From an uncultured Bacteroidota bacterium (lineage in GTDB: Bacteria; Bacteroidota; Ignavibacteria; Ignavibacteriales; Ignavibacteriaceae), in contig CAWALU010000011.1 of NCBI GenBank assembly GCA_963782985.1, forward strand, positions 97,747 to 161,746: a DNA stretch of 64,000 nt. The letters run 5' to 3'. This document shows positions 1 through 64,000 of this stretch, piece by piece. The stretch's first letter is position 1. The number at the start of each line of letters is the position of its first letter. Below the pieces are notes generated by a model. The model worked only from the letters and a program-made list of their open reading frames with translations, was not told where the DNA came from and made no database searches. A program made the position numbers and the translations under genes.

Positions 1-1
1 C

Positions 2-328
2 AAGCTTGACGAACTGCCTCAATTGATAAATGTGCTTAGTGGAAATATGAGCATTGTCGGTCCACGACCAGAAGTTCACTATTATGCAAATTATTACCGT
101 AATGATTATTCGGCTATTCTAAAAGTTAAGCCGGGAATTTCGGATTATGCTTCAATCAAATTTAGAAACGAAAATGAATTGCTGAACAATAAATCTGATA
201 AAGAAAATTTTTACTTGCAAAATATTCTTCCCGAAAAAATCCGATTGAACAAAAAATATATAAGTGAAATGTCTTTTTTAGTGGATCTAAAAATAATTTT
301 TAAGACGATTGGTTCAATAATAAAATGA
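2..328 (+). CDS. Bacterial sugar transferase (polyprenyl-phosphate sugar-1-phosphate transferase family), C-terminal part; 5' end outside window
   Basis: The frame is open to the window edge. 'PQLINVLSGNMSIVGPRPE' and 'VKPGISDYASI' are the conserved C-terminal catalytic blocks of Bac_transf enzymes (WbaP/PglC/EpsL type). The stop overlaps the next start (ATGA at 325-328). Confidence 0.8.
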   Translation, partial: KLDELPQLINVLSGNMSIVGPRPEVHYYANYYRNDYSAILKVKPGISDYASIKFRNENELLNNKSDKENFYLQNILPEKIRLNKKYISEMSFLVDLKIIFKTIGSIIK

Positions 329-2262
329 AAAAAATAATAGCTGATATTTTATATCCAGGTTTTTTAAAAAGAAAATTTATATTAATAATTTTTGACGTTA
401 TAGCTTTCACTCTTGCGTTGTATTGGGCGTTTCAAATTAGAAGCGAGTTTAACGGGTTCGTAGGAGTTGGTGAAAATATTCTTCTTTTCATTTTAATCTT
501 TGTTCCAATAAAATTGGCGGTTTTTTATTCCTTTAAACTTTATAATATTTCGTGGCGTCTAGTTTCATTGCAGGATGTAGCAAACATCAGCAAGGCTTGT
601 TTGTTAAGCAGCGGAATTTTATTTGTAATTATTTTTGGAACGCAATTCAAAATATTTTCGGGTTTCCCGCGCAGCGTGCTTGCAATTGATTTAGTTCTTT
701 CATTTTTAATTTCTTCCGGTTTTAAAATATCAAAACGTATGTATGTTGAAGTAATGCGCCAAAGTATTGGTATTTCAGATTTGAAACGCACATTAATTAT
801 AGGCGCAGGAAGCAGCGGTGAACAGCTTTTGCGGGATATTAATCGAAGCCCCAAAAGAAATTTTCATATTGTGGGATTTATTGATGACGACCCTGTAAAA
901 CAAAAAATTTATCTTCAGGGAATTAGAGTTTTAGGAAAAACAAATCAGCTAAAAGATATAATTGGAAAATATAATATTGAATCAATTATGATTTCTGTGC
1001 TTGCCGCTGATCGTCAATTCCACAGAAAAATTTTAAACATCGCCAGAGAATCAGGCGTTACTGATATTAAAGTTATTAATTCTGTTAATGATATTTCAAA
1101 TTCAGTACAAGTGGGCGTAAAAGATATCCGTGATATTGATTTAAGCGATTTAATTGGGCGACAGGCTGTTTCAATAAACACTAAAGAGATAATCGGATTT
1201 TTAAACGGCAAACGAGTTTTAATAACGGGAGCGGCGGGTTCTATTGGTTCAGAAATTGCGCATCAAGTTTTAAATTATAAACCTGATGAAATTGGAATCC
1301 TTGATATTAATGAAAGCGATTTAGCGAATTTAGAATTGCAGCTTACCAGAAATTTCCCTTGGGCCAAAATACAAATGTTTTTATGCGACATATCAAACGA
1401 CCAAAAAGTTGAAAGAATTTTTTCAGAATTTAAACCTGATACAGTTTTTCATGCGGCAGCTTATAAGCATGTTCCGGTTATGGAAAAATTTCCTGAAGAA
1501 GCTGTACGCGTAAATATTTTAGGGACAAAAATACTTTCCGATTTTTCAATTGCTTACGGAGTTAAAAATTTTATTTTAATTTCAACGGACAAAGCCGTAA
1601 ATCCTACCAGTATAATGGGCGCGTCAAAAAGAATTGCCGAACATATTGTTACCGGCGCAGGCAAAAACGGCACTACTAATTTTACAGCGGTTCGTTTTGG
1701 AAATGTGATTGGAAGCCGCGGCAGCGCATTGCCGATTTTTATTGAACAGTTAAAAAACGGCGGACCAATTACAATTACTCATCCCGAAATGAGAAGATAT
1801 TTTATGACCATTCCCGAAGCCGTTGCTTTGGTTTTGCAAGCGGCGGTTTCCGGCAGAAGCGGGGATGTTTTTGTGCTTGATATGGGCGAGCCGATAAAAA
1901 TTGTTGATCTGGCACGGGATCTTATTTTGCTGAACAATTTGATTCCCGGTAAAGATATTAAAATTGAATTTACCGGAATGCGCGAAGGCGAAAAACTTTA
2001 TGAAGAAGTTTTAACCGCCGAAGAGGGCGTTATATCTACAACTCATGAAAAGATTTTTAAAGCCCGCTTAGTTTATATGCACAATAAAACTTCAATCGAT
2101 TTTATGATTGAAGATTTTAGACAGTTAATCGGCAGCGCCAATAAAAAAGAATGGCTGATGCTTTTCAAAAATTACGTTCCTACTTTGCAGTCGGAAGCCT
2201 TATTTGAAAATACGGAAGCTGTAACTATTGAGTTTAATTCCTTTAAATCTTCTTCAAAATAA
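325..2262 (+). CDS. Membrane-anchored polysaccharide biosynthesis protein, CapD/WbpM/PglF-type NDP-sugar 4,6-dehydratase
   Basis: 645-aa ORF with several N-terminal hydrophobic helices. Two Rossmann motifs follow ('IIGAGSSGEQL', 'LITGAAGSIGSE'), then 'AAAYKHVPVME' and 'STDKAVNPTSIMGASKR', as in CapD-family dehydratases. Confidence 0.85.
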   Translation: MKKIIADILYPGFLKRKFILIIFDVIAFTLALYWAFQIRSEFNGFVGVGENILLFILIFVPIKLAVFYSFKLYNISWRLVSLQDVANISKACLLSSGILFVIIFGTQFKIFSGFPRSVLAIDLVLSFLISSGFKISKRMYVEVMRQSIGISDLKRTLIIGAGSSGEQLLRDINRSPKRNFHIVGFIDDDPVKQKIYLQGIRVLGKTNQLKDIIGKYNIESIMISVLAADRQFHRKILNIARESGVTDIKVINSVNDISNSVQVGVKDIRDIDLSDLIGRQAVSINTKEIIGFLNGKRVLITGAAGSIGSEIAHQVLNYKPDEIGILDINESDLANLELQLTRNFPWAKIQMFLCDISNDQKVERIFSEFKPDTVFHAAAYKHVPVMEKFPEEAVRVNILGTKILSDFSIAYGVKNFILISTDKAVNPTSIMGASKRIAEHIVTGAGKNGTTNFTAVRFGNVIGSRGSALPIFIEQLKNGGPITITHPEMRRYFMTIPEAVALVLQAAVSGRSGDVFVLDMGEPIKIVDLARDLILLNNLIPGKDIKIEFTGMREGEKLYEEVLTAEEGVISTTHEKIFKARLVYMHNKTSIDFMIEDFRQLIGSANKKEWLMLFKNYVPTLQSEALFENTEAVTIEFNSFKSSSK

Positions 2263-2456
2263 TTTTTTTGATGAGGCGATAGATTAAATTTATTATTATC
2301 CTTTCCAAACATTTTTCATTTTGATGAAAATCATTTCGGTTAATAAAAATTTTTTAATTTCCTTTTTTTTACTATCCCTTTTTACTCCCGCAATTAATAT
2401 TTTCACAAATAGAAAATATTCCCTCTGATCATCAGGTTTATTTATTTTTAAAGAAA

Positions 2457-4022
2457 ATGCAGACGCGCGGAATAATTGAAAATTATAATGATGTAATCAT
2501 TCCTTTATCCCGTAAGAAAATAATTAATTTACTTTTAGAAGTAGAAAAAAATAAATCAAAATTAAATGAAGTTGATTTGGAATTTTTACTTCGGATGGAA
2601 GAAAAAATTTTTTCGGAACAGCAGCTTATTAATACTGCTATTAATTTATTTGATGATTTTCCTTCTTCATTTCCCAAAAATATTATTGAAGATAGACGGA
2701 AACATTTATATTCATTCAACGACTCATTAATCTCATTTTCTATTGATCCGGTTTTAGAATATAAATTTATTTACAGCGGCGGGAATAAAAATAATTCTTC
2801 GCTTTTTAATTTTGGAGGCGTTGCTAAAGGTTCGTACAACGATTGGCTGGGCTTTTATTTAAAAGCTACCAATGGAATTCAATTTGGAAGCCGCGGCGCC
2901 GCTAAACTTGATCAGCGGGTGGAACAGAGCTTCACTTTTAATAATACAGAGATTAATAATTTTGATAACACGGAAGGCTATCTAAAATTTGAAAAGGGAA
3001 TTGTAAACCTTCAGCTTGGGAGGGAAAGGATTTTATGGGGGGCAGGCTATTTGAATCGTATTCAACTCGATAATACTCCGCCCCTTTTTGATTTTATAAA
3101 ATTTAACATTGCCTACAAAACTTTGAGCTATTCATTTCTGCATGGATGGCTGATTCATCCAAGAATTACATATTATGTGGATTCGCTTGAACAGGATTTG
3201 CATTTAAAACCTTCAAAATATATTGCCATCAGCCGGTTAAATTTTCGTCCAATTACAGCGTTAAATTTTGGAATTTCACAAAGCGTAATTTATTCAAATC
3301 GTCCTTTTGAACTCGCCTATTTAAATCCATTTTTATTTTGGGAATCGGCGCAAAGATCTATGAATGATCTTGACAATTCTTTTTTAACTTTTGACGGAAG
3401 ATTTTTAATCTCAAACGGAATTGAAATTAATTCTTCAATAATGTTTGACGATATTAATTTTAAAAGATTATTTAAAGGCGAGTGGGCTGGCAGCAACAAC
3501 GGTTCAGTTTGGCAGGCGGGTGGAATTTTTACCGAACCTATTATGCCGCAAAATTTAATTTTTAGAATTGAGTATATGCAAGTTAGACCCTACACATTTT
3601 CTCATCCCGGCGGCTATGAAGATTTAACCTATACTTCAAATGGATATCTGCTGGGAACAAATTTGCAGCCCAATTCCACCATGCTTTCCGCTAAAATTGA
3701 ATTTAGATTTTCTTCAAAAATTTCTGCGTCGGTTAGATATGATTATTCAATTCACGGTGAAAATATTTATGATGAGAACGGCAAATTAATTCAAAATGTC
3801 GGCGGTAATGTGTTTCAAAATCTCCGATATTATGATCCTATTTTTGCGTATTTGCTGGAGGGAAATAGGGAAGAAAAAGACATGCTGACTTTTAACTTTA
3901 TTTATGAATTGACTTACGGAATTTATTTTGATTTTACTTATCAACGATTGTATTTTTCTTCAGCGGGAATATCAGATAATGAAAATAATTTGTGGACTTC
4001 TCTAAAACTCAACTTTGAATAA
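2457..4022 (+). CDS. Wzi-like capsule-assembly / outer-membrane beta-barrel protein (probably frameshifted at its 5' end; true start likely ATG 2324)
   Basis: 521-aa ORF. 'LQLGRERILWGAGY' and the alternating beta-strand pattern resemble Wzi-family proteins. The frame stays open upstream of the ATG ('...IENIPSDHQVYLFLKK'). A signal peptide (ATG 2324, 'MKIISVNKNFLISFFLLSLFTPAINIF') sits in another frame. Confidence 0.5.
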   Translation: MQTRGIIENYNDVIIPLSRKKIINLLLEVEKNKSKLNEVDLEFLLRMEEKIFSEQQLINTAINLFDDFPSSFPKNIIEDRRKHLYSFNDSLISFSIDPVLEYKFIYSGGNKNNSSLFNFGGVAKGSYNDWLGFYLKATNGIQFGSRGAAKLDQRVEQSFTFNNTEINNFDNTEGYLKFEKGIVNLQLGRERILWGAGYLNRIQLDNTPPLFDFIKFNIAYKTLSYSFLHGWLIHPRITYYVDSLEQDLHLKPSKYIAISRLNFRPITALNFGISQSVIYSNRPFELAYLNPFLFWESAQRSMNDLDNSFLTFDGRFLISNGIEINSSIMFDDINFKRLFKGEWAGSNNGSVWQAGGIFTEPIMPQNLIFRIEYMQVRPYTFSHPGGYEDLTYTSNGYLLGTNLQPNSTMLSAKIEFRFSSKISASVRYDYSIHGENIYDENGKLIQNVGGNVFQNLRYYDPIFAYLLEGNREEKDMLTFNFIYELTYGIYFDFTYQRLYFSSAGISDNENNLWTSLKLNFE

Positions 4023-4128
4023 ATTTTTAACGCTCAAGTATTTAAAATAAAATCAGTTGGCAAATTTTCTCACTTGTTCTACTTCGTCTAAAAATTTATG
4101 TTTCATTCTGAAATTGTAAAGGAAATTA

Positions 4129-7100
4129 ATGAGTTTCAAATATACTGCCATACTTTTGGTTATTTTAAGTTCACTAATTAGGGGACAAAATTATAAAGTA
4201 ATCGAATCTAATTCCGATCACATTACAATTGAATTTGATTTTAAAACTCATTTTCCTCTCGCCGAAAAAATTATTAATGGAAAAATATTTGCTTCAATAA
4301 AAAATGAAGCTCAATTAATTGGGGAAATTGGGAACCCGGATTTACCCAAAGTGGATATTAATATTGGCGTTCCTTCATCGTCCCAACCCGAAATTATTAT
4401 TTTAAAAAATGAAAAATCAGCATTCGGCAATAAGTTTATAATTCCATTTTCTGATTCATTAATTGATGGAACAAAACCTGAAATTTTTGAAAAAAATGTT
4501 TATCAAATAAATGAACTTTTCCCGAAAGTTAAATCCCAATTATCTTCCGATATTATTTTTAGATATTCGAGAATAATTACTTTAAGCGTTTTTCCGTATC
4601 AATTTAATCCTGTAACAAGAGAATTAATAAAGAACGAAAAAATAGTTGTACGCATAAATTATAATGTTTCAAAATTAAATGAATTGAAATCTATTTCAGT
4701 AAATGATAAAACTGATTTAGAAATTTTAAAATCAACAGTAGTTAATTTTAATGAAGCTAAAAATTGGGCGAGCAAAAATTTAAGCGAATCGGCAAAGCCC
4801 GCAGAAATTAATTATTGGTACAATTCAAATAAAAATTATTATAAAATATTTTTAAAAGAAAAAGGCGTTTACAGGTTAACCTTTGATTATTTGGGAAACT
4901 CCGGTTTGCCAATTGAAAATCTCCCTTTAAATAAATTTCAAATATTTAATGACGAAAAAGAAATTCCGATTTATGTTAAAGACGCCGACTCAAATAATGT
5001 TTTTAATGAAGGCGACTACATTGAGTTTGTCGGCTTTCCGCCAAAGCCATCGCCGTATTCTTATTTTAATATTTATAATAACTCCAACATTTATTGGCTT
5101 TCTTATGAAGCTGATACTTCCGGGTTGAATTATAAGCCGAAGGATGGCTCACTAAAAAATTTTGTACATGATTTGCAGATAGCCCGGGATGTTGATCATT
5201 ATGAAAAAGATTCTTTATATGAGCGACTCGGTCATGCTGTTGACGACAAAAGAGATTATTGGATGTGGGGAAGATCTTCCGGTCAAAATGGTACCTTAAT
5301 GAATACATTTGCCGGCAGCTTTTTAACGCCTAAAAATATTTTAGTAGATTCAAATGTTGTTGCCCGGCTTAATGTGCATGGCATGACAACAAACAACAGA
5401 GTGTTTCCTGATCATAAAATTAATGTAGCTTTAACTTCTCAGCCTATTGGAGAATTTACCTGGGACGGTCCAACGGCGGCTACTTTTGAAACATCCTTCA
5501 GTCTAAATGATACTCATATTTATCCTGACGGAAATTATTTTCAAGTTGATGCTAAGGGTGATATTCCATCCGATCCTTTATATCCTTTAGCTTCAAAATT
5601 TGATGAGATAAGAATTAATTGGTTTGAGTTTATTTATTGGAAAGAACTGAGGGCAGATAGCACTCATATTATTTTTAGCAGCTCGCCTCAGCTTTTAGGC
5701 GAAACAAGATTTTGGGTTTTTAGGTGGCTGCGAGATGATATGAAAGTTTTTATTCCTCAAAAAACTGAAATTATTACAAATGCTGCAATCACTCATGATA
5801 TTTACGGCAGCGTATTTATTGGCTACAATGTTCAGGATTCGGTTGAGTTTTTTTGCACTTCAGAAGATTATTTTTTGATTCCAGATTCATTAAAAAAAGA
5901 TAGCCATATTTCTGATTTAAGAAATCCTTCCAACGGCTCTGATTATATAATTATCACCCACGAAAAATTTAATTCTATAGCGCAAAAGCTTTATGATTTA
6001 AGGAGTCAAAATTTCCCCGATACATCAATACAAAATCCACGAATAAGCGTTGTGCAAGTACAGGATATATATGATGAATTTTCCGGCGGAATGTTAGACC
6101 CATTTGCGCTACAAAAATTTCTTAAATATGCTTTTGAAAATTGGCAGTCTCCCGCGCCTTTTTATTTAGTTTTAATTGGCGATATGAGCTATGATTACAG
6201 AGAACTTTTAAAAGACAGCCGACCGAATTTTATTCCATCCATTCCGTATCATGCTTATACCTACGGACAATCGGCAAGCGATAATATTATCGTATGCGTT
6301 AAAGGAAGCGATTTAATTCCCGACCTCGCTATCGGCAGATTATCTATCGAGACAGTTGAAGAGGGAGAAATATTGATGGAAAAACTTGAATCTTATCCGG
6401 GAGATAATTCAAAAAAATGGATACAAAATGTTTTATTGATTGCCTCCGGTCAAACTAACGACGATGAACTTGTTCATAATTTTAATAATGAAAGTCTTCT
6501 TCTCGAAAATACCTATTTAAAACCAATGGGCTTAACCGCAAGAAAAGTTTTTAGATATCCAAATCAACCTGCCCATTACCCGTTTCAAGGAGATGGTCCG
6601 GAGATTAGAGCGGGTTTTGATGAAGGGGCGGTTTTAGCAAACTATTATGGTCACGGCGGCAGCGCGCAATGGGATTTAGTTTTTTTGAACGACGATATTT
6701 ATGAATTGAACAATGGAAATCGTCTTCCTTTTATCAGCAGCGTTACTTGCTACACTGCTCATTTTGACAATCAGGATGCTTTCGGTGAAAAGTTTTTAAA
6801 AGTCCCCAATAAAGGCTGCATAGCTTTTTGGGGAAGTTCGGGGTTAACCTGGTGGAATACCGGGGTTTATATAAATAAGATATTTTTTGATGAAACATTT
6901 ACTAAAAGAAAATTAGTTACCGGCAAAGCAGTTCTAAATTCTAAAATACGTTTAGGCGCAGCTCCGCCTTATAACGCAAGTCAAGTTGCGCTTCTAACTT
7001 TGTTTGGCGATCCTGTTTTAAAATTAGCCGTGCCGGAAAAACCTGACTTTGTAATTACTCAAAATGACATTTCAATTTCGCCGGAAAATCCTTTAACCAC

Positions 7101-9852
7101 AGATACAATTAAAGTAAAAATTAATGTAAATAATTTGGGAATAACTTTTCAGCCTGACTCGGTTGAATTGGAATTATACGCGTCATCATCGGATACGTCG
7201 TATAAAATCGGAGACTATAGGCTTTTAAGTTTTGGCGAAAAAGATTCGGCAGCTTTTATTTGGATTCCTAAAAAGGAAGGGCTTTATCAATTAACTGCAA
7301 AAATAAATGAAATAAATTCCATCCCGGAAATTGATTTGTCCGATAACGAAGCGTCAGCCTCATTTGCAGTTTATGATTTGGGCAAACCAAATATTGTAAA
7401 TCCCATTGATGGTTTTTCAACTTCCCATAATTCTATTGATTTTCTTTTTGTTGATAACGGTTATTATTTGAATTTAGATTTGCAGTATTATATTGAAATT
7501 GATACGGCGATAAATTTTAATAATCCAATTATTAAATCTGGCGCTATTATTCCCGCCGAAGGTTTGTTAAAATGGAAATCATCCACCCTAACTAATAATA
7601 TTTATTTTTGGCGGACGCGCATATACAACGGCTCCGACTCAAGCTCGTGGAGCGATGTTAGAACTTTTCAAATTACCGAGCAGCCAATTAATGGATATAG
7701 CGTTAATGAAAATCAATTGAAAATGTTTCGGTCTGTTAATGTTAATTATTCTGATTCATTAAAAAGTTTAATATTAAATACTAATCAATTACCGCCGCAT
7801 CCTTCCAACGAAAAAACTTTAAATAAAATTAGTGTAACCTTACCGCAAGATGTTAATAATCTTTCAAGCATAACTACTGATGGAAAATATATTTATTTCG
7901 CCAGCATGACTTACTTTAATAATTTATTCCCGAGCAAAATTTATAAGTTGGGAACCGGGTTAAACGGAACAACAGCCGGTCAAATTTATGGAAGCATTCC
8001 CGGAGTGGAAGCGGATATTTGGCATACAATGTTTTATCACAGCGATGGTTTTATTTATGCCGCGACTAAAGACTACCAAACTCTTTTAAAAATAAATCCT
8101 GAAACCGGAGACAGCAGCCGCCAAATTATTCCCGACGGATTAATAAATGAAAATGCCCAATCAAAACCCGGCTCGTTCTATCTCACTTCAGATGGAAAGT
8201 ACGTTTATAATCTTGCATTTAAGGATTCAATTGGAGAGCTAAAATATATCGTTCGAATTTTTGATCCGGCAAACAATTGGCAAAAAGTTAAAGACGATAT
8301 AAAATTATCCGGCATAAGTTATTCGGGTTTTTCAGGATTTTTTGCAGCGGATGGTTATTTATATACTTATGAAAATTATGAATCAGGATATATGAGAATG
8401 TTTGATCTTAATGATGGATCATTTAAAGAAGAGTGGCTTACTTATGATCCTTTTCAGGGGTTTTATACCTGGAGTTATGATTGGCAAAATGATTTAGTTT
8501 ACGCAAGCGTTTTCAGATCCGGCTACGCGCCAAAAGTATTTCAGTTTTCAGGAAAATATATTAGCTCATTCGGCTCTGCGGTTTCGCCTGCCGTGGGTCC
8601 CGCTTCAAAATGGAATTCAATTAGGTTAAATATTGATGTTGTTGGGACTGCTTCGGAATATAATGTTAGACTTGAAGGATTAAATAAAACCACAAAAAAT
8701 TGGGACGTGTTAGAATCTAATCTTCAAAATAATTTTGACTTAAAAAATATTGATCCGAAAATTTTTAATTATTTGCGAGCGAAGTTTGATTTTGTTGATT
8801 CGAGCAGCGGTAATTCCATTCCTATCAAATTAAAAGGGATGAATATTTCTTATGAAACTCCGGCGGAAATTATTCTTACAAAAAATGATTTTATATTATC
8901 GCCGGACTCAACGCTGCAAGGCTTCCCAATTGAATCATCTTTAAAAATAAAAAATATCGGCGGCGCGGATGTTCCGAATTTGAAAGTAAAATATTTTTTA
9001 AATGTCGCTGATTCTTCTTCGTCTGATTCCGCATATTTTAGTTTGAACACTGCCGCGCTAAAAGATAGCTCAGTCATCATACAAAATACAATTACCACGA
9101 ACAGGTTATTGTTTAATAATTCCTTTAAAGTAGTGGCTGAAACGGAAACTCCGGAATATTTTTCAGTAAATAATATTATCAAAAAAGATTTTTATATTGT
9201 TCAGGATTCTATTAAGCCTACTATTGAAATTACTTTTGACGGAAAGCAAATCTTGAATGGAGATATAGTTCAGCCGAACGCTAAAGTATTAATAACATTG
9301 GAAGACAATAGTCCGCTCCCTTTGGATACAAGTTATTTTTCTCTTTATTATAACGGCGAGCCGCTTAGCTTTTCTCAGCCGGATGTAAAATACAGCTACG
9401 CCCCTTATCCAAATTCAAAATCAATTATAGAATGGAACCCTAATTTTGAAAACGGCAAAAATGTTTTGGAAGTTTTGGCGCGGGACGCCTCGGGAAATTA
9501 TTTTGATTCAAGTTCTTATCGTATAGTTTTTTATGTTTTTACTGAAGACGATATTCAAAATATTTATAACATTCCAAATCCATTTAAAGACGATACTTAT
9601 TTTACATTTGATTTGCACGGCTCAAAAGCGCCCGAGGAATTAATTATAAAAATTTATACCATTGCGGGAAGATTAATAAGAGATATTTTAATTCCTCCTT
9701 CACAATTAGCAATCGGCTTCAATAAATTCTATTGGGATGGAAAAGATCAGGACGCGGATGAGGTTGCAAATGGCTTATATTTTTACAAAGTTGTGTATAA
9801 AAATAATGGAGTTGTTAAGACCGCGACCAGGAAATTAGCAAAAGTTAAATAA
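4129..9852 (+). CDS. Giant secreted peptidase C25 (gingipain-like) family protein with T9SS C-terminal sorting domain; possibly a PorU-like sortase
   Basis: 1907-aa ORF with a signal peptide. The gingipain-type catalytic contexts are 'ANYYGHGGSAQW' (His codon 6652-6654) and 'FISSVTCYTAHF' (Cys codon 6748-6750). The last ~85 aa ('NIPNPFKDDTYFTF...NGLYFYKVVYKNNG') look like a T9SS/FlgD-Ig-type CTD. Confidence 0.8.
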   Translation: MSFKYTAILLVILSSLIRGQNYKVIESNSDHITIEFDFKTHFPLAEKIINGKIFASIKNEAQLIGEIGNPDLPKVDINIGVPSSSQPEIIILKNEKSAFGNKFIIPFSDSLIDGTKPEIFEKNVYQINELFPKVKSQLSSDIIFRYSRIITLSVFPYQFNPVTRELIKNEKIVVRINYNVSKLNELKSISVNDKTDLEILKSTVVNFNEAKNWASKNLSESAKPAEINYWYNSNKNYYKIFLKEKGVYRLTFDYLGNSGLPIENLPLNKFQIFNDEKEIPIYVKDADSNNVFNEGDYIEFVGFPPKPSPYSYFNIYNNSNIYWLSYEADTSGLNYKPKDGSLKNFVHDLQIARDVDHYEKDSLYERLGHAVDDKRDYWMWGRSSGQNGTLMNTFAGSFLTPKNILVDSNVVARLNVHGMTTNNRVFPDHKINVALTSQPIGEFTWDGPTAATFETSFSLNDTHIYPDGNYFQVDAKGDIPSDPLYPLASKFDEIRINWFEFIYWKELRADSTHIIFSSSPQLLGETRFWVFRWLRDDMKVFIPQKTEIITNAAITHDIYGSVFIGYNVQDSVEFFCTSEDYFLIPDSLKKDSHISDLRNPSNGSDYIIITHEKFNSIAQKLYDLRSQNFPDTSIQNPRISVVQVQDIYDEFSGGMLDPFALQKFLKYAFENWQSPAPFYLVLIGDMSYDYRELLKDSRPNFIPSIPYHAYTYGQSASDNIIVCVKGSDLIPDLAIGRLSIETVEEGEILMEKLESYPGDNSKKWIQNVLLIASGQTNDDELVHNFNNESLLLENTYLKPMGLTARKVFRYPNQPAHYPFQGDGPEIRAGFDEGAVLANYYGHGGSAQWDLVFLNDDIYELNNGNRLPFISSVTCYTAHFDNQDAFGEKFLKVPNKGCIAFWGSSGLTWWNTGVYINKIFFDETFTKRKLVTGKAVLNSKIRLGAAPPYNASQVALLTLFGDPVLKLAVPEKPDFVITQNDISISPENPLTTDTIKVKINVNNLGITFQPDSVELELYASSSDTSYKIGDYRLLSFGEKDSAAFIWIPKKEGLYQLTAKINEINSIPEIDLSDNEASASFAVYDLGKPNIVNPIDGFSTSHNSIDFLFVDNGYYLNLDLQYYIEIDTAINFNNPIIKSGAIIPAEGLLKWKSSTLTNNIYFWRTRIYNGSDSSSWSDVRTFQITEQPINGYSVNENQLKMFRSVNVNYSDSLKSLILNTNQLPPHPSNEKTLNKISVTLPQDVNNLSSITTDGKYIYFASMTYFNNLFPSKIYKLGTGLNGTTAGQIYGSIPGVEADIWHTMFYHSDGFIYAATKDYQTLLKINPETGDSSRQIIPDGLINENAQSKPGSFYLTSDGKYVYNLAFKDSIGELKYIVRIFDPANNWQKVKDDIKLSGISYSGFSGFFAADGYLYTYENYESGYMRMFDLNDGSFKEEWLTYDPFQGFYTWSYDWQNDLVYASVFRSGYAPKVFQFSGKYISSFGSAVSPAVGPASKWNSIRLNIDVVGTASEYNVRLEGLNKTTKNWDVLESNLQNNFDLKNIDPKIFNYLRAKFDFVDSSSGNSIPIKLKGMNISYETPAEIILTKNDFILSPDSTLQGFPIESSLKIKNIGGADVPNLKVKYFLNVADSSSSDSAYFSLNTAALKDSSVIIQNTITTNRLLFNNSFKVVAETETPEYFSVNNIIKKDFYIVQDSIKPTIEITFDGKQILNGDIVQPNAKVLITLEDNSPLPLDTSYFSLYYNGEPLSFSQPDVKYSYAPYPNSKSIIEWNPNFENGKNVLEVLARDASGNYFDSSSYRIVFYVFTEDDIQNIYNIPNPFKDDTYFTFDLHGSKAPEELIIKIYTIAGRLIRDILIPPSQLAIGFNKFYWDGKDQDADEVANGLYFYKVVYKNNGVVKTATRKLAKVK

Positions 9853-9971
9853 TTTTCTCGTATTGAAATTATAAATAAAAAACATTCCTAATTTTTCTAA
9901 GTTATTTTACACTTCTATTAGGCGCTATTTTTGTTTTTCAGCAATCTTTTAAAAAAATCAAAAGGTTTATT

Positions 9972-11804
9972 ATGTGTGGAATAGTTGGATACATAGGCGA
10001 TAAAAATTGCGTTCCAATATTAATTAACGGTTTAAAAAGATTGGAATATAGGGGCTACGATTCTGCTGGGGTCGCGTTACTAACGAAAGACGGATCAGAA
10101 TTAGTAAAGAATAAGGGCAAAGTTTCTCTACTTCAAGATAAATTAGATAAAACAAATTTTGTTTCTACTTTGGGAATCGGACATACTCGTTGGGCAACAC
10201 ACGGCGCGCCCAATGAAATAAACGCTCATCCCCATTTTAATTCTGATAAAACATTATACGTAATTCATAACGGTATAATCGAAAACTATCAAACCTTAAA
10301 AGCCGGATTAAAAAAACTTGGCTATAAATTTTTGACTGAAACAGATTCTGAAGTTCTGCCGCATTTGATTGACAGCTTTTTAAAACGCGGTCACACGTTG
10401 TTCAAATCAGTGCGAATGGCTTTAACAGAAGTAGAAGGCACATACGGTATTGCTGTTATTTATGAAGAAGAACCTGATAAAATTATTGCCGCAAGAAAAG
10501 GCTCGCCCCTAGTTGTGGGTATTGGCGATGACGAAAATTTTATTGCCTCGGATGTTTCCGCAATTTTAGCCCACACTAAACAAGTTGTTTATTTAGAAGA
10601 CGGCGAACTGGCTGAAATATATAAAGACAGATTTATTGCCAAAACGATTTATGACGATCAGATTGAAAAAGAAATTCATGAAATAAATATGACGCTGGAT
10701 GAGATTGATAAAGGCGGCTACTCGCATTTTATGCTTAAAGAAATTATGGAGCAGCCTGAGTCGGTTCACAACTCTCTCCGCGGCAGAATTTTAGTTGATG
10801 AAGGAAACAGCAAATTAGGCGGTTTGGAAAATGTAATAGATCAGCTTGCTGATGCAAAACGAATAATTATTTCAGCTTGCGGAACTTCGTGGCATTCAGG
10901 GTTAGTGGGCGAATATATGCTGGAACAGTTTGCGCGCATTCCCACTGAAGTTGAGTATGCTTCAGAATTTAGATATAGAAATCCAATAATAAATAAAGAC
11001 GACGCAATATTTTTCATATCGCAAAGCGGAGAAACCGCAGACACTTTAGCTGCTTTGAAAGAAGCTAAAAATAAGGGCGCTTTGGTTTTGGGAATTTGTA
11101 ACGCGGTGGGAAGTTCCATTGCGCGCGAAAGTATTGCCGGAGTTTATACTCACGCCGGACCCGAAATTGGCGTTGCTTCAACTAAGGCTTTTACTTCACA
11201 ATTAATTGTGCTTGCGTTAATCACTCTTGCCATCGCCCGTAAAAAAAGTATGAGCCAAGTTGACGGACAAAATATTGCTAAAGAACTTCTGCTTCTTCCT
11301 GAAAAGATTGCCGCTATTTTAAAATTGAATGATCAAATTGAATCGATAGCTGAAAAATTTATTAACGCTAATAATTTTTTGTATCTCGGAAGAGGATATA
11401 ACTTTCCGGTAGCGTTGGAAGGAGCTTTAAAGCTCAAAGAAATTTCTTACATTCACGCAGAAGGTTATCCCGCCGCTGAAATGAAACACGGTCCCATAGC
11501 ATTAATTGATGAAAATATGCCGGCAGTTTTTATCGCCCCAAAAGATTCAACTTATGATAAAATTATAAGTAATATTGAAGAGGTAAAAGCACGCAAGGGA
11601 AAGATAATTGCAATTGCCAGCGAGAACGATAATCATATAGATAATCTTGTTGATTTCTCAATTAAAATTCCGGATACAATTAGAATGCTTATGCCAATTT
11701 TAAGCGTTATCCCGCTTCAATTACTGGCGTATCATATTGCCGTTAAAAAAGGTTTGAATGTTGATCAGCCGAGAAATTTAGCAAAGAGCGTTACAGTTGA
11801 ATAA
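9972..11804 (+). CDS. glmS: Glutamine--fructose-6-phosphate aminotransferase (isomerizing)
   Basis: 610 aa. N-terminal 'MCGIVGYIG' (Ntn amidotransferase Cys2), two SIS domains, and the C-terminal 'NLAKSVTVE' typical of GlmS. Confidence 0.97.
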   Translation: MCGIVGYIGDKNCVPILINGLKRLEYRGYDSAGVALLTKDGSELVKNKGKVSLLQDKLDKTNFVSTLGIGHTRWATHGAPNEINAHPHFNSDKTLYVIHNGIIENYQTLKAGLKKLGYKFLTETDSEVLPHLIDSFLKRGHTLFKSVRMALTEVEGTYGIAVIYEEEPDKIIAARKGSPLVVGIGDDENFIASDVSAILAHTKQVVYLEDGELAEIYKDRFIAKTIYDDQIEKEIHEINMTLDEIDKGGYSHFMLKEIMEQPESVHNSLRGRILVDEGNSKLGGLENVIDQLADAKRIIISACGTSWHSGLVGEYMLEQFARIPTEVEYASEFRYRNPIINKDDAIFFISQSGETADTLAALKEAKNKGALVLGICNAVGSSIARESIAGVYTHAGPEIGVASTKAFTSQLIVLALITLAIARKKSMSQVDGQNIAKELLLLPEKIAAILKLNDQIESIAEKFINANNFLYLGRGYNFPVALEGALKLKEISYIHAEGYPAAEMKHGPIALIDENMPAVFIAPKDSTYDKIISNIEEVKARKGKIIAIASENDNHIDNLVDFSIKIPDTIRMLMPILSVIPLQLLAYHIAVKKGLNVDQPRNLAKSVTVE

Positions 11805-11889
11805 TAAAAGTTTCTAATAAAAAACCGGTTCCAAAAGAATTCGGTTCAAATAAAAATATATATAAAATGTATAAAGGGAGTATTGATCT

Positions 11890-13209
11890 ATGCGCAAAAA
11901 AAATGTTCTAATAATGGGCGCCGCCGGGCGTGACTTTCATAATTTCAACGTGTTCTTCAGAGACAACGAAGAATATAATGTTGTTGCTTTTACGGCTACG
12001 CAAATTCCTAATATTGACGGCAGAATTTATCCGCCCGAATTGACAGGGAAACTCTATCCCCAAGGAATTAAAATTTATGACGAAAAAGAATTAGAAAAAT
12101 TAATTAAAGACTTAAAAGTTGACGAGGTAGTTTTTTCTTATTCCGATGTGCCGTTTAATTATGTTATGACAAAAGCTTCAATTGTAAATGCCGCCGGAGT
12201 TTCGTTTAGACTGCTCGGCGCAGATGAAACAATGATTAAAAGTAAAAAACCTGTCATCTCAATTATAGCAGTTAGAACAGGCTGCGGAAAATCCCAAACC
12301 TCGCGAAAAATTGTTGAAATTTTAAAAGAAGCCGGCAAAAAAGTTGTATCGATTAGGCATCCTATGCCTTACGGCGATCTTGTAAAACAAAAAGTACAAA
12401 GATACGGCTCGCTTGATGATTTAAAAAAACACGAATGCACAATTGAAGAAATGGAAGAGTACGAACCCCACATTGCAATGGGCAGCGTTATTTATGCCGG
12501 CGTGGATTACGGCGCAATTTTAGAAGAAGCTGAAAAAGAAGCCGACATAATTATTTGGGACGGCGGAAATAATGACATTCCTTTTTATAAATCCGATTTA
12601 ACTTTTACAGTAGTGGATCCGCACAGACCCGGGCATGAAATGACTTATTATCCCGGCAATACTTCATTAAGATTAGCCGATGCGGTTATCATTAATAAAA
12701 TTGTAGAAGCTGAACCTAAAAACGTTAAAACAGTTCGGGACAATATTAGAATTGCAAATCCGAAAGCGCAAGTTATTGAAGGAGCTTCGCCGATATTTGT
12801 TGAAAAGCCTGAACTAATAAGAGGGAAGAAAGTTTTGGTTGTGGAAGATGGTCCAACTTTAACTCACGGAGAAATGGAATACGGCGCGGGAATGATTGCT
12901 GCGTGGAATTACGGCGCATCGGAAATAGTTGATCCTCGTCCATTTACAGTAAAATCAATTTCGGATACTTATAAAAAATATCCTAAAATAGGAATACTTC
13001 TACCGGCAATGGGTTACGGTGATGAGCAGATGAAAGACCTTGAAGAAACGATTAACAAAATTGATTGTGATTCGGTAATAATTGGAACGCCGATAGATTT
13101 AGGTAGGATTTTAAAAATAAATAAACCATCTACGCGAGTTAAATACGAACTGCAGGAAATCGGCGATGTAACGATTAAAAAAATTCTAAAAGAAAAAGGA
13201 ATGATTTAA
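11890..13209 (+). CDS. Cyclic 2,3-diphosphoglycerate synthetase-like P-loop protein (COG2403 'predicted GTPase' family)
   Basis: 439 aa. N-terminal Rossmann-like 'VLIMGAAGRDFHNFN', a P-loop 'AVRTGCGKSQTS' and 'IIWDGGNND'. The family assignment is from memory of cDPG-synthetase homologues. Confidence 0.5.
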   Translation: MRKKNVLIMGAAGRDFHNFNVFFRDNEEYNVVAFTATQIPNIDGRIYPPELTGKLYPQGIKIYDEKELEKLIKDLKVDEVVFSYSDVPFNYVMTKASIVNAAGVSFRLLGADETMIKSKKPVISIIAVRTGCGKSQTSRKIVEILKEAGKKVVSIRHPMPYGDLVKQKVQRYGSLDDLKKHECTIEEMEEYEPHIAMGSVIYAGVDYGAILEEAEKEADIIIWDGGNNDIPFYKSDLTFTVVDPHRPGHEMTYYPGNTSLRLADAVIINKIVEAEPKNVKTVRDNIRIANPKAQVIEGASPIFVEKPELIRGKKVLVVEDGPTLTHGEMEYGAGMIAAWNYGASEIVDPRPFTVKSISDTYKKYPKIGILLPAMGYGDEQMKDLEETINKIDCDSVIIGTPIDLGRILKINKPSTRVKYELQEIGDVTIKKILKEKGMI

Positions 13210-13278
13210 CTAAAATATGATTGAAAAATTTTTGAGATATAAATAAATATCTTTATTTTTGAATTCTTAAAATTTGAA

Positions 13279-13351
13279 GGGCAGATAGCTCAGTCGGTAG
13301 AGCAAAGGACTGAAAATCCTTGTGTCGGGGGTTCAATTCCCTCTCTGCCCA
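13279..13351 (+). tRNA. tRNA-Phe (anticodon GAA)
   Basis: 73-nt cloverleaf folded by hand. Acceptor GGGCAGA/TCTGCCC, D arm GCTC/GAGC, anticodon loop CTGAAAA, T loop TTCAATT, discriminator A. Confidence 0.93.
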
Positions 13352-13359
13352 CTTCAATT

Positions 13360-13386
13360 ACCCGCATTACCGAGTGCGGGTTTTTT
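13360..13386 (+). terminator. Intrinsic terminator after tRNA-Phe
   Basis: Hairpin ACCCGCA-ttaccgag-TGCGGGT followed by a T6 run. Confidence 0.7.
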
Positions 13387-13435
13387 ATTTTAAAAACCTT
13401 GTAGGGGTTCTCCCTCAATAGCGAGATGCACTTCG

Positions 13436-13487
13436 CTCAAATTCTTTCTCTGCCCACTTCAATTACCCCGAACCAATCGGGCTTTTT
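13436..13487 (+). repeat. Second copy of the tRNA-Phe 3' end plus flank (att-like direct repeat) with its own terminator-like hairpin
   Basis: A 22-bp identical core 'tctctgcccacttcaattaccc' occurs at 13342-13363 and 13447-13468, with imperfect similarity extending 5' of the core. The second copy is followed by CCCGA-accaa-TCGGG plus T5. Confidence 0.75.
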
Positions 13488-13600
13488 GCCCTTAAAGGCT
13501 TTACTATATCCGAATAAAGGGTTCCTAATAAAATAGGTTCTTTCAATTCTAACCAGGAAGTATATACAAGTAGCTCTTTTCTTATTTTTGTTTTTGCCAT
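13463..13600 (-). pseudogene. Truncated HipA-like toxin N-terminal fragment (45 codons)
   Basis: Hand translation gives 'MAKTKIRKELLVYTSWLELKEPILLGTLYSDIVKPLRAKSPIGSG*'. The first ~35 aa resemble HipA N-terminal (coupling) domains. It lies directly downstream of an XRE/HipB-like gene. The reading frame runs into the duplicated tRNA-Phe 3' end and stops there. Confidence 0.4.
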
Positions 13601-13696
13601 AAACTTAACTTTCAGATTTTCTTTTTGGAGCTCTCTCCTTCACTATTAACTTTGCATCTTGCAGCTTGCGTCCAAGCTCATCATCTTTGGATACGT

Positions 13697-13909
13697 TTAA
13701 TAAATCTTTCTCCAACCCAATACAGATAAAACCTGGGCATAGTTACCGATGGCTACGCTGGGTCTTCCTCTTTCTATTTCATATAACGTAGTCCGGCTAA
13801 TTCCGGCTCTTTCGGCTAATTGAATTGTAGTTAGTTTTCTTCTCAATCGAGCAAGCTTAATGTTTTCGCCAAATTCGCTTAAGATTTTATCCTTTTTATA
13901 TGTTAACAT
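13697..13909 (-). CDS. XRE-family helix-turn-helix transcriptional regulator (HipB-like antitoxin candidate)
   Basis: 70 aa. 'IKLARLRRKLTTIQLAERAGISRTTLYEIERG' is a canonical Cro/C1 HTH. Confidence 0.8.
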   Translation of the reverse strand: MLTYKKDKILSEFGENIKLARLRRKLTTIQLAERAGISRTTLYEIERGRPSVAIGNYAQVLSVLGWRKIY

Positions 13910-14254
13910 TTTTTATCCCCTCGCTTTAATGTTCGACTTACTGAACAAATATGCTACTGTTAGTCCATTATAGCGAACATTATAAAATTATTTTATTTAT
14001 TAAAACAAGGATAGCCCTCACGTAGGGATGAAAATTTTTAAATATTTCCCATCTCTCCCATCAATCCATATCTTTAATTTATGATTTTAATATCAATTTA
14101 CAACTGGATAATTATTTTGATTTATCGAGTTATAGCTTTAAAATTGTAACAAACCAATGGAAGAAAGTAGAACCAAAAAAGCTTATCAAATTTTCACGCT
14201 CGTAAAAAGAGATTCTATTATAAAATTATATTTGATGCTTTAAGAAAAGGACAA

Positions 14255-15817
14255 ATGATGAAACATTTTTATATTACTTTATTTTTTCTGCAGATTTTAG
14301 GGGGCGATTTATTTTCACAGACAATAAAAACTAATGAATATTTTCCTGTTAAACCTGTTGCACAAAAAGTTATGACTATGAACAAATCCCAATTAAATGG
14401 ATTTGAGAGATTGAGATATAAGGCTTCATTGTTTAATCAAAATCCTACCAACGTTTTTAGGGATTTAATTCAAAACAAAAAAAATGAAAATGAAAAGATT
14501 ATTAAAAGCGCGACAATCTTAGAAAATGGATTTTTATTAATTGAAGAAACATATCAAACGTGGAGCGATTCCAACTGGCTGAATGTAACTAAATACGTTT
14601 ATAAATATGACGCGGAAAAAAGATTAAATGAAACTACATTTCAAATTTGGGATGGCGGAGATTGGATGAACTCAACAAAAAACATAAACTCATATTTTAA
14701 TAACAGTATTGTTTCAATGGAATTAATTCAAAATTGGAACGGAGTTGCGTGGGTAGACAAAAGCCGCTACTCATATACCTACGATGAAAATAATAATCAA
14801 TCCGAAGCGTTATGGGAAGATTGGAATGGATTTGATTGGGTAAGCAGCGGAGAGTATTTGTATGTTTATGATGATCACAATAATTTGCTGGAGGAGCGAT
14901 TTCAAGTTTGGATAATTGACAGCTGGCAAAATAGTTTGTTATCAACTTATATTTATGACGAGAGCAATAATTTAATTGAAAATATTAATCAAGGGTGGGG
15001 AGATACTAGCTGGTTAAATGTTTCTAAATATCTGAATAAGTATGACTTAATCAATAATCAAACTGAAGTTGTTGAACTATCTTGGGAAGATAGCAGCTGG
15101 GTAAATATATCACGTTATTCAAAAACTTATGATGGCAATAAAAATTTAGATTCGATATTGTATCAATTCTGGCAAGAGAATGATTGGATGAATAGTCAAA
15201 CTTATAAATACGTTTATGATATAAATAACAAATTGCAGGAGGAGCTAACTGAAATTTGGAATAGCGGCGGCTGGGAAAATAAATATAAAACAGCTTACAC
15301 TTACAATACTAAATTATTTATCCTGCAAATTCTGGATCAAAATTGGAATGGCGCTGAATGGATTGATGTATCAAATTCATTAAATAGTTATGATGAAAAT
15401 AATAACCTGACAGAATATTTTTATCAAACCTGGGATGATTCAATTTGGGTAAATAATTTTAGATATGTTTATAAATATGATCCTGTAGTGTCGGTGAATG
15501 ATAAGTCTGAAACCATTGCACGATATCAGCTGTTTGATAATTATCCGAATCCATTTAACCCTACAACAAAAATAAGATACTCTATTCCAGCCTCAGGGAC
15601 AAAGCATGATTGGTCCGTACAATTAAAAGTTTATGATTTGCTTGGCAATGAAATTGCAACTCTCGTTAATGAAGAAAAATCTGTTGGCAGTTATGAAGTA
15701 AACTTTAATGCTATGGGGCTTGCAAGCGGCGTTTATTTTTATCACATAGCAATCCATTCGGATCGTTATCAGGCAGGCGATTTTATTCAAACAAAAAAAA
15801 TGATCCTTTTACGCTAA
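14255..15817 (+). CDS. T9SS C-terminal-domain secreted protein with eleven 29-aa W-x5-W...YxYD repeats
   Basis: Signal peptide, then a strictly 29-residue periodic repeat from residue ~103 to ~409. The C-terminus 'YPNPFNPTTKIRYSIP...VYDLLGNEIATLVNEEK...SGVYFYHI...TKKMILLR' is a type A T9SS sorting domain. Confidence 0.85.
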   Translation: MMKHFYITLFFLQILGGDLFSQTIKTNEYFPVKPVAQKVMTMNKSQLNGFERLRYKASLFNQNPTNVFRDLIQNKKNENEKIIKSATILENGFLLIEETYQTWSDSNWLNVTKYVYKYDAEKRLNETTFQIWDGGDWMNSTKNINSYFNNSIVSMELIQNWNGVAWVDKSRYSYTYDENNNQSEALWEDWNGFDWVSSGEYLYVYDDHNNLLEERFQVWIIDSWQNSLLSTYIYDESNNLIENINQGWGDTSWLNVSKYLNKYDLINNQTEVVELSWEDSSWVNISRYSKTYDGNKNLDSILYQFWQENDWMNSQTYKYVYDINNKLQEELTEIWNSGGWENKYKTAYTYNTKLFILQILDQNWNGAEWIDVSNSLNSYDENNNLTEYFYQTWDDSIWVNNFRYVYKYDPVVSVNDKSETIARYQLFDNYPNPFNPTTKIRYSIPASGTKHDWSVQLKVYDLLGNEIATLVNEEKSVGSYEVNFNAMGLASGVYFYHIAIHSDRYQAGDFIQTKKMILLR

Positions 15818-15842
15818 GGTTTATCAACTAAATTACTTTTTT

Positions 15843-16012
15843 GTAGAGACGGCTCATTGAGCCGTCTTAATTTATCTGTTCCGCTTATTATAGAAATCTA
15901 TACCTAAGACGCTCCAGCGGAGCGTCTCTATCATCCATATTTCCTTTTCGAATAGTACAATGTTTATCAGGTAGAGTCGGCACGCCTGCCGCTATGGGGT
16001 TGAGCCGTCTTC
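15843..16012. repeat. Cluster of REP-like palindromic elements (GTAGAGACG...CGTCT type)
   Basis: There are two perfect 9-bp-stem hairpins: AGACGGCTC-att-GAGCCGTCT (15847-15867) and AGACGCTCC-agc-GGAGCGTCT (15907-15927). A partial third copy, 'gtagagtcgg...ttgagccgtcttcaat', lies at 15971-16012. Confidence 0.7.
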
Positions 16013-16116
16013 AATTGAACAATACAAATTAAATTCCCTTACTTATAAAAAACTATTTAAATTTGAAATTTACTACTATCATTTAATAAGTTTACAGTTC
16101 TGAATTATTGAACTAG

Positions 16117-17163
16117 TTGAATGAACTAACCGAAAGATTAAAAATGAAAATCTACTCAAAAAAAGAATTGAACGAATACCACCAATCGCTTACTTACGAT
16201 GATATAAGTTTAGTTCCGACAGAAATCTCCCGCATAAAAAGTAGAAATGAAGCCAATACAAAACAAAACTTTCTTGACTTGGATTTAGCGCTGCCCGTTG
16301 TTTCAAGTCCGATGGATACTGTTACCGGAATTGATATGGCTAAAGCTTTAACCGAATTAGGCTGTATTGGAATTTTAAACCGGTTCGATACTTCTCTGGA
16401 TAAAGCTCTGCACGATAATTCAAATGTAAATAAAATTAGAGGCGTTTCAATCGGACTTACTACCGAATTAAAAGAAATTGAAAAGCTGGTTGAAAAAAAT
16501 TATTTAATTTGTATCGATACTGCAAACGCAAACAATAATGAAGTCTTATTCAAAACAGAAGAAGTAAAAAAGGAATTCAAAGAAGCAAAATTAATAGTCG
16601 GAAATATTGCTCACGGCGCAACTCTAAATCAATTAGTTGATGCGGGCGCTGATGCAGTGCGGGTGGGAATTGGAAGCGGCAGCGTTTGCACAACTTCAAT
16701 TCAAACGGGAATTGGAATCGGGCAGGTTTCTTCTTTGTTGAATGTTTTGCATTCCCGCGCTTCAAAAAAATTAGATATAAAAATTATTGCGGACGGCGGA
16801 ATTAAAAGTCCGGGCGATGTGGCAAAAGCAATAGCGCTCGGCGCCGATGTGGTAATGCTTGGCAGAATGCTTTCGGGTACGCGCGAAACACCCGGCGAAG
16901 TTATTAAATACAGCGGGCAGCTTTGGAAAAAATATAGAGGCTCAGCTTCATTCGGAGTTAAAATGCGCAACGAATTTATTGAAGGCGAAGAAACAATGGT
17001 CGCATACAAAGGCGCGGTTAAAAATGTAATCGATAGTATTTCCGATGGATTAAGAAGCGCTATGAGTTATATGAATTGCTTTACTTTAGATGAATTGCGA
17101 AACACTGAAACGTTTGCCGTGCTTAGCAATAGTTCTTTTTTGGAAAGGCTGCCGAAGGCTTAG
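16117..17163 (+). CDS. IMP dehydrogenase/GMP reductase family protein without CBS insert (GMP reductase-like)
   Basis: 348 aa. 'YDDISLVP', the catalytic-Cys loop 'GIGSGSVCTTSIQTGIG' and 'IADGGIKSPGDVAKAIALGADVVMLG'. The size matches GuaC rather than GuaB. An in-frame ATG at 16144 may be the real start. Confidence 0.7.
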   Translation: MNELTERLKMKIYSKKELNEYHQSLTYDDISLVPTEISRIKSRNEANTKQNFLDLDLALPVVSSPMDTVTGIDMAKALTELGCIGILNRFDTSLDKALHDNSNVNKIRGVSIGLTTELKEIEKLVEKNYLICIDTANANNNEVLFKTEEVKKEFKEAKLIVGNIAHGATLNQLVDAGADAVRVGIGSGSVCTTSIQTGIGIGQVSSLLNVLHSRASKKLDIKIIADGGIKSPGDVAKAIALGADVVMLGRMLSGTRETPGEVIKYSGQLWKKYRGSASFGVKMRNEFIEGEETMVAYKGAVKNVIDSISDGLRSAMSYMNCFTLDELRNTETFAVLSNSSFLERLPKA

Positions 17164-17330
17164 ATAAATTGAATTTATAGTTTACGGTAAGGTTTAATCC
17201 AAATAATAGGCATTGCAATGAAAATTTAATTTGCTTACAATTTATAGAGTTAAAAAAAATATTTGGGGTAAGGGAAATTTTTGTTCGAATTCCTAAGAGT
17301 AATCCTGAAGTCACTTTTAGCTGGAAGTAA

Positions 17331-17495
17331 ATGCAATTTTCACCGGACGATGAGTATATCGCACTTTCAGAAAATTATTGGCAAACCGGTCAATGGGTTT
17401 GGTGGAAAGAATATTTGTATGTGGTTAATGTTAATAACGGAGAAATAACTCTTGCTGATGAAGGGTTTAATCCATCATGGAGTCCTAAACCATAA
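17331..17495 (+). pseudogene. Short PD40/beta-propeller-like ORF or gene remnant
   Basis: 54-aa ORF 'MQFSPDDEYIALSENYWQTGQWVWWKEYLYVVNVNNGEITLADEGFNPSWSPKP'. It carries 'FSPD..YIA' and 'WSP' blade motifs like those in the adjacent S9 peptidase. I see no convincing RBS. Confidence 0.3.
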
Positions 17496-17577
17496 TGCAC
17501 ATAATTAATTGTTAAATTGTTTTTACTCAATTAGTATTAAAAAATATTTTTAGATAAAATAAAAAAAGAAAAGGCGA

Positions 17578-19659
17578 ATGATGAAATCATACTTACACAA
17601 AATATTAATATTTATTTTCCTATTAACCTGTTTTACCTTAGCTCAAAAAAAGCCTTTTACTATTGATGATTTATATAAAGTTAAAAATGTGGATAATCCT
17701 GTTCTCTCATCTTCCGAAAATAAAATTGCTTTTACGGTAACCGATTACAATTTGAATGAAGGTAAAAGCAGCGCCGGTATTTTTATAATCGATAATGATG
17801 GAAATGAAATAACAAATATCGGCGATGAGAAAAAAACATTTAGCAAACCAATGTGGTCGCCGGATGATAATACTTTATATTTTATTAATAGCTCGCAGCT
17901 TTATTCTTATAATTTTGAATCAAAGCAAACTAAACAATTGACAAATTGGGCAATGGGTATTTCGGCTCCCATACTTTCCCCCGATGGAAATTACGTTGCA
18001 TTTACAACTGACATTTATCCCGAATGCGGAATTGATAATGAGTGTAATAAAAATACTGACAGCTCTGCAATAAAAGGTCCCATTCAAGCTTACATTGCCG
18101 ATGCGCTTTTGTACAGGCATTGGACAAAATATAATAGAGAAAAAGAATATCATCTTTTTATTTATGATATTAAAAATAATTCTTATCGCGATCTGGCTAA
18201 AAGCGAATGGCTTTCTGATGAATATAAATTGGGCGGAGATGCAAAGTATAGTTTTTCACCCGACAGCAAAGAACTGTGTTTTATTTCCAGCCCCGAAAAA
18301 AATCTTGCCGCGTCTACTAACGGCGATTTATATACAATCTCAATAAGCGGCGGAACTCCCGTTAATATTACTTCTTCAAATAAATCATGGGACGGATCTC
18401 CAAATTATTCTCCTGATGGGAAATACATCGCATACAGGTTACAAGAAGTTCCTGACTTTGAAGCTGATAGATATCGTCTTGCAATTTATGATCGAGCTTC
18501 AAAGCAATCTAAAATATTAACTGAGCCATTTGATTATGATGCAGATAATTTGGAATGGGGAAGCGATTCTAAAACAATTTACTTCACCGCTGAAGTTGAA
18601 GGCTACCAGCCAATTTATAGCGTTAATATTAATTCGTTAAAAATTTCTGAAGTAAGCGAGAAGCTATCAATTTTTAATTATGATGTTTCACCGAAAAATA
18701 ATTCTATAGTTTATAATGCGCGAACTGTAGCAAAACCCGGCGAGATTTATAAATTAGATTTAGCATCCAAAGAAAGTAAACAGCTTACGTTTTTCAATAA
18801 ACAATTATTAAGCGAAGTTGATTTTCGCTCCGCAGAGCAAATGTGGGTTGAAGGCGCTGATGGAATAAAAGTTCAAGTGTTTATTGTAAAGCCGCACAAT
18901 TTTGATGAGACAAAAAAATATCCATTAATATTAAATGTTCACGGCGGACCTCAAAGCCAGTGGATGGATTCATTCAGAGGCGATTGGCAAATTTACCCGG
19001 GCGCCGGTTACATTGTTGCTTTTCCTAATCCTCACGGCTCAAAAGGATTCGGACAAGAATATACGAATGAAATTTCAAGAGATTGGGGCGGTAAAGTTTT
19101 TGAAGATTTAATGAAAGTTACTGATGCGCTTGAGCAGCTTCCTTATGTTGATACTGCAAGAGTCGGCGCTATGGGCTGGTCTTTCGGCGGTTATATGATG
19201 AACTGGTTTCAGGCAAAAACTAAAAGATTTAAATGTCTCGCTTCAATGATGGGAATTTTTGATTTGGAATCTATGTGGGGCGCGACAGAAGAATTATGGT
19301 TTGTTAATTGGGACTTAGGCGGCGCGCCTTGGATGTCGGATGATTATAAAAAATATTCGCCTTCAAATTATGCTAAAGATTTTTCTACTCCAACATTAAT
19401 AATTACAGGTGAAAAAGATTACCGTGTTTCTTACACTCAAAGCGTTCAATATTTTACTACGCTTCAAACTTTAGGAATCGATTCCAGATTAATAATATTT
19501 CCAAATGACGGACATTGGCCCAACAACGTTAAATCAATGCCGCTTTATTATAACGCTCATCTGGAATGGTTTCACAAATATTTGGGCGGCGGCAACGCGC
19601 CTTATGATTCAAAAGAAATGATAAAGAATTTGGAGTTTTCTAAGAACGAAAATCAATAA
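17578..19659 (+). CDS. S9 family serine peptidase (prolyl oligopeptidase / acylaminoacyl-peptidase type) with N-terminal beta-propeller
   Basis: 693 aa with a signal peptide. Repeated 'SPDG.Y.AF' propeller motifs, the nucleophile elbow 'GWSFGGYM', and the C-terminal 'GEKDYRV' and 'DGHW' Asp/His contexts. Confidence 0.9.
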   Translation: MMKSYLHKILIFIFLLTCFTLAQKKPFTIDDLYKVKNVDNPVLSSSENKIAFTVTDYNLNEGKSSAGIFIIDNDGNEITNIGDEKKTFSKPMWSPDDNTLYFINSSQLYSYNFESKQTKQLTNWAMGISAPILSPDGNYVAFTTDIYPECGIDNECNKNTDSSAIKGPIQAYIADALLYRHWTKYNREKEYHLFIYDIKNNSYRDLAKSEWLSDEYKLGGDAKYSFSPDSKELCFISSPEKNLAASTNGDLYTISISGGTPVNITSSNKSWDGSPNYSPDGKYIAYRLQEVPDFEADRYRLAIYDRASKQSKILTEPFDYDADNLEWGSDSKTIYFTAEVEGYQPIYSVNINSLKISEVSEKLSIFNYDVSPKNNSIVYNARTVAKPGEIYKLDLASKESKQLTFFNKQLLSEVDFRSAEQMWVEGADGIKVQVFIVKPHNFDETKKYPLILNVHGGPQSQWMDSFRGDWQIYPGAGYIVAFPNPHGSKGFGQEYTNEISRDWGGKVFEDLMKVTDALEQLPYVDTARVGAMGWSFGGYMMNWFQAKTKRFKCLASMMGIFDLESMWGATEELWFVNWDLGGAPWMSDDYKKYSPSNYAKDFSTPTLIITGEKDYRVSYTQSVQYFTTLQTLGIDSRLIIFPNDGHWPNNVKSMPLYYNAHLEWFHKYLGGGNAPYDSKEMIKNLEFSKNENQ

Positions 19660-19697
19660 AATATAATTGAATTTTTTGGTAGAATTATAATCCGAAA

Positions 19698-20009
19698 TTA
19701 ATTATTGTGGATTTTATAATTTATTATTTCAAATCTTTTTTTAGGAAGGGAATTCAAATTATTAATAACTTCAATTCGATTATTGTTTTCAAAATCATTG
19801 GCGCGGTTTGAAATTCTACTATTAATATTTTGGCGCTCATTTTCAATTTTAATCCGCTGAAGTTTATGTTTTGAATCAACATGAAAAAAATCATTTTGCA
19901 AATTACTTTTTTCTTTTAATTTCAATGATAAAAATGAAATTGTAAGTAGAATAAACGAAAGGAACATTATTAAAGTAACTACCGAAAATATAATTTGAAT
20001 TAATTCCAT
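19698..20009 (-). CDS. Hypothetical small membrane-anchored protein
   Basis: 103-aa ORF with one N-terminal TM helix and an Asn/Lys-rich tail. No recognisable domain. Confidence 0.35.
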   Translation of the reverse strand: MELIQIIFSVVTLIMFLSFILLTISFLSLKLKEKSNLQNDFFHVDSKHKLQRIKIENERQNINSRISNRANDFENNNRIEVINNLNSLPKKRFEIINYKIHNN

Positions 20010-20259
20010 CTCAGCCTCAGTTTAGTTTCCTTATAAAATTCAATTCTTATTCCAAAAGGAAATTGATTGAATTTTATCTAAAAACTCACAATTGACTTTA
20101 TTAAAATGAGATATTAAAGATCATTTCAATTTGTTTGATATCATAAACTAATTACCAATTTTTTGATTTCTACAAATTCTTAGATAATTTATCTGTATAT
20201 TTTATAAAGAGTTATGTATCTGTAACTTTTTTTTATTTAATAAAAATTCAGGTGAAAAC

Positions 20260-20559
20260 ATGACAAAGGCAGATATAGTTGATAAAGTTGCCGGCGGAAC
20301 AGGATTAACAAAATTAGAAACTGAAGCAATAATTGAAGGCTTTTTTAAAACTGTAATTGAAGCGTTAAAAGATGGCAACGGAATAGAAATTAGAGGATTT
20401 GGTAGCTATAAGGTTAAAAAGAAAAATGCTCGTCAAGCAAGAAATCCTAAAACAGGCGAAAAAGTTTTTGTGCCTGAACACTTTATTCCAACTTTTAAAT
20501 TTTCAAAAGACTTTAAAGATTTAGTGGATAAAGGAATGAAAGAGAAAGAAAATAATTGA
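20260..20559 (+). CDS. HU/IHF family DNA-binding protein (IHF-beta-like)
   Basis: 99 aa. 'GFGSYKVKKKNARQARNPKTGEKVFVPEHFIPTFKFSK' is the beta-arm with the conserved Pro of the HU/IHF fold. Confidence 0.9.
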   Translation: MTKADIVDKVAGGTGLTKLETEAIIEGFFKTVIEALKDGNGIEIRGFGSYKVKKKNARQARNPKTGEKVFVPEHFIPTFKFSKDFKDLVDKGMKEKENN

Positions 20560-21311
20560 TGTCAAAATTTTGTCCGGCATGTGGAATTAAGTTAGATGGA
20601 AATTTTAAATTTTGCCCAAATTGCGGCGCTGATTTAGGGAATGTAAAAAGCGAATCTTTAAAGCAAAAGAAAAATATTAAACCGTCCCAAAAACAATTTA
20701 AAGCTTCGGCGGTGTCTCATCCAAATAAGGAAAAACAACTGGACGTTAAAACAATTGTAATTATTATTTTAAGTTTACTGCTGCTTGCGGTTGTTATTCT
20801 TTACGGTTCGGGAGTTTTTGACTCACACGAAACAACTGTAACAAATACAATTGTTCCAAACCAAAATCAAAATCAAAACTTAAATCAAAACTCTAATATT
20901 GATCTCACCAATCTCAATAAAATAAATGAGCTTGAGAATCAGGTAAAAGCAAATCCAAGTAATAAACAGGCTTTGCTACAACTTGCGCATTTAAAAAACG
21001 ACGCCGGTTTATATGATAAAGCTATTGAAAATTATAAAGAATATTTAAAATCAAATCCATCCGATGCTGACGCAAGAATTGATATGGGTGTTTGTTATTA
21101 TAATTTGAAAGATTATAGCGCGGCAATTTCTGAAATGAAAAAAGCTCTGGAATATAAACCTAAACATCAGATAGGGCATTTGAACTTAGGAATTGTTAAC
21201 TTAGGGGCTGGAAATATGGAAGAATCTAAAAAATGGCTTCAGAAAGCTGTAGATATCGACCCAAATTCTGAAGTAGGACAAAGAGCAAAAGAATTATTAA
21301 AATCTCATTAA
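20559..21311 (+). CDS. Zinc-ribbon / TPR repeat membrane protein
   Basis: N-terminal 'CPACG...CPNCG' zinc ribbon, one TM helix, an N/Q-rich linker, then TPR repeats ('AIENYKEYLKSNPSDADARIDMGVCYYNLKDYSAAISEMKKALEYKP'). The ATG overlaps the upstream stop (TGATG). The ORF track begins 3 nt earlier, at a TTG. Confidence 0.75.
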   Translation: MSKFCPACGIKLDGNFKFCPNCGADLGNVKSESLKQKKNIKPSQKQFKASAVSHPNKEKQLDVKTIVIIILSLLLLAVVILYGSGVFDSHETTVTNTIVPNQNQNQNLNQNSNIDLTNLNKINELENQVKANPSNKQALLQLAHLKNDAGLYDKAIENYKEYLKSNPSDADARIDMGVCYYNLKDYSAAISEMKKALEYKPKHQIGHLNLGIVNLGAGNMEESKKWLQKAVDIDPNSEVGQRAKELLKSH

Positions 21312-21331
21312 AATATAAATAGGAGGTAACC

Positions 21332-21427
21332 ATGCCTTGCGGAAAAAAACGCAAACGACATAAAATGTCAACGCACAAAAGAAAAAAAAGATTACGTAAA
21401 AATAGACATAAGAAAAAACTTAGATAA
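21332..21427 (+). CDS. 31-aa Lys/Arg-rich microprotein, bS22-like (AURKAIP1/mS38-type small ribosomal protein)
   Basis: Not in the ORF track because it is under 60 aa. Hand translation gives 'MPCGKKRKRHKMSTHKRKKRLRKNRHKKKLR*'. A strong AGGAGG sits at 21321-21326, 5 nt upstream, and an intrinsic terminator follows. Confidence 0.6.
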   Translation: MPCGKKRKRHKMSTHKRKKRLRKNRHKKKLR

Positions 21428-21451
21428 TCTTTTAATTTTTTTTGAAGATTA

Positions 21452-21490
21452 AATGGTAAATGATATTTTAACGTTTACCATTTTTATTTT
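21452..21490 (+). terminator. Intrinsic terminator after the bS22-like gene
   Basis: AATGGTAAA-13 nt-TTTACCATT stem followed by a T-rich run. Confidence 0.6.
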
Positions 21491-21495
21491 TTAAA

Positions 21496-21568
<73 letters not shown>

Positions 21569-21658
21569 CTCTTCATTTTAAAGCATTCCTTTCTCTATAT
21601 CTCACCAAATAAAATATCGCGTAATCAAAAAAATATTATTAAAGTTGTAAGATTTTTC

Positions 21659-21712
21659 TTGACATTCGTTTAAATTTTCCATTATTTTGGGATGTGGTGG
21701 GTAATTGTGGTG
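21659..21712 (+). promoter_or_regulatory. Putative dcw (mraZ) promoter with GTGG-repeat candidate MraZ operator
   Basis: TTGACA (21659-21664), an 18-nt spacer and TATTTT. Immediately downstream are 'GTGGTGGG' (21694-21701) and 'GTGGTG' (21707-21712), just upstream of the mraZ GTG start. Confidence 0.35.
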
Positions 21713-21737
21713 AAAAATACCAAATTAGGAAAAAACA

Positions 21738-22172
21738 GTGTTTAAAGGTCAATTTTCTTATTCGATAGATTCTAAAGGAAGAATTAGCATTCCAGCCAAA
21801 CTGCGTAAACACGTCTCGCCCGAAGCTAACGATACTTTTGTAATGACACAAGGAACAGCGGCATGTATTGATATTTATCCGCTCGATCAGTGGCAGCAAT
21901 TTGAGGAGAAGTTGTTAAAGCTAAACCCCTTCAACCCGATGGAAGCAAAATTTATAAGAATGATAATGCAGCATGCGTCAGACGATACATTGGATAATCA
22001 ATCGCGAATTTTAATTCCGCAAAATTTAATTCAGTATGCAAAAATAGAAAATGAAGTTTTAATATTAGGCGCGTTAAAAAAAATTGAAGTTTGGAATCCA
22101 AAAATTTACGAAGAATATTTAAAACAATCTGATGAAAGCTACGAATCGATTGCAGCCAAAGTTATGGCTTAA
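21738..22172 (+). CDS. mraZ: Transcriptional regulator MraZ
   Basis: 144 aa with two SpoVT/AbrB-like halves ('FSYSIDSKGRISIPAKLR', 'DNQSRILIPQNL'). It is the first gene of the dcw cluster and uses a GTG start. Confidence 0.93.
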   Translation: MFKGQFSYSIDSKGRISIPAKLRKHVSPEANDTFVMTQGTAACIDIYPLDQWQQFEEKLLKLNPFNPMEAKFIRMIMQHASDDTLDNQSRILIPQNLIQYAKIENEVLILGALKKIEVWNPKIYEEYLKQSDESYESIAAKVMA

Positions 22173-22176
22173 TTTA

Positions 22177-23124
22177 ATGGCAAGCGAGCATCATAATCCT
22201 GTATTGCTTAATGAAAGTTTAGAATATCTCATTACAAACAAATCAGGAAATTATTTTGACGGAACGCTTGGATTCGGCGGTCATTCAACTGAGATATTGA
22301 ATCGGGTTAATAATGACGCTTTGCTTTTTGCTACCGATGTAGATTTAACCGCATTTAATTTTTCAAAACAAAAATTTGAAAATGATAAAAGGATAAAGCT
22401 TTATAATTGTAATTTTTCTCAAATAGATGTAATAGTTAAAATTGAATCGGCGGCATTCGAGCTTCATTCAAATGAGTTCTTTGACGGTATTTTTTTAGAT
22501 CTCGGAGTTTCATCTTTTCAGCTTGATAATCCTGAATCTGGCTTTACATATAGGAATGAAGCGAAGCTTGATTTGAGAATGGATAAATCAAAAGTTGTTA
22601 GCGCCGCTGATATTATTAATTCTTTTTCCGAAGAAGATATTGCAAATATTATTTATCAATACGGCGAAGAAAAAAATTCAAGAAAGATTGCTTCCAGAAT
22701 TTGTGAATTTAGAAGACATAAAAAAATTGAAACAACAGTTGAACTGAACAAAATTATTTCGGACATAACGCCGCAGAAATATCAAATTAAAACTTTGTCA
22801 AGAGTGTTTCAGGCTTTGCGTATTTACGTGAATGACGAGTTGGATGTATTAAAAATATTTTTAGAAAAATCTGTGAATCTATTAAAGTCCGGCGGGAGGA
22901 TTGTAATTATTTCTTACCATTCATTGGAAGATAGAATTGTTAAAGAGCAGTTTAAATACGAAACTCTTGATTGTATTTGTCCGAAAGATTATCCGGTTTG
23001 TAAATGTGATAAGGAAAGGCGATTGAAAATTTTAACTAAAAAACCTGTTACTCCTTCATTAGCTGAAATTGAAAAAAATATTCGCTCGCGAAGCGCCAAA
23101 CTTAGGGCTGCTGAAAGAATGTGA
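22177..23124 (+). CDS. rsmH: 16S rRNA (cytosine1402-N4)-methyltransferase RsmH
   Basis: 'HNPVLLNESLEYL', 'DGTLGFGGHS', 'DLGVSSFQLD', 'FQALRIYVNDEL'. I prefer ATG 22177 ('MASEHHNPVLL') to the track start at 22132, which overlaps mraZ. Confidence 0.92.
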   Translation: MASEHHNPVLLNESLEYLITNKSGNYFDGTLGFGGHSTEILNRVNNDALLFATDVDLTAFNFSKQKFENDKRIKLYNCNFSQIDVIVKIESAAFELHSNEFFDGIFLDLGVSSFQLDNPESGFTYRNEAKLDLRMDKSKVVSAADIINSFSEEDIANIIYQYGEEKNSRKIASRICEFRRHKKIETTVELNKIISDITPQKYQIKTLSRVFQALRIYVNDELDVLKIFLEKSVNLLKSGGRIVIISYHSLEDRIVKEQFKYETLDCICPKDYPVCKCDKERRLKILTKKPVTPSLAEIEKNIRSRSAKLRAAERM

Positions 23125-23450
23125 AAAAAAGTTCAAAACCTTTAATCGCATTTATAATATTGTTTTTATTCACCGCTGCAGTTTTAGCGCTTGGTTATGT
23201 AAGCGTAAAATTAAAATGCGAAGTTACAACTAAACAGAAAGTTTTAACGGAAGAAAAATTAAACGCTAAAAAAAATACGAAGGTTAGTTTGATAGCAGAA
23301 TATCAATATTATTCATCGGAAGATAGAATAGTTGAAATAGCAAAAAATCAATTAGGAATGATAAAACAAAATAATTCTTCAATTAAAATTGATGTAAGCA
23401 AAGAAAAGATTGATGAAATATCAAATATTTTAAATGAGATGTATGAGTAA
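23121..23450 (+). CDS. ftsL: Cell division protein FtsL-like (single-pass membrane, coiled coil)
   Basis: 109 aa with one N-terminal TM helix. It sits between rsmH and ftsI, and its GTG start overlaps the rsmH stop. Confidence 0.7.
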   Translation: MKKSSKPLIAFIILFLFTAAVLALGYVSVKLKCEVTTKQKVLTEEKLNAKKNTKVSLIAEYQYYSSEDRIVEIAKNQLGMIKQNNSSIKIDVSKEKIDEISNILNEMYE

Positions 23451-25449
23451 TTCCAGAGCCATAGTTGTAATAATTTTGATCTTAGTTTTTTGCGCCGCCT
23501 TAATTGTTAAGCTGGTTGATATTCAAATTGTTAGAAGCGATGAAATGAAATTTTTTGCCGAACGTCAGCAAACGGCTGTAGAAAAAATTAAAGCGGATAG
23601 AGGATTAATATACGATAGGAATAATGTGCTGCTGGCGTATAATAGAAATGATATTTCATTTTATGCTGATCTTCGAATGTTATCAAAAGAAAATAAAGAT
23701 AGAATAGCAAAAAAGTTTTCTTCGGTATTTAAAAAACCCCAAGCTTATTATTCTTCTTTGCTAAAACAATCAGGCAGGACAATTTGCATTGAAAAAAAAT
23801 CGCCCAGCGAAACAGCTTTACAATTAAAAGATTTTAAAGCGCGGGGATTTTTTTATCGGAAAGAACCTTCGCGCATTTATTATTACGATAAATTAGCCTC
23901 TCATTTATTGGGTTACGTAAACAGCGAATTGAACGGCATAAACGGAATCGAAAAAACTTATGATAGTTTATTAACCGGCGAAGACGGCGCTCGTCTAATT
24001 GAAAGAGACGCTGTTGGCGATATGATTACAATTTCGGAGAAAGAAACAAAAGCCGCCATCCCGGGCGATAATATTTATTTAACAATTAATAGAAGCTATC
24101 AATCAATTTTAGAAGATGAACTTCAAAACGGAATTAAGGAGTTCGGCGGTACCTCTGCTGTCGGAATAATTATGGATCCTAACAATGGAGAAATATTAGC
24201 GCTTGCAAATCTTGGAGATTATAATCCGAATGAATATTGGAATTACAGCGACGACGAAAGAAAGAACAGATCAATAACGGACACTTATGAACCGGGCTCA
24301 ACATTTAAATCAATTTCAATGGCGGTTTTACTTAATGAAAATCTTTGTAAAGAAAATGAACTTCTTAATGTTGAAAACGGAAAGTATAAATTTAAAAGCG
24401 TTTATATATCGGATACTCATCAACATAATTATTTAACCGTAGACGGCGTTTTAGAACAGTCGAGCAATATCGGAATGGCAAAGTTGTCGCAAAGAATTGA
24501 TGATAATAAATTTTATAAATATTTGCGCGGCTTTGGTTTCGGAAATTATTCAGCGTTGGAATTGCCTGGCGAAGCAAAAGGAGTTTTAAAAAAACCAAGT
24601 CGCTGGGGTTCAATAACAAAAGCGTTTATGTCTTATGGATATGGATTGTCTGTTACGCCTTTGCAGCTTACAGCCGCATACTGTGCGCTTGTAAACGGCG
24701 GTTATTTGCTTCAACCGAAACTCGTTAAAAAAATTATTGGTTCAAATGGCGGAGAAATAATTAATTCTAAATCAAAAGAAATCCGACGAGTAATTTCAGA
24801 AAAAACTTCCGATAAAATTAAAAAGATGATGGTGAATGTTATTGAAAAGGGAACCGGTAAAAACGCTAAGATGGATTATATAACCGCTGGAGGCAAAACT
24901 GGCACATCGCAAAAATTAATAAACGGCAGATATTCTAAATCGGAATATAATTCTTCTTTCATAGGATTTTTTCCCGCTGATAATCCTAAGATAATTTGTT
25001 TTGTGCTTGTGAATTCTCCGTCGGTTGGCAAGTACGGAGGAATGGTTGCCGCTCCAATTTTTAAAAATATATCAACTCGAATTATTAATGCCGACCCTGA
25101 CATTTTTCAGAATCATTTTAAAAATGATGGCGATCAAAATTTTGAATTTAAAACTGTTGACTTAAAGGAATTTGATAATAAACAAAATGTAAAAATAGTT
25201 CATGCTGATCAGGAAGTTGCCAAACAATTAAATGAAAAGGATTTAATTAATATTAAAAATATGCCCGATCTTTCAAATTATTCTTTAAGAGATGCAATTT
25301 TAATTTTAACTAAACTGGGAATTAATTATAAAGTTAAAGGCTCCGGAAAAGTAATTGCGCAGACGCTTTCGCCGGGAAATAAAATTGATAAAAGTAAGAT
25401 CTGCACTTTAACTTGTGAAAACAATAACGGCGGAGCAAAAATTTATTAA
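23434..25449 (+). CDS. ftsI: Peptidoglycan D,D-transpeptidase FtsI (class B PBP) with C-terminal PASTA domain
   Basis: N-terminal TM helix. SxxK 'GSTFKS', SxN 'QSSNIG', KTG 'GGKTGTSQ'. The C-terminal 'MPDLSNYSLRDAILILTKLGINYKVKGSGKVIAQTLSPGNKI' is PASTA-like. Confidence 0.92.
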   Translation: MRCMSNSRAIVVIILILVFCAALIVKLVDIQIVRSDEMKFFAERQQTAVEKIKADRGLIYDRNNVLLAYNRNDISFYADLRMLSKENKDRIAKKFSSVFKKPQAYYSSLLKQSGRTICIEKKSPSETALQLKDFKARGFFYRKEPSRIYYYDKLASHLLGYVNSELNGINGIEKTYDSLLTGEDGARLIERDAVGDMITISEKETKAAIPGDNIYLTINRSYQSILEDELQNGIKEFGGTSAVGIIMDPNNGEILALANLGDYNPNEYWNYSDDERKNRSITDTYEPGSTFKSISMAVLLNENLCKENELLNVENGKYKFKSVYISDTHQHNYLTVDGVLEQSSNIGMAKLSQRIDDNKFYKYLRGFGFGNYSALELPGEAKGVLKKPSRWGSITKAFMSYGYGLSVTPLQLTAAYCALVNGGYLLQPKLVKKIIGSNGGEIINSKSKEIRRVISEKTSDKIKKMMVNVIEKGTGKNAKMDYITAGGKTGTSQKLINGRYSKSEYNSSFIGFFPADNPKIICFVLVNSPSVGKYGGMVAAPIFKNISTRIINADPDIFQNHFKNDGDQNFEFKTVDLKEFDNKQNVKIVHADQEVAKQLNEKDLINIKNMPDLSNYSLRDAILILTKLGINYKVKGSGKVIAQTLSPGNKIDKSKICTLTCENNNGGAKIY

Positions 25450-26912
25450 TGGAATTAACCGAATTAATAAATAGCGTAAAAGTTATAAGCGCAATTGGAG
25501 AAATTCAGCGGCAAGATGTAGCCAGCATTGTTTATGATTCAAGAAAAGTTGAAAAAAATTCTGTGTTTGTTGCTATCAAAGGTTTTACTACCGACGGACA
25601 TAAATTTATTTTGCAGGCTTTAAGCAAAGGCGCTATCGCGATAATACTTGAAGATAATTTTGCCGTACCTGATGAAATTTTTATTCATCAAAAAGCCGCA
25701 AAAATTTTAGTGCATAACAGCAGAGCCGCATTAGCGGAAATATCAAATTATTTTTATAAAGAACCGTCAAAAAAATTAAAGCTGATAGGCATAACCGGAA
25801 CGAACGGAAAAACAACAACTTCATATTTCATCAAAAATATTTTTGAAGAAGCAGGTTTTAAAACAGGAATGATCGGAACAATTTCAAATTTCATAGGAAG
25901 CAAAGAAATTAAATCGACTTTAACTACGCCCGAAGCAAACGATTTAAATTTATTTTTTAACGAAATGCTTAATGAAGGCTGCAGCCACGCAGTAATGGAG
26001 GTTTCGTCTCATTCGCTGGTACTAAACCGGGTGAGTAATTTAACGTTCAGCGCGGCGGTTTTTACTAATATAACTTCAGATCATCTTGATTTCCATAAAG
26101 ATTTTGATAGCTACTTAAAAGCAAAAAAAATTTTATTTGACAATCTGAGTGTTTCTGCATTTGGTGTTTACAATGCGGATGAAAATAATAGCACGCGTCT
26201 TATTCAAAATTCTATGGCGCGTTTTCATTCTTATGGGAAGGCATCAAATGCAGATTTTATTTTAAGCGATGTTAACTATGATTTGAGTGGAACTAATTTT
26301 CAACTCGCATATCATAATGAAAGTTATCCGGTTTCAACTTCGCTGGTGGGCGAGTTTAACGCTTATAATGCCGCCGCAGCAATAGCCGTTACCGTTTTAC
26401 TCGGCGTAAATTTTAAAACAGCAATTGAAGGAATAAAAAATACAAAGCAAGTGCCGGGCAGATTTGAAATAGTAGGAGAGAATAATAAAAAAGTAATTGT
26501 GGATTATTCCCATACTTCCGACAGTCTGGAAAAGGCTCTGCAAGCGGTTCATAAAATTGTAAAAAAATCTGTTCCCGTTTATACTGTATTTGGCTGCGGC
26601 GGAAATAGAGATAAAACCAAGCGCCCAATTATGGGGAAGATTGCTTCTGATTTAAGCGATAAAATTTTTATTACGTCGGATAATCCAAGAAGCGAAGACC
26701 CGTCTAAAATTATTAATGACATAAAATCCGGCATTACAAAAAATAATGTTGAAGTAATTGAAAACAGAGAAGAAGCAATAAAATCAGCTATTCAAAACGC
26801 CGAGGATGACGCCGTAATTTTAATTGCCGGCAAAGGTCATGAAGATTATCAGGAAATAAATGGAGTCAGATTTCATTTTTCAGATAAGGAAATTGCTCAA
26901 AAATATTTATGA
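25449..26912 (+). CDS. murE: UDP-N-acetylmuramoyl-L-alanyl-D-glutamate--2,6-diaminopimelate ligase
   Basis: P-loop 'GITGTNGKTTT'. The 'DNPR' motif ('TSDNPRSEDP') is characteristic of meso-DAP-adding MurE. The start overlaps the ftsI stop (TAATG). Confidence 0.95.
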   Translation: MELTELINSVKVISAIGEIQRQDVASIVYDSRKVEKNSVFVAIKGFTTDGHKFILQALSKGAIAIILEDNFAVPDEIFIHQKAAKILVHNSRAALAEISNYFYKEPSKKLKLIGITGTNGKTTTSYFIKNIFEEAGFKTGMIGTISNFIGSKEIKSTLTTPEANDLNLFFNEMLNEGCSHAVMEVSSHSLVLNRVSNLTFSAAVFTNITSDHLDFHKDFDSYLKAKKILFDNLSVSAFGVYNADENNSTRLIQNSMARFHSYGKASNADFILSDVNYDLSGTNFQLAYHNESYPVSTSLVGEFNAYNAAAAIAVTVLLGVNFKTAIEGIKNTKQVPGRFEIVGENNKKVIVDYSHTSDSLEKALQAVHKIVKKSVPVYTVFGCGGNRDKTKRPIMGKIASDLSDKIFITSDNPRSEDPSKIINDIKSGITKNNVEVIENREEAIKSAIQNAEDDAVILIAGKGHEDYQEINGVRFHFSDKEIAQKYL

Positions 26913-28300
26913 AAAAAATTTCATTATCTCTAAAAGATATATTTGATATTCCAACAGCTGAAATCTTTTGTCCAAATAGATTCAAAAGTATTAGCGCCGT
27001 AACTATTGATTCGAGAAATGTTCCTGTTAATTCATTGTTCGTTGCAATTGAAGGCGAAAAATTTGACGGGCATAATTTTGTAAATGATGCTATTAAAAAT
27101 GGAGCTGCGGCAGTAGTAATTAATGAAAAGAAAATTTCGAAATTTGATAAACTTAATGTTCCAATAATCGCCGTTAAAAACACAACTATTGCCCTTGGCG
27201 ATATTGCAAAAATTTGGCGAAAGAAATTACGGACAAAAATTATCGGTATAACCGGAAGCGCCGGTAAAACTTCAACTAAAGAAATACTTTCGGTTTTGCT
27301 GAACGAAAAATTTTCTGTTAATAAAACTCTGGCAAATAACAATAATCATATTGGAGTTCCACTGACAATTTTCAGTACAAATAATTCGCACGATTTTTTA
27401 GTCGCTGAACTCGGAACTAATCATTTCGGTGAAATAAAATATACCTCAGATATTGCTTCGCCGGATTGCGCGTTAATTACAAACATTGGAAGCTCGCATT
27501 TAGAATTTCTTAAAAATAAAAAAGGAGTTTTAAAAGAAAAGATCTCATTATTTGAATCTACAATTTCCAACAAAGGTTTTTTATTTATTAATAATGACGA
27601 TCCCCTTTTAAGAAATTCAGCTGAGAATTATAAAAACAAAATTACTTTTGGATTTAACGATGAGGCTGACTGCAAAGGTGAAATTAAAAAATATACAGAT
27701 GAAGGTAAAACCGTTATCCAAATAAAATATAAAAACAAAAAGCTGGTAACAGAATTACCATTGTACGGCGAGCAAAGCGCTAAAAATTTTCTTGCGGCTG
27801 CGGCTGCGGCTTTCAAGGTAGGACTAAATAAAAATGAAATATTCTCGGCGCTAAATAAATTAAAGCAGTCAGAAAAAAGATTAAATGTTAAACACTTAAA
27901 AAATTTTATTTTGATTGATGATACTTATAATGCAAATCCTGAGTCGATGAAGTATTCAATTTCACTTCTTCCCAAAATAAAATCTTTTAAAAATAAAATC
28001 CTGATTCTTGGCGATATGTTTGAATTGGGCAAAGATGAAATAAAGCTTCATCAAAATTTAGCCGGCGTAATTAAGAAGAATAAAATAAACGAAATTTATT
28101 TAATCGGCAGCCGTATGAAATCTTTAAATGATGAATTGAAAAAACAAAAAATTGATTCTCTTCATTTTAAGAATAGAGAGAAGCTTAAAAAATTTATTAT
28201 TGAAAAAGATCTTAAAGACTCTGTTGTTCTAATAAAAGGCTCGCGCGGAATGAAGATGGAAGAATTTGTAAACGCTATTGAACTAATAAACAAAAATTAA
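26909..28300 (+). CDS. murF: UDP-N-acetylmuramoyl-tripeptide--D-alanyl-D-alanine ligase
   Basis: 'GITGSAGKTSTKE', 'DDTYNANPESM', and the dcw position between murE and mraY. Confidence 0.93.
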   Translation: MKKISLSLKDIFDIPTAEIFCPNRFKSISAVTIDSRNVPVNSLFVAIEGEKFDGHNFVNDAIKNGAAAVVINEKKISKFDKLNVPIIAVKNTTIALGDIAKIWRKKLRTKIIGITGSAGKTSTKEILSVLLNEKFSVNKTLANNNNHIGVPLTIFSTNNSHDFLVAELGTNHFGEIKYTSDIASPDCALITNIGSSHLEFLKNKKGVLKEKISLFESTISNKGFLFINNDDPLLRNSAENYKNKITFGFNDEADCKGEIKKYTDEGKTVIQIKYKNKKLVTELPLYGEQSAKNFLAAAAAAFKVGLNKNEIFSALNKLKQSEKRLNVKHLKNFILIDDTYNANPESMKYSISLLPKIKSFKNKILILGDMFELGKDEIKLHQNLAGVIKKNKINEIYLIGSRMKSLNDELKKQKIDSLHFKNREKLKKFIIEKDLKDSVVLIKGSRGMKMEEFVNAIELINKN

Positions 28301-29410
28301 ATGCTTTATTATTTATTTGATTATATAAATAAAAATTTTAATCCGCCGGGCTTTGATATTTTCCGGTTCTTGACTTTTCGTTCAGCGCTTGCGGCAATTT
28401 CGGGATTGTTCTTATCAATTTATTTGGGACCAAAAATAATCGGCTACTTGCAGAAGAAACAAATCGGCGAAGCTAAAAAAGTTGACGGACCAAAATCCCA
28501 TTGGTCTAAAGCCGGCACGCCCACTATGGGCGGAATAATAGTAATATTTTCTGTTGTAATTCCGGTGCTTTTTTGGGGCGATATTAAAAGCATTTACATA
28601 ATTTTAATTTTGTTCGGAACTATTTGCTTAAGCCTGGTTGGATTTTTAGACGACTATTTAAAAGTAATTAAAAAATTGCCCAACGGATTAATTGCAAGAT
28701 ATAAATTGCTCGGACAAATTTTTGTTGGATTAGTTGTCGGCTCTGTAATTTATTTCTCGCCGCAGTTTGAAGGATTTAATTCTGTAACCACTGTTCCTTT
28801 TTTGAAAGATGTAAATTTTGATTTTTCATATTTGTACATACCGGTTGTGGTTTTTATAGTAACTGCAACTTCCAATGCAGTTAATTTAACAGATGGATTG
28901 GACGGGCTTGCAATCGGAATAACAACGATAGTAATGCTTACTCTTGCTATTTTAAGTTATGTAAGCGGCAATGCAATTTTTGCTGATTATTTAAATATAA
29001 TTTATTTACCCGGCTCTGGTGAGTTAACGGTTTTTGTCGCGGCATTAATTGGAGCGTCGCTTGGATTTTTGTGGTTTAATTTTTATCCGGCTCAAGTATT
29101 TATGGGGGATACCGGCTCGCTTGCTTTGGGCGGCGCATTTGGAATTTTGGCAGTGCTGATAAAAAAAGAATTATTAATTCCACTTCTTGGCGGCGTGTTT
29201 TTTATGGAGACGGTTTCTGTTATAATTCAAAGAGTATATTTCAAGTACACAAAAAAGAAATACGGCGAAGGTAGAAGAGTTTTTAAAATGGCGCCTATAC
29301 ATCATCATTTTGAAATGGTAGGCTGGCCCGAACCAAAAATCGTAATCAGATTTTATATAATAACAATCATTCTTGCAATTGCAAGTTTAGCATCTTTCAA
29401 AATACGTTAA
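28301..29410 (+). CDS. mraY: Phospho-N-acetylmuramoyl-pentapeptide transferase
   Basis: Polytopic membrane protein with 'AVNLTDGLDGLAIG' and 'MAPIHHHFE'. Confidence 0.96.
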   Translation: MLYYLFDYINKNFNPPGFDIFRFLTFRSALAAISGLFLSIYLGPKIIGYLQKKQIGEAKKVDGPKSHWSKAGTPTMGGIIVIFSVVIPVLFWGDIKSIYIILILFGTICLSLVGFLDDYLKVIKKLPNGLIARYKLLGQIFVGLVVGSVIYFSPQFEGFNSVTTVPFLKDVNFDFSYLYIPVVVFIVTATSNAVNLTDGLDGLAIGITTIVMLTLAILSYVSGNAIFADYLNIIYLPGSGELTVFVAALIGASLGFLWFNFYPAQVFMGDTGSLALGGAFGILAVLIKKELLIPLLGGVFFMETVSVIIQRVYFKYTKKKYGEGRRVFKMAPIHHHFEMVGWPEPKIVIRFYIITIILAIASLASFKIR

Positions 29411-30756
29411 TGGATCTATCAAATAAAAAAATAACGGTTATAGGCGCGGTTAGAAGCGGAGTCGGGGCTGCAAAATTAATTAAGAAAGCCGGAGGAATTC
29501 CTTTCGTAAGCGATTCCGGAAATGAATACAAACTTTCTGACTCAATTGTAAAATTAAAAGAGCAGCAAATCGATTTTGAAATTGGAAAACATTCCGACAA
29601 AGTTTTTGAATGCGAATTAATGATTGTTAGCCCGGGCGTTCCTTCGGATGCTGAAGTAATAATTAATGCAAATGTAAAAGGTATAAAAGTAATTAGCGAG
29701 ATTGAATTAGCCGCCTCTTTCTGTAAAGGAAATGTGGTTGCAATTACCGGAACAAACGGCAAAACAACCACTACAAGTTTATGCGCTCACGTTTTTAATG
29801 CGTGCGGTTTTAAAACTTATGCCGCGGGAAATATCGGAACAGCTTTTTCTGAAATCGCATTGGATGTTAAAGAAAATGAATTTGTAGCGCTGGAAGTTTC
29901 AAGTTTTCAGCTTGATATGATTGATAAGTTCGCGCCTAAGATAGCGGTAATTTTAAATATCACTCCCGATCATCTTAACCGTTATGACAATAAATTTGAA
30001 AATTATATCAGTTCAAAATTAAGAATTTATAAAAATCAAAGTGAAAAAGATTTTCTAATTCTAAATGCCGACAGTCAGCCGCTAGTTGATTCGCTTACTG
30101 AACACAAAAGTAAAAGCATTTATTTCTCAACCAAAACCCAGCAGATAAATGGAGCGTATCTTTTTCAAAATGAAATAATTTATAATGAAGACGGCGAACT
30201 TAAATTTAGCTGCAGCGTGAATGATATAAATTTAAAAGGCGAACACAATTATGCAAACGCAATGGCTGTAATTAACGCCGGCAAAATTTTTGGTTTTGAT
30301 AATGAAAAAATTAAAGAAGGACTGAGAACTTTTAAAGGCGTTGAACATCGCTTGGAAATTGTTAGGGAAATTGATGGAGCGTTTTACGTTAATGATTCCA
30401 AAGCAACTAACGTGGATTCTGTTTGGTACGCCCTGCAAAGTTTTGACGCTCCAATATTTTTAATTCTGGGGGGACAGGATAAAGGAAATGATTATAATCA
30501 AATTAAAGATTTAGTTAAGGATAAGGTAAAGAAAATTTTTGCCATCGGGTCTTCATCCGATATAATATTTAATTTCTTTCATTCTTTCGTTAAAGTTGAA
30601 CTTAAGCCTACATTAGAAGACGTGGTAATTGCCGCAAGCAATGAAGCGCGTCAAGGCGATGTAGTTTTACTTTCGCCGGCTTGCGCCAGCTTTGATATGT
30701 TTGATAATTATGAACATAGAGGGAAAATATTTAAGCAAGCCGTGGAAAAATTATAA
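29410..30756 (+). CDS. murD: UDP-N-acetylmuramoylalanine--D-glutamate ligase
   Basis: 'VIGAVRSGVGAA' Rossmann motif, 'AITGTNGKTTTTSL', 'GVEHRLE', and the dcw position. Confidence 0.94.
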   Translation: MDLSNKKITVIGAVRSGVGAAKLIKKAGGIPFVSDSGNEYKLSDSIVKLKEQQIDFEIGKHSDKVFECELMIVSPGVPSDAEVIINANVKGIKVISEIELAASFCKGNVVAITGTNGKTTTTSLCAHVFNACGFKTYAAGNIGTAFSEIALDVKENEFVALEVSSFQLDMIDKFAPKIAVILNITPDHLNRYDNKFENYISSKLRIYKNQSEKDFLILNADSQPLVDSLTEHKSKSIYFSTKTQQINGAYLFQNEIIYNEDGELKFSCSVNDINLKGEHNYANAMAVINAGKIFGFDNEKIKEGLRTFKGVEHRLEIVREIDGAFYVNDSKATNVDSVWYALQSFDAPIFLILGGQDKGNDYNQIKDLVKDKVKKIFAIGSSSDIIFNFFHSFVKVELKPTLEDVVIAASNEARQGDVVLLSPACASFDMFDNYEHRGKIFKQAVEKL

Positions 30757-31916
30757 TGACCGATAAAATGAATTCATCCAAAGTAAATATTTTTGCCGGG
30801 AAAAAATTAGCCGCCGCAGTTTTTTTTGACGCCTTGATACTTATGATTTTAGGGCTTGCTACCGTAATGAGCGCCAGCAGCGCTTACAGCGGTTTTCGGT
30901 TTGATAATATTTTCCATTTGTTTAATTCGCATTTGTTTAAGGTGGTTACCGGAATAGGATTTATGATTTTGTTTTCAATTATACCATACGATTATTATAA
31001 AGATCACAGTAAAAAAGCGATAATTGCAATTACAATAATTTTAATACTAACATTGTTTTTAGCCCCCAACTACAAGGGCGCGGGAAGATGGATCAATTTA
31101 GGTTTTACTACATTTCAACCCGCGGATGCGGCAAAATTAATTTTGATAATTCATCTTTCATCATTGATTGAAAGTAAAAGAGAATATTTATCAAACTTTA
31201 AATTCGGATTTTCTTATTTGTTCTTTTGGGTTCTCCTAATAGCCGGCTTAGTTTTAATTCAGCCGAATATAAGCAACGGAGTTTTGCTGGTTGTTATTTC
31301 GCTCGCGCTTCTGTTTGTCGGCGGGGCAAAAATTAAACATATAATTTCCGCATCTTTATTTACATTATTTAGCGGCGGAATTATAGCTATGCTATTCAAT
31401 CATTCCAGGGGAAGAATTTTAACTTTTATTAGCAGTATTCTAAACGGCGGCGATATTAATCTTCAAGTTAAACAAGCCTTAATCGGTTTAGGCAGCGGTG
31501 GCGTTTTAGGCGTTGGAATTGGACACAGCAGGCAAAGTAATTTGTTTTTGCCCGAGGCTTACGGCGATTTTATTTTTGCTATTCTTGGCGAAGAAACTGG
31601 TTTCGTGGGTTCTATAATTGTGCTAATTCTTTTTCTCACAATTTTTATCGCGGGAATTTTAATCGCTAAAAAAGCTAAAGATGAGTTTGGGCAGCTGTTA
31701 GCTTTTGGAATAACTTTTTCAATAATTATTTATGCCTTTGTAAATGTGGCTGTGGCAACGGGATTATTCCCAACCACTGGATTGCCGCTTCCGTTCATAA
31801 GCTACGGCGGCACGTCAATTTTATTCCTTTGCATCTCTGTCGGTATATTAATTAACATTGCAATTTCAAATTCAATATTAGAAAAGAATCAAGCTTTAAC
31901 AGGAAATAAAAAATAA
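30756..31916 (+). CDS. ftsW: SEDS-family peptidoglycan glycosyltransferase FtsW
   Basis: About 10 TM helices, 'LPEAYGDFIFAILGEETGF', 'LPFISYGGTS', located between murD and murG. Confidence 0.9.
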   Translation: MTDKMNSSKVNIFAGKKLAAAVFFDALILMILGLATVMSASSAYSGFRFDNIFHLFNSHLFKVVTGIGFMILFSIIPYDYYKDHSKKAIIAITIILILTLFLAPNYKGAGRWINLGFTTFQPADAAKLILIIHLSSLIESKREYLSNFKFGFSYLFFWVLLIAGLVLIQPNISNGVLLVVISLALLFVGGAKIKHIISASLFTLFSGGIIAMLFNHSRGRILTFISSILNGGDINLQVKQALIGLGSGGVLGVGIGHSRQSNLFLPEAYGDFIFAILGEETGFVGSIIVLILFLTIFIAGILIAKKAKDEFGQLLAFGITFSIIIYAFVNVAVATGLFPTTGLPLPFISYGGTSILFLCISVGILINIAISNSILEKNQALTGNKK

Positions 31917-31923
31917 ATTTTAA

Positions 31924-33027
31924 ATGAATCAATCAGCAGCTAAATATAGATTTTTATTTGCCGGCGGCGGAACGGGGGGACACCTCTTTCCGGCGGTTGC
32001 TGTTGCGGAAAAAATAAAATCAATTTTGCCTGAAGCAGAAATATTATTTGTGGGATCTAAATCTAAAATTGAAGGAAGAGTAATTCCACAGCTTGGTTAT
32101 AAATTTAAATCTATTTGGATAAAAGGTTTTTCCAGAAAATTTACAATTGAAAATTTAATATTCCCGTTAAAATTATTTGTCGCAACTATGCAGTCCATTT
32201 TTATAAATATGAAATTTAAACCTCAGGTTGCCGTTGGCTTCGGCGGTTATGTTTCGGGTCCTGCAATATGGGGCGCTTCAATAGTTAAGGCAAAAATAAT
32301 TTTACTTGAACAAAATAGTTATCCCGGAATTACCACCCGTATGTTAGAAAAAAAATCAAATGAAATTCATCTAAGTTTTGAAGATTCTAAAAAATATTTC
32401 CGGCAGAAAGAAAAATTATTTTTAACGGGCAATCCTGTCCGCGAGAGTTTAATGAAAATAAATAAAGAGGAAGCTTTAAAGGAATTCGGGTTTTCATCTT
32501 CTGAAAAAACATTGCTAATCCTTGGCGGAAGCTTAGGCGCATATACTTTGAATGAAGCGGCTGCGGCTTCAGTTAAAAAATTTGAAGAAAATAATGTTCA
32601 AGTAATTTGGCAGACGGGTAAACATTATTACGCTAAATATAAAAATTTAAAATCGCCCAATATTTGGATAAATGATTTTATTGATAAAATGAATTACGCT
32701 TACGCTGCCTGCGATTTTTTAGTTGCGCGCGCCGGCGCCACAACTATCGCAGAAATATTGCTGCTTGGTATTCCAACTATACTTGTGCCGTCGCCGAACG
32801 TTGCAGCTAATCATCAATATCATAATGCAAAATCATTAACGGATAAAACGGCGGCTATTTTAATTGAGGATAAAGAAATAAAAAATAAGCTTTATGATTC
32901 AGTAATAAATATTATTAATGATGAAAATTATTTGAGTCAAATTTCACAAAAAGCAAAATCGCTTGCCAGCCCTAATGCCGCAAGCGTAATCGCAAACAGA
33001 GCAATAAAATTAGCTCAAGAATTATGA
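31924..33027 (+). CDS. murG: Undecaprenyldiphospho-muramoylpentapeptide beta-N-acetylglucosaminyltransferase
   Basis: 'AGGGTGGHLFPAVAVAE' and 'ARAGATTIAEILLLGIPTILVP'. Confidence 0.95.
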   Translation: MNQSAAKYRFLFAGGGTGGHLFPAVAVAEKIKSILPEAEILFVGSKSKIEGRVIPQLGYKFKSIWIKGFSRKFTIENLIFPLKLFVATMQSIFINMKFKPQVAVGFGGYVSGPAIWGASIVKAKIILLEQNSYPGITTRMLEKKSNEIHLSFEDSKKYFRQKEKLFLTGNPVRESLMKINKEEALKEFGFSSSEKTLLILGGSLGAYTLNEAAAASVKKFEENNVQVIWQTGKHYYAKYKNLKSPNIWINDFIDKMNYAYAACDFLVARAGATTIAEILLLGIPTILVPSPNVAANHQYHNAKSLTDKTAAILIEDKEIKNKLYDSVINIINDENYLSQISQKAKSLASPNAASVIANRAIKLAQEL

Positions 33028-33500
33028 ATGAAGTTCAAAACAAAAAATTAATATTTAAATATAATATGTCGTTCTATTATCAATCGACGATAATATATTT
33101 TATTGTATTTGTAATGTATGTAATTGTTCGCGGAGAGTTTGTGGAAAATGAATTTACATTTTTGGTGAAAGATCCCATAATGTATTTGCTTGGTTTAATC
33201 GTTTTTGTTTCTTTAATCAGTCTGGTTTATAATCTATACAAAAATAAATATCTGGAAATTTCAGATGATGCGATTTCATTTTCAAATAGATCTAAGAAAA
33301 AAAGTTTTCATATAAGCGATATAGCAAGTATAAAAATTTCAAAAAGAAAAAAGCGGATAAATACAAAAGCCTTTCAGCTGGTTAGAATAAAGCTGCTGCG
33401 GCGGAAACGCCCTTTGCTTATTCGCCCTTACGATTATGAGAATGAAGAAATTCTTATGAAAAAAATACAATCAATTAAAGAATTAATAGAAAAAAATTAA
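33024..33500 (+). CDS. Uncharacterised two-TM small membrane protein embedded in the dcw operon (basic, PH-like C-terminal domain?)
   Basis: 158-aa ORF. Its ATG overlaps the murG stop (ATGA, 33024-33027) and its stop overlaps the murC ATG (TAATG, 33498-33502). Two hydrophobic helices are followed by a Lys/Arg-rich soluble domain. Confidence 0.6.
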   Translation: MNEVQNKKLIFKYNMSFYYQSTIIYFIVFVMYVIVRGEFVENEFTFLVKDPIMYLLGLIVFVSLISLVYNLYKNKYLEISDDAISFSNRSKKKSFHISDIASIKISKRKKRINTKAFQLVRIKLLRRKRPLLIRPYDYENEEILMKKIQSIKELIEKN

Positions 33501-34870
33501 TGTTTAAGAATATTAAAAAAGTACACTTTGTTGGAATCGGCGGAATTGGGATGAGCGGAATCGCTGAAATATTGTTAAGTCAGGGTTTTGAAATTTCCGG
33601 CTCGGATAGAAGCTTAAGCGAAATTACAAATAGGTTAAGCGAACTTGGAATGAAAATTTATGAAGGTCATTCGCCTGATAATTTGCGCGACGCCGATGTG
33701 CTGGTTTATTCTTCCGCAGTTCATACTGATAACCCTGAAGTGAAAGCTGCAATTGAAAGAAAGATCCCGATTATTAAACGTTCGGAAATGTTAGCTGAAT
33801 GTATGAGAATGAAATACGGGATTGGCATTGCTGGCACGCACGGAAAAACTACTACGACATCGATGGTCGGTTTAACTTTAACCGCAAGCGGAATTGATCC
33901 CACAATAATTGTAGGAGGAAAGTTAAGCGGGCTTGGCGGAACGAACGCGCGGTTAGGCGAAGGCGAATTTATTGTTGTTGAGGCTGATGAATTCGACAGA
34001 ACATTTTTAAAGCTTACTCCGACCATTGCGGCGATAACAACCTTGGAAAGCGAACATCTTGATACTTATAAAGACCTCGACGATATAAAAAATTCATTTA
34101 TTGAATTTGCTAATAAAGTTCCGTTCTATGGTTTTATAATTATTTGTCTGGATGAGCCAGCCTTGCAGGATATAATTCCAAGACTTAATAAAAAAATTAT
34201 TACTTACGGACTTACTACTCAAGCTGATATTAGAGCTGTGGATATTTCTCATTCAGATTTCACAAGTACATTTAGCGTGAATTATTTTGGAGAAATTTTA
34301 GGAAGCATTACTTTAAAAGTCCCCGGAATTCACAACGTAAAAAATTCATTAGTCGCCGTGGGCATTGCTAAAAAACTTGATATAAGTTTTGAAGTAATTA
34401 AAAAAGCGCTCGAATCTTTTTCAGGCGTGTACAGAAGATTTGAAATAAAATACGACAAAGAAATTTTAGTGGTTGACGACTACGCTCATCATCCAACTGA
34501 AACCAGCGTAACATTAGCCGGCATTCGTTCAGGCTGGAACAGAAGATTGGTAGCGGTATTTCAGCCGCATCTTTATTCCCGCACCAGAGATTTTTATCAG
34601 GAGTTTGGAAGATCATTTTTAAATTCAGATGTTTTTATTTGCACCGATGTTTATCCGGCTCGTGAAGATCCAATTGAAGGAATTTCAGGACAGTTGATTG
34701 CAGACGTTGCAAAAAAATTAGGACACAAAAACGTTTTGTATGTTCCCGACAAAAATGATCTTCCAAATAAATTAATGGAATTGAAAAAAGATAACGACAT
34801 TATTGTTACTATGGGCGCGGGCGATATTTGGCGATACGGAGAGAAGTTTGTTGAAGAACTTAAAAAATAA
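33500..34870 (+). CDS. murC: UDP-N-acetylmuramate--L-alanine ligase
   Basis: 'FVGIGGIGMSGIAEIL', 'GIAGTHGKTTTTSM', 'DDYAHHPTE'. Confidence 0.95.
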   Translation: MFKNIKKVHFVGIGGIGMSGIAEILLSQGFEISGSDRSLSEITNRLSELGMKIYEGHSPDNLRDADVLVYSSAVHTDNPEVKAAIERKIPIIKRSEMLAECMRMKYGIGIAGTHGKTTTTSMVGLTLTASGIDPTIIVGGKLSGLGGTNARLGEGEFIVVEADEFDRTFLKLTPTIAAITTLESEHLDTYKDLDDIKNSFIEFANKVPFYGFIIICLDEPALQDIIPRLNKKIITYGLTTQADIRAVDISHSDFTSTFSVNYFGEILGSITLKVPGIHNVKNSLVAVGIAKKLDISFEVIKKALESFSGVYRRFEIKYDKEILVVDDYAHHPTETSVTLAGIRSGWNRRLVAVFQPHLYSRTRDFYQEFGRSFLNSDVFICTDVYPAREDPIEGISGQLIADVAKKLGHKNVLYVPDKNDLPNKLMELKKDNDIIVTMGAGDIWRYGEKFVEELKK

Positions 34871-34876
34871 ATTTGT

Positions 34877-35647
34877 ATGTCTGAAAAAAAAGATAAAATA
34901 TTAGGAACAGTACTTTTTGTTTTATTAATTTCACTTTTAATTTTTTTTACTTTTATGCTTAACGACAAAACCGAAGATAAAAAAATTCAAATGATAAAAA
35001 TTAGCGGAAATAATTTGCTTCCCGAAAGCGAGTATCTTCATTTTACAAAACTTGACGACGTATCATCTTATAAAGATTTAACATTATCATTTATAAAAGA
35101 TAGATTTGAAAAGCATCCTTATGTAGAAACTGCTAACGTTGAGTTTGAAAGTAAAAATTTAGTTTCGGTGGAAATTATTGAAAAGAAAATAAAAGCCGTT
35201 TTGCTTGATGGAGAAGAACCTCAATTTATTACTGAAGATTTTCAAGTCGTTCCTTATTATGCAAACACAAAATTTGTTGATTACCCGATCGTCAGTAATT
35301 TAAAAGAAAAAGCTAACATTAAACCTTTGGAAATTTTAAGAAACGAAGATACTAAACGCGCATTCCGAATTATTGAAGCAGTTAAATTGACCAATTCAAA
35401 TATTTTAAAAAGATTATCCGAAATTAACTTGCGAAACGGCGGAGATATTATTCTAACGTTTTCAGGTCTAAAACCGGCGGTAATTTTCGGAAGGGGAGAG
35501 GAAGCAAAAAAAATGGTTTACCTCGAAATACTATGGGAAGGTAAAATCGAATCTAAAGTGGATATAAATAAAAGCGATTACATTGATTTACGTTTTGCCA
35601 ACGAAGTTTTTCTTGGCAATGCTGATAGAGCGAGTTTAATGGAATGA
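34877..35647 (+). CDS. ftsQ: Cell division protein FtsQ (POTRA domain)
   Basis: 256 aa with a single N-terminal TM helix, then a POTRA-like segment ('IKISGNNLLPESEY'). It lies between murC and ftsA. Confidence 0.8.
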   Translation: MSEKKDKILGTVLFVLLISLLIFFTFMLNDKTEDKKIQMIKISGNNLLPESEYLHFTKLDDVSSYKDLTLSFIKDRFEKHPYVETANVEFESKNLVSVEIIEKKIKAVLLDGEEPQFITEDFQVVPYYANTKFVDYPIVSNLKEKANIKPLEILRNEDTKRAFRIIEAVKLTNSNILKRLSEINLRNGGDIILTFSGLKPAVIFGRGEEAKKMVYLEILWEGKIESKVDINKSDYIDLRFANEVFLGNADRASLME

Positions 35648-36891
35648 AAAAAAATATAATTGCAGGATTAGATTTAGGAACCACAAAAGTCTGCGCGGTT
35701 ATTGCCGAGAAGACCGACAACAACCGGATTGATATTTTAGGTTTCGGCGTGGCGGTTTCCGAAGGCTTGCATAAAGGCTTGGTGGCAAATATCGGAAAGA
35801 CCGCCGAAGGAATTAGAACTGCCGTTCAAATTGCATCCAACAGAGCGGGTTTTGACATAACTACAATCAACGTTGGCGTTGCAGGCGAACATATTACCAG
35901 TATGCGCCATAGAAATTATGTAACAATAAATAGCGAAGATAAAGAAATTACAAAAGCTGATCTCGACAGATTAGAAGCTGACGTTAGAACAATTCGTATT
36001 CCGTCTGATAGACAAATTCTTCATATAATTCCTGAAGAATTTTCAGTTGACTATCAAAGCGGTATTGAAAATCCAATTGGTATGTCCGGATCAAGATTAG
36101 AGGCGACAAATCATATTGTGCTTGCTTCAATTCCTGCAATACAAAATATTAAAAAATCTGTTGAACGAGCCGGGCTGCAGGTGCAGGATTATATTCTTCA
36201 GCCTATCGCTTCAAGCTCTTCAATTTTGGAAGAGAGCGAAAAAGATTTAGGCGTGGCTTTAATTGATATCGGCGGCGGCACCACCGACTTAGCGCTTTTT
36301 CATAACAAAACTATTAAGCATACAAAAGTTATTGGAGTTGCTGGAAACCAGGTTACAAATGATATTAGAGAATCTTTAGGCGTTGTAACAGAAGAAGCCG
36401 AAAAATTAAAAAAAGAATTTGGCTACGCTTCTGAAAGCGCCATTATTAAAGATGAAGATATTTTGATTAGAGGGGTGGGCGCAAGAGGCAATACTAAAAT
36501 TCCGGTTAGCCTTTTAACGCAAATTATAAGTTTAAGAATGCGCGAGTTATTTACTTTAATAGATAATGAAATTAGAAGCGCCGGATTTAAAAATAAAATT
36601 AAAGCCGGAATAGTTTTAACCGGCGGAGGAAGCCTATTACGCGGAAGCGTTGAGTTGGCTGAAGAAGTTTTTGGTTTACCAACAAGAATTGGAGTGCCTC
36701 AAGAACTGGGCGAAGGACTGTCTAACGAAATTGAAAGCCCTGAGTTTGCAACCGTTGCAGGATTAATTCGCGGAGTGCCGGGCGGTAAATCAAGCGAGTA
36801 TCAATTATTAATTAAACCCAAAAAAGATAAATCAAAAACTAAAATATCGGTCTTCGTAAAACGAGTTCAACAATTTTTTGATGAATTATAA
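35644..36891 (+). CDS. ftsA: Cell division protein FtsA
   Basis: Actin-like ATPase motifs 'GLDLGTTKVCAVIAE', 'IDIGGGTTDLALF' and 'GIVLTGGGSLL'. Confidence 0.95.
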   Translation: MKKNIIAGLDLGTTKVCAVIAEKTDNNRIDILGFGVAVSEGLHKGLVANIGKTAEGIRTAVQIASNRAGFDITTINVGVAGEHITSMRHRNYVTINSEDKEITKADLDRLEADVRTIRIPSDRQILHIIPEEFSVDYQSGIENPIGMSGSRLEATNHIVLASIPAIQNIKKSVERAGLQVQDYILQPIASSSSILEESEKDLGVALIDIGGGTTDLALFHNKTIKHTKVIGVAGNQVTNDIRESLGVVTEEAEKLKKEFGYASESAIIKDEDILIRGVGARGNTKIPVSLLTQIISLRMRELFTLIDNEIRSAGFKNKIKAGIVLTGGGSLLRGSVELAEEVFGLPTRIGVPQELGEGLSNEIESPEFATVAGLIRGVPGGKSSEYQLLIKPKKDKSKTKISVFVKRVQQFFDEL

Positions 36892-36914
36892 AAAACCTAA
36901 TTAGGAGGATTACT

Positions 36915-38204
36915 ATGTCTCGATTCGCAACCATCGACAGAGCTAAACCAATGTCTGCAGTTTTAAAAGTTGTAGGTATTGGAGGCGGCGGCTGTAACGC
37001 TATTGAAAGCATGATTACGCGCGGCTTAACCGGAGTTGAATATATTGCGGTAAATACCGACGCTCAAGTTCTTAACAGCAGCAGCGCAACGCACAAAATA
37101 CAAGTTGGGATGAGCATTACGCGCGGGCTAGGCGCAGGCGCCGATCCTAATGTAGGTAAAAAATCTTTAGAAGAAGACAGAGAAAAGATTGCGGAGATTC
37201 TTGCAGGCAGCGATATGGTTTTTGTAACCGCAGGCATGGGCGGCGGCACCGGCACTGGAGGCGCGCCTGTTATTGCTTCAATTGCAAAAAGCATCGGCTC
37301 ATTAGTAGTCGGAATTGTTACCAAGCCTTTTAGGTGGGAAGGTAAAAAGAGAATGCTGAATGCCGAAACAGGAATACAGGAATTAAAACAGCATGTTGAT
37401 AGTTTAATTGTTATTCCTAATGAAAGACTGCTAAATATTATTGATAAAAATATGAATGCGTTTGCGGCTTTCGATAAACCCAATGAAGTGCTTTATGAAG
37501 CTACCAGAGGCATTGCCGATATAATTACGGTGGAAGGATTAATTAACGTTGACTTTGCCGATGTTAGATCAGTGATGAACCAAAGCGGCGAAGCTTTAAT
37601 GGGATGCGGAATTGCCAGCGGTGAAAACAGAGCGATTGAAGCCGCACAAAAAGCTATTTCAAGTCCGCTGTTAGAAGGTATAAATATTAAAGGCGCTAAA
37701 AGCGTTCTGTTGAATGTTACTGGTTCCAGCAATCTTACTATGCAGGAAATTAACGAAGGGAACAATGTTATTTTTGACGCCGCCGGCGAAGAAGCAAATG
37801 TAATTTTCGGCTGCGTAAGAAAAGAAGAGATGAATGATTATGTCTCTTACACAGTTATAGCAACAGGATTTGACGGCGCGCAAAAAGTATATTCAACAAA
37901 AAATTCAAAATCGCAGACCACTCCTCAAAAAGAAAAAGATATTTACAGAGGCGGATTTGCTTTCTTAGAAAATAAAGATGTTGATTCTGAAGATTTAGAT
38001 GTGCCGACAATCTTAAGAGTTAAAAGTCCTAAATCTACTTTAGAGACAAAAGACAACAACGAAGAAGCATTGCCAACCAGCGGTTTTAAATTTGACGATT
38101 CAAGATATAACTGGAATAAAGATAGAAAAGAAAAAGCTAACATAGAAAAAGATAATAATGATGAAGAAGATAGTTCTTCATTTTTGCGAATGATTATGGA
38201 TTAA
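36915..38204 (+). CDS. ftsZ: Cell division GTPase FtsZ
   Basis: 'GIGGGGCNA', tubulin signature 'GMGGGTGTGGAPVIA', T7 loop 'NVDFADV'. A long disordered linker ends in a C-terminal 'SSFLRMIMD' peptide. AGGAGG lies upstream. Confidence 0.97.
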   Translation: MSRFATIDRAKPMSAVLKVVGIGGGGCNAIESMITRGLTGVEYIAVNTDAQVLNSSSATHKIQVGMSITRGLGAGADPNVGKKSLEEDREKIAEILAGSDMVFVTAGMGGGTGTGGAPVIASIAKSIGSLVVGIVTKPFRWEGKKRMLNAETGIQELKQHVDSLIVIPNERLLNIIDKNMNAFAAFDKPNEVLYEATRGIADIITVEGLINVDFADVRSVMNQSGEALMGCGIASGENRAIEAAQKAISSPLLEGINIKGAKSVLLNVTGSSNLTMQEINEGNNVIFDAAGEEANVIFGCVRKEEMNDYVSYTVIATGFDGAQKVYSTKNSKSQTTPQKEKDIYRGGFAFLENKDVDSEDLDVPTILRVKSPKSTLETKDNNEEALPTSGFKFDDSRYNWNKDRKEKANIEKDNNDEEDSSSFLRMIMD

Positions 38205-38263
38205 CTAATCATCAAAAATAAATAGTTGACGTTTGACCAACATCAATGTTAAGGAGTTCGCTT

Positions 38264-38392
38264 ATGAACTTTCTCGAAATTTGCGGCGTTGTGTTTATTG
38301 CTGTAATTATTATAAATGGGCTGGTAGGATTTATCGCCTTAAAATCTGCAAAAAGCATTAATGAAGATTCGAAAATAACACAGCTTACATAA
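38264..38392 (+). CDS. 42-aa single-TM micro-ORF immediately downstream of ftsZ
   Basis: Not in the ORF track. Hand translation gives 'MNFLEICGVVFIAVIIINGLVGFIALKSAKSINEDSKITQLT*'. AAGGAG at 38251-38256 lies 7 nt upstream of the ATG. Confidence 0.4.
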   Translation: MNFLEICGVVFIAVIIINGLVGFIALKSAKSINEDSKITQLT

Positions 38393-38410
38393 ACGAATTT
38401 CTATATTTTA

Positions 38411-38626
38411 TTATTCGTCGCTGGGTCTAGATTCGATAGAAACGGAATTTTCTTCTTCCACACTTTCCACATTATTATCTACTGTAATAATTATTCTGTT
38501 GGGGCGGCAGCAAATACTGCAGTCTTCCACAAAATCCTGCTTACCATTAATTGTTAAATCAACCCAAACAAAATTTTTTACGCCGCAATATTGGCATACC
38601 CACGATAGTTCATCATCTGTTTGCAT
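38411..38626 (-). CDS. CPXCG-motif cysteine-rich zinc-ribbon protein
   Basis: 71 aa. 'CQYCGVKNFVWVDL...EDCSICCRPN' matches the CPXCG ... CxxCC(R/H)P family pattern. Confidence 0.7.
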   Translation of the reverse strand: MQTDDELSWVCQYCGVKNFVWVDLTINGKQDFVEDCSICCRPNRIIITVDNNVESVEEENSVSIESRPSDE

Positions 38627-38722
38627 AACATCTTCTCCTAAAACTAAATTAAACTTAACCCCAATTTATTAATAATTTTATTAGAGTAAATACCAAACAA
38701 TTTCTATTTCCATAAATATTTT

Positions 38723-39220
38723 TTATTTCATATTTACGTACTGAGTGGGAAAATCTAATTCAGCATCCTTTACCATTTGAATTACAGTTTGCAAATCGTC
38801 AATCTTTGCGCCCTGGACTCTCACTTGTTCATCTTGAATTTGAGCGTTTACTTTTAACTTCGATTCTTTAATAAGCGAAGTAATTTTTTTTGCGTTCTCT
38901 TTTGAGATACCGCTTTGAAGATCAATCTTTTGTTTTACTCTTCCCCCGGAAGCTGTTTCGGATTCATTCATTTTTAATACTTTGATTGAAATTCCTCTTT
39001 TTATAAATTTCGATTGAAGAATGTCAACGCTTGCCTTTAACGCATAATCATCTTTAGAGTTTATATTTATTAACTTATCTTTTTTATTTAATTCTATTGT
39101 AGTGTGAGAATCTTTTAAATCGTAACGCTGATTAATTTCTTTAATAGCCTGGTTTACCGCGTTATCGGTTTCCTGAAGATCAATTTCAGAAACAATGTCA
39201 AACGAATGATTTTGTGCCAT
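38723..39220 (-). CDS. yajQ: YajQ family nucleotide (cyclic di-GMP)-binding protein
   Basis: 165 aa. 'SFDIVSEIDLQETDNAVNQAIKEINQRYDLKDS' is the canonical UPF0234/YajQ N-terminus. Confidence 0.9.
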   Translation of the reverse strand: MAQNHSFDIVSEIDLQETDNAVNQAIKEINQRYDLKDSHTTIELNKKDKLININSKDDYALKASVDILQSKFIKRGISIKVLKMNESETASGGRVKQKIDLQSGISKENAKKITSLIKESKLKVNAQIQDEQVRVQGAKIDDLQTVIQMVKDAELDFPTQYVNMK

Positions 39221-39381
39221 TGATAGACCTGTTAATTTTTAAAATTATTGCTTGAGCCGAATGTATAATTTGATTTTATAAGTGTCAAGATTTTAAAATT
39301 ATATTTCAGTAAAAGAAGAATAGCCTCACATAAATTTAATATTTTATGGTAAGCATTTTATTATTTTTTTAAGACTAATAA

Positions 39382-40512
39382 ATGAATTTTAAAACTCCAG
39401 CGCGGCTATCTATAATAATTCCGTGCTACAATGAAGCAGCCACGTTAGAAAAATGCGTTGAAAAAGTTTTGGCGATTGAAGATGAACATCTAAATTTAGA
39501 AATAATAATAGTTGATGACTGCTCAACCGATGAAAGCGTTGTTATTGGCGAGAAACTTGCTGAAAAATATTTCTCAAATAAAATTTATTTCAGACATAAA
39601 ATAAATAAAGGCAAAGGTGCAGCGTTAAGAACCGGTTTTGAAAAGGCGGGCGGAGAAATTATAGCAATTCAAGATGCTGATTTGGAATATGATCCCAACG
39701 AACTTAAAAAGTTAATACTTCCAATAATTAATGATGAAGCCGAAGTGGTTCTCGGTTCGCGTTTTTTAACTGATAGACCGCATAGAGTTTTATATTTCTG
39801 GCATTCGCTGGGGAATAAATTTTTAACTTTTCTCTCCAATATGTTTACCGATTTAAATTTAACCGATATGGAAACATGCTATAAAGTTTTCCGAAGCGAT
39901 ATTATTAAGTCTGTGCTAATTGAGGAAGATAGATTTGGTTTCGAACCTGAAATAATTGCTAAAATTTCCCAAATGCGTGTGCGAATTTTTGAAATGGGAA
40001 TATCGTATTACGGCAGAACTTATGAAGAAGGGAAAAAGATAGGCTTTAAAGATGGCTTGCGGACTTTGTACTGCATTTTCAAATACAATGCTCACAAAGC
40101 GCCATTGCCAATTCAGCTTATGATTTATTTTTTCGCCGGCGGTTTCGCTTCATTGATTAATGTGATTTTGTTTTTAATGATTTATCAGTCTAGTCAAAAT
40201 GTTTTTTATGCAGCACCCGTTTCTTTTTTTGCAGCGGCAGTTATTAATTATTTGATAATTACACAAATTCTTTTTAGGCATAAAGCGAAATGGAAGTCAT
40301 CAACAGAAATTATAATTTATCTTGCAGTTGTTTTTCTTGTTGGTTTGTTTGATTTGTTCGTTACAAAATTTTTACTGGAGATGGGCTGGCTGCCGGTAAT
40401 CTCTAAAATAACGGCAAATATTTTAGGATTTATTTTAAATTTTAGCGGGCGAAAATTTATTGTTTTTCCTGAATCTTCAAGCGGACCCTGGCAGCCGCAA
40501 ATAAAGAAATGA
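39382..40512 (+). CDS. Family 2 glycosyltransferase (polyprenyl-phosphate sugar synthase type) fused to a GtrA-like 4-TM domain
   Basis: 'LSIIIPCYNEA', 'IIIVDDCSTDES', 'KGKGAALRTG', 'IQDADLEYDP'. The C-terminal ~130 aa form four hydrophobic helices, as in GtrA. Confidence 0.85.
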   Translation: MNFKTPARLSIIIPCYNEAATLEKCVEKVLAIEDEHLNLEIIIVDDCSTDESVVIGEKLAEKYFSNKIYFRHKINKGKGAALRTGFEKAGGEIIAIQDADLEYDPNELKKLILPIINDEAEVVLGSRFLTDRPHRVLYFWHSLGNKFLTFLSNMFTDLNLTDMETCYKVFRSDIIKSVLIEEDRFGFEPEIIAKISQMRVRIFEMGISYYGRTYEEGKKIGFKDGLRTLYCIFKYNAHKAPLPIQLMIYFFAGGFASLINVILFLMIYQSSQNVFYAAPVSFFAAAVINYLIITQILFRHKAKWKSSTEIIIYLAVVFLVGLFDLFVTKFLLEMGWLPVISKITANILGFILNFSGRKFIVFPESSSGPWQPQIKK

Positions 40513-40520
40513 AATAACAA

Positions 40521-42032
40521 TTGACTAAATCCTCTATTTATTCTAAATATAAAATTTTATTAATTGGAATAATTATATTCATAATTTTATATGGAATTAT
40601 AAATTCATTTCTCCTTACAAAATTCTCATCTTTTGATGAAGATGAATTTCAGCATGTTCATATTGCGTGGAATATTTTTAATGGTAAAATTTTATATAAA
40701 GATTTTTTTGAACATCACGGTCCAATTTATTCTTTATTAAACGGATTAATTTTTAAGAGCTATAATTTATCGCCTTCCTTTAACTCGATTTTTATTTTAA
40801 GATATATAAGCTTTGTCTGCATGCTGGCGCTGCTATTAATTAGTTTTTTAATCGGTAAAGAATTCTTCAAATCTAGTTTATGGGGGATAATTTCCGTCGC
40901 CATTCTTTCAAGTTTAATTTTTTTCCAGGATTCTGCGACAGAAATTAGACCCGATATAATCCAAAATATTTTTTGGCTTACCGGCTTTTTACTTTTGCTG
41001 AAAAGCTTATCACACTACTCTAGTTTGAAAAATTATTTTGCCGGGATATTTTTCGGGTTGGCAATTCTTACAAATTCAAAAGCCGCGCTGGGTCCTTTTG
41101 CGGTAATAATATTTTTTTTGGTTTTTTATTTTTTAAAAAAATCAGAATTGAAAAAAATATTAAAATCCATTTCATTATTATTTATTGGGGGTATTACTTC
41201 ATTCATTCTAATTTCAGTATACTTTATAATTAATAAATCATTTACCGAATTTCTATTTTATAATTTTGAATTCAACTTAATTGCCATATTAAAATATCAC
41301 TCGCAGCAAGCGCCATATTATGTTAAACAAATGATTTTTAAGCAGCCTGTGTTTTTAATTTTCACCTTAATTGGAATTTATCTACTTGGTAAGAAAATAG
41401 TTCAAAATTATAAAAGTGATTTTATTGATCACTCAAAAGCAGAATTGTATTTATTAGTGGTTTCTGTAGTCACTGCATTCAGCGCATTGCTTGGCATGTA
41501 TATGCAGCACTATTTACAATTTTTAACACTGCTTTCTATTTTCACCGTTTATGCAATAAAGGAATTGTACAGAATTCTTTACGAAAATAAATTGATATCC
41601 CATAAATTAATTTATGTGGTCAGCATATTTATTTTAACATTTAATTTAATTTATGCTGAGTATAAAGAAACTCCTTTGAAGAAATCGGTAAAGCTTATAA
41701 GTCAGGAAAAATTAACTACTTTTATTTTGCAAAATACGAATAGAGCCGAGCCAATATTATTTATCTGGAATAACTGCGGTGGGTTTATGTTTAATGAGGA
41801 TATACAATATTATTGGATGGAGAATGAAGGCTTTGGGAAATATTTTAATAAGATAAATGGATATGAAGTCTTTGGTGATTCATTAATAACAAACATGAAA
41901 ACCAAAAAAGTAAATTATATTATTGCAGGCGAAGATGAACTTAAAAATGTTTTATCAAAAGACGCACTATCATACATCAAAGATAATTACACAGCAAATT
42001 ATAACGGTTATAAATGCCTTTGGAAAAAATAA
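40521..42032 (+). CDS. GT-C fold (ArnT/PMT-like, GT39/83-type) integral membrane glycosyltransferase
   Basis: 503 aa with more than 10 TM helices. The first periplasmic loop has an acidic 'FDEDEFQHVHIAWN' motif in the position of the GT-C DExx motif. It has a TTG start and lies 8 nt downstream of the GT2 gene. Confidence 0.55.
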   Translation: MTKSSIYSKYKILLIGIIIFIILYGIINSFLLTKFSSFDEDEFQHVHIAWNIFNGKILYKDFFEHHGPIYSLLNGLIFKSYNLSPSFNSIFILRYISFVCMLALLLISFLIGKEFFKSSLWGIISVAILSSLIFFQDSATEIRPDIIQNIFWLTGFLLLLKSLSHYSSLKNYFAGIFFGLAILTNSKAALGPFAVIIFFLVFYFLKKSELKKILKSISLLFIGGITSFILISVYFIINKSFTEFLFYNFEFNLIAILKYHSQQAPYYVKQMIFKQPVFLIFTLIGIYLLGKKIVQNYKSDFIDHSKAELYLLVVSVVTAFSALLGMYMQHYLQFLTLLSIFTVYAIKELYRILYENKLISHKLIYVVSIFILTFNLIYAEYKETPLKKSVKLISQEKLTTFILQNTNRAEPILFIWNNCGGFMFNEDIQYYWMENEGFGKYFNKINGYEVFGDSLITNMKTKKVNYIIAGEDELKNVLSKDALSYIKDNYTANYNGYKCLWKK

Positions 42033-42043
42033 TTATGCAGTTG

Positions 42044-42439
42044 TTATGAGCCTTTTTTAATTTTAATTTTTCTGCCAAAGTAAGTTAAATCCATAGTAGT
42101 ATCACTTGTAATTGTTCCAATAAATTTTACATCTCTGCTATCTCTTAGTGAATTAAATTCAATATTTCGATTTGTAAAAACTCCGATTATTTGGGAGTCA
42201 AAAATATTTGAATCAGGGTAATTTTCGGAACCTTTAAACAAACCGTGATTTACATTCCTATCACTCTGCTGAAGCTGAAAAGTATGCGTCTCGGCATTTA
42301 CGTCATGCCAAATATTATCAAAATTAGGAACGAAATCACCACCGGAATCAACCGGGTTTTCATCTGTAGTTGTACAAGAGCTTAGGCTAAAAAAAATAAA
42401 AAAGAATATTATGGAATAAATAATTTTTAAAGCTTTCAT
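42044..42439 (-). CDS. Small lipoprotein, unknown function
   Basis: 131 aa with a lipobox-like 'FSLSSC' after a hydrophobic signal sequence. It is the last gene of a three-gene minus-strand operon. Confidence 0.6.
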   Translation of the reverse strand: MKALKIIYSIIFFFIFFSLSSCTTTDENPVDSGGDFVPNFDNIWHDVNAETHTFQLQQSDRNVNHGLFKGSENYPDSNIFDSQIIGVFTNRNIEFNSLRDSRDVKFIGTITSDTTMDLTYFGRKIKIKKGS

Positions 42440-42460
42440 ATTTTCACCTCTTAATTTAAT

Positions 42461-43450
42461 TCAAATCGAGTCTTTTAATTTTATAATCAATTTATTCGCT
42501 TTTTTTTCAAAAATTGGGATTCTAATTTCCATTTCGCGAACTATTGAACTTATCCCATCGGAAATATTTATTTTTAATTTATCCTTTTCATCAATATCAG
42601 AAATATTATTTCTCACTATTTTATTTATTCCAACAATATAATCATTCAGCCTTAGAATATATGGTTTATGAATTTCATCCAGTGCATAATCAATAGTTAT
42701 TAAAAACTCTTCAGCCAGGTTTTCATTTAACCAATATTCACTAATGTCTTTTTGAAAAATATATTTGGAATTATTTATTTCGTTAAAGGCATTGTTATAT
42801 TCCTCAATTGATTTAATTAAAGTTTTAGTGGCTAAAATATCATTAAAAGCAAGCTGAGTAATTAATTTGAAATCGTCTTTGCTGTTTTGAAGTTTACCAA
42901 TATAATTCAAAATTGCTTTTGAAATTATATCAAATTTTTCACGCTTCTTTTCATTCAATATAGCATTGCGTAAACTATCTTTTTGTACATCATACTGCGG
43001 AGCTTCTTTTTTGATATAATTCTCAACCAAATTTTTTAATTCATCTTTCGCAACACCGATATCTTTAAGCAGCGATTCTAATTTATTATAGTTCTTTGCA
43101 GCATAGTCTAACTTTTCAGCCTTTTGTGTCTCGGCGCTTTTTACCACAATCTTAGTAATTTCATTCCTGTTACTTGGTATTATTATTCTATTATCAAATG
43201 GATAAAGCAATAACCATTCTTTATCGGCGATTTCTAATTCTACTGAAGTTATTTCTTCCGGCAATTCAATTATAAATTCACCGGAGTTAGTGGTAGTCAC
43301 AGTTCCAATGGTAGAAAATCTAATAGAAATATTTTTTACGGGATTTTTCTTCTCATCAAAAACCTTTCCTTTTAAGGTGATGGTTTGTGGAAGAATAAAC
43401 TTTGTATTTATACTTACAATTAAAAAAATAATTAATGAAATTGTTTTCAT
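42461..43450 (-). CDS. Secreted protein with an N-terminal carboxypeptidase-regulatory-like (Ig/transthyretin-like) domain and a long helical domain
   Basis: 329 aa with a signal peptide. 'ITLKGKVFDEKKNPVKNISIRFSTIG.VTTTNSGEFIIEL' is a CarboxypepD_reg-type beta-sandwich. The remaining ~220 aa are predicted helical or coiled coil. Confidence 0.5.
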   Translation of the reverse strand: MKTISLIIFLIVSINTKFILPQTITLKGKVFDEKKNPVKNISIRFSTIGTVTTTNSGEFIIELPEEITSVELEIADKEWLLLYPFDNRIIIPSNRNEITKIVVKSAETQKAEKLDYAAKNYNKLESLLKDIGVAKDELKNLVENYIKKEAPQYDVQKDSLRNAILNEKKREKFDIISKAILNYIGKLQNSKDDFKLITQLAFNDILATKTLIKSIEEYNNAFNEINNSKYIFQKDISEYWLNENLAEEFLITIDYALDEIHKPYILRLNDYIVGINKIVRNNISDIDEKDKLKINISDGISSIVREMEIRIPIFEKKANKLIIKLKDSI

Positions 43451-43454
43451 TAAT

Positions 43455-44276
43455 CTATTTAAATTTGATTATTAAAGAATTATTCTCCGGGATAGTAACA
43501 AATTCATTGTAGCCTATTTTTCCATTTTTTGAAGCAAGTAGAAGAATTGAAGCGCCAATTGGCCTGGGAATATTGACATTAAACCTGCCTGAATTATCTG
43601 TTAAATCCGAAGCTAATCCGCTCTCAAAATCAATCAATACACCCGGCAATGTATTACCTAAAGAGTCAATAACTGTTCCCCGCACTCTGGTTGAATCTTT
43701 TTTCGGCGTAAGCTGAAGGTAAACTACTTTATCTTCAGGAATTGAAATCGGGTTTTGATTTTTAATCATAAATCCATCAACGTCAGCAATTAAATTAATT
43801 TTTTTGCCCGCAAATTGTGATGAAACTTCTGCAAAAAGAACTTCGCCATTTTCACCAATTTCTCTTTTTAATCTTTGAGAACCCAAGTCTGCAATTATAA
43901 AACCTTTACTTATTTTTTTATTATTATCAGCTTGAACTCTTACGGTAAGAAGAAAAGATGCATCTGGTTTTGCTAAATAAAAACCTCCCAAAATTACTAA
44001 ACAAAAAACAACAACAGGGCCAGAAAGCTTAAGCTTTCCATAAATTTCATTGCTCGTATATTCTGCTAAAGAATTTAATGCGCCAAATAAAAAGGCAGCG
44101 GCACAAAGTCCGATGGGGATTAAAATTATATAGTAAAAAGAAGAAGTAATTCCATAATTAGATAATTTTGAAGAAAATATTATTAGCATGGCAGCGAGAA
44201 CAATAGAAACTAAAAAAGCTGCACCACTTATATAGACCCATGTCAACTTCTGTATTGGCTTATTCATTGTTTCCAT
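43455..44276 (-). CDS. Three-TM membrane protein with C-terminal carboxypeptidase-regulatory-like domain
   Basis: 273 aa with three hydrophobic helices in the first ~100 aa. 'VRGTVIDSLGNTLPGVLIDFESGLASDLTDNSGRFNVNI' is a CarboxypepD_reg-like domain. A 4-nt gap separates it from the next gene. Confidence 0.5.
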   Translation of the reverse strand: METMNKPIQKLTWVYISGAAFLVSIVLAAMLIIFSSKLSNYGITSSFYYIILIPIGLCAAAFLFGALNSLAEYTSNEIYGKLKLSGPVVVFCLVILGGFYLAKPDASFLLTVRVQADNNKKISKGFIIADLGSQRLKREIGENGEVLFAEVSSQFAGKKINLIADVDGFMIKNQNPISIPEDKVVYLQLTPKKDSTRVRGTVIDSLGNTLPGVLIDFESGLASDLTDNSGRFNVNIPRPIGASILLLASKNGKIGYNEFVTIPENNSLIIKFK

Positions 44277-44512
44277 TAATAACTATTAGGTAAGTATTAT
44301 AAATTGTTATAATAATACATTAGAAATTATTAAGAAGCAAAGTAAAGTTTTTGAATAAAATGCTGGGATATCTAGTAGCTGTGGTTAAGAATCTGCTGCA
44401 GTCTATTCGATATGAAAAGGGAGATGAAAAATATCTTCTTGATTTTAATATGAAATATCTATAAACGTGTGTGCATTATATTAGAGCAAAATATAAAATT
44501 ATAAAAGCTGTA

Positions 44513-45223
44513 TTACTTAATCGGCACTTCAATTAAAAGTAATTCGGAATTTGAGTTAGATTTAATTTTAATTTTATCAGTGTCCCAAATTCCAAATCCG
44601 TCACGCGAATTTAAAATTTGATCTTCAATTAAAATACTCCCGCGAATAGAAAATGCATAAACCCCGTTTCCTTTGTCTTTAATTTTATACTCTGTTTCAA
44701 ATCCCTGTTCAAATTCGCCAAGATGAAACCAGGCAGTTTGATAAATCCACAAATTTTCAGTTGAAGGATTTGGAGATACTACTTCAAGCAGTTTATTTTT
44801 ATAATCTGATGGATTAAATTTTTTTTGCTGATAACGCGGCGTAACATTTGTCTTATTAGGAATTACCCAAATTTGGAAAAGTTTAACTTCGGAGTCTTTA
44901 TTTTTATTGAATTCAGAATGCAGAATTCCAGTACCGGCTGACATTACTTGAATTTCATTTTTTTGAATAACACCTGCGTTGCCCATGTTATCTTTATGTT
45001 CTAACTCGCCCTCAATAGGGATGGTTATAATCTCCATATTATCATGCTGATGCATTCCAAATCCTTCTCCGCCTTCAACCGTATCATCATTTAATACTCT
45101 AAGTGAGCCAAAATGAACTCTTTCAGGATTATAATATCCGGCAAAACTAAAAGTGTGATAAGTATTTAACCAGCCGTGGTCAGCATGTCCCCGTGAATTA
45201 GCTTGATGAAAAACAGATTTCAT
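44513..45223 (-). CDS. Pirin family bicupin protein
   Basis: 236 aa. 'RGHADHGWLNTYHTFSFAGYYNPERVHFGSLRVLNDD' and 'GFGMHQHDNMEIITIPIEGELEHKD' match pirin/YhaK-type cupins. Confidence 0.88.
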   Translation of the reverse strand: MKSVFHQANSRGHADHGWLNTYHTFSFAGYYNPERVHFGSLRVLNDDTVEGGEGFGMHQHDNMEIITIPIEGELEHKDNMGNAGVIQKNEIQVMSAGTGILHSEFNKNKDSEVKLFQIWVIPNKTNVTPRYQQKKFNPSDYKNKLLEVVSPNPSTENLWIYQTAWFHLGEFEQGFETEYKIKDKGNGVYAFSIRGSILIEDQILNSRDGFGIWDTDKIKIKSNSNSELLLIEVPIK

Positions 45224-45394
45224 AACATTATCCTTTATTTATATAACCTTATCTTTTTAATCCTTTAATTTAATTTAAAGGAATCACTTAAATTTTATTT
45301 TTAATTGAATTGAATGCCTAAAGATTAATAAAAAAATAATTAAAAATGAAGTAAGGAGTGATTAGTTAGAATCTATTCAAAACAATAAATCTTA

Positions 45395-45624
45395 TCCGGG
45401 TGGGAGATTCGAACTGGGGACCTTCCCGATAGAATCGGGACGCGCTAACCGTGAAATAAAAAAATAAAAGTCGGGGTGGGGAGATTCGAACTCCCGACCT
45501 TCCCGATAGAATCGGGACGCGCTAACCGTGAAATAAAAAAATAAAAGTCGGGGTGGGGAGATTCGAACTCCCGACCTTCCCGATAGAATCGGGACGCGCT
45601 AACCGTGAAATAAAAAAATAAAAG
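45395..45624 (-). repeat. Three tandem 77-bp units (outermost 76 bp, degenerate), each a 5'-truncated tRNA-Pro-like 3' portion plus a 21-nt A/T spacer
   Basis: Units start at 45395, 45471 and 45548, and the next period (45625) is the intact tRNA-Pro. Units 2 and 3 are identical by eye. On the minus strand each unit reads ACTTTTATTTTTTTATTTCAC + GGTTAGCGCGTCCCGATTCTATCGGGAAGGTCGGGAGTTCGAATCTCCCCACCCCGA. Confidence 0.85.
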
Positions 45625-45699
45625 TCGGGGTGGGGAGATTCGAACTCCCGACCTCTTCGTCCCGAACGAAGCGCGCTAACCGGGCTGCGCTACACCCCG
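45625..45699 (-). tRNA. tRNA-Pro (anticodon CGG)
   Basis: 75-nt cloverleaf on the minus strand: CGGGGTG-TA-GCGC-AGCCCGGTTA-GCGC-G-CTTCG-TTCGGGA-CGAAG-AGGTC-GGGAG-TTCGAAT-CTCCC-CACCCCG-A. Confidence 0.9.
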
Positions 45700-45715
45700 A
45701 AGTGAAGTTTTATAT

Positions 45716-45976
45716 TTAATTTATAAAATATTGTTGATATTTAAATTTGATGTATTCCTTATTTTTTAGTTCCTTTAATTCCAATTCAAACTTATTTGCA
45801 TCAAGTTTTGTATCAAATGGCCGCTTAAAAATTATTTTCCAAGGACCTTTATTTTTTGTTGATTTATTTTGCCCCGAATTATGTTCAATTAATCTTCGGT
45901 CTAAATCATTTGAATGTCCGTAATACCATCTCTTGCTTTTTTCAGATTCAATTATATATGTGAAATATATTTCCAC
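45716..45976 (-). CDS. GIY-YIG nuclease family protein (YhbQ/Slx1-like URI domain, 86 aa)
   Basis: 'YFTYIIESEKSKRWYYGHSNDLDRRLIEHNSG' contains the GIY...YIG...R...E/N core. The GTG start lies 2 nt after the tRNA fragment, whose GGGAAGG sits at Shine-Dalgarno distance. Confidence 0.85.
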   Translation of the reverse strand: MEIYFTYIIESEKSKRWYYGHSNDLDRRLIEHNSGQNKSTKNKGPWKIIFKRPFDTKLDANKFELELKELKNKEYIKFKYQQYFIN

Positions 45977-45978
45977 GA

Positions 45979-46028
45979 GACCTTCCCGATTGAATCGGGA
46001 CGCGCTAACCGGGCTGCGCTACACCCCG
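45979..46028 (-). pseudogene. 5' 50 nt of a tRNA-Pro-like gene (acceptor, D arm, palindromic 'anticodon' arm, variable loop), truncated exactly before the T stem
   Basis: The minus strand reads CGGGGTG-TA-GCGC-AGCCCGGTTA-GCGC-G-TCCCG-ATTCAAT-CGGGA-AGGTC. The first 28 nt are identical to the intact tRNA-Pro(CGG). The nominal anticodon is TCA. Confidence 0.75.
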
Positions 46029-46159
46029 AATTTCTATAAAGAGCGACAGCAAAATAAACTCTTTGAAATCATTTTACAAGTAATTTCAATTCCTTAAATT
46101 AATAATCGAATATTTCTTTACTTTCATTTCCATTAGCTATAAGTTTGATGAACAATATT

Positions 46160-46263
46160 ATTAACCTTTAAATCTATCCGCGAGATGGATAAGGATGGAA
46201 GAAAATTAAAATCTCACTAAAATAAAAAGGAACCTCCACGGCGGAAGCTAAGGAGGATTTTTT
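46160..46263 (+). promoter_or_regulatory. Candidate PyrR-binding leader / attenuator upstream of pyrR
   Basis: 'CUUUAAAUCUAUCCGCGAGAUGGAUAAGG' (46165-46195) resembles the PyrR binding-loop consensus as I remember it. Downstream, CCUCC (46233-46237) can pair with the SD GGAGG (46252-46256), followed by U6. Confidence 0.4.
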
Positions 46264-46765
46264 GTATATGGACATAAAAGCAAAAATTGTTGATGAAGTC
46301 GGTCTAAAAAGAATAATTACCCGTATCTCTCATGAAATTTTAGAACGCAATAAAGGTTCGAAAAATTTAGTCTTAATGGGAATGAGAACCCGTGGTGAAT
46401 TCCTTGCAAAGCGGCTTCATATAAAAATTAAAGAAATTGAAAATATTGATGTACCATTTGGAGTTTTGGATGTTACTCTCTATCGCGATGATTTCCGCAC
46501 TCGCCTGAAGCAGCCCGAAGTTTCTGTTTCCAATTTTACTTTTGATATAAATGAAAAAGACATAATTCTTGTAGACGATGTTCTTTACACAGGTAGAACG
46601 GTGCGTTCTGCTTTAAATGCACTTATGGAATTTGGAAGACCAAGTACAATTCAGCTCTTTGTTTTGGTTGATAGAGGGCATAGAGAACTTCCTATTCGTG
46701 CCGATTATGTAGGCAAAAATATTCCTACTTCAATAAATGAAGAAATAAAAGTTAAAGATGAATGA
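46262..46765 (+). CDS. pyrR: Bifunctional pyr operon regulator / uracil phosphoribosyltransferase PyrR (C-terminus apparently frameshifted near 46757)
   Basis: '[16 protein letters not shown]', PRPP loop '[16 protein letters not shown]', '[24 protein letters not shown]'. The expected C-terminal tail '[17 protein letters not shown]' continues in the +1 frame to 46814. Confidence 0.88.
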
Positions 46766-46837
46766 AATTGATGGAGAAGACTGCATCAATTTAGTTGAAA
46801 CCATAAATGAATAACAAATTAAACATGAGTTTAAAAT

Positions 46838-47761
46838 ATGCCATTATCAAGCAGACATTTACTTGGGTTAAAAATGTTCCTAAGGAAGACATCCAATTAA
46901 TTTTGGATACTGCAATAACATTTAGAGAAGTATTAGATAGGCCAATCAAAAAAGTACCTACACTTCAAGGGAAAACAGTTGTAAATCTTTTTTATGAAAA
47001 TTCCACACGCACAAGAATTTCATTCGAACTTGCGGAAAAAAGATTATCTGCCGACAGCATAAATTTTTCTGTATCTGCAAGCAGCGTAAGCAAAGGTGAA
47101 ACTTTTAAAGACACAATCCGCAATATTGAAGCGATGAAAGTTGATATGGTTGTGGTTCGTCATGCCGCTGCGGGAACGCCATATTATCTTACCCAAATTA
47201 GCGATGCAAATATTATAAATGCGGGCGATGGAATTCATGAACATCCCACTCAAGGTTTGTTGGATATGTATTCAATTAGAGAAAAGCTGGGAAGGCTTGA
47301 AGGATTAAAAGTTTGTATTGTTGGAGATATTGCTCATTCAAGAGTTGCATTATCAAATATTTTTGGATTGAAAACTATGGGTGCAAAAGTTTCTGTCTGC
47401 GGACCTTCGACAATGATTCCTCGTTACATTGAAGCAATTGGGCGTTGATGTAATTTATAATATTGATGAAGCAATTCAAGAAAATGATGTTTTAAATATT
47501 CTTCGCATTCAATTGAAAGAAAAGCCCGAGAATATTTCCCATCAATTAGAGAGTACGCAAAATATTTTGGAATTGATAGAGCAAGGTTAGAAAAGAACTG
47601 GAAAAGATATTGTTCTACTATGCATCCGGGACCCAATAAACAGAGGAGTTGAAATTGCATCAGATGTTGCAGATGGATCAAATCAAATAATTTTGCAGCA
47701 GGTTACAAACGGCGTTGCTGTTCGAATGGCAGTCCTTTATTTATTAGGAACTCTTAATTAA
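46838..47761 (+). pseudogene. pyrB: Aspartate carbamoyltransferase catalytic subunit, interrupted by at least 4 frameshifts
   Basis: Homology is spread over three frames. The segments are 'MPLSSRHLLGLK', then 'NVPKEDIQLILDTA...NLFYENSTRTRISFE...HPTQGLLD...IVGDIAHSRVA...IEAIG', then 'VDVIYNIDEAIQENDVLNILRIQL', then '[24 protein letters not shown]...MHPGP', then '[37 protein letters not shown]'. Shifts lie near 46870-46874 (A5), 47441-47443 (GGG), 47520-47523 (A run) and ~47631-47636. Confidence 0.85.
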
Positions 47762-47772
47762 AAGGAATTGAA

Positions 47773-49065
47773 ATGAAAATTATCTTAAGAAATGTAAACC
47801 TTCTTCATCCAGAACAAAAATTAAATAAAAAAAATATTGATGTTTTAATTACTGACGGCGTAATTACAAAAATTGGAAAATTAAGCGAGGATGAAGTTAA
47901 AGGTTCCAAAGAATTTGATCTTAAAAAATAAATACGTGGTGCCAGGATTTTTTGATATGCATGTGCATCTTCGTGAGCCTGGAAGAGAAGATGAGGAAAC
48001 AGTGGTTACCGGCTGCAATGCTGCTGCAAACGGCGGATTCACAGCAGTTGCCTGCATGCCTAACACCGAACCGGCAATTGATTCTGCCGAAGTGATTCAC
48101 TTAATTCAGAAAGAAGCCGCAAATCATTTGGTAGATGTTTATCCAATTGGTGCCGCAACAGTTGGAAGAAAAGGGGAAATAATAACTCCAATGGCTGAAC
48201 TTTATGAAGCCGGTGCAGTTGCTTTTTCAGATGACGGCGTAGCGATAAAAACTGCGGCAATTCTTAAAAGAGCTTTGGAATATTCTAAGATGTATAATCT
48301 TCCAATAATTGAACATTGTGAAGATGAAACTTTAGCTGGCGGCGCAATGAATGAAGGGATAAATTCAACCTTACTTGGATTGGCTCCGCTTCCCTCTGTC
48401 GCGGAAGATTTGATAGTCATGCGCGATATTCTTATGGCCGAATACACAGGTGGAAAAGTTCACATTGCACACATCAGCACAAAGCGATCTGTAGAGATTG
48501 TTAGAGAAGCGAAGAAAAGAGGAGTTAACGTAACCGCTGAAGCAACTCCGCATCATTTTTCGTTAACCGATGATTCATTAAAAACATACGATACAAACAT
48601 GAAAATGAATCCGCCTCTACGCACTACTGAAGATGTTAAAGAAGTTATGAAGGTTTAAAAGATGGAACATTGGATTGCATAGCCAGCGATCATGCTCCTC
48701 ATTCTCCTGAAGAAAAAGAAGCTGAATTTGAATACGCTCCAAACGGAATTTTAGGATTAGAGACTATGGTTGGTTTAACTTTATCAGAACTCTACCATAA
48801 AAAAGTATTAACACTTGAACAAATAATTGAAAAGTTTTCTATCAATCCAAGAAAAGTTTTAAATATTCCAATTCCAAAATTTGAAGAAGGCGAAGAAGCC
48901 AATTTCACAATTTTAGATCCTGATGAAGTATGGACGGTTGATGTGTCGAAGTTTAAAAGTAAATCGAGAAATTCCCCATTCAATAAAAAACTTCTTACCG
49001 GAAAACCAGTTGGTGTGATTAATAAAAAGAAGATGTTTTTTGAGGGAGAGTTTAGTAAAATATAA
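47773..49065 (+). pseudogene. pyrC: Dihydroorotase, interrupted by 2 frameshifts
   Basis: Three segments: 'MKIILRNVNLLHPEQ...DVLITDGVITKIG...' (from ATG 47773), then 'YVVPGFFDMHVHLREPGREDEET...', then 'EGLKDGTLDCIASDHAPH...'. Shifts lie at the A6 run 47923-47928 and near 48645-48652. Confidence 0.85.
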
Positions 49066-49125
49066 TTTTACTGAATAGGCTTAACTAAAATTTTGTAGCT
49101 CATATTACCTACTACGAATTGTTAT

Positions 49126-49153
49126 AAACCCAATTTCTTAAAGAAATCGGGTT
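49126..49153. terminator. Bidirectional hairpin between convergent pyrC and the T9SS cargo gene
   Basis: AAACCCAATTTCT-ta-AGAAATCGGGTTT (one mismatch) flanked by A/T runs on both sides. Confidence 0.55.
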
Positions 49154-49190
49154 TATTTATGTCTAATGGATGTAAATTAGCAATTAGCTT

Positions 49191-50483
49191 TTATCTCATT
49201 AAAATCATTTTTTTTGTTCGAATAAATTCACCTGATTTTATTTGATAAAAATAAACGCCGCTTGGAAGATTGACTGCATTAAATTCCAATTAAGTAATTC
49301 TCCAATTGCTTTTTCTTCATTAACGAAGAGTTGATATTTCTCTTCCTAAAACATCATAAACATTAATAGAAACAATCGCAGGTATGGCGATTGTATAATT
49401 AATTTTTGTTGTAGGATTGAAAGGATTGGGGAAATTTTGACTAATAAAAAAGGTTATTACATTTTGCTTATCGTCAGCAATTGATGTAGGAATGTATTCG
49501 GCACTATAATATCCGGAGTTCGGTGAATAAGAATATTCAGGGAAAAAGGCTTTATCTTTTGCTCCAATTTTATATAAAAGTTTATATCCATTTTTCAACA
49601 AAGAAGTATCGATTGGTAAATTAAAAGTATATGAAAAAGTTGCAGGTGATCTTGCAGCATAATATTTCTGTATAGGAGTTTTGGCTACATCTTTCTGATA
49701 AAATAATTCAACAAAAACAGAATCAATATATATAATTCCGTCTGAGATTATACCAAGATAAGATTGTAACCTATTGTAATGATGGTTAACAATAATTGAA
49801 AATTTTTTATTTATGCTATCATCAATACTTGTAAAAGGCTGAAAATCTATTTCTGGTTTATAACTATTTGTATAATAAACAAAGTTATTGAGACTATCAT
49901 ATAAAATTGCATTTATGAGATAAGAACCATTTTCAAAATCAGGACCTACACCAGAATTACCACTTCCTTTTTCAATAACTCCCAAATTTTCAGCGAAAGT
50001 TTCGTAATAATAAGTAAAACTAAACCTGGTTTGCCAATGAAAAGTTTTTCTTGTCTCGCCAAAGTAGTTTATTGTATCTTTTGAAAAAAATACCGTACGA
50101 AAAAAATGATTAATCGGAGTCATTTGATAAAAAATACTGTCTGGATCAGTCGGAAAATTATAATCCCAATAAACATATTCGGAATCGTTAAACCTTAAAT
50201 AAGATTTATTCGAATCGATATCATATCTAAAAAAATCATGATTGTAATTAGAAAATCCATAATATTTATTGGCATTTATAAGTGTATCTGTTGCTATGAA
50301 AACGGTATCTAACTTGTAATTTATATTTCCAAGACGAGGATTATAATATTCAAAATATTGGTATACATTTCCTTTATGTAAAGGCCACATATTAGCTCTC
50401 GTACTGGCCTTTTTATTAGTGTTTTGAGCCAATGTAAATTGGAAGGATAGGCTAATGATAATAATAGTAAAAAATGTTTTCAT
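49191..50483 (-). pseudogene. T9SS C-terminal-domain secreted protein whose sorting domain is broken by two compensating frameshifts
   Basis: The track ORF (49320-50483) ends '...NFPNPFNPTTKINYTI...VYDVLGREISTLR*'. The rest of the CTD is recognisable downstream: 'VNEEKAIGE..' in another frame, then 'EFNAVNLPSGVYFYQIKSGEFIRTKKMILMR*' back in the original frame, ending at 49191. Confidence 0.75.
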
Positions 50484-50608
50484 TTAATCCCCAATATTTA
50501 ATAGTAATTAATACTTTTAAATTTAATCAATTAATATATATTTAGTAATTTTTAAAACAATTCTATTCAAGTATCTAACAGATTCACGAACTAATTAATT
50601 AAACGACG

Positions 50609-50634
50609 GTGTACAATATATAGTACACTTTTTT
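50609..50634 (+). terminator. Orphan intrinsic-terminator-like hairpin in a divergent intergenic region
   Basis: GTGTAC-aatatata-GTACAC followed by T6. No plus-strand gene lies upstream, and it sits ~100 nt before the FN3 lipoprotein start. Confidence 0.4.
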
Positions 50635-50731
50635 GTTTGATTTTCAACAGAATTCCAATAAAATCAAGCTTTTCTTCTGGCATCCATTTTGGCTTATTTA
50701 GCAATTGAAATGAAAATTGATGGAGTTCAAA

Positions 50732-51544
50732 ATGAAAAAAATAATATTAACCATAACAGTTTTAATTTTAATTATCGGCTTTTCAGCTTGCAACATTAAT
50801 AGTCCTAATTATTATGTAGATGATCAGCCGCCAGCACCGCCTAGCGGCATATATGTTTTAAACGGAGATAACGTGGTAGATTTAACCTGGAATTATAACC
50901 GTGAAAATGATGTGGCAGGTTACAATGTTTATTATGCATATTCCTACAACGGCAAATACACTTTAATCGGCTCTACATCAAATAACTTTTTTGTGGATGA
51001 CGGAGCAAATAATGGGACAACTTATTACTATGCCGTCGCAGCTTATGATTATAACGGCAACGAAAGCGAATTGAGCTATGATGTTGCTTATGCCACGCCG
51101 CGTCCTGAAGGTTTTAATCAATCAATTTTTGATTATATAAATTATCCGAATAATTCTGGCTATACATTTACTACATACAGTACAGTTCCGTATGACGATA
51201 ACTCAACTGATTTTTATTTTGAAAATTATAATGGAACTTACTATTTGGATGTAAATGAAGATACAGATATTCAAGATATGGGTCCTACTAACGACATTTA
51301 TGATATTCCTTACGCTCCTGATAATGGATGGTCTAGTACCAAAGACGCAATAGCTGTAATTGGTCATACATATGTAATATGGACTTGGGATAATCATTTC
51401 GCAAAAGTAAGAGTTAAGAATATAACTCGTGACAGAATAGTATTTGATTGGACTTTCCAATTAGTTGAAGGCAATAAGGAATTGAAGCCTGTTAAAAATT
51501 CAAATAAAAGAATAATTCAAAAAATAAATAGAGTTAGAGAATAA
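50732..51544 (+). CDS. Lipoprotein with fibronectin type III domain
   Basis: 'MKKIILTITVLILIIGFSAC' has a lipobox. 'PPAPPSGIYVLNGDNVVDLTWNYNRENDVAGYNVYYA...TTYYYAVAAYDYNGNES' is FN3-like. The track ORF begins earlier, at TTG 50717. Confidence 0.7.
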   Translation: MKKIILTITVLILIIGFSACNINSPNYYVDDQPPAPPSGIYVLNGDNVVDLTWNYNRENDVAGYNVYYAYSYNGKYTLIGSTSNNFFVDDGANNGTTYYYAVAAYDYNGNESELSYDVAYATPRPEGFNQSIFDYINYPNNSGYTFTTYSTVPYDDNSTDFYFENYNGTYYLDVNEDTDIQDMGPTNDIYDIPYAPDNGWSSTKDAIAVIGHTYVIWTWDNHFAKVRVKNITRDRIVFDWTFQLVEGNKELKPVKNSNKRIIQKINRVRE

Positions 51545-51586
51545 TAATATTTTTGAATCAGAAATTATTTTAACACCAAATTTTTT

Positions 51587-51616
51587 GAACCCAATTTTTA
51601 ACAGAGAATTGGGTTC
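51587..51616 (+). terminator. Perfect 10-bp-stem hairpin downstream of the FN3 gene
   Basis: GAACCCAATT-10 nt-AATTGGGTTC. There is no clean T run after it. Confidence 0.35.
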
Positions 51617-51650
51617 TGCATATTTAAATGTAAAATGAAAAATTGAAAAG

Positions 51651-51731
51651 GCAGTCGAAATAGCCTATAGCTTTAGCTTGGGTCTCGTTAGGAATTTCGC
51701 AAGCCGAAGCTTGAGGCTGCGTGTTTTATTT
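51651..51731 (+). other. Long imperfect ~70-nt hairpin followed by a T run (terminator or small structured RNA)
   Basis: GCAGTC..AGCCT..AGCTT..GCTTG-loop-CAAGC..AAGCT..AGGCTGC, then 'gtgttttattt'. It is clearly more GC-rich than its surroundings. Confidence 0.35.
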
Positions 51732-51792
51732 AAACAATTAAAGAATTATAGACTTACATTCAATTATTATTTAAATTTCACTCATAAAAAGA

Positions 51793-52245
51793 ATGACAAA
51801 CAAAAGCGCAAATATTATAATTTTTATATTCTTCGGGCTTAGCTTAATTAGTTTTGCGCAGCAGAGAAACAATCTGAGCAATACGCCGGCAAAAAAACAA
51901 TCGCCTATAGTGCAATTGGTTTTTAATCAAATTGAAGAAGCAATTTCAAATAGCAATGTAGCGGCGCTGTCGCAGTATTTTAGTCCGCACACTTATTTTA
52001 GTCTTTCAAATGGAATCAGCGGATACTATAGTTCTAATCAAGCTTACTATATTTTAGAAGATTATTTTAAAATTTATAGAGTGATTTCATTTCGGTTCAA
52101 CAATGTGCAATCAGCCGAAGACAAGCCCTACGCAACGGGAGTTTACAATTTTGAGTTTAAAGGGAAGCGAGATGTTTCGCGCGTTTATATTTCTTTAAAA
52201 ATTAAAAACGACAACTGGAAAATCACTCAAATAACAATCAATTAA
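51793..52245 (+). CDS. Secreted DUF4783-like (SnoaL/NTF2-like) small protein
   Basis: 150 aa with a signal peptide. 'GISGYYSSNQAYYILEDYFKIY' resembles the DUF4783 core as I remember it. The stop overlaps the histidine kinase start (TAATG, 52243-52247). Confidence 0.45.
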   Translation: MTNKSANIIIFIFFGLSLISFAQQRNNLSNTPAKKQSPIVQLVFNQIEEAISNSNVAALSQYFSPHTYFSLSNGISGYYSSNQAYYILEDYFKIYRVISFRFNNVQSAEDKPYATGVYNFEFKGKRDVSRVYISLKIKNDNWKITQITIN

Positions 52246-55200
52246 TGTTACGAAGCATTCTTCATAAGTTAAAAGGCGATAGAAAATATTTTACTATCGT
52301 CTTTTTTATTTTACTGCTGATATTTCTTTCAGGAATTGTTACGCCTTTTTTAATTCAGCGGGAACGAAATAATTGGGACGAATACTTAACTAAAAAAATC
52401 TCATCCATTGAGGCTTCCGTTAATTCCATATTCTCAAAAAAGCAAAATGATTTAATTGGTTCATCCCAAGATTTAAAAGAAAAACTTTCGCACGTTTTAA
52501 AACCTGGAATAAATTCTTTCGGTGAATTAATTACGCTTGTAAATGAAAATAAGTACAAAGAATTTTCACTTGAAATATTTGCGCCCAACGGCAAATTAAT
52601 TGCCTGGAATGAAAAAGTTGCAATTCCTCAGGAAGACGTTTTTCCGTTAGAGCGTGCGTTAGGCGAGACTTATTTCTACAATAAAAATTTAATTACATAT
52701 CTCTCTTTAGTTGATACCCTGCTGATTGAAAATGATCAATTTTATTTCGCCGTAAGTTTACCAATCGAAAAACATTTTGAGCTTCAGAATCCTTACTTCG
52801 ATGAATTAAATTTCACCAAAGATCTTTCGGAAAAATTTTTAACGCAGTTTCAAATAGCTTTCAATCCTTTCACCAGCAAATCCAAAGACGGCAGAACATA
52901 TTCGTTTGACTTATTAAATAATAAAAACAATAAAATTGGGGTGGTTAAATTTTTTAAGCCGTCATTAGAAATTTCAATTAGAGATTTAAGAGAACACGCC
53001 AATACAGTGCAATCAATAATGGTAATCATCGCTTTTATTTTTTTAGGATTGGGTTTTAAATATGATTACCAAAAAATTAATAGCCGCATTTTTAAATTTA
53101 TTTTCAGCGCAATTTATTTTTCGCTGTTCAGGGTAATATTATTTTTTGTTGAATTTCCTTCAAACATAATCGGCGGAAGTTTATCAGACCCCGCTTACTT
53201 TTCATCGGCATTTGCCGGCGGCATTGTAAAATCGCCCATTGAGTTTTTTGTATCAGCTATTTTTCTTTTAATAATAGCGGTTAATGCGTATAGATTAATT
53301 TCTAATTATATAAATGAAAATCCTTATAAGCCAAAAAGTAAATTATTTTATTTTGCGGGAATTATTTTTGCTTCTACTCTCTTTTTTTTAACAATGCGCG
53401 GCTTAAGCTCCGCGATTAGAAGCGTTATTTTTGATTCTACATTAAGATACTTTAAAGACCCGCGGCTGCTTCCCAGCGCGCCTTCAATTTTAATGGATTT
53501 AAATATTTTAATTTTGGGGATGGGCGTTCTACTTTTGCAATTATGTTTATTCCTTTTTTTGTTATCGCTTAATCCTAAAAATGAAGACAAAAATTTTCGT
53601 AAAAATTTTATTTTTTTATTCGTCTCAGCTCAAATTTTAGGAATCGTTTTTCTGCTCCTTCAAAATGAACCTTTAATTACGCCGCTGTTAAGTTTATTTT
53701 TTATTACTATAATTTTTATACTATTATTTAAAATTTATACCAGCCCTTCCGGATCAATTTACAATTACATTTATGCTTCATTAGCTGCATCTATTATTTC
53801 CATTACGCTTTTAAATTTTTTTAATTTACAATTGGAGAGAGAAGCGTTAAAGACAACAGCTATCGAAATAAATCGACCTAACGATAATTTATTCCAATTT
53901 TTGGTAAATGATATTTTATCATCCTCCTCAAATAACCCAAATATTACTGAACAATTTGCGCGCAGCAGTTCCAACTTTGATGCAATGGCGTTTATAATTT
54001 GGAGCAACAGCTCGCTTCAAAAGGAATCGCTAAACTCGCAAATAAATATTTACGACAGTAAGCAAAATTTAATAGGCAAATTTGCCGTAGGAATAAGCAA
54101 TGATTTCTCGCCTTTAAATTATTTTTCAAATATCAGTTCAAGCGAGCCGGCAATAAAAGAAATTGTGGCGAATGGAAATAAGCGGCAAAAAATTTATTGC
54201 GGAATAATTCCCATAAAAGATAGAGAGCATATTCTCGGCTACATCTCGGCTTCTATTCTTTTCGATATTCAAAATCTCGGCGGGGGAAATATTCCGGATT
54301 TTATTGAATCGAAAAAAAATATTATTAATTCAGTCGTCAATTTAAGGCTGCTTAAAATTTTTGAATTTGAACATTCAAAATTAAAAGATGTATACGGCGA
54401 TATTTATCCTTCGAGAGAGCAAACCGAGCCAATTTTAAAAACAAGATTTTCTGCCGAGAATGATTCATGGATGGATCTAACGCTCAACGGCGAGAATTAT
54501 TTAACATATATTTTAAAAACTCAGCAAGACGACGCAGAAAAAATTACTTCGGTTTCGCTGCGCAGCAAAAGGCTGACGTGGAATTTGTTTAACTTTTTTA
54601 AGCTGTTTATTATTCATAGCATTTTTATTGCGGCGTTATCCTTAATAATTATTCTTTTTAACATTCGGAATATTAAATACACTTTTCGTTCGCGTCTGCT
54701 GTTGTCGTTTCTTTTTATTTCAATTATACCCGTAATAATTTTAGCGGCTTATAATAGGCAGATAGTTCAGCAGCGCAGCGAAGAAGCAATTTTTAATGAG
54801 CTTAATGAGCGCGCTCAATATTTGGAAAATCATGTTAAGGTTCAGCTTGAAAAATATAAAGCTCGCGGTTACACTCAAGCTTTTGAAAACGCCGGCAAAG
54901 AACTTGGAATTTCATTTGGAGTTTATGACGGCGCAGACCAAATTTTTAATTCAAAGGCGCAATATTATAGTTCGGGATTATTCACATCAAAATTAAATCC
55001 CGAAGCTTATTATCAATTAAGCTATCTTAGCTATCGCGAATATTTCGCGCGCGAGCAAATTGAAAATTATTTTTATAACGCTTTTTATAAAAAATTATCT
55101 ATTGGCGATAAGCAATTTATTGTCGGCGTAAATGACGCGTTTAACAAAGTTCGTCTTACATTTTCAACCTTAGACATTGATGTTTTTTTATTCGGCGTAT

Positions 55201-56081
55201 ATTCTTTTGCTGCAATAATAATTATCATTTTAAGCGCTCTGCTTTCCAATAAAATTTCCGAACCGATAAGGCGTTTAACCAAAGCGACCGAATCCGTTGC
55301 TCAAGGCGATTTGAGTGTTTACATTCAAAATAATGAAAAGGGTGAGATTAAAGATTTGTTGGAAGGTTTTAATTCGATGACGAAGGAGCTTCAAAAAAAT
55401 CAAATTGAACTTGCAGAATTAGAAAGAGAAAATGCCTGGAAAGAAATGGCAAAGCAAGTTGCGCACGAAATTAAAAATCCGCTTACGCCTATGAAGCTTG
55501 CTGTTCAACAGCTGGTTATTGCTTATAAAGATAAAACAAAAAGTTTTGATTCTATATTTGATAAAGTTTCAAATACTATTTTAAATCAAATTGATAATTT
55601 AAATGTTATAGCATCCGAGTTTTCGCGGTTTGCTAAAATGCCTTCAATAAAATTGGAAGAAGTTGATTTGATAAGTTCGGTTCACGATATATCAAATTTA
55701 TTTTCCGATGAAAAAATTAAAATTGAATTAGATACGAATTTAAATTCGGCTTTAGTTGAAGCGGATAAAAATCAATTTAAAAGAACGCTAATTAATATGT
55801 TTAGAAATTCTATTCAAGCTAAAGCCAACCAAATTAAAATTTCAGTTGCGGAGATTGCAAACGAATTTGAATTAGTAGTTGAAGATAACGGGAGCGGTAT
55901 TCCAGTGGAAATACAAAATAAAATTTTTGATTCCAATTTTACTACCAAGCAAAAGGGGATGGGCTTAGGTTTAAAATTAACTAAAAGATTTATTGAAGGA
56001 ATAAATGGAAGTTTTTCACTCATAAGTTCAAACAGCGGCGGAACCATTTTTAAAATTATAATTCCAAAATTGAATAAATAA
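52245..56081 (+). CDS. Large multi-pass sensor histidine kinase (NtrY-like HAMP-HisKA-HATPase core with ~880-aa N-terminal sensor region)
   Basis: 1278 aa. HAMP 'PIRRLTKATESVAQGDLS', H-box 'AHEIKNPLTPM' (His codon 55464-55466), N-box 'RNSIQA', G-boxes 'EDNGSGIP' and 'GMGLGL'. Many TM segments lie between residues ~20 and ~880. Confidence 0.88.
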   Translation: MLRSILHKLKGDRKYFTIVFFILLLIFLSGIVTPFLIQRERNNWDEYLTKKISSIEASVNSIFSKKQNDLIGSSQDLKEKLSHVLKPGINSFGELITLVNENKYKEFSLEIFAPNGKLIAWNEKVAIPQEDVFPLERALGETYFYNKNLITYLSLVDTLLIENDQFYFAVSLPIEKHFELQNPYFDELNFTKDLSEKFLTQFQIAFNPFTSKSKDGRTYSFDLLNNKNNKIGVVKFFKPSLEISIRDLREHANTVQSIMVIIAFIFLGLGFKYDYQKINSRIFKFIFSAIYFSLFRVILFFVEFPSNIIGGSLSDPAYFSSAFAGGIVKSPIEFFVSAIFLLIIAVNAYRLISNYINENPYKPKSKLFYFAGIIFASTLFFLTMRGLSSAIRSVIFDSTLRYFKDPRLLPSAPSILMDLNILILGMGVLLLQLCLFLFLLSLNPKNEDKNFRKNFIFLFVSAQILGIVFLLLQNEPLITPLLSLFFITIIFILLFKIYTSPSGSIYNYIYASLAASIISITLLNFFNLQLEREALKTTAIEINRPNDNLFQFLVNDILSSSSNNPNITEQFARSSSNFDAMAFIIWSNSSLQKESLNSQINIYDSKQNLIGKFAVGISNDFSPLNYFSNISSSEPAIKEIVANGNKRQKIYCGIIPIKDREHILGYISASILFDIQNLGGGNIPDFIESKKNIINSVVNLRLLKIFEFEHSKLKDVYGDIYPSREQTEPILKTRFSAENDSWMDLTLNGENYLTYILKTQQDDAEKITSVSLRSKRLTWNLFNFFKLFIIHSIFIAALSLIIILFNIRNIKYTFRSRLLLSFLFISIIPVIILAAYNRQIVQQRSEEAIFNELNERAQYLENHVKVQLEKYKARGYTQAFENAGKELGISFGVYDGADQIFNSKAQYYSSGLFTSKLNPEAYYQLSYLSYREYFAREQIENYFYNAFYKKLSIGDKQFIVGVNDAFNKVRLTFSTLDIDVFLFGVYSFAAIIIIILSALLSNKISEPIRRLTKATESVAQGDLSVYIQNNEKGEIKDLLEGFNSMTKELQKNQIELAELERENAWKEMAKQVAHEIKNPLTPMKLAVQQLVIAYKDKTKSFDSIFDKVSNTILNQIDNLNVIASEFSRFAKMPSIKLEEVDLISSVHDISNLFSDEKIKIELDTNLNSALVEADKNQFKRTLINMFRNSIQAKANQIKISVAEIANEFELVVEDNGSGIPVEIQNKIFDSNFTTKQKGMGLGLKLTKRFIEGINGSFSLISSNSGGTIFKIIIPKLNK

Positions 56082-56088
56082 AAATTTA

Positions 56089-59000
56089 ATGTCTTTATTA
56101 ACTCCACATCAGCAGGCGGCGCTAAATTATCAAAAGCACACATCACTAACAGCCAATGCTGGCTCCGGCAAAACTTTTGTTTTGTCAAGACGGTTTATTG
56201 AAATTATTTTAAATGAAAATATTTCTTTAAGAAATATTGCCGCAATAACTTTTACAGAAAAAGCGGCAAGCGAGCTTTATAAAAAAATTGCTTTACTGAT
56301 TGACGAAAGAATTAAAGAATCAAATGACGAAGTAATAAAAAAGAAATTAGAAATTTACCGGCGTCAGCTTGTCTCCGCAAACATTTCAACCATTCATTCT
56401 TTTTGTATTGATATTTTAAGAGAGTATCCCGTTGAAGCAAATATAGACGCAAACTTTACGCCTATTGATGAGCAGCTCTCAACTGAGTTGATTGAACTTT
56501 CAGTTGAAGAATTAATTAAACAATCATTTAATTTTCCCGATGAAGAAGAAAAGCTTAAATATTTAATTAGAATATTTTCATCTAAAAGTTCTTTTGCGCG
56601 CGAGCTCATTAAACTTATTAAATTTAGAAAAAAAGTTATCGGAATTTCTGAAAGCATTTATTCAAAAGATGAAAATGAAATTGCAAAATTTTTTAACGAG
56701 CAGTTTCATCTATTCGCTGAAAAAATTCTTTTGATGAATATAGAATCTTTAGCGGGCGCTTTGACTGAAATTAATAATGCAGTTCTTCAAACTAAACCTG
56801 AAAACGAAATCGCCATAAATGCAGCATCGGCGCTTGAAAAATTAAAAATTGAAACGAGTTATAAAAAATTATTTTTACTTTTAAGCGAAGTGAAAAATTT
56901 AATGTTTACTAAAACGATTACAATTTGTTCGCGGGGATATTTAAATGATAAGTCTGAAAGGGAATACTTATCGGCTCAAATTTTATTTTGCCAAAATGCT
57001 TTTAATGATTTAAAAAATATTTTAAGCATCGAAGAAAATAAAGAGGTTGAAATTGAACTGGCAAAATTTGGAAAAACTATAATTCATTTTTTTAAAAAAG
57101 GATTGGAAATTTATTCTTCAAAAAAAAATGAATTAGGCTATTTAGATTTTGAAGATATTTTGCTTTTAACGCAAACTCTTTTGAAAAAAGAAACCGTCCG
57201 CGAAAACTTATCGCAAAAATATAAGTACATAATGATTGATGAATATCAGGATACAAATGAAATTCAGTATGAAATATTTTTACCAATTTTAGATTATTTA
57301 AAAACCGGAAATCTTTTTGTAGTGGGGGATGAGAAGCAAAGCATTTATATGTTCCGCGACGCCGACCTTGCTGTATTTACCAAAACAAAAAATGAAATTG
57401 AAACGAGTTCCGGCAAAGACAGGCTGCTTTCTTTGCCCGATAGTTTTAGGATGGCGCCGATACTTTGTTTGTTTACTAACGTTTTGTTTAAAAATCTTTT
57501 TGCAAGCCCCGACAATATTTTTAATGAAGTTGACCATGCAGATTTAATTTGCGCGCGTAATGATGAAGTAAGTGGAAATATAGAAATATTAATTCCGGCA
57601 AATGATGAAAACGATGAAAGCATTATAAGCGAGGCAGAATTAATTTCGCGGAAAATTATAAGTCTTATTAATAATTCGATCGAAAAAGTAAGCTGGAAAG
57701 ACATTGCTATTCTTTGCAGAAAAAGAAAATCATTCAGCGAACTTGAATCTGTTTTTGTTCAGCATAAAATTCCGTTTATAATTGTTGGCGGAAAAGGTTT
57801 CTATCAGCGGCAGTCAATTTATGATATATACAATTACTTTTCTTTTCTACTTGATAGTGAAAACGATACCGCTCTCGTGGGCATTCTTCGCTCTCCTTTT
57901 TTTTCAATTTCTGATTCTGAAATATTTGAAATTTCTTTAGTTGACTCGCAAACACTTTGGCTAAAGCTGATTGAATATTCAAAATTAAAAAGTAAGCATT
58001 TAAATGCCGTAAAAATTTTAATGGAGAATATTGAACTAGCAAAAAATCAGGATATTAATTTTTTGCTGAGAAGAATTCTTAATGAAACTGCCTATCTCAC
58101 CGTCATTTCATCGCGATCAAACAGCAGACAAGAAATCGCCAACATAGAAAAACTTAAAAAACTTACTATCAACTTTAGCAGACAAGGCTTTAAAACGCTT
58201 TATGATTACGTTTATTTTTTAAAAGATTCTATTGAACAAATGGAAGATGAGTCGCAGGCGTCGGTTGCAGATGAGACCAATTCAATAAAAATAATGACGC
58301 TTCATCAGGCAAAAGGATTGGAATATCCGGTTATATTTTTATATCACTGCGATGAAACGCCGCAGCGCGATACCGTAAAAAGTAAAGCTGTTACAGTTGA
58401 TAAAAATTTTGGACTGCTTTCAAAAATTCCCGATAGCGCTAATTATTTTTCTGAATATAAATCAGCGCCCATCGTAAGTATTTATGATTTTATTTCTTCC
58501 AAAAAAAATCTGGCTGAAGTTAAAAGACTTTTTTATGTTGGAATAACCCGCGCAAAAAATTCATTATATATTTCTGCGTCTTACGTTAAAGATTTTAATT
58601 ACGATAAAGAATCTTTTATGGGATTGCTGAAGTCAGGATTAAATATTGATTTTTCTTCGGATCATTTTAGAATTAAAGAAAATTTAGATTATTTAATAAA
58701 TGTAAACGGAATTTATTCAAACTCAAAAAAAAATATAGAGATTCAAATTCCAATTATTAGGGAGATTGATGAAAATGAATTAGAAGAAATTCAAATTAAA
58801 AAAGAGTTTCAAAGTTTTAATGTTTTAACAAAAAATATAGATGATGCGCCTAAAGGCGAAATAATTTCCGCCACAAAAAGTTCGGTTTACAAACAATGCC
58901 CTTTAAAATATCATCTTACCTATGATATTGGTTTTACGACTTTAATTTCAGGTTATAAAAGTTGGCGGTTTAAAAATCAAAAAGAAGAAAAATATGATTT

Positions 59001-59697
59001 TAATTCTAAGGAAAATATTGAATCAGATATGCTGCAAAATAGTTCTAACAATATTTCGGCTAAACCTTTTGCTGAAATTAAAGGAAGCATAATTCATGAA
59101 ATATTACAGAAGGAAATAAGCCTGGATGACTTAGAAAAATTTGTCGATGAAAAAATAAAATCACAACTAAATATTTTTGAAAATAATTATGAAGCACGCC
59201 AAACTCTAAAAAATGAAATATTAATTGATCTTACAAATTTTTACGATTCATCTTCATTCAACTTTCTGCAGTCATTTAAAAATTATAAAAATGAATTTGA
59301 AATTTATGTTAAAGAGAATGATTATTATCTTTACGGGATTATTGATAAACTTGTAATTGAAGATGACAAAATTTTTATTCTTGATTATAAAACTGATGAT
59401 ATTTTAGAGAATGAAATTCCGCAGAGGGTTGAAAGTTATTTTAATCAATTGAAATTTTATGCCTATATTGTCAGTCGGCTGTTTGGGGAAATAGGTAAAT
59501 TTCAAATTCAATTAATATTTATAAAATATCCAAATAAAATTGCAGCGGAAGAATTGAATAGATCGGAAGTTGAAAAGTTCAGCGCTGAAATAAAGGAAAT
59601 GGTTATAGATATTAGAAATCAAAACTTCAAAAAGAATTTAGCGCATTGTGAAAAATGTTTGTTTGCATTAACAAATAATCAATGCATAATTAAATAA
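56089..59697 (+). CDS. UvrD/Rep-type SF1 helicase fused to a C-terminal PD-(D/E)XK (RecB/AddA-like) nuclease with Cys cluster
   Basis: 1202 aa. Walker A 'ANAGSGKTF', 'IMIDEYQDTN', 'VGDEKQSIYMFRDAD', 'MTLHQAKGLEYPVIFL', 'LFYVGITRAKNSLYIS'. The nuclease part has 'GIIDKLVIEDDKIFILDYKTD' and 'QLKFYAYIV'. Cysteines occur at 'YKQCPLKY' and 'HCEKCLFALTNNQC'. Confidence 0.88.
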   Translation: MSLLTPHQQAALNYQKHTSLTANAGSGKTFVLSRRFIEIILNENISLRNIAAITFTEKAASELYKKIALLIDERIKESNDEVIKKKLEIYRRQLVSANISTIHSFCIDILREYPVEANIDANFTPIDEQLSTELIELSVEELIKQSFNFPDEEEKLKYLIRIFSSKSSFARELIKLIKFRKKVIGISESIYSKDENEIAKFFNEQFHLFAEKILLMNIESLAGALTEINNAVLQTKPENEIAINAASALEKLKIETSYKKLFLLLSEVKNLMFTKTITICSRGYLNDKSEREYLSAQILFCQNAFNDLKNILSIEENKEVEIELAKFGKTIIHFFKKGLEIYSSKKNELGYLDFEDILLLTQTLLKKETVRENLSQKYKYIMIDEYQDTNEIQYEIFLPILDYLKTGNLFVVGDEKQSIYMFRDADLAVFTKTKNEIETSSGKDRLLSLPDSFRMAPILCLFTNVLFKNLFASPDNIFNEVDHADLICARNDEVSGNIEILIPANDENDESIISEAELISRKIISLINNSIEKVSWKDIAILCRKRKSFSELESVFVQHKIPFIIVGGKGFYQRQSIYDIYNYFSFLLDSENDTALVGILRSPFFSISDSEIFEISLVDSQTLWLKLIEYSKLKSKHLNAVKILMENIELAKNQDINFLLRRILNETAYLTVISSRSNSRQEIANIEKLKKLTINFSRQGFKTLYDYVYFLKDSIEQMEDESQASVADETNSIKIMTLHQAKGLEYPVIFLYHCDETPQRDTVKSKAVTVDKNFGLLSKIPDSANYFSEYKSAPIVSIYDFISSKKNLAEVKRLFYVGITRAKNSLYISASYVKDFNYDKESFMGLLKSGLNIDFSSDHFRIKENLDYLINVNGIYSNSKKNIEIQIPIIREIDENELEEIQIKKEFQSFNVLTKNIDDAPKGEIISATKSSVYKQCPLKYHLTYDIGFTTLISGYKSWRFKNQKEEKYDFNSKENIESDMLQNSSNNISAKPFAEIKGSIIHEILQKEISLDDLEKFVDEKIKSQLNIFENNYEARQTLKNEILIDLTNFYDSSSFNFLQSFKNYKNEFEIYVKENDYYLYGIIDKLVIEDDKIFILDYKTDDILENEIPQRVESYFNQLKFYAYIVSRLFGEIGKFQIQLIFIKYPNKIAAEELNRSEVEKFSAEIKEMVIDIRNQNFKKNLAHCEKCLFALTNNQCIIK

Positions 59698-59729
59698 TGT
59701 TTAGAATATTTTTTTGAAAGCTTAATTAT

Positions 59730-60197
59730 ATGAAAAAAGTCCTGACTCAAATAAGAGATATTGAGTTGATAGAAAAAGAATTAAACGCCAATTATGTTGG
59801 TATTGTTGCGCATTCTGTAAACGACGGCGAAGCCTTTCAAAAAGTTTCCACATTTATTTATTTAGATAAAAATATTTATTTCTTTTACAAAGATGATTCG
59901 GAATCCTACGATAAAATTCAGTTCGAAACTAACGCCTGTTTTACAGCCGTGAAGAATGAAAAAGTCAAAAGGAATTCTTATAAAGACTTTGTCCCTGAAT
60001 ATCACGTAACGGCTGTTTCAATAAAAGGTATAATTAGAAAAGTTGACGAGCAAAAAATAATTGATGAAGTAAGAAAAAATTATTTAAAGAAATATTCGCA
60101 AAACAGTTCTCTTGGCGAAGAAGAATTAGCTGAACTTTATAAATTAGTAATTATTGATACAGAAGAGATTCAAGCTTTTGAAGAATTAGGAGGATAA
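59730..60197 (+). CDS. Pyridoxamine 5'-phosphate oxidase-like (FMN-binding split barrel) family protein
   Basis: 155 aa. The size and the 'YVGIVAH...IYFFYKDDSESYDKI..NACFTAV' pattern resemble the Pyridox_ox_2 family. This is a weak assignment. Confidence 0.35.
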   Translation: MKKVLTQIRDIELIEKELNANYVGIVAHSVNDGEAFQKVSTFIYLDKNIYFFYKDDSESYDKIQFETNACFTAVKNEKVKRNSYKDFVPEYHVTAVSIKGIIRKVDEQKIIDEVRKNYLKKYSQNSSLGEEELAELYKLVIIDTEEIQAFEELGG

Positions 60198-60270
60198 TTT
60201 TTTTTCGCAATTTAATTTTCCCCGTGCAATCATCTATTAAATAAAAATAAAAAAACTTGGGAGCTTTTTA

Positions 60271-61902
60271 ATGCTGAATTATGTTTGGCTGGGTTTAATC
60301 GTTCTTGGAATCGGCGCTGCAGTAACAATTGATATTTTAAACCAATCACAAAACAAATTTAAAAATGACGAGCCGCTTCCGGTAACGATTTTATTTAATC
60401 AGCCATTTAATAAAAATATTGATAAAAGTTATAATGCAAATATTAAAATTGACGCTAAAAATTTTAATAAATTTTATAACGACAGTATAAAAACTGATTT
60501 AATATTTCCCGCAAAAATTTCTACAAACAAAAAAGAAAATAAAATAAGTTTATTTTTTAAGACCAATAAATCATCGCCTAAAATATGGCAAAACATGGCA
60601 AGCGTTACCGGCGATGAAGATGATTTAACTGGCAGCGTAACTATCTCCCAATCAACTATTGATTCCACCGCTTCCGCAAATATTATTTTGGAAGAAATTT
60701 CTTTTATTAAATTAAAGGAAGTTACAAATTCAGCTTTGGAATATGCCGGAACAGCTGTAAACATTTCTCTCGGGTTAATCGGAATTATGGCGCTTTGGCT
60801 GGGCGTAATGAAAGTTGCCGAGACCGCCGGTTTAATTAGCATAATAGCGAATTGGCTCAAGCCGATTACAACAAGACTTTTCCCTGATGTCCCTGCCGAT
60901 CATCCTGCAATGGGTTCCATGATTATGAATATTTCCGCAAACATGCTGGGATTGGGAAACGCCGCAACTCCGTTTGGCTTAAAAGCTATGGAAGAATTGG
61001 ATAAGCTAAATCCAAATAAGGGAACCGCCACAAATGCAATGTGTACTTTTTTAACTATCAACACTGCGGGAATGACTTTGATTCCGGCAACAGCCATTGC
61101 CATTCGTGCTTCTGCGGGGAGTTCAGAGCCGGCAATAATTATTGGTACATCGTTATTCGGCGCTGCGTGCGCAACTACCGCCGGACTTATTTCAGTAAAA
61201 ATTCTTGAAAAGTTTCCTATTAAAAAAGGGGAGTTTGGGAATTGGTTTAAAAGTAATTTAAAAGCTTTATTTATTTTTCTAGGTTTGGTTGCTTTGGCTG
61301 CAATAATAATTTTTACAGGAATTGGAAAAATATTTGGTTCTGTTTTTAGTTTTATTACGCCGGATTTTTTTAAAGGTATAATTCAATTCTTTTCAATTAT
61401 AGCTATTCCATTTTTAATTTTTGTTTTTATTGGATACGGAGCTTTGAAAAAAGTAAAAGTATATGAGCAGTTTGTCGAAGGAGCTAAAGAAGGATTTCAA
61501 GTTGCTATTAGAATAATTCCTTATCTCGTAGCGATGTTGATGGCGATAGGAATTTTTAGAGCAGGCGGCGCAATGGAAGGATTGATTTACGTCATTCAAC
61601 CGATTACAAATTTTATTGGAATGCCCGCGGAAGCCTTGCCTATGGCTTTGATGCGCCCGCTCTCCGGCAGCGGATCTTTAGGAATAATGGCTGAAATAAT
61701 TTCCGTTCACGGACCTGATTCATTCATTGGAATTTTAGTTTCTACTTTTTTCGGCAGCACAGAAACTACATTTTATGTATTGGCAGTTTACTTCGGCGCA
61801 ATCAATATTAAAAATACAAGACACGCCTTGCCAGCCGGTCTAATTGCAGACATTACGGGAATTTTAGCTGCGCTGTTTATTGTTAAATTATTATTTGGGT
61901 AG
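60271..61902 (+). CDS. Nucleoside-recognition (Gate) domain membrane protein, fused SpmA/SpmB-like
   Basis: 543 aa. 'MLNYVWLGLIVLGIGAAV' is a typical SpmA N-terminus. Two polytopic halves are present ('MNISANMLGLGNAATPFGLKAM', 'RPLSGSGSLGIMAE'). A ~130-aa soluble insert follows TM1. Confidence 0.7.
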   Translation: MLNYVWLGLIVLGIGAAVTIDILNQSQNKFKNDEPLPVTILFNQPFNKNIDKSYNANIKIDAKNFNKFYNDSIKTDLIFPAKISTNKKENKISLFFKTNKSSPKIWQNMASVTGDEDDLTGSVTISQSTIDSTASANIILEEISFIKLKEVTNSALEYAGTAVNISLGLIGIMALWLGVMKVAETAGLISIIANWLKPITTRLFPDVPADHPAMGSMIMNISANMLGLGNAATPFGLKAMEELDKLNPNKGTATNAMCTFLTINTAGMTLIPATAIAIRASAGSSEPAIIIGTSLFGAACATTAGLISVKILEKFPIKKGEFGNWFKSNLKALFIFLGLVALAAIIIFTGIGKIFGSVFSFITPDFFKGIIQFFSIIAIPFLIFVFIGYGALKKVKVYEQFVEGAKEGFQVAIRIIPYLVAMLMAIGIFRAGGAMEGLIYVIQPITNFIGMPAEALPMALMRPLSGSGSLGIMAEIISVHGPDSFIGILVSTFFGSTETTFYVLAVYFGAINIKNTRHALPAGLIADITGILAALFIVKLLFG

Positions 61903-61912
61903 AAAAGTGATT

Positions 61913-62866
61913 ATGAAAAAAGTTTTTATCACCGGGAATATTCCAGAATGCGCGGAGAATTTTTTAAAGAAGAAAAATCTATCCGTAGTTAAATTTCAGA
62001 AAGAAAAATTAATTGCTAAAAATGAATTACTGAAAAATGTAAGTAATGCCGATGCCGTAATTTCTTTATTAAATACAAAATTTGATAATGAAGTTATTGA
62101 TCAAATGTATAATTGTAAAATTATCGCCAATTATGCCGTGGGCTTTGATAACATTGACGTTGAATATGCAAAATCAAAAAATATTATTGTAACAAATACT
62201 CCCGATGTGCTTACCGATTCCACAGCAGATTTGGCGTTCACATTGGCATTAAGCTGCGCGCGCCATGTTTTAGATGGCGAAAAATTAATGCGGGAAAATA
62301 AATTTAAAGGCTGGACTCCAAAGCTGCTCCTCGGCGTTGAACTTAGAAATAAAACTTTTGGTATTTTAGGCGCAGGTAGAATCGGAACGGCAACGGCTTT
62401 AAGAGCCAAAGCATTCGGAACCAAAATTATTTATTACTCGCGTAATAAAAATATTGAATTGGAAAAACAAACATCAGCTAAAAAAGTCTCGTTAAATTTT
62501 CTATTAAAGAATGCAGATTTTATTTCTATTCATCTTCCCTTAAATAATCAAACTAAATATTTATTGGATAAGGAGAAGTTAAAATTATTAAAGAAGGAAG
62601 CGATTTTAATTAATACTGCGCGCGGGGAAATTGTTGATGAAAAAGCATTAATCAATATTTTAAAAGAAAATAAAATTTTTGCCGCTGGTTTAGATGTCTA
62701 TGAAAACGAACCGAATGTAAATCCCGATTTATTAAAATTAAAAAATGTAACGCTTCTGCCTCATCTCGGCAGCGCCACTGAAGATACGCGAAATAGTATG
62801 GCAATGTTAGCTGCAAAAAATGTTGCTGCGGTTTTATCAGGCAAAAAACCTTTAACGCCTGTGTGA
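61913..62866 (+). CDS. D-isomer-specific 2-hydroxyacid dehydrogenase (glyoxylate/hydroxypyruvate reductase or D-glycerate dehydrogenase type)
   Basis: 'GILGAGRIGTATA' NAD motif, 'LINTARGEIVDE', 'LPHLGSAT' (catalytic His). I prefer ATG 61913 ('MKKVFITG') to the track start at 61880, which overlaps the upstream gene. Confidence 0.82.
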   Translation: MKKVFITGNIPECAENFLKKKNLSVVKFQKEKLIAKNELLKNVSNADAVISLLNTKFDNEVIDQMYNCKIIANYAVGFDNIDVEYAKSKNIIVTNTPDVLTDSTADLAFTLALSCARHVLDGEKLMRENKFKGWTPKLLLGVELRNKTFGILGAGRIGTATALRAKAFGTKIIYYSRNKNIELEKQTSAKKVSLNFLLKNADFISIHLPLNNQTKYLLDKEKLKLLKKEAILINTARGEIVDEKALINILKENKIFAAGLDVYENEPNVNPDLLKLKNVTLLPHLGSATEDTRNSMAMLAAKNVAAVLSGKKPLTPV

Positions 62867-62975
62867 AAAAATAACTGCAAATGATTTTTTACTCAATATA
62901 AATGATACGGACTTACCTTTTAGTTGAAACTCAAAAACCTATTAGGTAGATTTAATTAATAACAAAATAAGTATT

Positions 62976-64000
62976 ATGATAATAGGAATACCAAAAGAAA
63001 ATCTTAATGAAGAATTAAGAATTGCATTAGCTCCCGCCGGCGTGGACTCGCTTGTGAGAGTCGGGCATACTGTTTATTTGCAAAGCGGCGCCGGCGCAGG
63101 CAGCCACTTTAGCGATCAGGATTATATTAAAACCGGAGCCACAATTGTTTACAGCGCTGAAGAAGTGTACCGACGCGCTGAATTAATTGTAAAGGTAACT
63201 CCCATTAAGGAATCAGAAGCGGATTTGATGATGGAAAATCAGATTTTATTTTCTTCGCTTCACCTCGCCGTAGGTAAAAAAGATACGATTGTAAAACTTC
63301 TGCAAAAGAAAATTACCGCTGTTGGTTATGAACTTATTGAAAAAAGCGAACAGCTTCCCATTCTTCATTCGATGAGTGAAATTGCCGGTGCGCTTTCAAT
63401 TCAAATTGCGGAAAGATTTTTAGAAAGTTATAGAGTTGGCGGAAGAGGTATTTTACTCGGTGGAATCCCAGGCGTAGCGCCTGCCGCCGTTGTAATTTTA
63501 GGCGCCGGCGTTGTGGGAACCGCGGCTACCCGCGCGGCAATCGGAAGAGGCGCGCAGGTAATTGTAATTGATAAAGATGTAAATAGATTAAGAAAAATTG
63601 ATTCCTTATTCAGCAAAAGAGTTACTACGGTTATGGCTAATCCGTACACAGTTTCCCGCGGAGCTAAATTTGCCGATGTTTTGATTGGAGCAGTTTTAAT
63701 TAAAGGTGAAAAAACTCCTAATCTTGTTACCGAAGATATGGTTAAAGAAATGAAAAAAGGTTCCGTTATTATCGATGTTTCAATTGATCAGGGCGGCTGC
63801 ATTGAAACCAGCAGGGTTACAACTCTTGCAGATCCTATTTTTAAAGTTCACGACGTTATTCATTATTGCGTTCCAAATATGCCGGCGCTTGTTTCAAGAA
63901 CTGCAAGTTACGGTTTGAACAACGCCGCTCTGCCTTATATTCAAAACATTGCCGATAACGGTTTGGTTAATGCGCTGATGGGAGATTCGGGATTTGCAAA
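62976..64000 (+). CDS. ald: Alanine dehydrogenase (AlaDH/PNT family), 3' end outside window
   Basis: Not in the ORF track because there is no stop in the window. Hand translation gives 'MIIGIPKENLNEELRIALAPAGVDSLVRVGHTVYLQSGAGAGSHFSD...GGRGILLGGIPGVAPAAVVILGAGVVGTAATRAAIGRGAQVIVIDKD...IDVSIDQGGCIETS'. Confidence 0.85.
   Translation, partial: MIIGIPKENLNEELRIALAPAGVDSLVRVGHTVYLQSGAGAGSHFSDQDYIKTGATIVYSAEEVYRRAELIVKVTPIKESEADLMMENQILFSSLHLAVGKKDTIVKLLQKKITAVGYELIEKSEQLPILHSMSEIAGALSIQIAERFLESYRVGGRGILLGGIPGVAPAAVVILGAGVVGTAATRAAIGRGAQVIVIDKDVNRLRKIDSLFSKRVTTVMANPYTVSRGAKFADVLIGAVLIKGEKTPNLVTEDMVKEMKKGSVIIDVSIDQGGCIETSRVTTLADPIFKVHDVIHYCVPNMPALVSRTASYGLNNAALPYIQNIADNGLVNALMGDSGFA

Follow-up and report, generated by a model that had tools for sequence, protein, structure and literature searches.

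A tandem array of hairpin-tagged partial tRNA-Pro(CGG) copies beside a single-domain GIY-YIG nuclease gene in an uncultured Ignavibacteriaceae bacterium

The window analysed here is a 64,000-nt stretch of DNA (C11:97747-161746) from a 4.07-Mb genome that was assembled into 19 contigs and has a G+C content of 34%. An intact tRNA-Pro(CGG) gene is located on the minus strand at 45625..45699; it was called by ARAGORN (45624-45699) and matches the full length of the Rfam tRNA model (positions 1-71) with 66.2 bits. As assembled, three head-to-tail units of 76, 77 and 77 bp follow on the minus strand immediately 3' of this gene. On its other side lies an ORF for a single-domain GIY-YIG nuclease of 86 aa (45716..45976, minus strand), and beyond the ORF is a 5' tRNA-gene fragment (45977..46030, minus strand). 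The order along the minus strand is therefore 5' fragment, ORF, intact tRNA-Pro(CGG) and the three units, and the ORF is accompanied by one hairpin upstream and three hairpins downstream. The neighbouring ORFs encode pirin, a PyrR-like phosphoribosyltransferase (PRTase) and envelope proteins, and scanning of ORFs between 42461 and 46765 did not reveal any integrase domain.

The tandem organisation proposed by the sequence-only reading, with a 76/77/77-bp period, identical second and third units and a degenerate outermost unit, was reproduced by Tandem Repeats Finder and BLAST. The former reported a period of 77 bp at 45398-45654 (3.4 copies, 97% matches, score 486), and a repeat search of the locus returned three 99-nt copies at 77/77 spacing. 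In a whole-genome BLAST search, unit 2 (45471..45547, minus strand) and unit 3 (45548..45624, minus strand), the latter adjoining the tRNA gene, showed 100% identity over 77 nt, and the outermost unit 1 (45395..45470, minus strand) showed 95.7% identity to both over 69 aligned nucleotides. The same search found no further copy of the 77-bp unit anywhere in the 4.07-Mb genome.

Each unit consists, in this order, of a 17-nt AT spacer, CGGTTAGCGCG (the 3' part of the D arm), a hairpin, AGGTC at the position of the variable loop, a T arm and the 3' strand of the acceptor. A unit thus represents the 3' three-quarters of a tRNA gene in which the 17-nt anticodon arm has been swapped for a 17-nt hairpin. 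This hairpin (TCCCGA-TTCTA-TCGGGA) is located on the minus strand at 45424..45440 in unit 1, 45501-45517 in unit 2 and 45578-45594 in unit 3, and is predicted to form a 7-bp stem with a 3-nt loop, both as RNA and as DNA of either strand. The final 31 nt of units 2 and 3 (T arm and acceptor) are identical to the 3' end of tRNA-Pro(CGG); this exact match and the anatomy of the units bear out the view that they are displaced, non-functional 3' partial copies of this gene. Repeats of 31 bp (T arm/acceptor) bound each 77-bp unit, and the array begins 92 bp downstream of the ORF. Unit 1 differs from units 2 and 3 exactly as first described: on the plus strand, gaactcccgacc is changed to gaactggggacc in the T stem, and tcggggtgggg is changed to tccgggtggg, which represents one acceptor change and one G fewer and explains the period of 76 bp. 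As a result, the T arm of unit 1 is broken (CCCAG/CTCCC) and its acceptor 3' strand is damaged; as single-stranded DNA (ssDNA), its hairpin alone is still predicted to fold (z = -0.84). Because the missing G lies in a G run and the pyrB and pyrC ORFs beside the array are fragmented, this loss may be a sequencing error rather than biology, homopolymer errors being apparently frequent in this assembly.

In all units, the 5' strand of the acceptor and one half of the D arm are missing, and the earlier proposal that none of them forms a complete cloverleaf was upheld by a covariance-model check. Units 2 and 3 scored 23.0 bits, below the Rfam gathering score of 29 for tRNA, through local matches (model positions 8-63) in which the D loop is deleted, and unit 1 was absent from the tRNA matches listed at E <= 10. 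ARAGORN called none of the three units, tRNA-Pro(CGG) being its sole call. The Rfam search of 45200-46250 (E <= 10) returned tRNA, sub-threshold noise and no other RNA family, and a promoter/terminator scan of the locus gave no signal above the shuffled expectation. The units are not tRNAs, and they most likely have no cellular function. Two other candidate roles were considered and rejected. A suppressor or odd-anticodon tRNA does not fit, because the nominal anticodons (UCU/UCA) sit inside the hairpin, the loop of which has no fixed length (4-8 nt across 97 homologous contexts at other loci), and because the 5' acceptor strand is missing. A split tRNA, in which the 5' fragment would be united in trans with a 3' unit, does not fit either, because the two pieces overlap, their hairpins are the same and not complementary, and intact genes for tRNA-Pro(CGG), tRNA-Pro(GGG) and tRNA-Pro(UGG) are all present in the genome.

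The 5' fragment comprises the 5' strand of the acceptor, the D arm, a hairpin (TCCCGA-TTCAA-TCGGGA; 45984-46000) that takes the place of the anticodon arm, and AGGTC. It shares 30 identical nucleotides with the 5' end of the tRNA, gave a z-score of -3.5 in the predicted ssDNA fold, and sits behind the upstream region of the original tRNA gene, a region that is conserved in relatives without the ORF. The anticodon arm of the units had been equated with the variant found in this split gene; the stem is indeed shared, but the loop is one base off (ATTCTAT in the units versus ATTCAAT in the fragment). Its description as a variant anticodon arm could not be maintained, since it is a cassette-specific hairpin whose loop length is free in other genomes.

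The ORF starts with GTG, 2 nt after the AGGTC of the 5' fragment. Its GIY-YIG domain (Pfam PF01541, E = 1.1e-15) occupies residues 4-73 of the 86 residues, which leaves no room for an extra specificity-giving DNA-binding domain such as that of Seg-like homing endonucleases, with which the protein shares the catalytic domain. The best solved relatives are the UPF0213 proteins 1zg2 (BH0048, E = 1.8e-10) and 1ywl (EF2693, E = 1.6e-5), and the positions of the Y..YG, R and E motifs align with those of 1zg2; NCBIfam gave a weak match to a group I intron endonuclease family (E = 0.0096). In an analysis of the GIY-YIG superfamily, 1ywl served as the Slx-1 representative, and UPF0213 was grouped with the structure-specific Slx-1 (PMC1564403). 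The protein also resembles UPF0213/Slx1-like proteins in its single-domain size of ∼90 aa, and no link of such proteins to tRNA genes or hairpins has been reported in the searchable literature. The dN/dS values of the ORF against seven relatives range from 0.06 to 0.23, and the ORF is thus under purifying selection. No phage relative was matched by tblastn in 50,697 phage records. The nucleotide identity of the ORF to same-genus copies (85-90%), set beside that of pyrR (84-85%) and pirin (74-76%), is not decisive on a recent horizontal arrival.

Relatives of the ORF were identified at 31 loci in a species-representative genome collection. A tRNA gene lies directly beside the ORF at 29 of these loci, namely Pro-CGG in Ignavibacteriota, Arg-TCG in Bacteroidota, Asn-GTT in a Saccharibacteria MAG and Ile-GAT in Patescibacteria, and a GC-rich palindrome is present near the ORF at 30 of them. 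In the loci that were read through, the palindrome lies in a partial copy of the adjoining tRNA, where it replaces or interrupts an arm. The cassettes exhibit two layouts: Type A, as here, with fragment-hairpin, ORF and tRNA, and Type B, with tRNA, ORF and a hairpin-containing 3' unit. The palindromes are of the types CCCGA..TCGGG, GGCGC..GCGCC, CCTGCC..GGCAGG and CCCGCC..GGCGGG. Mapping the hairpin type on the nuclease tree required three changes, the minimum possible, against a mean of 13.9 after shuffling, and none of 200 shuffles gave a value as low. Furthermore, two nuclease clades with two different hairpins occupy the same tRNA-Pro(CGG) in Ignavibacteriota, and the CCTGCC clade covers both Bacteroidota and Saccharimonadota. 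Therefore, the hairpin sequence goes with the nuclease clade and with neither the tRNA nor the host. The array belongs to a small, selfish nuclease cassette resident in the tRNA genes of many bacterial phyla. Our searches of the full-text literature, which mostly excluded subscription journals, brought up no account of such a GIY-YIG/hairpin cassette at bacterial tRNA genes.

A scan of species-representative genomes with the tRNA-context hairpin pattern GCG-TCCCGA-N2-8-TCGGGA-AGG yielded at least 120 stretches from many phyla. The first 80 listed loci contain 107 hairpin matches, 97 of which lie outside any intact tRNA and have loops of 4-8 nt; 66 of these 97 are within 600 nt of an intact tRNA. 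Since a nuclease relative is also encoded in 34 of the 120 listed stretches (up to 8 kb each), ORF-less remnants outnumber ORF-bearing ones. Eight other inspected loci from several phyla, of ∼80 in all, contain tandem arrays in which a hairpin-tagged 5' or 3' fragment is present two to three times with a period between 68 and 147 bp. Cultured strains with the same hairpin context include Pontibacter locisalis KCTC 42498 (L054), with tRNA-Ala, ORF and hairpin, Algoriphagus sp. AGSA1 (L062), with two 3' units in tandem, and Flavilitoribacter nigricans DSM 23189 (L091). At one tRNA-Pro(CGG) locus (L009), three tandem repeats of ORF plus unit are present, one ORF being internally deleted, and the hairpin has the same stem as in our array with the loop reverse-complemented (TAGAA versus TTCTA).

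The site between pyrR and pirin that carries tRNA-Pro(CGG) is syntenic across five same-genus genomes. The genome analysed here carries one fragment with ORF and three 3' units (period 77). One fragment with ORF and one 3' unit are present in G006, and two tandem copies of fragment and ORF are found in G003 with two 3' units (period 113) that differ at several positions. G002 and G005 lack the fragment and ORF and contain one 3' unit each, which in G005 is decayed, with a mutated hairpin 3' arm. At 13 of the 19 tRNA-Pro(CGG) loci fetched from other relatives, neither ORF nor fragment nor hairpin is present; with these empty loci and the ORF-less state of G002 and G005 at the syntenic site, the cassette shows presence/absence polymorphism at one conserved site. 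The same-genus units align with each other and start at about the same point of the D arm; their spacers are AT-rich and weakly alignable. It is probable from these alignments that one ancestral unit was present between tRNA-Pro(CGG) and pirin in the genus ancestor, which falls short of proof because the spacer homology between genomes is AT-rich and weak. The expansions in G003 (113 bp) and in our genome (77 bp) each repeat their own lineage-specific spacer, and this difference between the spacers indicates that the two expansions are independent local duplications and not repeated imports.

In the units of G002, G003 and G005, a small hairpin-containing insert splits the T loop at GTTC|GAAT, as is also the case in units of other genera and tRNAs (L008, L012, L017 and L127). 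The units of our genome and G006 contain no such insert, and their T arm matches that of their own tRNA. Three T-arm alleles of tRNA-Pro(CGG) exist in the genus (GGGAG, GAGAG and CCCGG), and in G005 the allele of the unit (GAGAG) differs from that of the tRNA beside it (CCCGG). Because of these matches and mismatches, we interpret the pattern as the outcome of repeated gene conversion, with replacement of alleles, between the tRNA and its dead copy. Outer and ORF-less units decay, as seen in G005, in unit 1 of our array and in the outer unit of G003, whose hairpin and acceptor are mutated.

Among known systems, SegB is a free-standing GIY-YIG homing endonuclease of the tRNA gene clusters of T-even phages (PMC2330249; PMC13096335). 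Its cleavage motif inside tRNA genes, RAWTSGAAC, corresponds to the T-loop sequence GTTCSAWTY read on the opposite strand, and tandem segmental amplification in these clusters needs SegB as well as recombination genes (PMC13096335). The locus described here resembles this system in that a GIY-YIG nuclease gene lies among tRNA genes and adjoins a tandem repeat, the repeated segment being bounded by homologous tRNA-derived sequence. The T loops of the units of relatives are split exactly at GTTC|GAAT, and by analogy a link of this split to the SegB T-loop motif is suggestive. However, SegB is a phage protein with a C-terminal part, the truncated form of which was termed 'SegB-short', whereas the protein found here is chromosomal and has 86 aa with the catalytic domain only. 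Moreover, the phage system has neither a signature hairpin nor partial tRNA copies, and it amplifies functional genes, whereas dead fragments are amplified here. The cassette also fits poorly with classical homing, because the intact tRNA copy beside it would remain a target.

The Ssn enzymes (SsnA) provide another precedent. These single-domain GIY-YIG proteins cut ssDNA site-specifically beside cognate NTS/SRM hairpin repeats that flank their own genes; the stem sequence matters for recognition, loop identity is dispensable, and homologues differ in their cognate hairpin (PMC11893778). Similarly, the single-domain GIY-YIG gene found here is flanked by hairpins with a conserved stem and a free loop, the hairpin type follows the protein clade, and the NTS stem also contains TCCCG...CGGGA. 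By this analogy, the nuclease may recognise its cognate hairpin. In contrast, Ssn is defined as CDD cd10448, while our protein is closest to structures of the UPF0213/Slx1 cluster, and the NTS repeats are dispersed around genes in hundreds of copies rather than standing in for the arms of partial tRNA copies; tRNA goes unmentioned in the Ssn paper (PMC11893778). IS200/IS605 and REP/RAYT elements are comparable in that short conserved DNA hairpins are the cis signature of a small nuclease gene and in that ORF-less copies are more numerous than ORF-bearing ones. These elements, however, depend on a Y1 HUH transposase and not a GIY-YIG enzyme, and their site is a tetranucleotide, whereas the cassette has no defined element ends and its site is a tRNA arm.

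The array was probably generated by lineage-specific tandem amplification of an ancestral displaced 3' copy, through unequal recombination or slippage and perhaps with stimulation by the nuclease. Established are the anatomy and homology of the units, their distribution and copy-number variation, the association of the hairpin with the nuclease clade and the purifying selection on the ORF. From this basis, the following course of events can be envisaged. In the genus ancestor, one hairpin-tagged 3' unit would already have separated tRNA-Pro(CGG) from the pirin gene. In the lineage of our genome, gene conversion from the tRNA would have homogenised the T arm of this unit, leaving two exact 31-bp direct repeats 77 bp apart. 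Such repeats are a standard substrate for unequal crossover and slippage, and unequal homologous recombination or replication slippage between them would have produced three copies. Unequal recombination had already been put forward by the sequence-only reading, and it best explains the stacking, since same-genus genomes carry one or two units at the same site and the 113- and 77-bp expansions repeat their own spacers. Breaks made by the neighbouring nuclease may have stimulated the expansion, for which SegB would be the precedent, and the nuclease may recognise its cognate hairpin, for which the Ssn enzymes would be the precedent; we infer these two roles, as well as the recombination route itself. 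Some observations count against this explanation. The T stem of unit 1 is chimeric (5' CCCAG and 3' CTCCC), resembling the CCCGG allele of same-genus tRNAs on one side only, and has no simple explanation by one crossover. In addition, the recurrence of arrays at eight of ∼80 loci would suit an active, iterative process.

Such a process could be an iterative insertion, in which a 77-bp non-autonomous, hairpin-bounded mini-element (consisting of anticodon arm, variable loop, T arm, acceptor, spacer, D part and hairpin) is mobilised by the GIY-YIG nuclease and pasted into the anticodon arm of the intact tRNA once per unit, each event pushing older units outward. In both cassette layouts, the segment with the ORF has an anticodon arm at one boundary and a hairpin at the other, as this model would have it. 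The newest-looking units adjoin the tRNA and the outermost one has a different, partly relative-like T-stem allele, arrays recur across many phyla, and 86 of the 120 listed loci (∼72%) have no detected nuclease relative in up to 8 kb, as would be predicted for non-autonomous copies. Nevertheless, we consider this model unlikely, because units 2 and 3 are identical including the lineage-specific 17-nt spacer, a separate 113-bp version expanded independently in G003, and the flanking 31-bp direct repeats are enough for slippage or unequal crossover; to our knowledge, no insertion mechanism of this kind exists for GIY-YIG enzymes. A more classical possibility is that integrase islands repeatedly moved in and out at the 3' end of tRNA-Pro and left stacked att-site remnants. 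The 3' ends of tRNA genes are classical targets of integrases, displaced 3' copies are the hallmark of such integration, and the partial 3' copy downstream of an intact, reconstituted tRNA resembles the attL/attR arrangement of integrase islands and prophages. Repeated integration in this sense, which had been offered as one origin of the stacked units, is nonetheless extremely improbable and was rejected: the units are tandem, just 17 nt separate them, no island is present and the neighbours are pirin, PyrR-like PRTase and envelope protein genes with no integrase domain in the ORFs scanned, the copies reach back to the D arm, their anticodon arm is swapped for a palindrome that tracks the GIY-YIG clade, and mirror-image 5' fragments of the same design exist upstream.

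The remaining explanations concern the nature of the array itself. If the units were co-transcribed with tRNA-Pro, processing could yield RNAs that resemble tRNAs or tRNA halves; alternatively, the units could be decoys to which tRNA-binding factors attach. They share the orientation of the tRNA, no terminator-like site was detected that would separate the array from the tRNA, and hairpin and T arm are predicted to fold. However, the usual RNase P/Z substrates cannot form because the 5' acceptor strand is missing, relatives carry between 0 and 3 copies, decayed units are present in G005, G003 and our genome, and the loop length of the hairpin is free (4-8 nt). The reverse-complemented loop in L009 also suits an element acting at the DNA level better than one acting at the RNA level, and a function as RNA is therefore very improbable. 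There is likewise little chance that the array is an assembly artefact in which exact tandem repeats were mis-resolved, the true copy number being lower or higher. Such an error could be suspected because units 2 and 3 repeat each other exactly, the fragmented pyrB and pyrC point to an assembly with many errors, and no independent assembly of the same strain was found, either by exact-pattern scans of metagenome contigs or by exact look-ups of the nuclease and pirin proteins. On the other hand, the divergence of the outer unit and the presence of the tRNA provide anchors for at least two distinct junctions, and independently assembled relatives contain one or two units or, at tRNA-Pro(CGG), three repeats of ORF plus unit. 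Furthermore, the assembly into 19 contigs for 4.07 Mb and the homopolymer-type frameshifts suggest that long reads were used, and these would easily span 231 bp.

Beyond the tandem amplification that we favour for the array, we tentatively raise a wider proposal, which we regard as rather doubtful at present: the hairpin-tagged tRNA copies may be cis-acting recognition modules and thus represent a new class of minimal mobile element. The Slx1-like nuclease, having a catalytic domain only, would obtain its specificity from the cognate DNA hairpin and would act on hairpins extruded by single-stranded tRNA-gene DNA. Arms of the tRNA (anticodon arm, T loop or D loop) would be swapped for the nuclease's own hairpin, and the built-in partial duplication would keep the tRNA alive. 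If this is true, arrays would be a readable record of successive nuclease-induced cycles of break and repair at one tRNA gene.

Genes for tRNAs are usually viewed as passive landing pads for integrases. The present findings indicate that they also host a much smaller parasite, composed of a nuclease gene of ∼85 aa and a hairpin of 15-20 bp, which rebuilds the tRNA beside itself and leaves hairpin-tagged dead copies that are able to amplify. The array itself is a by-product, yet it is informative on the fate of 3' remnants, which outlive the nuclease gene, appear to exchange sequence with the live tRNA by gene conversion and change in copy number within a genus. These features bear on the evolution of tRNA loci, on the 'tRNA-like' debris and pseudo-tRNAs met in annotation (such as the 'tRNA-???' calls of ARAGORN) and on what the large, uncharacterised family of UPF0213/Slx1-like proteins does. 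Should the nuclease turn out to be hairpin-specific, it would, like the Ssn enzymes, be a candidate tool for cleaving ssDNA at specific sites.

Remnants of this kind are not confined to tRNA-Pro(CGG) in the genome analysed. The genome contains 33 hairpins of the CCCGA..TCGGG type, compared with ∼2.8 expected from base composition. The genes for tRNA-Asp, Val, Thr(GGT), Leu(CAG), Ser(GGA), Ser(TGA) and Phe are also flanked by partial self-copies, most of which carry the hairpin or a T-loop insert, and at least 8 of the 46 tRNA genes are accompanied by such remnants.

The T loop of some 3' units in related genomes is split exactly at GTTC|GAAT by a hairpin-containing insert of 17-22 nt. This interruption was found at one locus in each of three genomes of the same genus, G003 (L033), G002 (L035) and G005 (L049), and at four further loci fetched from other genomes (L008, L012, L017 and L127), and the sequence of the insert differs from lineage to lineage. 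The motif split in these units is the same as the preferred cleavage site reported for the phage nuclease SegB, RAWTSGAAC (PMC13096335).

A T-loop interruption is also present within the window itself. Approximately 60 nt downstream of the tRNA-Phe(GAA) gene (13279-13352, plus strand) lies a partial copy of its 3' portion, and the whole locus spans 13279-13467 on the same strand. The T loop of the copy reads GGGGTTC[29-nt insert]AATTC, and the final 11 nt of the tRNA gene plus 10 nt of its trailer are repeated exactly (13342-13362 and 13447-13467). A CCCGA..TCGGG hairpin lies immediately after the copy, at 13467, and the locus has no ORF. This remnant is of the same kind as the tandem tRNA-Pro units of the window.

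Outside the window, further remnants lie beside intact tRNA genes of the same genome (C12:250707-250850, C14:352043-352200, C6:257951-258030, C16:25100-25185, C2:293820-294330 and C6:634896-635000). tRNA-Asp(GTC) and tRNA-Val(GAC) are each preceded by a hairpin-tagged 5' fragment without an ORF, tRNA-Thr(GGT) is accompanied by a 3' remnant carrying TCCCGATATAATCGGGA in place of the T arm, and tRNA-Leu(CAG) by a 5' fragment whose D loop contains a CCTGCC..GGCAGG palindrome. Downstream of tRNA-Ser(GGA) lies a GIY-YIG pseudogene with an in-frame stop, which is itself followed by a 15-nt repeat of the 3' end of that gene, and a 14-nt copy of positions 2-15 of tRNA-Ser(TGA) lies 100 nt upstream of the latter. 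Such remnants affect at least 8 of the 46 tRNA genes of this genome.

In a Melioribacteraceae MAG (L009:2602-3530), tRNA-Pro(CGG) is followed by three tandem repeats of approximately 210-320 bp, each consisting of a GIY-YIG ORF and a hairpin-tagged 3' unit; one ORF copy is intact, one is frameshifted and one is internally deleted. The hairpin loop there reads TAGAA, which matches the TTCTA of the tRNA-Pro units in the window exactly once reverse-complemented, as if the same palindromic module were present in the opposite orientation.

Hairpins also occur at other sites. TGGCGCTTCATCAGCGCCA is present five times within 6 kb of contig C14 (3060-8993), one copy having an extra A, and CCTGCC..GGCAGG palindromes of approximately 20 nt were found at 15 dispersed sites in the genome. 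These resemble the signature palindrome of the nuclease clade of Bacteroidota and Saccharibacteria, yet the only nuclease of this genome that looks similar to that clade is a pseudogene, the likeness being judged by eye from the C-terminal motif rather than from the tree. In the same-genus genome G006 (L001:2880-3000), the D loop of the 5' fragment holds an additional nested mini-insertion, CCCCGATTTACATCGGGATAAACTCCGCC. A very similar hairpin-plus-tail, CCCGATATTCATCGGGATAAACTCCGCG, is located at an unrelated site of the genome that contains the window (C2:6167-6206), and this near-match suggests that the hairpin module can also insert alone.

In the window, the pyrB-like and pyrC-like genes (46807-48658) do not form continuous reading frames but appear as a series of overlapping ORFs (46807-47448, 47429-47590, 47773-47931 and 47891-48658). 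This breakage is consistent with many homopolymer-type frameshifts in an error-rich, probably long-read, assembly, and it bears on the single-base differences within the tRNA-Pro unit array.

ARAGORN reported some full-length hairpin-substituted tRNA copies (L084, L060, L091 and others) as 'tRNA-???' with 2- or 4-base anticodons and misidentified others, for example as Ser-GGA or Leu-CAG. Some of the odd pseudo-tRNAs that automated annotation reports probably originate from these cassette remnants.
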